Shown: positions 1 to 41,059 of the stretch, piece after piece | Position numbering within the stretch: position 1 is the stretch's first letter | Layout: every line of letters begins with the position of its first letter | Assembly (NCBI GenBank): GCA_003614675.1 | Contig: ML002331.1 | Location: 1-41,059, forward strand | Source: Dimargaris cristalligena | Lineage: Eukaryota | Reading direction: 5' to 3' | DNA: 41,059 bases | The notes under the pieces: model-generated | Seen by the model: the letters and a program-made list of their open reading frames with translations, nothing else | Told to the model about the DNA's origin: nothing | Database searches by the model: none | Program-made: the position numbers and the translations under genes

Positions 1-296
1 CTTGTCTTTCCTTTTATTTTGGTTATACAAATGAGTCTAACCCTTTTATTTAGCCGGAGTTTAGTTCTTTAGTCTTTTAAACATCTGCCAATTTATAATC
101 CCCGAGTTTTAGTATAAATACTCGGTGGAATATCTTATCAATAAACACAACTTTTTAGTCGAGGCTGAAGAATTCACCAGATAGCACTTCTGCGGAAGTT
201 TGATTATGTTTTAGTTATTTTTGAGTACCCGAGGGTATTATTTCTATTATAATTTTATTTTATTACTATTTATGTTGCCCAACATCGTAATAAATT

Positions 297-415
297 AGTT
301 ATGGCCACATGTAGAATTTACCACCGTATCCCGTTAGATCTGCGAAGTTAAGTTTCTGTCAGCTAATTTAGTACTGAGGTGGGTGACCACTTGGGAATAG
401 TTAGTGCTATAACTT
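297..415 (+). rRNA. 5S ribosomal RNA gene (AT-rich, divergent)
   Basis: About 119 nt. Terminal helix AGTTATGGC(297)/GCTATAACT(414). Conserved eukaryotic 5S blocks ATCCCGTTAGATCTGCGAAGTTAAG and TTAGTACTGAGGTGGGTGACCACTTGGGAA. A T-run (Pol III terminator-like) follows at 420-424. Confidence 0.9.
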
Positions 416-3400
416 TATATTTTTAACAGTCTATTAATTTTATTCCCTGCTGTAGGTTGGGTAGTGTTTAGTAATTATAGAATCGGTAACATAAAGGACA
501 ATACTCTTCTGAGTAAAGTGATTAAAGATAGTAACATTGGATGCTATTGGTGGCTTCTGTGTCTTTAAAAGGGAGTGTACCAAATAAGTTACTCATAACA
601 GTTGGCCCCATTTGTTTCTTTAATGGTGGTTTTACGTTCATGTTAGCCAAACATTTAAAGCAACTTGAGGTAGTAAATTCTCAAAACCTATGTAAGATTG
701 TGAAATTCAAACCTTTAGCCCGGGGTTTGGCTGGGGTTGTTTAATGAGTTATTATCGACTTGAAATGGGTTTTGGACTGCAAGACTGGGTCTTAAATATG
801 TACCTTATAAGCCGTATAAGTGGCCAAAAGGAGGAGGTTGACATCATATTGGCGTAGGCTCCTCGCTAACTTAGATAATGGATAAGAAACCTCTGGCGAT
901 GCCAACATGGAGATTCCTGAGATGTAGGTAGACTAGAGACAACGTCATTATTTGCCCATCTAAACTGTCATTTTAGATACTGTTGCTTTCGCCGATCGAT
1001 GGCCCCTCTCATAATTACTTCTTAAGCCAACCATTAGCTGGGTAGATGGTCTTCAATACCTTCCCCTTCTTACTTTCATTTCTGAGCTACTAGATAAATA
1101 TCGCAATTAGTTCCCGAATCCGATGGAGAAGCGGGTAGTCAAAGCTAACGAGTAAAGGTCCAACCTGACATATAACTCACCTCTTGGGTCAGTATCCCTG
1201 TGTTTGGCCCGCCCATCAGCCCATCTACCCACCTGCCTGTTCCTTTGAAACAGTTCGAGCACAGAGGATACACCAGTAGTGTAGGTGGGAGAGCATGTCC
1301 CGCCTTCTTCCAGAAGCACAGTAGTGCTGGTGCATGGGAATAAGCCCCTTAGGACACCCGCGGACTATATGATATTCTCGGCACCCATAGCCAGTCGCCC
1401 GGCCTTGCCGTCGTCTCCCTGCAGCTATGCTCTCCACTATTATCACTGGTGTTTTCTCAGTTTAACGGGTCGACGTATCATTTAGTGGTGCTACAGCATT
1501 AGTAAAGGACGGTTATACGCCAGCACCATTCTTACTCCTAAAAGATTTGTAGGGGCTCCTAATCTATGCCACCATTCGGCCAAGAAATTTGGTTGGCAAG
1601 TGCGTGTCAGTCGATGGTCTACTAATGAAATAATAGTCCACCGATGCAATTCAAGTGGAAGCTCCATAAGGTCTTGTAGGCACCTTGCCGTATTTTTGTT
1701 AAGAGATTCGCTAAGCCAATACCCATGACGACAGATACGCCGAAGATGGTCAATAGAGATATGCAGGACAGGTCATTCAGCTAGCTACGTTGGCCTGAGA
1801 CAATTTATAATAGGGATGTGAATACATAATACGAAGGGTGGTTGATGAGAATATTCCCTAATCGTCACTATCTTTACCAATGTCATTTATTAGTCACGTA
1901 TTCGAGTCCGAAACATATAATATACTCGCCTCTCACTGCCTACCTCTTTCCTATAAGGGATATATTGTTAAAGGTCGGTTTGGGCAAAAATATTCACAGA
2001 CCCCGTATTCCAGTTTATGGATGTAAATCCAACCCGGCGATTGTGGAATGGTTTGAGTGAAAGGGAAAGAAATACGCATATTTCCTTTTTGAATAGCAGT
2101 TGTAGGATGATCCCGACTCTGGCAATTAAAGTTGGTAGTCTATAGGGTGTAAAGTTCGCGAGGGAGTTGTTTAAGTTCCATAAACACAGTTCACACATAA
2201 GACAGTGCCAATCGGACCGTAGAACCAGGCCATACCATGTATGAAAGACGCTTACTTACCCATCGGCCGAAATGCTCACTTTGTAACACCAGTGAAATTC
2301 CCAGAGCTGGTTAAACAACAGCTATCACTCAAACATTCAAGTCAGTGAGCACTTTGAGAACTTGGCTTTCAGCAAGTTTCTTGGTGGGACAAGCTACGCT
2401 TATTGGGATTGCAATCGGAGGATACTGCCCCGAATGCACCTGATAGACCGTTATTCAAGCCAATATATGGGAGAGGTTCAACCGAGCTGTATAACGAAAA
2501 ATCCGTTGGATGAAGCAAATATTACTGGTTAAAAATAAATCTCACACATATTATCACATACACTTATCATTTAAAACCTTATACAGCTGGATCGGATTTC
2601 ACCCATATGTATCTGGAGCCTAGGGGGGGCTAGTAAAGCATGAGGTAGGTGCCAAAATTTGTATTAGTAATTAAGGATGGCTAGATATAATGGTCAACGT
2701 GTAGCGGATTGCTCATGGCGTATATATCGGAAGGGGAGGAAAGGGTCAATATGGTATCACCAAGACGAGAAATGCCGACTGTGTACACGAAACTGATGAG
2801 AATTTAACTTCTCAGTGACTCTCCGGCGACTACTTTTGTATTCACCAGATTCTCGTGTCTTGTCGAAGGGGCGCCTAGTCGGCACATGGCATGTGCTACC
2901 CTATGGGAATGGCATCGGATACGAACCGCCGGGCCAAAATTCTCAATGGTTCGATGCGATCGATACGATGGACCCAACCGGACCTCGTCGGATTAGCTGT
3001 TACTTCCCGGAATCCAGTGAAGGCCGTAGGCTGCCACATATCCCTGAAAGCTAACCAAGGCGCGTGTCCTTCATATAGTCTATAACTTACTCGACCGGTC
3101 CCTCTGAATAGACCCTTTAAATACTAGCCGCTTTGCAATGATATATGTGAAAGTATAGTGTGCTATAGTCCAACAATAGCCAAGTATCCCGTCTGCTACC
3201 CCGCTTTCCTACCCCGAGCCTAGTCTTTTCTACCACATGGAGTTCACACAGTTCTAAAGCAAGCCGGTGGTTGGCTAGCTGTCAATACTGTAGCACAATC
3301 CAACTTGTACTAGAATGAGAAATAAAGGGGTCCGGAAAAAAAAGGGGGGGGTTCTCAGAAGAATCAAATAAAAATGGGGACCAGCTTGTCAAGAGCCAAG

Positions 3401-6321
3401 TTCTCGGGGCCGGCATTCTGGTCCCCAGAGGGGGGATATATCTGGGGCCAGGGGATCCAGGGTGATCAATATCCACTTTTTGTTTCTCTTCCCTCACTAC
3501 ATTGACGTAATTTAGCATACCACATGGAAAATATCCGTTGCTTTGCTCGGGTTATTATCGCCTACTTATTAATGCGATGCAGGGGCATAAGACATAGTCA
3601 ACTGCAACCCTTCAATTGGCCCATGGGTAATTTCTCAAGCGTGGAATATGCACATATCACCACGTGGTTTCTTGTAGAATAAGCAAACAAAGACAGCGGT
3701 CAGCCTCCGTATAAATAATGAAACCCCTCTGTAGCACCGCCAAGCGGGGGTGTTGGAGAGAGGAGAAGTAGTTCAGGTGTAATTCAAACAGTATTAGATG
3801 CTTAGGAAGATGGTCTGATCCAGTAAAACCCGTCGCAGCAAACAGGTTTATCGATATATGGTCTGATTGAACCTCTCCCATATTAATAATGGAAAGACTG
3901 TGCGCCATAATTGTCAATATTCGTTGCATATTTGCAATTTCCAAAGTCCGGTAGCTACCACCTCACGGAGAGGGAATCGGTTGCGCTGGCATTTCAGGAA
4001 ATTGGTCAATGGGGTAAATAAAATCCACCGTGACCTTTGGACGAAGGAAGTAATATTGTTACAAATGCCATATTTCTTTAAATCGTCGCATCGTTATGAC
4101 CTACTGGGCCTGGGTAAATTTTCCCTGTGGAACTCTAGCATAGAGCGGCACAGGGTTTTGACTGCCTCATTTTATTATAACTGATGCGAATTTCCAGCAT
4201 GTGGCTCATCACGAGGCAGATTCCACTTTCGTATGGGGGCATTCCACCGAAGACATACCGGAGCCCATTAGATATGAGTTTGCATCTGAAACCAAACCAA
4301 ATACTTTACACTGGGCTGGGCTGAATTTTGGTTAGAACATAAAAAAAATCCATTTTTATAACCATTACCATATTCTCTATAATACCTTAATGATAGTAAC
4401 CCACGAAATATCGGGAAAATTTGAGGGAAATTGGCCGATGTAAGTGTATTCTAAAGTCAACTATATTCGTAAAGCACAATACCTATTCCTAAGCTGATTG
4501 GTAGTGGTTTCTTGTATGTTTATTCGTCCGTGCACAGTTAGAGTGGTTGGCCTAAGTGTAATTCTACAATGGGGACCGGGTTTCTAATTATGTTGTTTTT
4601 GTACTCACGCATTCTTACTACCAATTTATTAGGGAACCCTTATTACTACTCGATTACACTGCCTTGTTACAGTGTAGGGTATTGTAAATCCTAGACCCAA
4701 TTCTGGGTTAATTGCGATTCTAGGGAATGGGAAATCGAGCAATCCGAATTGACGTCCCTGCTGCAACAGTACAGCCTGCACTTATATAGTTACAATTCTG
4801 ATAGAGATGGGGCAATATACTCTTTCAACACTGGTAATCAATCAATTATACCCAATGGACCCAGGATGGACAGTGACAATGAATCAGTGGATTGTATTTT
4901 ACGTACATGACTTATCCAAATACTGAATACAGTGGGCTGGTACTTGGACACCCCATAAAAATACTAAATGCACTGTTCTGTTATGATCACCCGGGCTGGT
5001 TATTGAAGTTTGGCGGGGAAAGGGTAGTAATCGACATCAGTAGGGAAGTAATGTCGACTTTGCCTTACCAGATATATCCAGGCGGCTTACCTGCCGTGGC
5101 CAGCCAAGCAAAACCTTAACACTCACGTAGGGCGGATCACTCTACTCACCCATTTTCGATAGTGAGGGGAAGACGATTATTACACCTACAATAGAATTAA
5201 GAGCACATTGTACCTTCTAGCTTTGGTGACTATATTATAGCAAGGAAATTACGGTAAGGGTGATCGCTATCTCTGCCGCCACTGTCAAAGAGAGTATCCG
5301 GTCGGAATCACCAATAGTTACTAACCACATGTATGTGGAGGCAACCACCGAAATAGATTAGGAGTCGAAGTAGCAGTACCTTATCGAAAATAAACGATGG
5401 TCCGAGCGGTGGAAGGTTGCAAGTCATTCGCCACACGACCTCCCTACCAACCAGAGTTGATGCGTGATCGTTTTGCTCATCTTCGAAGTAAGCCAATGTC
5501 CGTGGAATATCATTATGCGATCGTACTTTTGAACCAAGTCTTGGTTAACAGATGAGGTTGGAAAGCAATGCCTACGAAACCATAGATGGGAGACCATGTT
5601 GACAGGTCCGAGCGGGGAATACCTTTTTTTCGGGTTTGGTTTTGGGCGAGAACATGGTTTTCCGCATTAATGACCCAATGCTGGTGGGATCGGGGGACTA
5701 TTGGACTTTTTTTTTTCAATACTACGTGGCATGAATTAGCTCGCTATATTTTCGACAGAAACTTGATGTGAAGATAGTAAGGTGCCTTTCATTCGACACC
5801 TCTCCGAATTGTATCACCTGCTGCGTTCCGTTATTCTAAATACCCGTTTCTGAGTGGCCCACTCGCGAATTGAATGGCCACGATCCAAGCGGACCACTTC
5901 CGTAGAGCATGGCGGTATTGGTGGTGGACGCCACCCCTTAGCGAGGTAAGTGGTACCTGCGCTTGGGCTCTCTACCAATCCATGACTCATTCACCTCAGG
6001 GAATCGCCGTTGAAATAAGGCAACCCGTAGGCCTACTGGCGATTGGCCGGCGTATTAATGTACACTTGGGCAAGTTTAATCCTCAAACTTCATACTTTGG
6101 CCTTAAGGGCCATTGGCTAGACTGTATAGCTTGGGTGCATCATTAAGCGACCCATCATTATTTCCAACCGCCGATAGAGTGGCTTTAGGGTCATAAAATT
6201 ATGGTCCACTGAAACGTAAAAGATAATGATGTTCCGCCAATGGTGGTTTAATGGATTATCGCTGCCTCGACAACTTTGTGCATTTGTGGGCCTAAGTCTC
6301 TGGCCAAACAAAAATGCCTTG

Positions 6322-6347
6322 CGGGGATATATATATATATTTCCCCG
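6322..6347. repeat. (TA)n microsatellite closed by a CGGGGA/TCCCCG inverted repeat (near-perfect palindrome)
   Basis: cggggatatatatatatatttccccg read directly from the sequence. Confidence 0.7.
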
Positions 6348-8417
6348 TCCGCTGATCTAACCTATCGACCAGTAGACAACCATCACCTAATAGCATGGCT
6401 GATTCAGTGTTGGCTTGCACTGTAAATCGGGTTTCTCTGGCCCGGCTAAAGCTGGGCTGAGTAGAGGTGCTGAGGGGTAGGGAGGTGGACTACGCAATCC
6501 TCATTTATTCATCTCATCAGCCTAATCTGTTAATAAAGGCACTGAACCCTATTCGACGGGCACGGATGTCGGAGGATTTATCTGTAAGCTAATTATGCGC
6601 AGATATGGCCTATTAGGACAAATAATACAAGGCATGCCCAATAATAGAACAAAGCGAACTGATATTTGGATTGCACGGGTCACTCGTTAAAGAACAGGCC
6701 CAAAAAAATTGGGACCATATGATTGCATTAAGCAACGGATGGCCCAAAGTAACTAACTTGGCCAATTGCTAGCAACTAGATGGCCAAGTGGGGTGTCGTT
6801 AGCCCATTCACTGGCAGACCTCATTGGACGCGTTCCCCAACACCTACTGGTCCTCCGAGGCTCTTGTTTTAGATAACAGGTTTTTTATAGATAGCCAAAC
6901 CCAGCTGCTCGAATTGTGTCGTTGGTTGTAACGTCAGTGCGAAAAAAAGGGGAATGCCATCCACCTGCATGGGCAGTACGAGAAGGTGGGTGGGTCGTTA
7001 AAGGATTCATTGTAAACATAGCCTAAGTTCCATACTGACCTTCTACAGCAATAGTGCCCCACCCACCGGATTATTTTCCCAGACCAATATTAGCGGTACC
7101 CCCTCACTTTTCCCGTCCAATTTCTATACCCAGACTTCGTATTCATTAAAGACAGAATCAGTCAGACTCAAGTATGTACGTTTATTTTTATATAGCCCTC
7201 CATTCGTCCCATTGCCAATGTGACCTGTCTCCTTATTCGCATACCCGGGAATAAAGTTAGTTAAAATCATCGGATTTGATTCGGCTAATACCCCTTCAAC
7301 CACTTTAACCTAGATTGGGCGCCAGAGGCTAGTTTAATCAAGACCCAGGGAAAGAGGAAATAACTGTGCGGTAAAAAAGGCACCATATGGCTAGGTGAAC
7401 TTTTTACTACTTTATCGGCCAATATTGCCGAAACAGCCCTAAAGGCCGCGTCTTTCGACTTCGATTATGAGTTCTATGGATAGAGTGGGCTCCAGCCAAC
7501 TTTATTATCTATGCTGATGAGGCCATTGGTATGATTGAAGGGCCGGACTATGTTATTTGACTGCAATGATGCCCACCAGTATATCTTGGTCGGACTATTG
7601 TCGCCACATTGGAGTGGGCCTATCCTGCGGGTTAAGGTTGGGGGCGCAGGGTTAACTGACGAAATCGCCCGCCCGATGCTTATTTGAAAGAAAAAGGCGA
7701 GTGTAAGGGTGCAGCAACCGGAGTGAGGGAAAGAGAGCGAACCCATTGTGTCATACATATCCATCTGTCTAGTGCACCCAAGTCGAGCGAAAGGGGCCAA
7801 TTTAGTCCAACTGCCCGCATGGGAGGCCCTGAGCTGTAGTCTAAGGTGCGTATGGGAGTGCGTGGTGGGGTACAGAAGGGCGTGTCTCGTCGGTTTGCCG
7901 TGTCCAAGTTCTTCGTTACCCACCCTCCTTTAAATGGACCTTCCCCCCAAAACCCAAACCAGTGGCTGTGGCCTGCGTTGTTCTATGGACATCGGCACAT
8001 CCTGCTGCCCCCATTACCGCTACTGTTGGCCTAATTGAGCCATCCAATCCAGGTTTCGCAATCCACCCCAAACAATCCCCCTCTCCTCCCATCGCCGGTA
8101 CTTTTTCCCTTCCCTCCGCTTTTATCCAGCACCGTTTTTCCTACCCAGGTCCCCAGAATGGGGTGTGAATATAATGGGGAGGGGGATATGTTCAGAAAGA
8201 CCTTGCTTGGTGGCCGATGGTAGTATTAAACAGCGATTCGTTAATAAACCAACGCATCCGTACACTCCTATAACCACTCACCTGGGCTTATTTGTGCTGC
8301 CGCCTGTTACTTTCCCTGGAAACCCGTTGTACATCACCAACCATAATCCCACCTGCAATACAAAAGGCCCATTTTGGTTGGCAGGCCCCATCGAGTGGTT
8401 TTCCTCTCCCCTCGCCA

Positions 8418-9390
8418 TATATAAGGCACCCTTACCGCCCCCCTAATCCAAGTCGTCCAGCTGTCGTTTATATACTCCATTGGCGGGATCCTGAAGACAG
8501 GCGGACTCTCTGGCTTACTTTACTCATACACGTGTGAACACACCCTCTATTCATATTTTCCTTCTTTAAATCTATATATATATATATATTATTTGCGCCA
8601 GTCTTTAACACACCGCCGCGACTCGAAGTCACTTGTACCTTTAATCCGTACCCTGAGCCTCCTGTATCCCCTTTCGCTCTCTCCCCTTATCAGTTGCTCC
8701 CAATATCTCGGTCCCTGTATTTGACCCCTTATTACTTCCTAAGCGGGGTTCCCTGGTGATACACATGATCCCATCAAGTCCTTCGGTTACCCTAATATCA
8801 ACCCTTCCCCTGAAGGCACTTGGCTCGGTTTATCGCTCCGTATTCCACCACTGGGTATTTTTCACTTTACAAGGGACTTCTCCGGGCTGACTATTCAACG
8901 GTTTCCCCCTCCTCTGGCGCGTCTTGGCGAATCCACCCCTTCATTATTTTTATTGAATACTCGACCTATTCATTTATAGCCCGCTCTCTAGTTTATCCCC
9001 TTACCTATAGTGGCCCCGCTTGGTCCAGCTGTCTTGAACCCCTTCCCCTTTTTACCCCGTTCGATATCCGGATTTATTTTATTTCACCTATCCCCATTTT
9101 CGATCCGCTTGTATATATAACACTCCTGGTCCCGCTCCTCCGTGACAATCTTTTCGCCGAATTGTATCTGTATTACTGTTTTGCATACACTAAACCTATT
9201 CTTAGTTACATTACATACCGGTTCCTCGTTTTCCTATTAGTATATTTATGCATACGCTACCTATTTACCTTTCGACCGTTCCCTCACTTGACTATTCCAG
9301 CCTCACCTGCCGTCGTCCACAGCCCCTCCCCCCCACCGGTTGAAAGTTCACTTGCCCGCCGCCATATATTCCCATTAAATCGCATAGCTG
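8418..9390 (+). promoter_or_regulatory. Putative distal promoter (TATATAA 8418-8424) and long non-coding first exon of the Myb/SANT gene
   Basis: TATA followed by ~940 nt of pyrimidine-rich sequence with only two ATGs (8765, 9248), ending at a consensus donor CTG|GTAAGT at 9391. Assignment to the downstream gene is inference. Confidence 0.45.
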
Positions 9391-11882
9391 GTAAGTGAGC
9401 TGCCACTGTTTCTATTACTGGGCGACTAGGGAGACCTAGTGTGAGCCCCATCAGATCACCCAAGTCACTCCAAAATAGGATACATCCGATTCCACATTCC
9501 CCCCTCCCTCTTTCTCCTACCACTGTGGAACTTCTTTATTGTTTCATCATTTTACTTTTGTGACGCATGGTTTATTTCCAGAATAAGGAGGGTCGAGTGA
9601 AGGGAAAATACTTTGGAAGATATACTGCTAATTGTAACCAACTTGGGTCCGAATGAGCGACAGTGGGTTAAATCTTTAGTTGTTCAATTGGCACTATCCC
9701 CCCGCTGCTGAAGTTGCTTTGTTCATTCACAGTCGCTATTTTAGCGGCGATTGACCATCTCACCCCCCCTTCCCCCCTTTTCCTTCACCTCCCCCTTTTT
9801 TTATTTCAATCGGGGGGATTCCATGGCCGTGTGACCACCACCGCCTCATCCGTTTTAGCATCCATTAATATGGCCTGGCTAAGCGAACAGGATTCGGCGG
9901 GTGGGGTATTACGGTTGTGCGGATTCCCCCAGATTGGTCAAACTATTATGATATATTTCATTTCATTTATTTTTTTCTGCCACAGACCTAGTGAGACGGA
10001 AGCTAGGGATAGTTGGGTGTTGCGAGACTGCCCCCAGTGGCATATTATACTGTGTGTATGTGCCCTGGAGTGTCGACCACCACCCTTTGTGCTATAGACC
10101 TATTGTGGGTGGTGCAGCGGCCTCCGTCGAGCTGTGATTGGTAGACGGTCAATAGAGGCCATACTCCATTTGATCAATCGCGACAGGTTGGGGGGAGTAT
10201 TGGTTATCTAATCCTCTATTAGTTCGCGGATTGGTTGCCCAGTAGCTCTTTTTTGGTGATGGGCAATGCCGACTGGCCAAATTGATTCCGATACCTCCCC
10301 CACACGCACCTTATTACTTACGTGCATGTATATATGTGGGTTGGGTGGTAAAACGGATCATTCCACGTGCGAGAAAATACATAGGGTTGTGTGGGCACCC
10401 TTTCTTACGCTTGACTGGGTCCATCTGGCCGATACCTTTGGGTCACTTGAGATACGTGTTCTTTATTGCCCTCTTGGCTTTTCTCGAATGGTGCGCCTGG
10501 TTATTTTCCCACTGTCTAAACTGGCCCGCCAATTTATATCCTGGTGACATCATGAACACCGCCTTATTCACTACATGTGCTTAGTGGTAAACATCCAAAT
10601 GGGGGAACATGGGCTTCAGGTTTGCATATCTATTTGGGCTTCTCGGAAATTCCTATTTTCGGGGGAGTCATCTGGTGGGCCGTAAGGGGGGTGGGAGTAA
10701 AATTAATTGACCGGATTTTCTCATCAACATTAACTAGGCGTGGGTCCCTCTACCGCTTGCACTTATAGCTTTTTATTTATATTTCTTGACTAATCCGACA
10801 TTTGGGGATCACTAATATGGGTATTTCGCATTGCCGATTATCCCCTCGCCCCTTCCTAATGCTAGTTCTAGGAAATCAACATGGGTGGTTTAGGTATAGC
10901 TATTAACTCTCTGTTCTTCATTTGGTTTTCGTGAATGAATTTAGGTCCATCAATTCCGTTATTCCTCCACACTGCTCTCCATCAAATAGCCGCTCGTCGT
11001 CGTACAGGAAATGCCCTTCTAATTAACGGCGCGCTACATCCCTTTCTCCTCCTCCGGTGCATTAACGCTGCGCTTATCCCTCCCTCCCTATTCTAAGTTC
11101 GTTGTTCGCTACACTGCTCACCGCGCCCGACTGTTTTGCCCATTGGTCTTCACTGTGGAACTATTAGAAAAAACACTTATCAATTAGGCGAAGACAAATT
11201 ACCCAATACTCGGATTATTCTTTCGCACGCATTCTAGGTATCAGCATCCTAGGGTTAGGTTCAAACAGTCTGCCACGCTTCAGTCCCTTCTCATCCTCGC
11301 TTTCTGGTCTACTATTTATACGCGTGCTTGGCCGTTTACTAGGCCCCTATTTTACTATTCTCCAGCGCTCAGCAGTACGCCGGTGCTTGTTTAGTTGTTA
11401 TAGACCAGTGGCTCAGTCAGCCTCTTCTGTCCCTGCTTACCTCTACCATTCATTGGTTGACTCTATTTCGCTTTTCCATCCACTTTTCGCACAATTAACT
11501 GTTTGTAAGAATTTAATCCTTTCACCCCGTGCTTTTACATCATTCTGTCCAGCGTTTCCCATAGTCTGAACTTTCATTTAGTATTATACTTCTCCACCTA
11601 CGCCATAATTAATCACGCTTTTTTCGGTCGAGTACGCCGAAAAGTACAAACCCACCTTCCCGTCGCTTATTCTTCTTACCCCCCTCACTCGCATTGGCCA
11701 GTGACGTTTGCAGCCCAGCGATTGTTACCTTTCCCCCCTTTGAATAGCCCAGGGATCCCTCCCCTTCTCTCTTCTTCCCTTATCCATTATTTTCTCTCCT
11801 CGATAATTTTTGGGGCCCACACACTAATCCGATCGTCAGTGGTTGCTGTTCGGTCTACGGCATTTCACTGGTTTATTTTTAG
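9391..11882 (+). other. Putative ~2.5 kb 5'-UTR intron of the Myb/SANT gene
   Basis: Donor GTAAGT at 9391; branch-like ACTAAT at ~11823; acceptor TTTATTTTTAG ending 11882, just upstream of ATG 11888. Pairing of these two sites is inferred. Confidence 0.4.
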
Positions 11883-11887
11883 TTTTA

Positions 11888-14539
11888 ATGTCAACGGCCA
11901 TTATGAGCAGCACCGCCCCTATTGATATACTTCCGCCCCCCCTCTCTCCGCCGGCTTCTATGAATATCGACAATGTAGCTTCCTATACAAGTCCACCGGC
12001 GGTTGAGGGTGGATCATCACAGCTACCCCCATCACAACCTCCGCCGTCCACGTTGGAACCATTGTCCTTGTCGATGTCCCCAAGTGCAACCTTGGCCGCC
12101 GAGGCCCTAGCCAACCTTTCTCCGCCGAAAATCTCCCTGGCTCTAGGAGCCGGGCAGACGCCACCTTCAGCAACACAGTTGCGACCAGCATCCCCCGGCT
12201 CAGCGGCGCCATTACAGCGATTACCATCACTTCTTTCCCCGGTCGATATCAGTAGGCATTGCAGGAGCCAGACCCCCCCACCGGTTAATCATCTGTCGTC
12301 ACTACCACCCCTCCGCCTCCACTCCAAGCCTCCACCCATCGAGAAGGAAGATGCGGCAAGCCATATCTCCACAACACGGACGGGGGAGCACCCCCATCGC
12401 AATCACCTTCTATCTAGCAGCAGCGACCCTCCACCTAGTCGGGACACCCAGGCATCCACCCTAGGGAGGGAGCCCGCGGCCAGCCAAGGTCCAGGGGGCA
12501 GTCACTCCAACCACAGTACTTTGCCCACCAATTCGGTGCGCCACAACCAGAGTGTCTACGACTCTATGAGTCGGAAACGGGGTTCGAACAATAACGTATG
12601 GAGCGATGATGACGCTAAAGTTCTCTTGGACCGCATCCTGCATAACCTGGACGAATACCACCGCGCAAACAAGACGACGTATTACCGGGATATGGCCCAC
12701 TTGGTGTTCGAAAGTCGGTACACGGAAGCCCAGGTCAAGAACAAAATTACGTCGCTTAAAAAAGGGTACCACCTTGCCCTGGACCAGATCGCCACTTACC
12801 AAAGCCGCAATCCGAGCGACAATCCCGCGGTACAAGCCCAGGAAATAAGCAAGATTAAGCAGCACAACAGTCGGTTCTTTGCGGAGATTGACGAAATTTT
12901 TGGGCCGTCACGTAAAGACCGCCCATTATCAACCACCCATGTCCCGTCGGCGATCTACACCGAAGCGGAGGAGAGTGAAAGTCGACGGCGTGGTGGTGGC
13001 CCTTCCTCACTGAACACTTCGCCGGTTGTTGCAAATCAGGCCTTTGTGCATCGATCGCATATTCATCCACCACCACAGTCACGCTTCCATCCCTACCAAA
13101 GTCCTGAAGTCCGAAATCTTTCCCACTCCGTGGTAAGCGGCTCCCATCACCGACCTCATTCGGTCAGTCCGATCGTCGTACCCCGCTATGCTAGTGGTGG
13201 CCGTCACACTGCCGCCAGTCAACCTTCGGGGTCATACCCCGGTCCCTACGCTCCACCGGCATCTTCGACAACTATCGGAACTGGCTCTCACCCCTCGGCG
13301 CAAGCGTTAGGAGGTCATTCGACGGGCTATGACCGCACCTACGGTCCCACCGGGAGTGATTACCACCACCACCCTGTACCCTCGTTCGCTGACCGATCGT
13401 CGCATCCCGAAAATCCGGACTTGGCTTTGCCTTTACAGAACCTGCTGCACGGGTCTCGTCGCCTACTTACCGATTTTTCTAAACTGTTGGAAGTTTACGG
13501 CGGGTCACTCCGTTTTGATACCACCGGATCCACCTCCCACTCCTCCACGACGTCTTTATTACCGGAGCTGACTGAATTTCTTCGCAATTTAGACCATATT
13601 TTAGACCTTCGGTCTCACCTTGAGTCCGACCGTCCCGAATACCGGGCGATGCGCCCATCACAAGGTGGACAAGTCAGCGGATACGAAGAGCACGGCTGTT
13701 TGCCCAAAATGACCTCGCAAAATGGTTGGGAGCCCTATCCTCCAGCACAGCTACTGTCACCGCCCCCACATCAACCGGCAAGGTTACCCATTCCACACGA
13801 AGCTACGTCATCCGCCCCCAATAGCTTGTTTGCTAATCGACCCCGATCCAGCAGTTCTGCGGGACAGGGCCTTTCCATGGGGAACGGGCCGCCGGCGGTA
13901 TCCCATTTTTCGAACCCGCCTTCATCCACCCCCACTGCATCTACCCGCGTTCCGGCCAAATATCATCAGAACCAGCACCAGCTCCACTACTCCTATCCCC
14001 CTGACCCGGCCTATTCCTCCGGTGGCGATAGCCAGCCCAAGACAGCCCGACACGCCCACTCCCATTCGTATCAGCCCAACTCTGGCGAATCCCACCCGTC
14101 ATTCCCCGACGAAGAAGACATGGGCAAAACATCCCAGCATGCGTTTTCCACGGCAGCAGTCGGTACCTTGGCCTACGGGGGCGTGAGCCCATCCTTCCAG
14201 CCGAGAATGGGGGAGAGTAGTCATCTTTCAGCAATGGAGTCACCCGGTCCCCTATCCTCCCGACCGGCGCGTCATTCACCGTTGGTTTCTGCGAATTACC
14301 TCCGTCGAACCGAGGCCACCTCCCCATACAGCAATCCATTGCCCCCACCACCACTGCCCCAACCCATTACGACCTCGCCCTACTCCTCGATGCCCGGGAA
14401 TTCCATGCCGCGCCTTCGACACATGGTTCTACCACATGATCGCTCGGATTCGCCGACTTACTCCCGTAGGGATAGCGAGAATAGGAGTAATACCACGCTA
14501 TCCCGAACCCATGCCTCCCCCCACAATCCGCCCCGTTAA
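11888..14539 (+). CDS. Myb/SANT-like (trihelix) DNA-binding protein, ~883 aa, mostly Pro/Ser/His low-complexity; probable transcription factor
   Basis: Single-exon ORF; first true ATG is 11888 (the track start 11843 is TTG). Segment ~12596-12904 (WSDDDAKVLL...YTEAQVKNKITSLKKGY...RFFAEIDEIFG) fits the Myb/SANT-like trihelix pattern. Also an SRKRG basic patch and an RFHPY PY-NLS-like motif. Confidence 0.85.
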   Translation: MSTAIMSSTAPIDILPPPLSPPASMNIDNVASYTSPPAVEGGSSQLPPSQPPPSTLEPLSLSMSPSATLAAEALANLSPPKISLALGAGQTPPSATQLRPASPGSAAPLQRLPSLLSPVDISRHCRSQTPPPVNHLSSLPPLRLHSKPPPIEKEDAASHISTTRTGEHPHRNHLLSSSSDPPPSRDTQASTLGREPAASQGPGGSHSNHSTLPTNSVRHNQSVYDSMSRKRGSNNNVWSDDDAKVLLDRILHNLDEYHRANKTTYYRDMAHLVFESRYTEAQVKNKITSLKKGYHLALDQIATYQSRNPSDNPAVQAQEISKIKQHNSRFFAEIDEIFGPSRKDRPLSTTHVPSAIYTEAEESESRRRGGGPSSLNTSPVVANQAFVHRSHIHPPPQSRFHPYQSPEVRNLSHSVVSGSHHRPHSVSPIVVPRYASGGRHTAASQPSGSYPGPYAPPASSTTIGTGSHPSAQALGGHSTGYDRTYGPTGSDYHHHPVPSFADRSSHPENPDLALPLQNLLHGSRRLLTDFSKLLEVYGGSLRFDTTGSTSHSSTTSLLPELTEFLRNLDHILDLRSHLESDRPEYRAMRPSQGGQVSGYEEHGCLPKMTSQNGWEPYPPAQLLSPPPHQPARLPIPHEATSSAPNSLFANRPRSSSSAGQGLSMGNGPPAVSHFSNPPSSTPTASTRVPAKYHQNQHQLHYSYPPDPAYSSGGDSQPKTARHAHSHSYQPNSGESHPSFPDEEDMGKTSQHAFSTAAVGTLAYGGVSPSFQPRMGESSHLSAMESPGPLSSRPARHSPLVSANYLRRTEATSPYSNPLPPPPLPQPITTSPYSSMPGNSMPRLRHMVLPHDRSDSPTYSRRDSENRSNTTLSRTHASPHNPPR

Positions 14540-16974
14540 ATCCCCCTCCCTCCCCTATAGTGAAGAATCTGATATCGGACATCTCCACCAGTCTAGTTTT
14601 CGCGGTGGCTTATATTTAAGCTCTATTTTATTACATTTGTTCTGTATGTTATGTGCCCTTTTAATTGCGGATACATCATTCGATCTAATATTTGCCCTCT
14701 CTGCGAACCAGCCCCCAGTGGTTCCAGGTCCATCTCCTACAATCTATTTCTCTATATATCTAAGCTGCATAGTTTGTACTCTACCTTTGCCAACTCAGTG
14801 ATTGATCAAAAGTAATGCCCACCCAAAAGTTATCTGTATTTTCATTTAGATTTATTTTACATATGAATACCAGGGCATCCCTTTAATCTACGGATTTATT
14901 TTAGTAAAATGATTAGAAAATAGGGTGTAATCAAGGACAAGGCATGTCTGAGGGCTGGTGAAGGTTGTGGGTTGGGTTTTTAGTGATAAGGTAATACTTA
15001 AATCCATGTTACAGTGGGAGTCCCGTTGCCAGGATGGTTAAGTGGTAATACTTGGTGTATTTTAGACGAACACCTCATACCGTTACCAAGCGGTGGCATC
15101 AATCCAATAAACGACACGATTTCCCCGCCCTGTCTCCATATATCGAAAGCATGAAGGTGATTTTATGAAGGTATGTCCTTTTTCCGCTCTTCACCATTAG
15201 AGTTAGTACGAGTGGCGATGGCAGCACCAACCGTTACTCCCATTTAGTCTTCTGAATTGGGTCTTGGGCATAGCCACCTGCCGACATTGTACTAAAACCA
15301 GAGCTATAGATTGGACCTAAAAGTGATGTTTAAATGAGCTACAGTAGCGCTTGGGATTATCAAAATATTTAATGTACTTGTTCATATCGACTGTTGTATC
15401 TATTCTAAAAGGCCGAGTTCTAGGCGATAGGCACGATTTTGTTACTTGGTTTCTAGTCTTCCTAGTTTTTTCTGAACTTTCCAATCAACCCACATTTCAT
15501 TTTTGGAGGCCAGTATTAACAAATCCACTTCACTAATGTAGTTATTGGATTTGAATAGGTAAAGAGAGAGAATGGCGAGACTTCTATCCCCTCCAAATGC
15601 TGCCACCATAGAAAGTCACTATTACCTACTGGACACCACACCGCAACTTTGTTTGGGGTCTATCATAGTCCTTAAACTGCTACCATTTCGCCACTGGAGC
15701 TACTGCTAATAATACTTGGCACTAGAAATAATGACCAATCCGGAATTGACATGCTTTGAAAAATAACTACGGAAATTAGTTATACAAGTTGATTCCTTCT
15801 AATTAGATCATCAACGGCCCAAGGTTAGCAAACTCATATTTTTTTGGACGAACCGACATCACCAGCCCTTCCCTTATATCAGCCACTCTATCCCATTGCA
15901 TTGTTTAAATGGTACATTGATTACAAAAAATACTGCGGTTATTGACCTCGAAGAATGCTGGAGTTATACAAGCGGGTTTGCATCTATAACCGGTTGTGTA
16001 ACATGGCAAACAGTGAATGGTAAATGCCAAGCCGTCGGTAGGAATTAGGGGAGCCAAGCGAAACTCGCCACTGCGACACTCTAGATGCCACATCAACGGA
16101 GCTGGCTTTGTAGTTGGCGCAACAGAACATGTAATACCTTTTTTCCTGATATTCTAAAGGGCACCAGTCTTGCTATTATAAGAAGCTAAGGTTAAGAATC
16201 AATTATAACTTAAATACTGAGTTTGGGCTATTGGTGATTCGTTGAGGGATGATGATTGCAATCACTATATAATCGACCACCCTTGTTTTAGAGACATCAA
16301 GTGTATTTATTTAAGAGCGGAACGTATTTTTGACAGATATAATAGAGACTATTCGCGATAAATGTGGCTCAGTTTTGAGTGGCTTGAGGTCTTGGTGTCT
16401 GTACCCCCAGTCAAAAATGCCACTGGGCCAGCTCTCGCCTATGGAATTTTAACTATGTACGAGTATAACAAGGCCAAGAAATGATGAGGCTGCCCAGCTA
16501 CTAATATGCCGAATGTGACCAAATCTCCTATGTAGGCTGCTAAACAATGCATACTCGAATCTACGCCTACAAATCAATATTGGGGTAAGCGGGCTTCTAA
16601 CCAGGGGTATATTCAATATGGAATGGTGATACGAAGGAATACATGTATTCGAAGGATAGCACCAAAATCACTTATAATATGCCCCGTGGCGTAAATATTA
16701 AATATATAGGCCTATCCTTGGCTTAATCTAAACAAAATCGCGGCGGATGGAGGCGATGGGAACCTTCCCTGCGGCCTATGCTTTATGTCGATACGCTTGG
16801 TGGCGTTGTGACCTTGCTAATGCTTTAGTTGCACAAATGGGGCATCTGGGTTTTTATTGGGGGTGGGGGGCTCCGAGAAGGCAAGAGTGGCCGAAAGAAG
16901 GAATGGACTTAGAAATATGTTACAGTGGGCAGTTCATATTCAGCTACTGACCAACACCCAAACTAGGCCAACTT

Positions 16975-17004
16975 GTCAGTCAGTCAGTCAGTCAGTCAAT
17001 CAGT
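16975..17004. repeat. (GTCA)6 tetranucleotide repeat upstream of the CaaX ORF promoter
   Basis: gtcagtcagtcagtcagtcagtcaatcagt read directly. Confidence 0.9.
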
Positions 17005-17053
17005 GAACAACGCCAAATATTAGGCGATGGCCAGGAGACTGGGGGCGACCAAA

Positions 17054-17060
17054 TATAAAA
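17054..17060 (+). promoter_or_regulatory. TATA box of the small CaaX ORF
   Basis: TATAAAA 130 nt upstream of an ATG in CCACCATG context, with an ATG-free C/A-rich leader between them. Confidence 0.65.
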
Positions 17061-17183
17061 AGGAGGCCACTTTGTCCCTCTAATCAACCTTACCCCAACC
17101 TCACAATAGTTCCAATACTAACACCAATACTCACGAATCACACTACCTCCCATCCTTCTACTCTCCTTCAAGCCCTCTCCACC

Positions 17184-17372
17184 ATGTGTTCCGCCGCCGT
17201 CGCTCCCACCTCTATGGCCACCAACCCCCCGATGAACCCTAATTTGACCCGCATCTCTGCTCCGAAAATGGCCGTCACCAGACCCACTAAAGGCAGGGTC
17301 CAGCCGATTTACAACCACCCTTTAGCGCAGCTGCCTAAGCCCAAACAGTCGACTGCCTGCATTATGATGTAA
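17184..17372 (+). CDS. 62-aa small protein ending in CaaX motif CIMM (predicted farnesylated; lipopeptide-pheromone-precursor-like)
   Basis: Upstream TATA, strong start context ccaccATG, C-terminal ...KPKQSTA-CIMM-stop, and AATAAA at 17616-17621. Confidence 0.7.
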   Translation: MCSAAVAPTSMATNPPMNPNLTRISAPKMAVTRPTKGRVQPIYNHPLAQLPKPKQSTACIMM

Positions 17373-18789
17373 ATTAGGTCAAACGCAGCCAAAAAAAAAC
17401 AACTTAAGCCCGCGCGGGTTCGCACTTGGAGATGTAGACCGTACCTTCCCCCCCATACTACAAAGATCTACCGAACGACGCCGGCCGTCCTCGACGATTA
17501 CCGTTGCTTTCATATCTGACCAAACTCTCGGCCACTTTACTCCCCAAAGGATACGGTGTAGGTTAAACTTAGCACATTGTTAACCTAGGCCACCTTACCC
17601 TGTATGTCAATGTCAAATAAAGTCGATCATCTATATAACCTATATCGGTAGACTCTAGTATATAGATCCCAATTGCTGGATAGTTTTGTTTAAATCTAAA
17701 GAGGTGGAAATCTCCCGACAAGACTACTTTTTATATTGGATTGGCGAATAGCAGGCCTTCAATTGATCCCATCCGATGGATGGGAGAGGTAAAATCGCAA
17801 TGGTCCACCAATTAGATACGCCACCGTATTACATGGTTTGGGCGAATTTTGGCAACGTGTGGGGAAATTGTTTAGGGTGACGTAGCCCTGGGGATTAAGC
17901 CAAATGTGGCGTCGTATCCTAGTCAGCCTAATAATGTATGAAGGCTCCGATGAATTTTAAAAATGTCTGTGGACTAAACAAACAACTAACCTGATAATAC
18001 CTCTAGGCTAAAATAATATATAGATGCTGCTCTAATAGGTTTAAATAAAACATAATGGACTTTATAAAAATGATTTAATGTAGTGCTGAAATGTCAGCAG
18101 TAAAAAGGCGGTAGTAATGCCAATGGCCCATCGAGACGAGCCAACTTCCTGTTAAATACACCTCACCTTATTGTATTTTCATTAAAATTACCCCTGTAAA
18201 ATTGTAGAGTTATGCGACAACCACCTTGACAGCATCTCCACTATTGTTTTACAATTCCCCCCTGTTTCATACACTGAGCAAGGCAGAAAAGAAAGGGAAA
18301 TATAATATAAAGGAGGAACCAAACAGACCACGAGGCTTACGCCAACTCTTCACTGCGGCCTCCCTTGGCTTTGGCTTGGCGTTTTCCCGGGTCAACCAAC
18401 CCCTTCTTCTCCTCGTACTTTGGGTGATACTCCACCCCAACTTTACTCTTCAAGCCTCTGTTCTGTGCCGGATCCCCCTTGACTCTTATGCCTACCTTTC
18501 TGTTCTTTCTTGGTCGTTGAAATTCCCAAGCACGCCTTTGCTAACTCGTACATTCCCTTTCTTACACTCTACTCGCCTCATTTATTAACAGGCCTATTTA
18601 AGTTTATTTCTGGGGAATTGTCCCATTGCCCTAGTTCTGCCTCTACTTCCAACCAACAAGTCCTTGAGTTGTCGTCATAAGCAGTGCGTCTCTGGCCCCA
18701 ATCCTCCATTTGAAGACTGCAGTCGTTTATTCCGGCAATTTCGGCCTTATTGTTGTTCCACTGTACACCCGATTCCGTTCGTAATTAGC

Positions 18790-21120
18790 ATGCGACCCCT
18801 ATCGCCATTCGGCTATCCGGTTGGTCAGCGTCAGAGGGCAGGGGGGCTTCGGCGGCGGTCCCTGCTGCTCTTAGTGCTAGCCCTCTATCTTTCGGCCACC
18901 AATCTAGCCTGGGCCCATTCGCATTCTACCACGCCCCAGCCCTTCATTCGGGAAGCCCCGGCTGATTCGCTGGGTCCCAGCCGAGTAATTGTCGCCCGGG
19001 ATCTCGAAGATTCCACCTATGGTGTACGTAGTGCCGATCGTGCGCCCCTCAGCGATGACCCCGACGAACGCTACCATTGCTCGTCCATCTACGGAACCAA
19101 TACCGTTTTGGGCAGCTTTCGACCCGCCTTGGTGAATGTCAGTTTCAACACGGGGTCCTCGGCGCAAGTGGCCCTGGTCGTGTTTAATTGGCTCGACCAG
19201 GACCATTTGGGTAAGCCCAATCCCGCCTCCACTCCGGCCAACCCCACGCCCAAGGTGTTTGTCTGTACCGACGATGCCATGACCCTCCTATTATGCGACC
19301 GGTCCGAATACGGCCAAATCCTGGTCTCTGACCCCCAAACGACCCACTCGCCTATCCTTACCCGATACGTAGACTTAGCCGCCATTACGGACGCCGCTGA
19401 CTTGACCAATATCCTGAGCTACCCCGTGGCCGAAACGGGTATTTATTGCGTGGAGGCGGTATCGTTCCGGAGTCCCTCACCGGAGTCATTTTCCGGGGAA
19501 GTTCAGTGGATTAATCCCTACGGCAACCTCCCGGCTGTGTCGTACCCCAAAATCATGTTCTACGGTCTCATGACCATCACTTATCTAATTGTCGGTCTAC
19601 TGTGGCTTGTCGGCACCATTCGCTACTGGCGGGAGATTCTGCCCGTGCAAAACTACCTGTCCCTCCTGCTTATCTGTCTGCTCGTCGATTTCGCCGTCGA
19701 GTTTTGGTTTTTCCTTCATTACAATACGTACGGGTCGAAGTCGTTGCCCCTAACTATCTTCCTCATCATCCTAAGCGCCCTGCGCAACAGCTTGTCCTTC
19801 TTTATGCTTCTGCTGGTGGCTCTAGGATACAGCGTAGTCAAACCTTCTTTGGGTAGCACCATGCTCAAGTGCCAAATTCTGGCTGGTCTGCAGTTCCTGT
19901 TTGCTACTCTATACGGTATTGCCACCATCGCACGGTTAGGTAACAGCGATTCGGAACTGGTGGCTTTCATCGCCCTTTTACCTTTGGCCATTACCATGGC
20001 TACCTTCTACCTCTGGATCCTCATTGGTCTTTCGCGCACCGTACGCTTTCTCCAGATGCGGCACCAGCACTTCAAACTGGCCATGTACCGCAACATCTGG
20101 CGCCTTCTCTTCTTCTGCGCCTGTATCATCATGCTTCTTGTCCTGGTCAACATCATCAATTTCGTGTTCCGGAACGACCGCAAATGGATCGTCTTCCGCT
20201 GGCAGGTCCAATGGGTCCTTTTCGACGGCTGGCTCAACGCCCTTTACACCTTCGCCTTCTTCATCATTCTCTACCTCTGGCGGCCGACGAAACATAACTC
20301 GCGGTACGGACTGGAGGAATTGGCGGGGGATGAAAGTATCGCTAATGCGCGGGACGAGGAATTCTCCCCCGGGTTATCCCCCACCTTAGTGGTCCGCGGC
20401 GGCGGGGTTAATCCAATGTCGGGCGCGGGGGCTGACTTCCACCGGAGCAGCCAGTCCGTCCGGCACAACAGTCGGGGCGGAGCCGCCGACACCCATGACG
20501 CGGCCATGCACGAGATGGATCCCGCCATTGTGCTCCGTCAGTTTAACTCGCCCGATAATTTCGACGATTTCCTAGACCAGGAAGGCGAGGACGACGACGG
20601 TGACCGGAATAGTATTCACCACCCCGATTTCCATCGCCAAGACACGATATTCTCCTCATCAGCCGATGCGGCTTCCCATTCGCCCCAAGCCGTTAAATTG
20701 AATGGTTCCGCCGACGATATCCCTACCGTCGGCCGTAGCGGTGGTGGTGGTGGTAGTGGCCATTATGCGTCCATCCGAAGCCAAGGTGGGATGAGTGACG
20801 ATCACCTGAGTCATTCGATGATGGGACGCTCAACATCCATTTCCCGGTTGCATTCTCAGGATACCACCACCCTCTTCGACGTCGGGGACCAATTCGACCA
20901 CGACTTGGATCGTGACGAAGGGGATCCCGATAATGACCAAGCTCCCCTAACCGCCTCGGCCGCCCCGCCCGCTGGTAGTGGCGCTACCGGCTCCCGTCGA
21001 CCCCAACAGTCCCTTACGGAGCAGTTGGTGGATCGGGACTCCGATAGCCCTGGCAACAGCCCTAAAAGTAGTCTAGACGACTTTGCCGACTTTCAACAAA
21101 GCAGCAGCCACTTGCGCTAG
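18790..21120 (+). CDS. PTM1: PTM1 / GPR107-TMEM87 (lung seven-transmembrane receptor, GOST) family protein, ~776 aa
   Basis: Signal peptide (SLLLLVLALYLSATNLAWA). Lumenal domain with YPVAETGIYCV and WINPYGNLPAVSYPK. Seven hydrophobic segments including RNSLSFFMLLLVALGYSVVKPSL and YLWRPTKHNSRYGLEEL. Long acidic tail. First ATG is 18790. Confidence 0.9.
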   Translation: MRPLSPFGYPVGQRQRAGGLRRRSLLLLVLALYLSATNLAWAHSHSTTPQPFIREAPADSLGPSRVIVARDLEDSTYGVRSADRAPLSDDPDERYHCSSIYGTNTVLGSFRPALVNVSFNTGSSAQVALVVFNWLDQDHLGKPNPASTPANPTPKVFVCTDDAMTLLLCDRSEYGQILVSDPQTTHSPILTRYVDLAAITDAADLTNILSYPVAETGIYCVEAVSFRSPSPESFSGEVQWINPYGNLPAVSYPKIMFYGLMTITYLIVGLLWLVGTIRYWREILPVQNYLSLLLICLLVDFAVEFWFFLHYNTYGSKSLPLTIFLIILSALRNSLSFFMLLLVALGYSVVKPSLGSTMLKCQILAGLQFLFATLYGIATIARLGNSDSELVAFIALLPLAITMATFYLWILIGLSRTVRFLQMRHQHFKLAMYRNIWRLLFFCACIIMLLVLVNIINFVFRNDRKWIVFRWQVQWVLFDGWLNALYTFAFFIILYLWRPTKHNSRYGLEELAGDESIANARDEEFSPGLSPTLVVRGGGVNPMSGAGADFHRSSQSVRHNSRGGAADTHDAAMHEMDPAIVLRQFNSPDNFDDFLDQEGEDDDGDRNSIHHPDFHRQDTIFSSSADAASHSPQAVKLNGSADDIPTVGRSGGGGGSGHYASIRSQGGMSDDHLSHSMMGRSTSISRLHSQDTTTLFDVGDQFDHDLDRDEGDPDNDQAPLTASAAPPAGSGATGSRRPQQSLTEQLVDRDSDSPGNSPKSSLDDFADFQQSSSHLR

Positions 21121-21193
21121 ACTAAAAGGGAGGGGGTAGACGCTGAATATTAAACACCTGTTCTCCTCCTTGTTCCCTCTTTAGGGACCTCCT

Positions 21194-21196
<3 letters not shown>

Positions 21197-21233
<37 letters not shown>
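21197..21233. repeat. (CT)n microsatellite in the PTM1 3' region
   Basis: Direct reading of the sequence. Confidence 0.9.
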
Positions 21234-22726
21234 CTTTTTACCTTACTAATTGTATTTGTGGGTTGCACACTTGGGCGAATGTTTTGGTGCGAGTGATACC
21301 ACTTAGTAAGAAATTTTATAGGTCAGGACCAAGTGGATGGCCATCTATACCCGAAGCATCCAAACATTTTTGCCGTTTTAAACAATATCTCATTGCAAAG
21401 TCGATAAATTTGAAGGCCTATTTTCACGGCTAGCACTCCGTTGGGGTGACCCCTACCCCCTTTTTTATCCCATTTTTACTACTATTTTGGGCAATATATA
21501 TAGCGGTGCTCTTATTTCTATTTCAACCATTTTGTTTGTACATTTCGCATTATTTTTTGCTGTGCCTGCCCATCTCGCTTCCATAATCCGTTTTTGGCGC
21601 AATAACACGAACCCCCTTTGCACATCCGTCGCCGCTTATGAGAGAAAACTAGTACAATATTATCGGGGGAAGCTGATTTTTTATATAGAAATTTACACAT
21701 CATTACATGAGGAGGACACAGATGCTCTGAGCATGGCTATATGAGCCATAAGTCAAATAATTTGTGCGTCCCCAACCTTACATGAGACAAGTATCGCTCC
21801 AGTCCTATCCCTCAGACCCCTCCTTTGGATGGAGATGATACAATACTGGATGTAAAAATCAACCTTATACAATTAGGTGCAGGTGCACCAATGTTAAACT
21901 ATAGCGGATCAAGCTACCCTTGTATTTTGCCATTTCATTTAGCAGAAATAGTGGGGTCACCGAATAGGGAGGGCTCTTAGCAAGTATTGGCGGCGTAAAA
22001 TTACAGTCTATAATTCCTAAAATAATTATATTCATTGCTGGAATCTATTAAATGTCGATAGAATGTCTTCCATGCCAACTGGAAGAACATCTGGCAGCAC
22101 TGTCCTGAACGCACAAGGAAGCAATACGATTGCTCCAATTGTGGTGGATTAACCTAAAAATAATATCAAGATCATACAATGGGGAGTGAAAGAAACGTCA
22201 GACAAGAGGTTATATATTCACTGGCAATATGTCAACTGGGCTGTTCAGCTAATAGGAAAAGGCAATTGGTCCTACCCAACCCCGATAAGTGACTGAATGG
22301 TGTAAATGAAATATAAAAAAGCAAGCGGAGGGGACGCGGAAGTGCATTCGTTTGCCTTTGGGGTTTTTCGGTCCCGGCGATAACTATTATTCCTTTTCAG
22401 TGTCACTCTGGTGACACGCAAATGAAGGACGAGATACACTATCGATATTGCCCACCTCTATTACCCACCGCCTAGCTATATAATGGCTTAGTATTCCTGC
22501 TCGTTCAATTTAACCTCCCGGATCTTAATTTCTCACTGGCTAATTCGACTTCTGATATCCCCTAATTATTCGGTATTGCAACCATCGCCAATTCCCAGCG
22601 GCGTCGATTTACATTCGCAAGTGCACATGCAGTGTTGGTCACTGTATATATGAGGACTATTCTAAAATTACATCCTCTTTCACTCCCACTAGAATCTCGG
22701 CATTTAGCTTCATTTTGTACTTCAGC

Positions 22727-25221
22727 ATGTGGGGGAACTACGGCTATCATTATCTCTTGACCCTGGTCCTGGCCACCCAGGTCCGAGAAATTATAAGTTT
22801 ACCTCAGCCCCAGCCGCGTTCGAATAAGTCCTCGAATGGGTCCCCCAGAAATCAACCAGCCAATCTTAGAGTTCTGACCCGACATACTCCCCGCTTTGGT
22901 CAACGCGCGGACACACTGCGGATGTGGGCTATACCGACGGCGCCGGTGAATACGGTGGGAATCTTGGCTAATGAAAAGGCCGCCATCGACCTTGAAGAAG
23001 CAAATCATGCCGGTGGTGACAATACTGGCAATCCAGTTGAGTTTGATAACCTAGAAATCTACCCTATTGCCGACAACTTGCGGGGCCAGGCGACCCGGGA
23101 GGGGTTCCCAAATGCTTTAGGTGCTAGGAATGATAGCACCCTCTTCCCAACTACCCGGCCTACTAGTTCAGTCACCGCAGTCAGCGATACTAGCTCCAGG
23201 CCCACACTATCTATTCAATCCCATCGCTTTGGGCTGTCGGATACAGATTCTAAACTCGGCCAATTACCGATGGAGCTTTTCAACGAGATCCTAGGAAAAT
23301 TGAACCCGGATTCGGTCGTTGAGTTGCATCGCACTTGCCACAAAATAATGGGTTTAGTGGAGTGCAGCCCACGAATTATGAATTATGCTAAGGTAAGTCA
23401 TGGCTTGGTTAAATTGCTGTGATACAATAGAGATATAGTATTTGGGTTGTGCTCATAATCGAACCTGCCCTACATCTTCTTAAACTGGATATGGTGTTAT
23501 TATTCAATAGTCCGAAGGACGGCAAATAGATGGCCAATAGGATCCCACTCTCATCTAAACGTAAAAGCCAAGGCCTCCCTTACTGCATACTAGTCCTATG
23601 CACTTGTCTGGTTAGTGATCTTTCCATTTTCGAAATAGACTACCCGTCGTATTTAATTTAACGCCATGTTTCGTCTACCATACCTTTTCAACCGTCACAT
23701 ATTGAATCCTCTCAGAAATTTGTTCAAATTCGGGCCATTCTTAAATATCCTTTTTTGGGTTTGGATGGCTATGACCATCCGGTTCTTCAGCTCCTACCAT
23801 TCGAGTATGATGACGCCCTGATCAAAACTATGCATCAACTTCCCTTCGTACGCACCTCCACCCCAGCTCGACTGGCCAATTTCATTAATCCGGGTTTAGA
23901 TCCCATACCTTTTGACTTGGCTCAATCGCTCCAAATCTACACAATAAATGTACTGGATACTCAGGACCACCAAGGTACAGGCGACTGGGTCTACGTGAAT
24001 TACCTCAAATTAACTACAGACCAACGCATAAAGCTATTTCCCCTCATTAGGTTTGCGGAACATCAGCATCACGAACAGCTCCAGTTGGGGGACAAAGCCC
24101 TGGCAGAGGAAAGGAGCTTTTATGCCATGTATTCACAGGCCTATATGACCTGCGTATTGGCGCTGCGCACCACGGATGATCTACTCGCTGCTCTTGGTTC
24201 AACGGCCCATAATGCGGTGGATTCGAGATTTATTGACCCTGTGACCCTGATCAGCGGCTGGGGTATCAGTATTACTCAACTGGCCGACAGGGTCGTCCTG
24301 AATCGTTGGGCTCGAGCGGTCACAGTGCTCTTGACTCTCCACGAAAAGGGTATTGCTTCCCCAAATGTAAATCGCTCGCACCGCTATCCTCCTCTCCTTA
24401 AAGCCTGGGAAGGATTGAACAAGTTATTCAGGCGGGCTACAGTATCCGAACACCTACCCAACCCCGCCCTGGATTTCTTTTACTTAAGTATATTACAATC
24501 CAATCTAACCAGTGAACATGATCGGCCTTATTTCTCATCTCCGACCCAGTCAGTTGATGGAGCATTCCCCGGCCACTTCAATGAAGAGACTCGCCGACGA
24601 CTACATGCCTTGGAAGACACCGCTATGGGACACTTTCGGAATCGCTGGCCAATAGATTGTGCGCGTAAAATGGGCTTTCCAAATGCCGCCGATAAATTGG
24701 AAATCGCCCGTATTGGAGTTATTCGAGGCGAACGTGGTGTATTCGGTAGAACCGGTTGGAATCTAACCTGGGATTGGGATAGGCGGTGGGGTGAAGCCCC
24801 TGCTGCTGGTAACCGCATAGGTCAGGCGGAATGCATCGACATCTTTACAGGGGGCGACTATATGTACCTAGACTTGCGCGATAGGAACGCACCCGTTATG
24901 GCAATGCGGGTTCGTCGGGCATACCTCAGCGATATTCTCCAAGATAATAACAATGGGAACACAAGTGGTCCTAGAGAAGAAGATACCACCGGAACATCTG
25001 GGACGGGCAGGCCTACTACCATGGGTGATGGTCGTGGAAATGAACCCGGCCACCAATCCGATGCTGAAATCACCCTACCAAAGTATTTTCCGTTATTATC
25101 AAGTCGTCTCACCGAGCAACTTATTCAGCGATCCCAGCAGCTAATTGAATACACTCAACTTAAGGCCGAGGATCGCTGGGATGCCGCCCATGATAGTCAA
25201 ATACCCGACATTGCCTACTGA
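22727..25221 (+). CDS. Predicted secreted protein with an internal F-box-like motif, ~723 aa; exons 22727-23392 and 23716-25221
   Basis: N-terminal hydrophobic LLTLVLATQVREIIS-LP. F-box pattern LGQLPMELFNEILGKLNPDSVVELHRTCHKIMGLV (~23255-23362). Phase-0 donor AAG|GTAAGT at 23393 and in-frame acceptor CTCTCAG| at 23715 join the two track ORFs. An extra 81-nt exon (23530-23610) is possible. Confidence 0.7.
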
Positions 25222-26138
25222 TCTACTCCGATTATTAGATGGCTATACTTGTTTTATTTAGCCACCCCAATTATTTTACCGTTTACTCCAACCCTCCAAG
25301 GTATTTACATTTCCAACATCGGGATCATGGGTTTATCAGCCGAGTCGTGGGCCATGGTGCTATTATCGGTTAGCGATGCCCCCAGGATGCCCTGTAGAAG
25401 AGGAGCAGGAACCCTAGTTGCGTAGGACACGCCTTCTAATACGCAACTACCTAGTTAGTAAATTTTTAAATTGTTCAGGTTTCGTATAAATCCGTCGAGG
25501 CATCACTTGAAACTGACAGTCTATATTTCAATGCGGAAATTTGTTTCTCATATTTTTCTTTCTTTTATTCCTTCCTACCTACCGAGCCGATTTGGTTTTG
25601 TTCATTTTTATAGTTTAAAGTTATTCTCTACTGTGCTCATTATATAATTGCACAACGAATTTTCAGTTATTATAGGCCGTGGACATGCCCATTGAGCATA
25701 AAAAGTAACACTAGTAAATAAACCAAATGTCCACATCTAATAATGATTACCCATAAGTGGTATGGGTCTGCGTATATGATACATTTAATTAGACAACGGA
25801 ATCCAATCATTCAAACAGCTGGGGTTTGTGTATCCATGTGAACAAGTATAGTATATTGATCGGCAGAATAGCAAAACTCATAATGTGCCTGGGGCATCAC
25901 CACCCACTCTACTCTCAACTCAATGCACCATTCCGTTTATATATAATACTATTAGGCCACCTGGTCTAAGCTTTATATTTGTGAGCTCCATTTCCCCCAT
26001 TTGGTGTTTTATACCGCGTGATTTTAGCCCTCGACAACATCAGCATTCCTATTACCAAAGCGCCTCACCTTACCAACATCCTATATATTACTATTATTTC
26101 AAAACCCCGCCACCTGCAGGCATACTATTATATTTACG

Positions 26139-26597
26139 ATGAAGCTCATTCAGTTTGCCGTTTGGGCTCCGGTCATCTTACAAGGCCTTGCTTTGGCCCT
26201 TCCCACTGAAACCAGGATTACCTCATTTACTCACCGGGATAGCCCCAATAAATGTGGTCCACCCCAAGTCCCCACTCCCACCACCACTAAAGTAGATTCC
26301 ACTACCACCATTGATAGTATGCCAACCGACACGGACGGACCCACCCCCGGTGAACCTTCCGGATGCAATGTCTTTGCCAGCGGGTTCGCGGAATACGAGA
26401 TCCAAATCGTCGGTGCCACCCTCTCCGATTTCACCTCAAAGGGAAGCGACTACGCTGATAAAGTAGCGAGGATCATCACTTGCTTCACGCTCACGGCCAT
26501 CATTCCCTACGACATGAAACTAACGTTCCGTATCCGGTCCGTCGATGCCGAAGTTCTGCGGACATGGCCCGAGACCTCCTCTGTCATCGAAGTCTAA
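26139..26597 (+). CDS. Secreted Thr-rich protein, paralog 1 (152 aa; CGPPQVP motif + I9/propeptide-like C-terminal domain)
   Basis: Signal peptide ending GLALA-LP; NKCGPPQVPT; Thr/Pro linker; C-terminal domain ending RIRSVDAEVLRTWPETSSVIEV. Clear homology to the three neighbouring genes. Confidence 0.9.
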   Translation: MKLIQFAVWAPVILQGLALALPTETRITSFTHRDSPNKCGPPQVPTPTTTKVDSTTTIDSMPTDTDGPTPGEPSGCNVFASGFAEYEIQIVGATLSDFTSKGSDYADKVARIITCFTLTAIIPYDMKLTFRIRSVDAEVLRTWPETSSVIEV

Positions 26598-28003
26598 CAA
26601 CATCGTTGGTATCGTCCGTATCCTCCAACTTCCCTAACATGGCTAACGCAATAATAAAATATGTCGGGCCCTACTTTGGGACCTTAGGGCCCATCTGCCA
26701 TCTGGAGAACACTGTACCTTACTTCGCAGGATCCGTATAAGTTTTCAAGCTCATTCTTTTGGGGCTCTTGGAAATATCATCTGGAATAGATGATTATTTT
26801 TTGTTTTGTTTTTGGCATTGAAAATATGGGTGATTTCTATTTGTAAGCTCCTATGATGTTAACGAGATTCTCCTAATATTAGAGGCTGGAAAAATCAATT
26901 TGTTCCCCCTCCCCCCTGTTCCTGTAGGGGGTTAATTTAAAATTTTCCCGAGAGTAAAACATATGCCACTACTATTACGCTCAGGCTGAGCGGGGCCAGG
27001 GGTTACCATGATATCCGAGTTAGGATTTGTGATGAGAGAGTGAGGGGTTGTTAGCTAAATATAAGTTTATTTTAATAAGCCTTAAATTAGCTCAGGTGTA
27101 CGTGCATAGTTTGCTATTTTATACCCCGGTTCTTTTAGGATGGCCGGTAGGGGTTGTAATTGCTCATTGCCCATTGGGCGGTGCTTTTCGTCTGAGGGGT
27201 CAGGTGACTTCTTCATCACTAGAGTAGCGAGCCCCTTCAGGTGGTTGCGCTACTGTCGGAGGGAAAGCTGGGAATAGAAATATGCCGAAAATGAAAAACC
27301 CCAAAATAGATCTTTTGGAATGTTGTGAAGGTTACTCTGCAAATGAGGGGCAACAGCCAGACAAGTCATATTAATCACACTGCCATACTATTGGGAATCA
27401 CTAATATTCTCGTAATGGTCTCTGCAACCCAGTCTACATATGGCAATATAATGCCGCTTTTGTGGTGGTGGTAGTGGTGGTGGTGGTGAGCGATCACCCC
27501 GCTGCCCATGGAATGATACTCGCCATTGGCCACCTCTGGTGAAAAATACGGAATGTCAGATTGCCCAGTGCTTACTTCCAAAGTCAAACCAGACGAGTGC
27601 ATTTTCTCGTTAACAATTTGACGTTACGAAGCCGTCAATCAATTGGTTCATGTTTTGGTGTTGGTGTGAATGAGGATGGAAAAATAGGGAACTGTAGTGG
27701 GTATAGTCCACTGTGTAAAATAGAGGAAGCAGCCGTGGCCCCATATGTGGAATAACCCCCTCTCCCTCTAAATACACCCCCGCCTATTCATGCCAACCAT
27801 TTTATATATTACAAGTATCAGCTCATTGCCTATAGATGCCACATGGTTGACACCTAATACCTCTTCATCGCACCGGTTTGTTGACATTTTTGTATCACCC
27901 ACAATATCATTGCCAAGGCGCCTGTTCAACCAATATTTATTACCATCTTAATTTATAGTATTGCCTCTCCCCCTACTTACCTCCCCGCCTTTAATTACCC
28001 GTC

Positions 28004-28549
28004 ATGAAGGTTCTTCTACTTGCCGCCTGCACCCTCGCTGCTCTCCCGGGTCTGGCACTGGCCTACCCCGCCAACAACCCCGAATGTACCCACCTCGTTC
28101 GCCGTGACGGTTCCAACAGCAAGTGCGGCCCGCCCCAGGTTCCCACCATCACTGTTCCGGTCGTCGATCCCACCCTTACCTTGAGTGTTACTCCTACCGA
28201 AGAGACCACCGCTACTACTACTTCCACCGAAGAGTCCACCGCCGCTCCCATCGACCCTACCACCACTACCACCGAGGCATCCTATACTCCAACCCCAACG
28301 GGTCCCCCCGCCTGCGATCCTAAAGGTACCGAGTTTGATGACTACAAGGTCACCCTCGCTGGCATCACCTATTACGGTAATTTTGAAATGGAAATGGACA
28401 CCTATATGAACAAGATCAAGGCCAACCTTGATTGTTTTGAATTTGTTACGGTTAATTCTATGGTCATGTATTTCCAGTACCGTCTCCGATCTAGTGAAGC
28501 TGATCTTCTGCGGTCCTGGCCCGAAACTGGCTCGGTCATGAAGATGTAA
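28004..28549 (+). CDS. Secreted Thr-rich protein, paralog 2 (181 aa)
   Basis: Signal peptide MKVLLLAACTLAALPGLALA; VRR|DG dibasic site; KCGPPQVPT; Thr-rich stalk; C-terminal domain ending YRLRSSEADLLRSWPETGSVMKM. Confidence 0.92.
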   Translation: MKVLLLAACTLAALPGLALAYPANNPECTHLVRRDGSNSKCGPPQVPTITVPVVDPTLTLSVTPTEETTATTTSTEESTAAPIDPTTTTTEASYTPTPTGPPACDPKGTEFDDYKVTLAGITYYGNFEMEMDTYMNKIKANLDCFEFVTVNSMVMYFQYRLRSSEADLLRSWPETGSVMKM

Positions 28550-28864
28550 ATGTTGAACATAGGTCATGGGTACAGTTGTCACCTCTTCCCTAATATTTAG
28601 GGGGGCGGAGGAGCCTGGCTATCTATTTTTCAAACTCAATATTGCCAGTCCTAACATTCCATCTAATCAAATACTCATATTTCAGCAGCAATTACTCTTG
28701 GAGATGGATAAAAAAATTAGCATCTACTACTACTTGAATGTCTGTAAAAACCCCGAGTGGTTCCGATGGCCTGAGTTGGCTTTAGTTGATTTTTTACTGC
28801 GACTTAATGGATGCGTATCCAATGCTTACATTTCCCTTAAGATGCCTATGGTCGCCATGTGTCG

Positions 28865-28917
28865 CGGGCATATGGTACCCGGGGGAATACTAGATACCTG
28901 GGGGTACCATACGCCTG
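28865..28917. other. Stem-loop between the convergent 3' ends of paralogs 2 and 3
   Basis: TATGGTACCC (28871-28880) is the exact reverse complement of GGGTACCATA (28902-28911). The stem extends outward by CGGGC/GCCTG after one mismatch. Confidence 0.55.
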
Positions 28918-29084
28918 GCACACTGGCATTACCCATGGTGATTCCCATTAAAAAATATTCAATTTATTTGGCAATGAAATAGTGGGGAGGGCCTTGGATA
29001 AATTCATAAACGCCACCAGTCAAACCGGTATTAAAGAAGATATAAGCCGGTGGCCAATCAAGTGGGGAGCCTTATAACTAGGGA

Positions 29085-29630
29085 TTAAGCTAGCGTGACC
29101 GAGCCCGTTTCAGGCCAAGACCGCATAATTTCGGCATCACTGGGACGAAGGCGGTAGACCAGTTTCAAAGCGAAGGAGTCATCATCAGTGAGTAAGTAGC
29201 AATCGAAAGTGGCACGGACCTTATCCTTGTATTCGTCTTCCGACCCTTCAAAAACCATGTAATCGTTAACTCCAGCGAGGCGAACAATATAGGAATTGAA
29301 GCCAGTCCCTCTAGGATCACAACCGGTGGGACCCGTTGGAGTTGGAGTATAGGATGCCTCGGTGGTAGTGATGGTAGGGTCGATGGGAGCGGTGGTGGAC
29401 TCTTCGGTGGAAGTAGTAGTGGCGGTGGTCTCTTCGGTAGGAGTAACACTCAAGGTAGGGGTGGGGTCGACGACCGGAACAGTGGTGGTGGGAACCTGGG
29501 GCGGGCCGCACTTGTTGTTGGAACCGTCACGGCGAACGGGGTGGGTACATTCGGGGTTGTTGGCGGGGTAGGCCAGTGCCAGACCCGGGAGAGCAGCGAG
29601 GGTGCAGGCGGCAAGTAGAAGAACCTTCAT
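29085..29630 (-). CDS. Secreted Thr-rich protein, paralog 3 (181 aa)
   Basis: N-terminal 101 aa nearly identical to paralog 2; C-terminal domain YIVRLAG...YRLRPSDAEIMRSWPETGSVTLA. Confidence 0.92.
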   Translation of the reverse strand: MKVLLLAACTLAALPGLALAYPANNPECTHPVRRDGSNNKCGPPQVPTTTVPVVDPTPTLSVTPTEETTATTTSTEESTTAPIDPTITTTEASYTPTPTGPTGCDPRGTGFNSYIVRLAGVNDYMVFEGSEDEYKDKVRATFDCYLLTDDDSFALKLVYRLRPSDAEIMRSWPETGSVTLA

Positions 29631-29761
29631 GACGGGTAATTAATAATATATAAAGAAGTGGTAATAAAGACCAGAGTATAAGACCTAAGGTATAAATGAG
29701 AATTCGATTAGAAAAAAGTGCAATGTAATTAATGGGAGAGGGTAGGGGGATTTTGTCGCTG

Positions 29762-29781
29762 TATATATATATATATATATA
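29762..29781. repeat. (TA)10 microsatellite, probably serving as the TATA element of paralog 3
   Basis: Direct reading; lies ~130-150 nt upstream of ATG 29630 on the minus strand. Confidence 0.75.
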
Positions 29782-30838
29782 GGGGAAGGCCACCACACCG
29801 CGTTAGGGCTTTGAATTAAATACTAACGAAGAATTGGGCGGTAAATCTATTTTTAACCGGTACAGCCCATCTTTTCCACTGGATTTTTCGCTGTAGAACC
29901 CAACTGGACCCCACCCATATACAAACGTATCCTCGGTATATATTGATTCCCTCGGGAGGCGGACAATCAGCGGCGGTTCTGGCGGTGTTGTCTGTATTTG
30001 AAAGGCGTTATGGGATCCCCTTCTACCAATGAGCAGCTGGATAGTCACATCCTTCTCACCCATACTGCTTTAATCACACAACACGAAGCCTTTCATTCGC
30101 AGCTCAACATCGAATGGTTGGTTTTGTCTATACAAGTCCGCGGTACCTTTTGGCTTCACTTTTATCTTGCCTATCTGGCAATCAGGTCCACTCTGAGTTT
30201 CGTTACAAGCGATCAATGGTGGGAGTGGAACGAAGGCCGGCATGGCAATAACCCTTGGCTGTCCCAAAGCACCATATAGTTTTCAACAAATGGGTTAGCA
30301 TGCCTACTTTGGGAATGCATGATGGATTTCCCTCATGGTAGGGAGGAGACAGGCAGGTGTCCCCTTCTCATTAGCTGAACAGCTCTCCTAGTATCCAGGC
30401 AATTCATTTTTTGGTTGGGTTGTTAGGGCCACTTTATATTTACAATTAAAAAAGTACACAAAGACCGTTGGAGTAGACAAATTAGTAGAATAGTCACTAG
30501 CTAGTAAATGCAGTATAGATGTCCACAAGAGTTTGGGCGTGACAATATGCCACAAATCCAGTACTCAAACCCATGTCCTAGACGGAGATCTAAATCTAGA
30601 AAGTTTAATTTATATATAAAGACATTATAAAACTCATAAGCCCCTTTCTCTAAGGTGTGAAGATGTAAAGAGCACCTGGAATTAGGAATCCTTGGTCGTC
30701 CTGTATCAGGGCCCCCAATTAAGTTGCGATGTAATGAGAAAGAGATTGGAGAGGGATCAATCTTTTTCTATACAACCCCCCACCCCCTATATTACTATAG
30801 GCCAAGTAACGCCAGGAAGCCCACTACCAAGTTGACCC

Positions 30839-31288
30839 TTACAATTGCGTGACCGAGGCCGTCTCGGGCCAGGTTCGTAGAATGTCTGCATCACTAGAGC
30901 GTAGCGTGTAGGTCAACTTCTGGAAAGCGTTATTAATGGTCGTGAGGGCGAGGCAAGAAAAGGCACTCTCAACTTTGGTATTATACTCGCGCCACATGGT
31001 TCCGAAGGTTTCGAAGTTGGTGCCGACGATTTTGACCTCGTATTCGGCGAAGCCACCCGCAAAGACGTTGCAGTCTTCGTGGGGTGGGGTGGAGGGTTCA
31101 TCGGACGTAGTTGTGGTGGTGGTGGCTACCTCGTCGCTGGCAGTAGTGGTGGGAACTTGGGGCGGACCACACTTGTTGTTGGAACCGTCACGGCGAACCA
31201 GGTGGGCGCAGTCAGAATCGGCGGGCAGGGCTTGGATGAGGCCCTGGAGGCCAGCCAGAGCGCCGACGGCGAATAGGAAAACCTTCAT
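30839..31288 (-). CDS. Secreted Thr-rich protein, paralog 4 (149 aa)
   Basis: First ATG 31288 (MKVFLFAVGALAGLQGLIQA-LP); HLVRRDGSNNKCGPPQVPT; C-terminal CNVFAGGFAEYEVKIVG...LRSSDADILRTWPETASVTQL. Confidence 0.92.
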   Translation of the reverse strand: MKVFLFAVGALAGLQGLIQALPADSDCAHLVRRDGSNNKCGPPQVPTTTASDEVATTTTTTSDEPSTPPHEDCNVFAGGFAEYEVKIVGTNFETFGTMWREYNTKVESAFSCLALTTINNAFQKLTYTLRSSDADILRTWPETASVTQL

Positions 31289-33564
31289 AATGTTTAGATC
31301 TAATAGGGGATCACTAAACACTTGGAATATATAATATATATAGGGTGGTCGGTTATAAATTAGGGATGAAGTTGATTAAACTAGGGGGGTAGAGGGAAGG
31401 GGCTTGATGAGAAAAAATCATATATATATTTATAGATAGACGGGTGGATATTTATATACTTCATAGAGGGAGGGATGGTTTAGCCTAAGTGTCGGAAAGC
31501 CAAGAGCGAGAGAGAGAGTCTTGGTGGAACCCATTCATATCCAAAAGCAATTACACCCTTTAGTCACGGTTGATCGTTTTCCCCTCCCCACTGAATCATC
31601 AAATGATGAACCATTTAGTAGCCAACTTCCTTTTGCTCAGAGTACAATATCTCGAATTTCACAGTTGGGCTTCCAACATCGCCTAATACTGGCCAGGTAA
31701 TCATAAACAGCACCCATGTCGCTGTATTCGGCCAATAGTGGGAGTGTGGTGGAAGACAGCATGAGCAATCGTGTCGGCTGACCCTCCTCGCTCAATCAAC
31801 ATCATACATACACACACATTTATATATATACACACATATATATATACGTATAATAAGAGATTTAGCGAGCGGTGTTAAGAAGAATGGATAATCTAAACAA
31901 ACGACCTGGCTAAGTATTATACCAAATATCCACCACTTATCATTGCATTGTTTCCCAATAGTTTAGGCTTATTCTCACTTACATAAACAATTGAAAACCG
32001 ACCTATGCTTCTTGGCGCTTGTAAAACTTCATGAAATAACCAACTACATGCTAAATCGGCTCTCAGTTGGAATTGGTGTTTATAATAGCGTAACCCAAAA
32101 TTTCCTTAAAGATGTAGCTCTAAAAAAAACTTATTTCAATAGACTGTAGAGTTTTATATATCGTTGAACTAGTATACTAAATAAAAGCATATCACACAGA
32201 CCAAGATTTACTGGACATGTTACCGCTGGAAGTGCATAAATGTGATCATTAAATGGTTTGAGGTGATGATATGGGTGAAATTCAAACCAGCTGTATAAAG
32301 TTTTACATGATTTGTGTATGGGAGAGTATGCGGGAGTAACCATTTTAACCAGTAATATTGGCCCCATCCAGTGTATTTTTCATTATACAGCCTGAATGAA
32401 CTCCTCCCATATTGATCAAGTGATTTGTCCGATATCGTTAAACGATCTCTGAGATATTCGTGAGTTGGGTTTTAGGGGATTGTCACCTTGCCTATGGCAA
32501 CTTCCTGGCAACATCGCTGTATTATCATTGACACAGCGAATTGACTACCCTCCCTTTTTTATGTACATTTTTCTGGCTGGCTTTAATATAAGGGACCATT
32601 AAACCATCCTAGATTATACCCTCTACTTCCCCTTCTTCAATAAAGCCACTCCCAAAACTCGCCGAATATTTTTAGGCCCAGTGATCATGTGGATTCCGAT
32701 TCACTGCCTAAGTTAGGTGACTGATATAACGGGTATCATACATATACCACCTGCTCGTTAGGCTAGGCCGGGTAGATTACAGTCGGTCGAATGACATATA
32801 TATAGATCAAGAGGTAGTTACGAGTCACCACCAATCGCCCCATTTAAATACTGCATCTAAGAGAGCATAATTTACCTACCCTGCTAATAAAGGACACGAT
32901 TGATAGAGAAGGTGGATAATTGCCACAACAGTTTAGCAGCCACCAAACCTATTATCATGCGTACATCAGTAGCTAGCTATTCCAGCGCAAGGCGCTAATG
33001 GGATATGAGAATCATGAAAGTATGTATGTATTTAATGGGTATAACCACGGGTACTAGTGTAATATAAAAATAGTGGAAATTAAAAAAAAAATGGCAGAAA
33101 ATGTCCAGATGGGTAGTGGAGCGTCCTTGAAATCGCACAAAGTCCACAGCAAAGTGTGGAAAAAAAGGGGGAGGGTGTGGGGGTATGAATGAATATGAAA
33201 AATTGAACAGGTGAATATAATAGAAAAAAATACTGCCGACAGCTACACATTAGGTGAAGTCAGTCGTCGGAAAAGGGGGAAGAAAACGTAGGAGGAGACG
33301 TGGTGGAACTGATTGTGACAAACGAACAGGTATGTGCAAAGGGGTAACGAGATGTGGGAAAGAAATGGATGGGAAATTTGCATAATTAAGGCAATATGAT
33401 GTGTAGATTGGGGCCGCAAAAATTGACCACTCCAATGCAGGCCACCTCATTAACCTATGCACGCCACTGAGCCAGCCACCAGAAGAGGGCACAACACGTC
33501 CCCCAACCATGCAGTTCTCTCGGGCCATGCCGGGACCAGGTCGGGCGAACTAATCGAAACTTGC

Positions 33565-34737
33565 TTAGAACTTGAGGGGCTTGGCCTGTTCCCAGGGGAA
33601 TTCTTCGCGGCCGAAGTGACCGTAGCAGGCAGTGCGCTTGTACATGGGCTTGAACAGGTTCAATTCCTTGACGATGACACCGGGGCGGAGATCGAAGTTG
33701 TTGTTGATGATCTTCAGGAGGTCGGCGTCGGAACGCTTACCAGTGCCATAGGTATCGACGAAGATGGACAGAGGATGGGCAACACCGATGGCGTAGGACA
33801 CCTGGACGAGAGCACGACGGGCCAGGCCGGCGTGGACCAGGGACTTGGCGATCCAGCGGGCGGCGTAGGCGGCAGAGCGGTCGACCTTGGACCAGTCCTT
33901 ACCCGAGAAGGCACCACCACCGTGGGCACCCCAACCGCCGTAGGTATCGACGATAATCTTACGACCAGTCACACCGGCATCACCCTGGGGACCACCAATG
34001 ATGAACTGGCCCGAGGGCTGCAGATGGTAGACGGTCCGGTCACTGAGGTAGTGGGCGGGCACGACAGCGTCAATGACCTTATCCTTGAGCTCACGACGGA
34101 TAACCTCGTTGGTGGCTTCAGGACCATGCTGGGTAGAGATAACGATGGTGTGGACGCGCTGGGGCACCATAGCGCCGTTTTCGTTGCGGTATTCGACAGT
34201 GACCTGGGTCTTGGAGTCGGGACGCAGCCAACTGAGCTCGCCGCTACGGCGGAGCTCGCTCATCTTAGCGTTGAGCTTGTGGGAGAGCACGGCAGTGAGA
34301 GGCATGAGCTCGGGGGTTTCGTCGGTGGCATAACCGAACATGATACCCTGGTCACCGGCGCCGGTATCCTCGAGGGCAACACCGTTCTGGGCCAGACCCT
34401 GGGCAATTTCGGGGGACTGCTGCTCAATGGCCACGAGCACGTTACAGGTCTTGTAGTCGAAACCCTTGGCAGAGTCGTCATAACCAATCTCCTTAATGGT
34501 TTCGCGGATAATGCGCTGGTAGTCCAAGGTGGCCTTGGTGGTGATCTCACCAAGAACCATGATCATACCGGTCTTGGTGGCGGTTTCGCAAGCCACCTTG
34601 GAAAGGGGATCCTGCTCCAGACAAGCGTCCAGGATAGCGTCGGAGACCTGGTCGCAGATCTTGTCGGGGTGGCCCTCACCCACGGATTCGGAGGTGAAGA
34701 GGAAGGTCTCGGACTGCTCAGGGATAGCGTGAGTCAT
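33565..34737 (-). CDS. SAM1: S-adenosylmethionine synthetase (methionine adenosyltransferase), 390 aa
   Basis: Signature motifs [39 protein letters not shown]; strong codon bias. Best start is gtcaccATG at 34737; an in-frame weak-context ATG lies at 34776. Confidence 0.98.
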
Positions 34738-34745
34738 GGTGACTG

Positions 34746-36290
34746 CTGTAGGGGGGAGAGGGGAGCCAGAGGACATATAGGAGAAGGGGGGTGGTTTGTG
34801 GTTAAAGAGGGAAACCAGAAGGATGTGGGAAGAAAGGGGTAACGGTGGTAGTGCAACAAGGAAAGAACAGTAGAAAGGAGAGGGGGGAGGATGGTTGCAG
34901 CCTATATATACTGCCTTCTCTCTCTATAAGAATGCGGGTGACGTGTGGACCAAGCCAGGCAAACTAAAGTTACGGTTGGCAAGCGGATGGGACGACAATA
35001 ATTATTACAGGGGGAGGTGGTGTAGTTACCCCAGGTTACACGGGGATATGGGAAAATGGCCGAATGGCGTGGTTTGTAACCAGTACAGTGAGTACAATGA
35101 GACTTACAGTAAATAAATATATATGGGTGTGGCGGGGAGAGGGTGGTGAAGTGGGCAGCTGATAGGCTAATAGACAAGGAACAAGAGGAGGAAATGCAAG
35201 CACAGGCACGTGGATTCAACAGCAATGGAGTGTGGATGAGTGGTGTGGTTAGTGGGTGAGAATGAGAAGGTAAACTGGAGCCTAGGAAGGTGAGGAGGAA
35301 TCTACAAGTAAAGAGGGAGGCTTGGTGAGGATGAGGGGAGAGGTAGGGAAGGGAAACAGAGGGCTTAATATACCCTGTGCCCGGGCTATGCCAATGGGTC
35401 AGATAAGTCCAGGAGAGAGGGAGCCCTCCCCCATACACACACACACGTACACTAGAAGAAGTGGTGATGCTAATGAAATGATTATCCCGCGTCGTCTGAA
35501 GAAAAAAAACGGGGTTGAAAAAAAAGAAGGATTGGTGGGCCGATAATCAGACTTATGGAGGCGGATATGACTAATGGAATGGCGCAATTATCTAACTTAC
35601 CACAGCTAATAAATACGATTGGCACCGGTAATGATGGGAGCGGAGGTAGGATTGGTGACTTTCAGAAAAAGGCACGCGAATAACGGGGTAGTGTGGAAAA
35701 AAGGGAGGAGTATAATAGGGGCGGGATGGTTTGGACCAGGTGGAATTAATGTAGTGCAGGGAGCTATTAATTGGTTATTAGAGAATGATTTAAAAAGTGG
35801 ACGGATGCGTGGAGCAATCAATAATGATAACACAACTACTACTAATAAGAATAGTAATAAGAATACGAGTAAGGATGCTCTGCTCCAGTGGGGGGGGGTG
35901 ACGCGGTTATTGGAAATGCGGCTGTAGAATCAATAAACAGGGCTGTGAAAGTGGTACGAGGGATAGAGAGGCAGGCTGATCGGCTCTATACGCGATAGTA
36001 CCGAAACGAGAGCGGGAAAGCGAGGGGCAGGCGGATTAATGAGAGTCCAAAGGGAAAAGATACACGGAGAACAAAGAGAGATGGATGAGCGGTAGACGGC
36101 ACTGCGAGGGGTTTATAAAGGAAGCTGAGCAGTCAGTCTCTCGGGCCGAATGCATATAGCGATGGACGAGACGGGAGGCGGTAGTATCGGATAAATGCAA
36201 TAGACCGGGCCGGCTCCAGATATATGCGTGCGCATAGACGCGGTTTGCTTGATCTATCAGTTGGTTAGGAAATGGAATGGCGCGACTTAC
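34746..36290 (-). promoter_or_regulatory. Long 5' leader of SAM synthetase with three predicted UTR introns (36290-35922, 35600-35167, 35107-34746)
   Basis: Three GTAAGT donors (36290, 35600, 35107). Acceptors TTCTACAG (35922), CTATTAG (35167, preceded by CACTAAC and an AG-free pyrimidine tract) and CCTACAG/CAG (34746/34743). The predicted exons 35921-35601 and 35166-35108 lack ATG. Confidence 0.6.
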
Positions 36291-39057
36291 TTGTATGTAT
36301 AGTATAGTAGTAAGTAAGGTGTGGATGGACGACGATGATCCAAAAGGGTGGAGAATGGCGCCATTTCAGACCTATCACCAGCCACCGCTGAAAATGGCTC
36401 CATTTAGTTTGGTTGACTCTCTCCCTATATTCTAGTTACTTAGGCCAAGGCAATATTAGAGTGTATTGGATTGGATGGGCTGGCTGGGAGGAGGTCTATT
36501 AGCGGATGAGGCGGTTGGTAAAGAGTAAAGTAGTATTCAGTAGCTTCTCCTCTGCCATATATACACTAGCCCGTCCCTATTTTGGACGACTGCTAAATTA
36601 TGACTATCCCTATTACTCCCCGATTGGTGCAGAATGATTCCCCCAGATAACGGATGGGCTCTATACCCCGCTCCACGCCCATAACCTGCACAAGAAATGG
36701 GTGCTTATTATTCTGCCGACCCATCATCCCCGATTGGCTTGATGGTCCGGTCACAACTGGACCATCCCCTCTCCCTTAGAATACATGATTTAGGGATATT
36801 AAGTTGGTTAAATTAATACCACCTACTTTCCTTCTCCCAATGCATGGATGAGCCTGGCCTGGTGTGAAAAGGGGAAAGGGTAATTAATAATAATAGTATT
36901 ACCTATTACCACGGCGCAGATTCAATGGGGCCGCGGTCACGTCGGCCGATGATTGGGAGAGACGAACCCAATGTGCTTTTTCTCTTCTCATATCCCACTG
37001 CCCCTATACTACTTGTCCTCCGGGGTTGTCTTCCGCTATCCCCACCACCATCTGACATGGCATGTGAGAGGCGTAGGGTAGCGTCCCCATTGCGGTTGTG
37101 CGTCTCTCTCACACACCCTTTGGCGCTAGATAAATAAGGATTAATCTACGGGTAATAAACACTATACTATAGTAAAGTATAATAATAGACGTGTGAGTGG
37201 TGGGTACGAGCCGAAGGGTGAACCCCGTCGCTTGTGTGACTGTCCCCAATAGGTGGTTGACCCGAGTGGCTGGATGTTGTCTGGTTGACATGTCCGTCTT
37301 AAAGTACAGGGTTTCATGACTATATGGATGAAGGCAGATTGCTAATATAACCCCATTATGACACACCTGCGCCAACTCCTCTCTTAAGTCCCCTCCATCC
37401 TTCGGTTATTCTATCAGCATATACACAGCCTCACCCCCTTAAGGCCAGTCACACGCCCTTCCCCATATCTCTTCGGCAGTTGCCTTGGGGGTGTAAATCA
37501 ACATGGGTGTTTAGTAGGTGTAGGATAGTCCTTGGCTGTTGTTGATATTGGGTTGGCTGGGGAGCAATTGATGGAAATTGCGCCGCCCTAAAAAAACCCC
37601 CGTCAACAACAATAGATTACTGATTGATCAGTCAACGGGGTGGTTGCTGAGGTTGATTTTCCGAGATGCGGGATATAAGTTAGCGATGGTCATGAACCAA
37701 ATAATAGGCAATGGGAAGTCTCGCCTTTCTGTGGATAGGCACATGTTGATGCAGTGGCGATTCTTTCTGGCGGGCCTGGAGTCCCAAAGCAAACCTGCCC
37801 CACTGTGAACGACCCTTATCATCCCTGGCCTGGTGATGGTAGGTAATCCAGTGAAATTTCGGATAATGTGGTTAAATTCATCCGTCGGTCTGCCTGCTTT
37901 ACTCCAACAGTATTCACATGTGCATGGAGAGATACCCGTCATCTGGAAAGTAGTGACTGTTGTCTGGGGGGTTCACGGGATAAATTTATACCTCTAGTTC
38001 AGCCGAGCTGGGCCACATGGGCAAAGGTCGCCGTGACGGCATCTATCCTTTATTGGAGATGGGTATGAAGCCCATTCAGCCCGAAGGACTGGCATACCCC
38101 TCTACCAGGGACCATCAGCATAGGTGGGATGTGGGTGGAAGCGGCGGGTGAGAGGCCATCGCCACAGGATACCTGCTAATGCTTATGGTAATAATCATTC
38201 CGGGCCCCCACTTGATAGATCACTCCGCCACCAAGACCCATTTGCACGGGAGATTGGCTTTAATATGACTCCCCTCTCCCCCATCTTCCAGGCTTCTGTA
38301 CTGGCGATTAACTAAAGCCCATTTACTGCACGTAGGTCCACTGAAACTCCCTAAGAATAGCTTAAACGATTCAATCACAGACCAATTCAGAATACCTGCT
38401 TGTCCTAAGAATACCCTTTCTCACCCATTTGGATCTACTGGTTTAAAAGCCTTAGTGGATATAGCACATAATCGACAACTCCCCTCTCGAATTATAGACG
38501 GACCAGCAGGCAAACTCCATCCCGGAATATAATGAACGGACAGCACAGGTGTATATGGTATCTAATGAAGGTAGTTCTGATTACCATATGCCTCCCTCTT
38601 CCCCCTTCACATAACTCACTCACTCATCTTTTAATTTCGGCTACTTTTCCGGACAGGGAAGGGAAGAGAGCTACAGCGATTTTAGGGTGAAATATCCCAC
38701 AGGGCCATTTCATTTACTGATTCGTCCGAGCTGTGCCTCAGCCAAAAGACGGGAGGATAGAGTTTAGACAGCGCGTCTGTTCGGTATTCAGCTCCTTGCA
38801 TTATTCAAAGCCATGGAAGGGGGTAATACTGGTACGAGGTAGACCGATTTTACCCAGAGGCCTTATGCTTTCTAGTAGGCTATCCCCCACCCATTCCCCC
38901 TTTCCTTCCAGGGGAGGTGGTCTTCATTATTGGGATTCCCCGCTTACCTAACAGCCTAACCTGGCCCAAATTAGATGGACTAACCGTACTTCCTCTTCTC
39001 CCCATCTCTTTCACAACCGGATCACCGACGATCCCACCCCCCCACCTTTATTCCACC

Positions 39058-39848
39058 ATGTCAGCTAGTCAATCGGCCCACCTCCAGAAGCGGACCGCAC
39101 CCTCTCGGTCGCATATCGAAGAAGCCGGTCTTCCTGCCACCTCCACCTCCGCAGGTGTCGAGCCGGAACATCCCACGTACCCACAGGGAAGACTTCCTCC
39201 CATTGCTGATTCGGGACGTGCCCCCGGCGCACTGCTATTTACGACCCTATTACTATTGCTCGGGTACACTTATGTCCAGTGGCTCGATTTGGTCAACGTC
39301 TGGCGTTACGATGACCGGGTAACCCAGTAAGTAGTGTTTACATAGTGGTAGTGGCAATACTCTTAGACATGTACTAATATCCCCAATATAATGTATTGAA
39401 TAATTAAGGGAGGGGGTATATCTATGTGGTTATCGGTATTTCAATTCATCTCACCTTGGTGCCCCTAAGTAATTTTACACATTTATTAATTGGGTCCGAC
39501 TATATATATATATATTGCCACCTGCTATCATGTCCCTTCCTAAATCGCCCCTTGTCATACCAATCAATCCCGTTTAGTACCATACTCCAATTGAGTGCGC
39601 TGGCATTTCTGCCCTTCGCCGTGACTATGTTCTATTTCCGGATTTATGTCCAGGGTATCCGGGGTATTCGGGTCAACTGGAATCAGGGCGAGACGCTGTA
39701 CCCCACCGCCATTCGGGTAGCATCATTCAGTTTGGTACTGGGCTATCTGTTAATTATTATAGCCTTTTGGCCCGTGTGGGGATTCTTAACGGTGGGCCAT
39801 GTGTGTATACTATCCCTCGGACTTATCGGTGTCGTTCGTTTGTTCTGA
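39058..39848 (+). CDS. TMEM128-like four-TM membrane protein, ~179 aa; exons 39058-39326 and 39578-39848
   Basis: ccaccATG start. Donor CA|GTAAGT at 39327 and acceptor GTTTAG| at 39577 preserve frame. Motifs YDDRV, YPTAIRVAS and IAFWPVWGFLT resemble TMEM128 as I recall it. Confidence 0.75.
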
Positions 39849-40078
39849 TGGACCCATTCCGCATCCCAAAAGAAGGGTTACGGTTTTTAGTTGGTCTATA
39901 CATATGTATGTTAATAAACCTCAATTATCGGAATTCATAATCCGCGTGGCCCTGGTGAATGAAACCACCCTCTAATCAATAACCTAAACTCCTAACATAG
40001 TAGATAAAAACATAATTTTATAGTATGGCGTTGGGGATGATCGTATGGAAAAGAGGGCAGGATAATAATGGATAGTGT

Positions 40079-40937
40079 TTAAAAGCCTGGGGGAGTCATT
40101 GCTGAGCCTTGTTGGGGCTGGGGGGAACCGGGCAGGCCGTGGATGGGGGCACCGGGCGGGTAAAGACCGGGCTCGAGGGCCTACCATGGTGTCGGGATCA
40201 TATGCGGAATAGAGATAAAAGTATTTTTACAGAGGGGTGTTGTTAGTGGGAGGTTGGGAGAGTATGGAGGGATGGATTGGGGTATTGTAACCCGGAAAGT
40301 GATTTAAGGAAAAAGTTGATCAGGCTGAATCATCAAGCGTGGAGGTGAATGTGCTAGTATTGCTCAATATTTGTTGTATTTTCAAGGGTCTACTACCACA
40401 CCTCTTAATACACAGCAACGAATGGACACCACTGTACAAATGGAGATACTAATATCTATACATATCTAGATAGACAGATATAGTAGAGGTAGCTCTAAGC
40501 TCACCTTACTACAACCAACTTACCTGCTGGGGACCCGACTGAGTCAAGCGGGCTTCAGTATCGTACTGGGCCAAGGCCTGGTCCTTTTCCATTTCCAAAG
40601 CCAAGGGCACCAGGATCACCAACGCCGAAGTGGAAATGACCCAAGCGAGACCGCCCATCAGCCGGAAGCCGCTTTTACCGGTATTCACCAGCGTATCGGC
40701 GCAGTGGCTAATGAGGTTACGCTGCCGCAAAGGGATGATATCCTTCAGGGCGACGATCCGTTCCAGGAGGGACTCGTCCTCGTACTCCTGGTCATCCTCG
40801 TCGTCTTCTACGTCGTCACCCTCGTCGAATTCGGAATCGTCGTATTCGGAGCCGGAGACGTCGGTGTATTCGTCCTCGTTTTCGAGTTCGAAATCCTCGC
40901 CGACTTCGAGGGTATTCAGTTGTTCGATTTTGACCAT
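40079..40937 (-). CDS. TOM22: Mitochondrial outer-membrane import receptor Tom22, 171 aa; exons 40937-40524 and 40180-40079
   Basis: MVKIEQL, acidic tract, ESLLERIVALKDIIP, and TM WVISTSALVILVPLALEMEKDQ. Phase-0 intron CAG|GTAAGT...CACTAAC...GGTAG| gives the tail ALEPGLYPPG...TPPGF-stop. Confidence 0.95.
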
Positions 40938-41059
40938 GTTGAGGTGTGAAGAAGAAGAAAAAAAAAGTGGGTGGTAGTAGTAGAGAGAATTACTGTTGGG
41001 AATGGAGCACTGAAGCTAGAGAAGGTTTACAGTATAAGAGAACACAACTAAGGACAAGG

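Follow-up and report, generated by a model that had tools for sequence, protein, structure and literature searches.

The window (the whole 41,059-nt stretch of DNA analyzed here) carries on its forward strand an intronless open reading frame (ORF) of 62 codons (189 nt) at positions 17184 to 17372, which ends in the CaaX box CIMM (17358 to 17369) and a TAA stop codon (17370 to 17372). A TATA box, TATAAAAAGGAGG (TATAAAA; 17054 to 17060, forward strand), lies 130 nt 5′ of the ATG at 17184, and the PTM1 gene is preceded, at 18306, by a near-identical sequence, TATAAAGGAGG. TATAWA sequences were present no more than 260 nt from the ATG in four of the seven neighboring genes. The ATG at 17184, in the context ccaccATG, is the first downstream of the TATA box, and the inferred 5′ untranslated region preceding it (17085 to 17183, forward strand; transcript start putative) is C/A-rich, G-poor, and free of upstream ATGs, ending in ccacc. 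A possible but weak polyadenylation signal, AATAAA, is located at 17616 to 17621 (forward strand); as this hexamer occurs within 300 nt of the stop codon in one of the seven neighboring genes, it is poor evidence for polyadenylation. An earlier note on this DNA had described the TATAAAA, the ccaccATG, the 62 codons, the CIMM-stop, and the AATAAA, and all were present as it stated.

A short (CAGT)n repeat was identified at 16975 to 17005 (forward strand), ∼50 to 80 nt 5′ of the TATA box. The Rfam search of positions 14500 to 18800 returned no matches, and the region 3′ of the ORF did not fold better than shuffled sequence (z 0.74). Contigs from four DNA runs were compared with positions 16000 to 21500, and three differences were identified, none inside the CaaX ORF. 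As the four runs are near-identical to the window and one is possibly its source, this comparison is no test of conservation; three of them were without cover past 18760, from which nothing follows. Among the sequencing runs listed for this DNA, none was an RNA run, which counts neither for nor against expression.

The ORF is flanked upstream by a gene for a low-complexity, Ser/Pro/His-rich protein of ∼880 aa (11903 to 14539, forward strand), in which sub-threshold Myb/SANT-like (PF13837; E value, 0.0005, below the curated cutoff) and GeBP-like matches fell at one domain. Downstream lies a gene for a seven-helix protein assigned by Pfam to the PTM1/GOST family (18790 to 21120, forward strand). 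Two public models exist for the latter, of 776 and 515 aa, with identical sequence in the displayed overlap. Its closest relatives were from Tieghemiomyces parasiticus (68% identity), Dispira parvispora (66%; partial), Dispira simplex (60%), and Dimargaris verticillata (59%), with identity to Basidiobolus and Mucorales proteins dropping to ∼40%, which identifies the host as a mycoparasite of the Dimargaritales (Zoopagomycota) and bears out the suggestion that it lies outside Dikarya. The four Dimargaritales orthologs are IWQ60_006372, H4R34_003977, IWQ61_005034, and IWQ62_002190. Most of them carry long C-terminal tails (proteins of 707 to 759 aa in three of four), and the orthologs from Mucorales are ∼550 aa in length.

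Several other genes in the window were also noted. Four paralogous small proteins are encoded at 26139 to 26597 and 28004 to 28549 (forward strand) and at 29085 to 29630 and 30839 to 31288 (reverse strand). Each begins with a signal-peptide-like N terminus and contains the conserved motif KCGPPQVPT and a linker rich in Thr; the C-terminal domain is variable apart from two invariant Cys residues and a conserved WPET end. Identity to the first was 38 to 48%, and no Pfam family was found in the three of four that were scanned. The genes at 28004 to 28549 and 29085 to 29630 form an inverted, facing pair with near-identical N-terminal halves. The four are a candidate diversifying secreted family of the mycoparasite. 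At 22556 to 23422 (forward strand), a frame opens with a signal-peptide-like sequence and matches the F-box weakly (E value, 0.02); it is followed on the same strand, at 23662 to 25221, by a 519-codon frame with no Pfam match. Given a GTAAGT donor near 23392, the two could be exons of a single secreted, F-box-like gene. Similarly, the forward-strand frames at 38827 to 39330 and 39408 to 39848, the second of which matched PF20479 (E value, 8e−20), probably belong as two exons to one gene of the TMEM128 family; a GTAAGT donor lies near 39328. Intronless genes for S-adenosylmethionine synthetase (33565 to 34737) and Tom22 (40509 to 40937) were found on the reverse strand.

A strict CaaX ending was carried by one of the 356 ATG ORFs of 20 to 120 aa in the window, and at least one CaaX-ending ORF was present in 24% of 200 Markov-simulated windows; by itself, such an ORF is within chance expectation. 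Using criteria picked after the locus had been seen, the combination of a CaaX box, A at −3, and a TATA box 60 to 250 nt upstream was found in 4 of 1,000 simulated windows, and the CaaX combination with an ACCATG start context in none of 1,000. The synonymous-codon score of the ORF was 0.206 bits per codon, a value reached by none of 88 intergenic ATG ORFs of 40 to 90 aa (mean, −0.22; SD, 0.15) and mid-range among 49 windows of presumed real genes (mean, 0.148; SD, 0.22), under a codon model trained on nine presumed genes of the window, two of which score negative themselves. The in-frame stretch before the ATG scored −0.44, giving a sharp change at the start codon. An alternative frame of the same stretch scored 0.10 bits per codon, so the codon signal is partly one of base composition.

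The exact 62-aa protein is present in NCBI and nr as a predicted record forming a one-member cluster from one contig (144,426 nt), and therefore at least one public annotation already calls the gene. The PTM1 neighbor is also recorded on a 41,059-nt contig, where the 62-aa peptide is not listed; this suggests that another annotation overlooked it. The anticipation that gene callers could miss this gene holds only in part, the exact protein being already in NCBI and nr. Overall, the sequence signals indicate that the CaaX ORF is very probably a real translated gene, with expression predicted.

The encoded protein contains 10 Pro, 8 Ala, 6 Met, 6 Thr, 4 Asn, and 7 Lys/Arg residues and no Asp or Glu, giving a pI of 10.6 and a net charge of ∼+6.6. 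It had been described as Pro/Thr/Asn-rich; with no more than 4 Asn, it is Pro/Ala/Met/Thr-rich. By inspection, no hydrophobic stretch resembling a signal peptide was identified, in agreement with the earlier note. The only Cys residues are Cys59 of the CaaX box and residue 2. AlphaFold2, run on the single sequence and therefore weak in the absence of an alignment, predicted no fold (pTM, 0.12; no secondary structure elements). Translation of positions 17337 to 17345 (forward strand) gives Lys52-Pro-Lys54 shortly before the CaaX box, which could provide a possible second membrane-binding signal.

For a random protein with the amino acid frequencies of six window genes, the probability of a strict CaaX end is 2e−4, and so the CaaX box, if the gene is real, has probably been selected. 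The C terminus reads Cys-aliphatic-aliphatic-Met, as in canonical CaaX-processed proteins, provided that the transcript is unspliced at 17369. CIMM was positive in three of four prenylation predictors and two of two cleavage predictors for yeast (PMC9231725). Its heat-map scores were 4.81 for Ydj1 (cutoff, 3) and 14.07 for Ras, compared with Ras scores of 16.81 for CVIA and 4.87 for CASQ (PMC10320760), these scores being sums of group averages from yeast and not a direct assay of CIMM. On the basis of these published yeast predictors and screen scores, CIMM fits the profile of canonical, fully processed (prenylated and cleaved) motifs, and prenylation in the host is predicted. Met at the X position of a CaaX box indicates a farnesyl group (PMC3068285).

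Searches for relatives were uniformly blank. Among proteins of near length the only candidate was the protein itself, and the single candidate among longer proteins had no match at an E value of ≤10. A phmmer search of all representative proteins gave two matches, the protein itself and P0005 (E value, 8e−24), a 1171-aa plant RPS2-like LRR protein that was rejected as a homolog; the score is an artefact summed from nine near-identical repeats of at most about 27 bits each. None of 376 pattern matches in metagenome contigs was confirmed as a homolog, and no Pfam family was matched at E values up to 10 by the whole 62-mer or its last 32 residues, so that a known family such as the G-protein gamma subunits, which the earlier note had named as a possible refutation, was not encountered. 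The Pfam pheromone families were likewise unmatched, although for peptides this divergent such a search has little power. Three unnamed, mostly bacterial ESM Atlas clusters at 0.90, with low recognition and no named match, were set aside. No paralog was identified in the 41-kb window and no ortholog among annotated Dimargaritales proteins. The gene is therefore an orphan at the sensitivity of the search tools used; for a 62-residue low-complexity protein, such blanks do not show that relatives are absent. The missing annotated Dimargaritales ortholog is equally compatible with rapid evolution, as seen in pheromones, with a recent origin, and with incomplete annotation.

The reading that we favor, if tentatively, is that the gene encodes a lineage-restricted, farnesylated, basic, disordered mini-protein anchored to membranes from within the cell. 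The 62-mer would be translated in the cytosol and follow the standard CaaX pathway, in which farnesyl would be added to Cys59, the IMM removed, and the carboxyl group methylated. The lipid, together with seven basic and no acidic residues, could then direct the protein to the cytosolic face of an acidic membrane (the plasma membrane or an endomembrane), where the disordered Pro-rich chain may offer a partner protein a short motif for docking or competition. Expression, prenylation in the host fungus, retention in the cell, and the docking role are all inferred. The role has been reached by elimination. Counting against tethering, only two Lys residues lie near Cys59, which makes for a weak polybasic patch, and the very short CaaX proteins described from fungi are mainly pheromone precursors. 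Nevertheless, a membrane-tethered micropeptide, offered by the earlier note as its fallback, fits better than a pheromone.

The best-surviving alternative, which we consider unlikely, is that the gene encodes the precursor of an exported lipopeptide signal, processed like a-factor (CaaX modification, N-terminal trimming, and ABC export), detected by a non-Ste3 receptor, and used for mating, for communication between hyphae, or in contact with the host. The ORF shares with pheromone precursors its small size, the lack of a signal peptide (by inspection), and a canonical CaaX box fit for prenylation and cleavage, and its 189 nt fall within the 100- to 200-bp range for basidiomycete precursors (PMC8970355). 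The basic charge does not exclude a pheromone, as the proven precursor HPP1 is also basic (PMC3068285). Its orphan status would also be expected, given that similarity searches miss pheromone precursors (PMC3834313), and the mating genetics of Zoopagomycota are not well understood (PMC10386755).

The cues to maturation fare less well. The acidic-basic (ER/DR) maturation site that basidiomycete precursors have ∼10 to 11 residues before the Cys (PMC8970355) is absent from this protein, which has no Asp or Glu. Asn44, 15 residues before Cys59, had been put forward as a processing cue and could serve as an Axl1-type Asn-X site like the N21-Y22 cleavage site of a-factor (PMC2134810), but by hand calculation 4 Asn in 62 residues give a chance of ∼40% of finding one in any 8-residue window. 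The 15-mer up to and including Cys59 is hydrophilic (GRAVY, −0.71) and exceeds the 10 to 11 residues cited for basidiomycetes (PMC8970355). The KGR noted upstream is present at residues 36 to 38 but is not a KR/RR pair, of which the 62-mer has none. Moreover, Kex2 acts in the secretory lumen, which a cytosolic peptide never enters. The gene is single copy in the window, and no linked receptor candidate was found except the adjacent GOST protein, which was rejected as a pheromone receptor because it belongs to the PTM1/GOST family and is not Ste3-type.

Slightly less probable again is a chance or newborn ORF with no selected function in a transcribed or untranscribed intergenic stretch. Such an ORF would account for the lack of a homolog in the protein and metagenome searches and for a public record that is a prediction on one contig, and a CaaX-ending ORF by itself appears in 24% of simulated windows. 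It would not readily explain joint signals recovered in only 4 of 1,000 simulated windows, or a codon bias that exceeds all 88 intergenic ORFs and shifts abruptly at the ATG.

It is very improbable that the gene truly belongs to the a-factor/basidiomycete pheromone system and that its genome also encodes a Ste3 receptor. No STE3 was identified by Pfam among 13 window proteins and 48 intergenic frames. Ste3 has been described as a fungal novelty (PMC10406608). In Supplementary Data 4a of that study, among the rows listed, the Ste3 cluster mcl_623 was present in 0 of 12 Zoopagomycota genomes, including D. cristalligena (BUSCO, 0.94), in 0.286 of 14 Mucoromycota genomes, and at values of 0.67 to 1 in Dikarya groups, with columns matched to the header by position and with the proviso that a divergent Ste3 could cluster separately. 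In Rhizophagus (Glomeromycotina), Ste3 and Ste6 orthologs were found and the peptide gene was not (PMC3834313). As Ste3 is listed in Mucoromycota and reported in Rhizophagus, it does extend outside Dikarya, which favors such a system to a degree, and STE3 has been called generally conserved in fungi, with no clade breakdown (bioRxiv 10.1101/546531). No STE3 result was contained in the PMC9866270 file or in 12 of the 19 files of PMC6733946, and passages of PMC8778642 and PMC7490403 contained nothing on peptide precursors. Among the open-license papers listed, none describes in its title or abstract opening a CaaX pheromone precursor from Zoopagomycota or Mucoromycota. The reported absence of a receptor is the heaviest point against a pheromone. 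With Asn44 explicable by chance, and with the KGR, the ER/DR site, a receptor or paralog in the window, and the Ste3 table (0 of 12) all failing, the pheromone-specific part of the earlier proposal is not supported, and the case for a pheromone is weak. Because the defining features tested fail and the receptor is reported absent, the gene should not be classified as a pheromone of the a-factor family.

Finally, it is highly doubtful that the ORF is a single exon within a spliced gene, or that the stop codon and CaaX box are lost to an intron beginning in the last codon. A GTAAAT spans part of the last codon and the stop at 17369 and is followed by a branch-like CTGAC and an AG at 17549 or 17561, but this donor is weak, without G at +5, and the two spliced products would still be short, at 72 and 68 aa. 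In the public model the 62-mer is unspliced, and 46 of 48 intergenic frames had no Pfam match (the other two being sub-threshold), so that no GTPase or other upstream exon was seen. The confidences given to these readings, when summed, leave a remainder for roles that were not thought of.

A real short CaaX gene in the Dimargaritales gives a cheap and concrete means of asking whether prenylated peptide signals occur beyond Dikarya. An internal membrane-tethered mini-protein would be a modest addition, an orphan prenylation substrate. An exported signal would be important: the gene could then be the first lipopeptide-signal precursor of the Zoopagomycota, exported in an a-factor-like manner and perceived by the host mold or through a receptor other than Ste3, an outcome with a probability of about one in five. 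In that event, prenyl-peptide signaling would either be older than Ste3 or have evolved twice among fungi, and the missing ligand of the Mucoromycota Ste3 genes would best be sought among short CaaX ORFs.

Compared with known systems, the 62-mer resembles the Saccharomyces a-factor precursors (MFA1/MFA2; Ram1/2, Ste14, Ste24, Axl1, Ste6, and Ste3) in being short, in lacking a signal peptide, in its canonical CaaX box, and in having an Asn upstream of the Cys, a-factor being cleaved at N21-Y22 (PMC2134810). It differs in having no sequence similarity to them, in its length of 62 aa, in a would-be mature part that is hydrophilic with two Lys residues, and in a host phylum from which the Ste3 family is not reported. 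The basidiomycete precursors (Phe3/mfa, P/R locus) share its length class and CaaX box (PMC8970355), whereas the 62-mer has neither the ER/DR site nor any acidic residue and no STE3 nearby. In that work, the ER/DR site and STE3 linkage served as acceptance criteria, and CaaX matches far from STE3 were dropped as false positives (PMC8970355). The h-type precursor HPP1 of Trichoderma reesei, a proven pheromone precursor of 48 aa (pI 9.63), is likewise small and basic, with an ideal Kozak sequence, a long 3′ untranslated region, and a Met-ending CaaX box, but it carries three copies of a six-residue motif with KR-type sites (PMC3068285), compared with one CaaX box and no KR/RR pair here. With Ras and G-gamma anchors the 62-mer shares Lys residues near a Met-ending CaaX box, and it differs from them in having no GTPase or G-gamma domain (Pfam E values up to 10; flanking frames also), no predicted helix, and 10 Pro residues. 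In the tails of the Ras family and in G-protein gamma subunits, the prenyl group and basic residues act as a membrane anchor. Overall, the locus holds an orphan gene for a CaaX mini-protein, probably a real one, in a fungus outside Dikarya.
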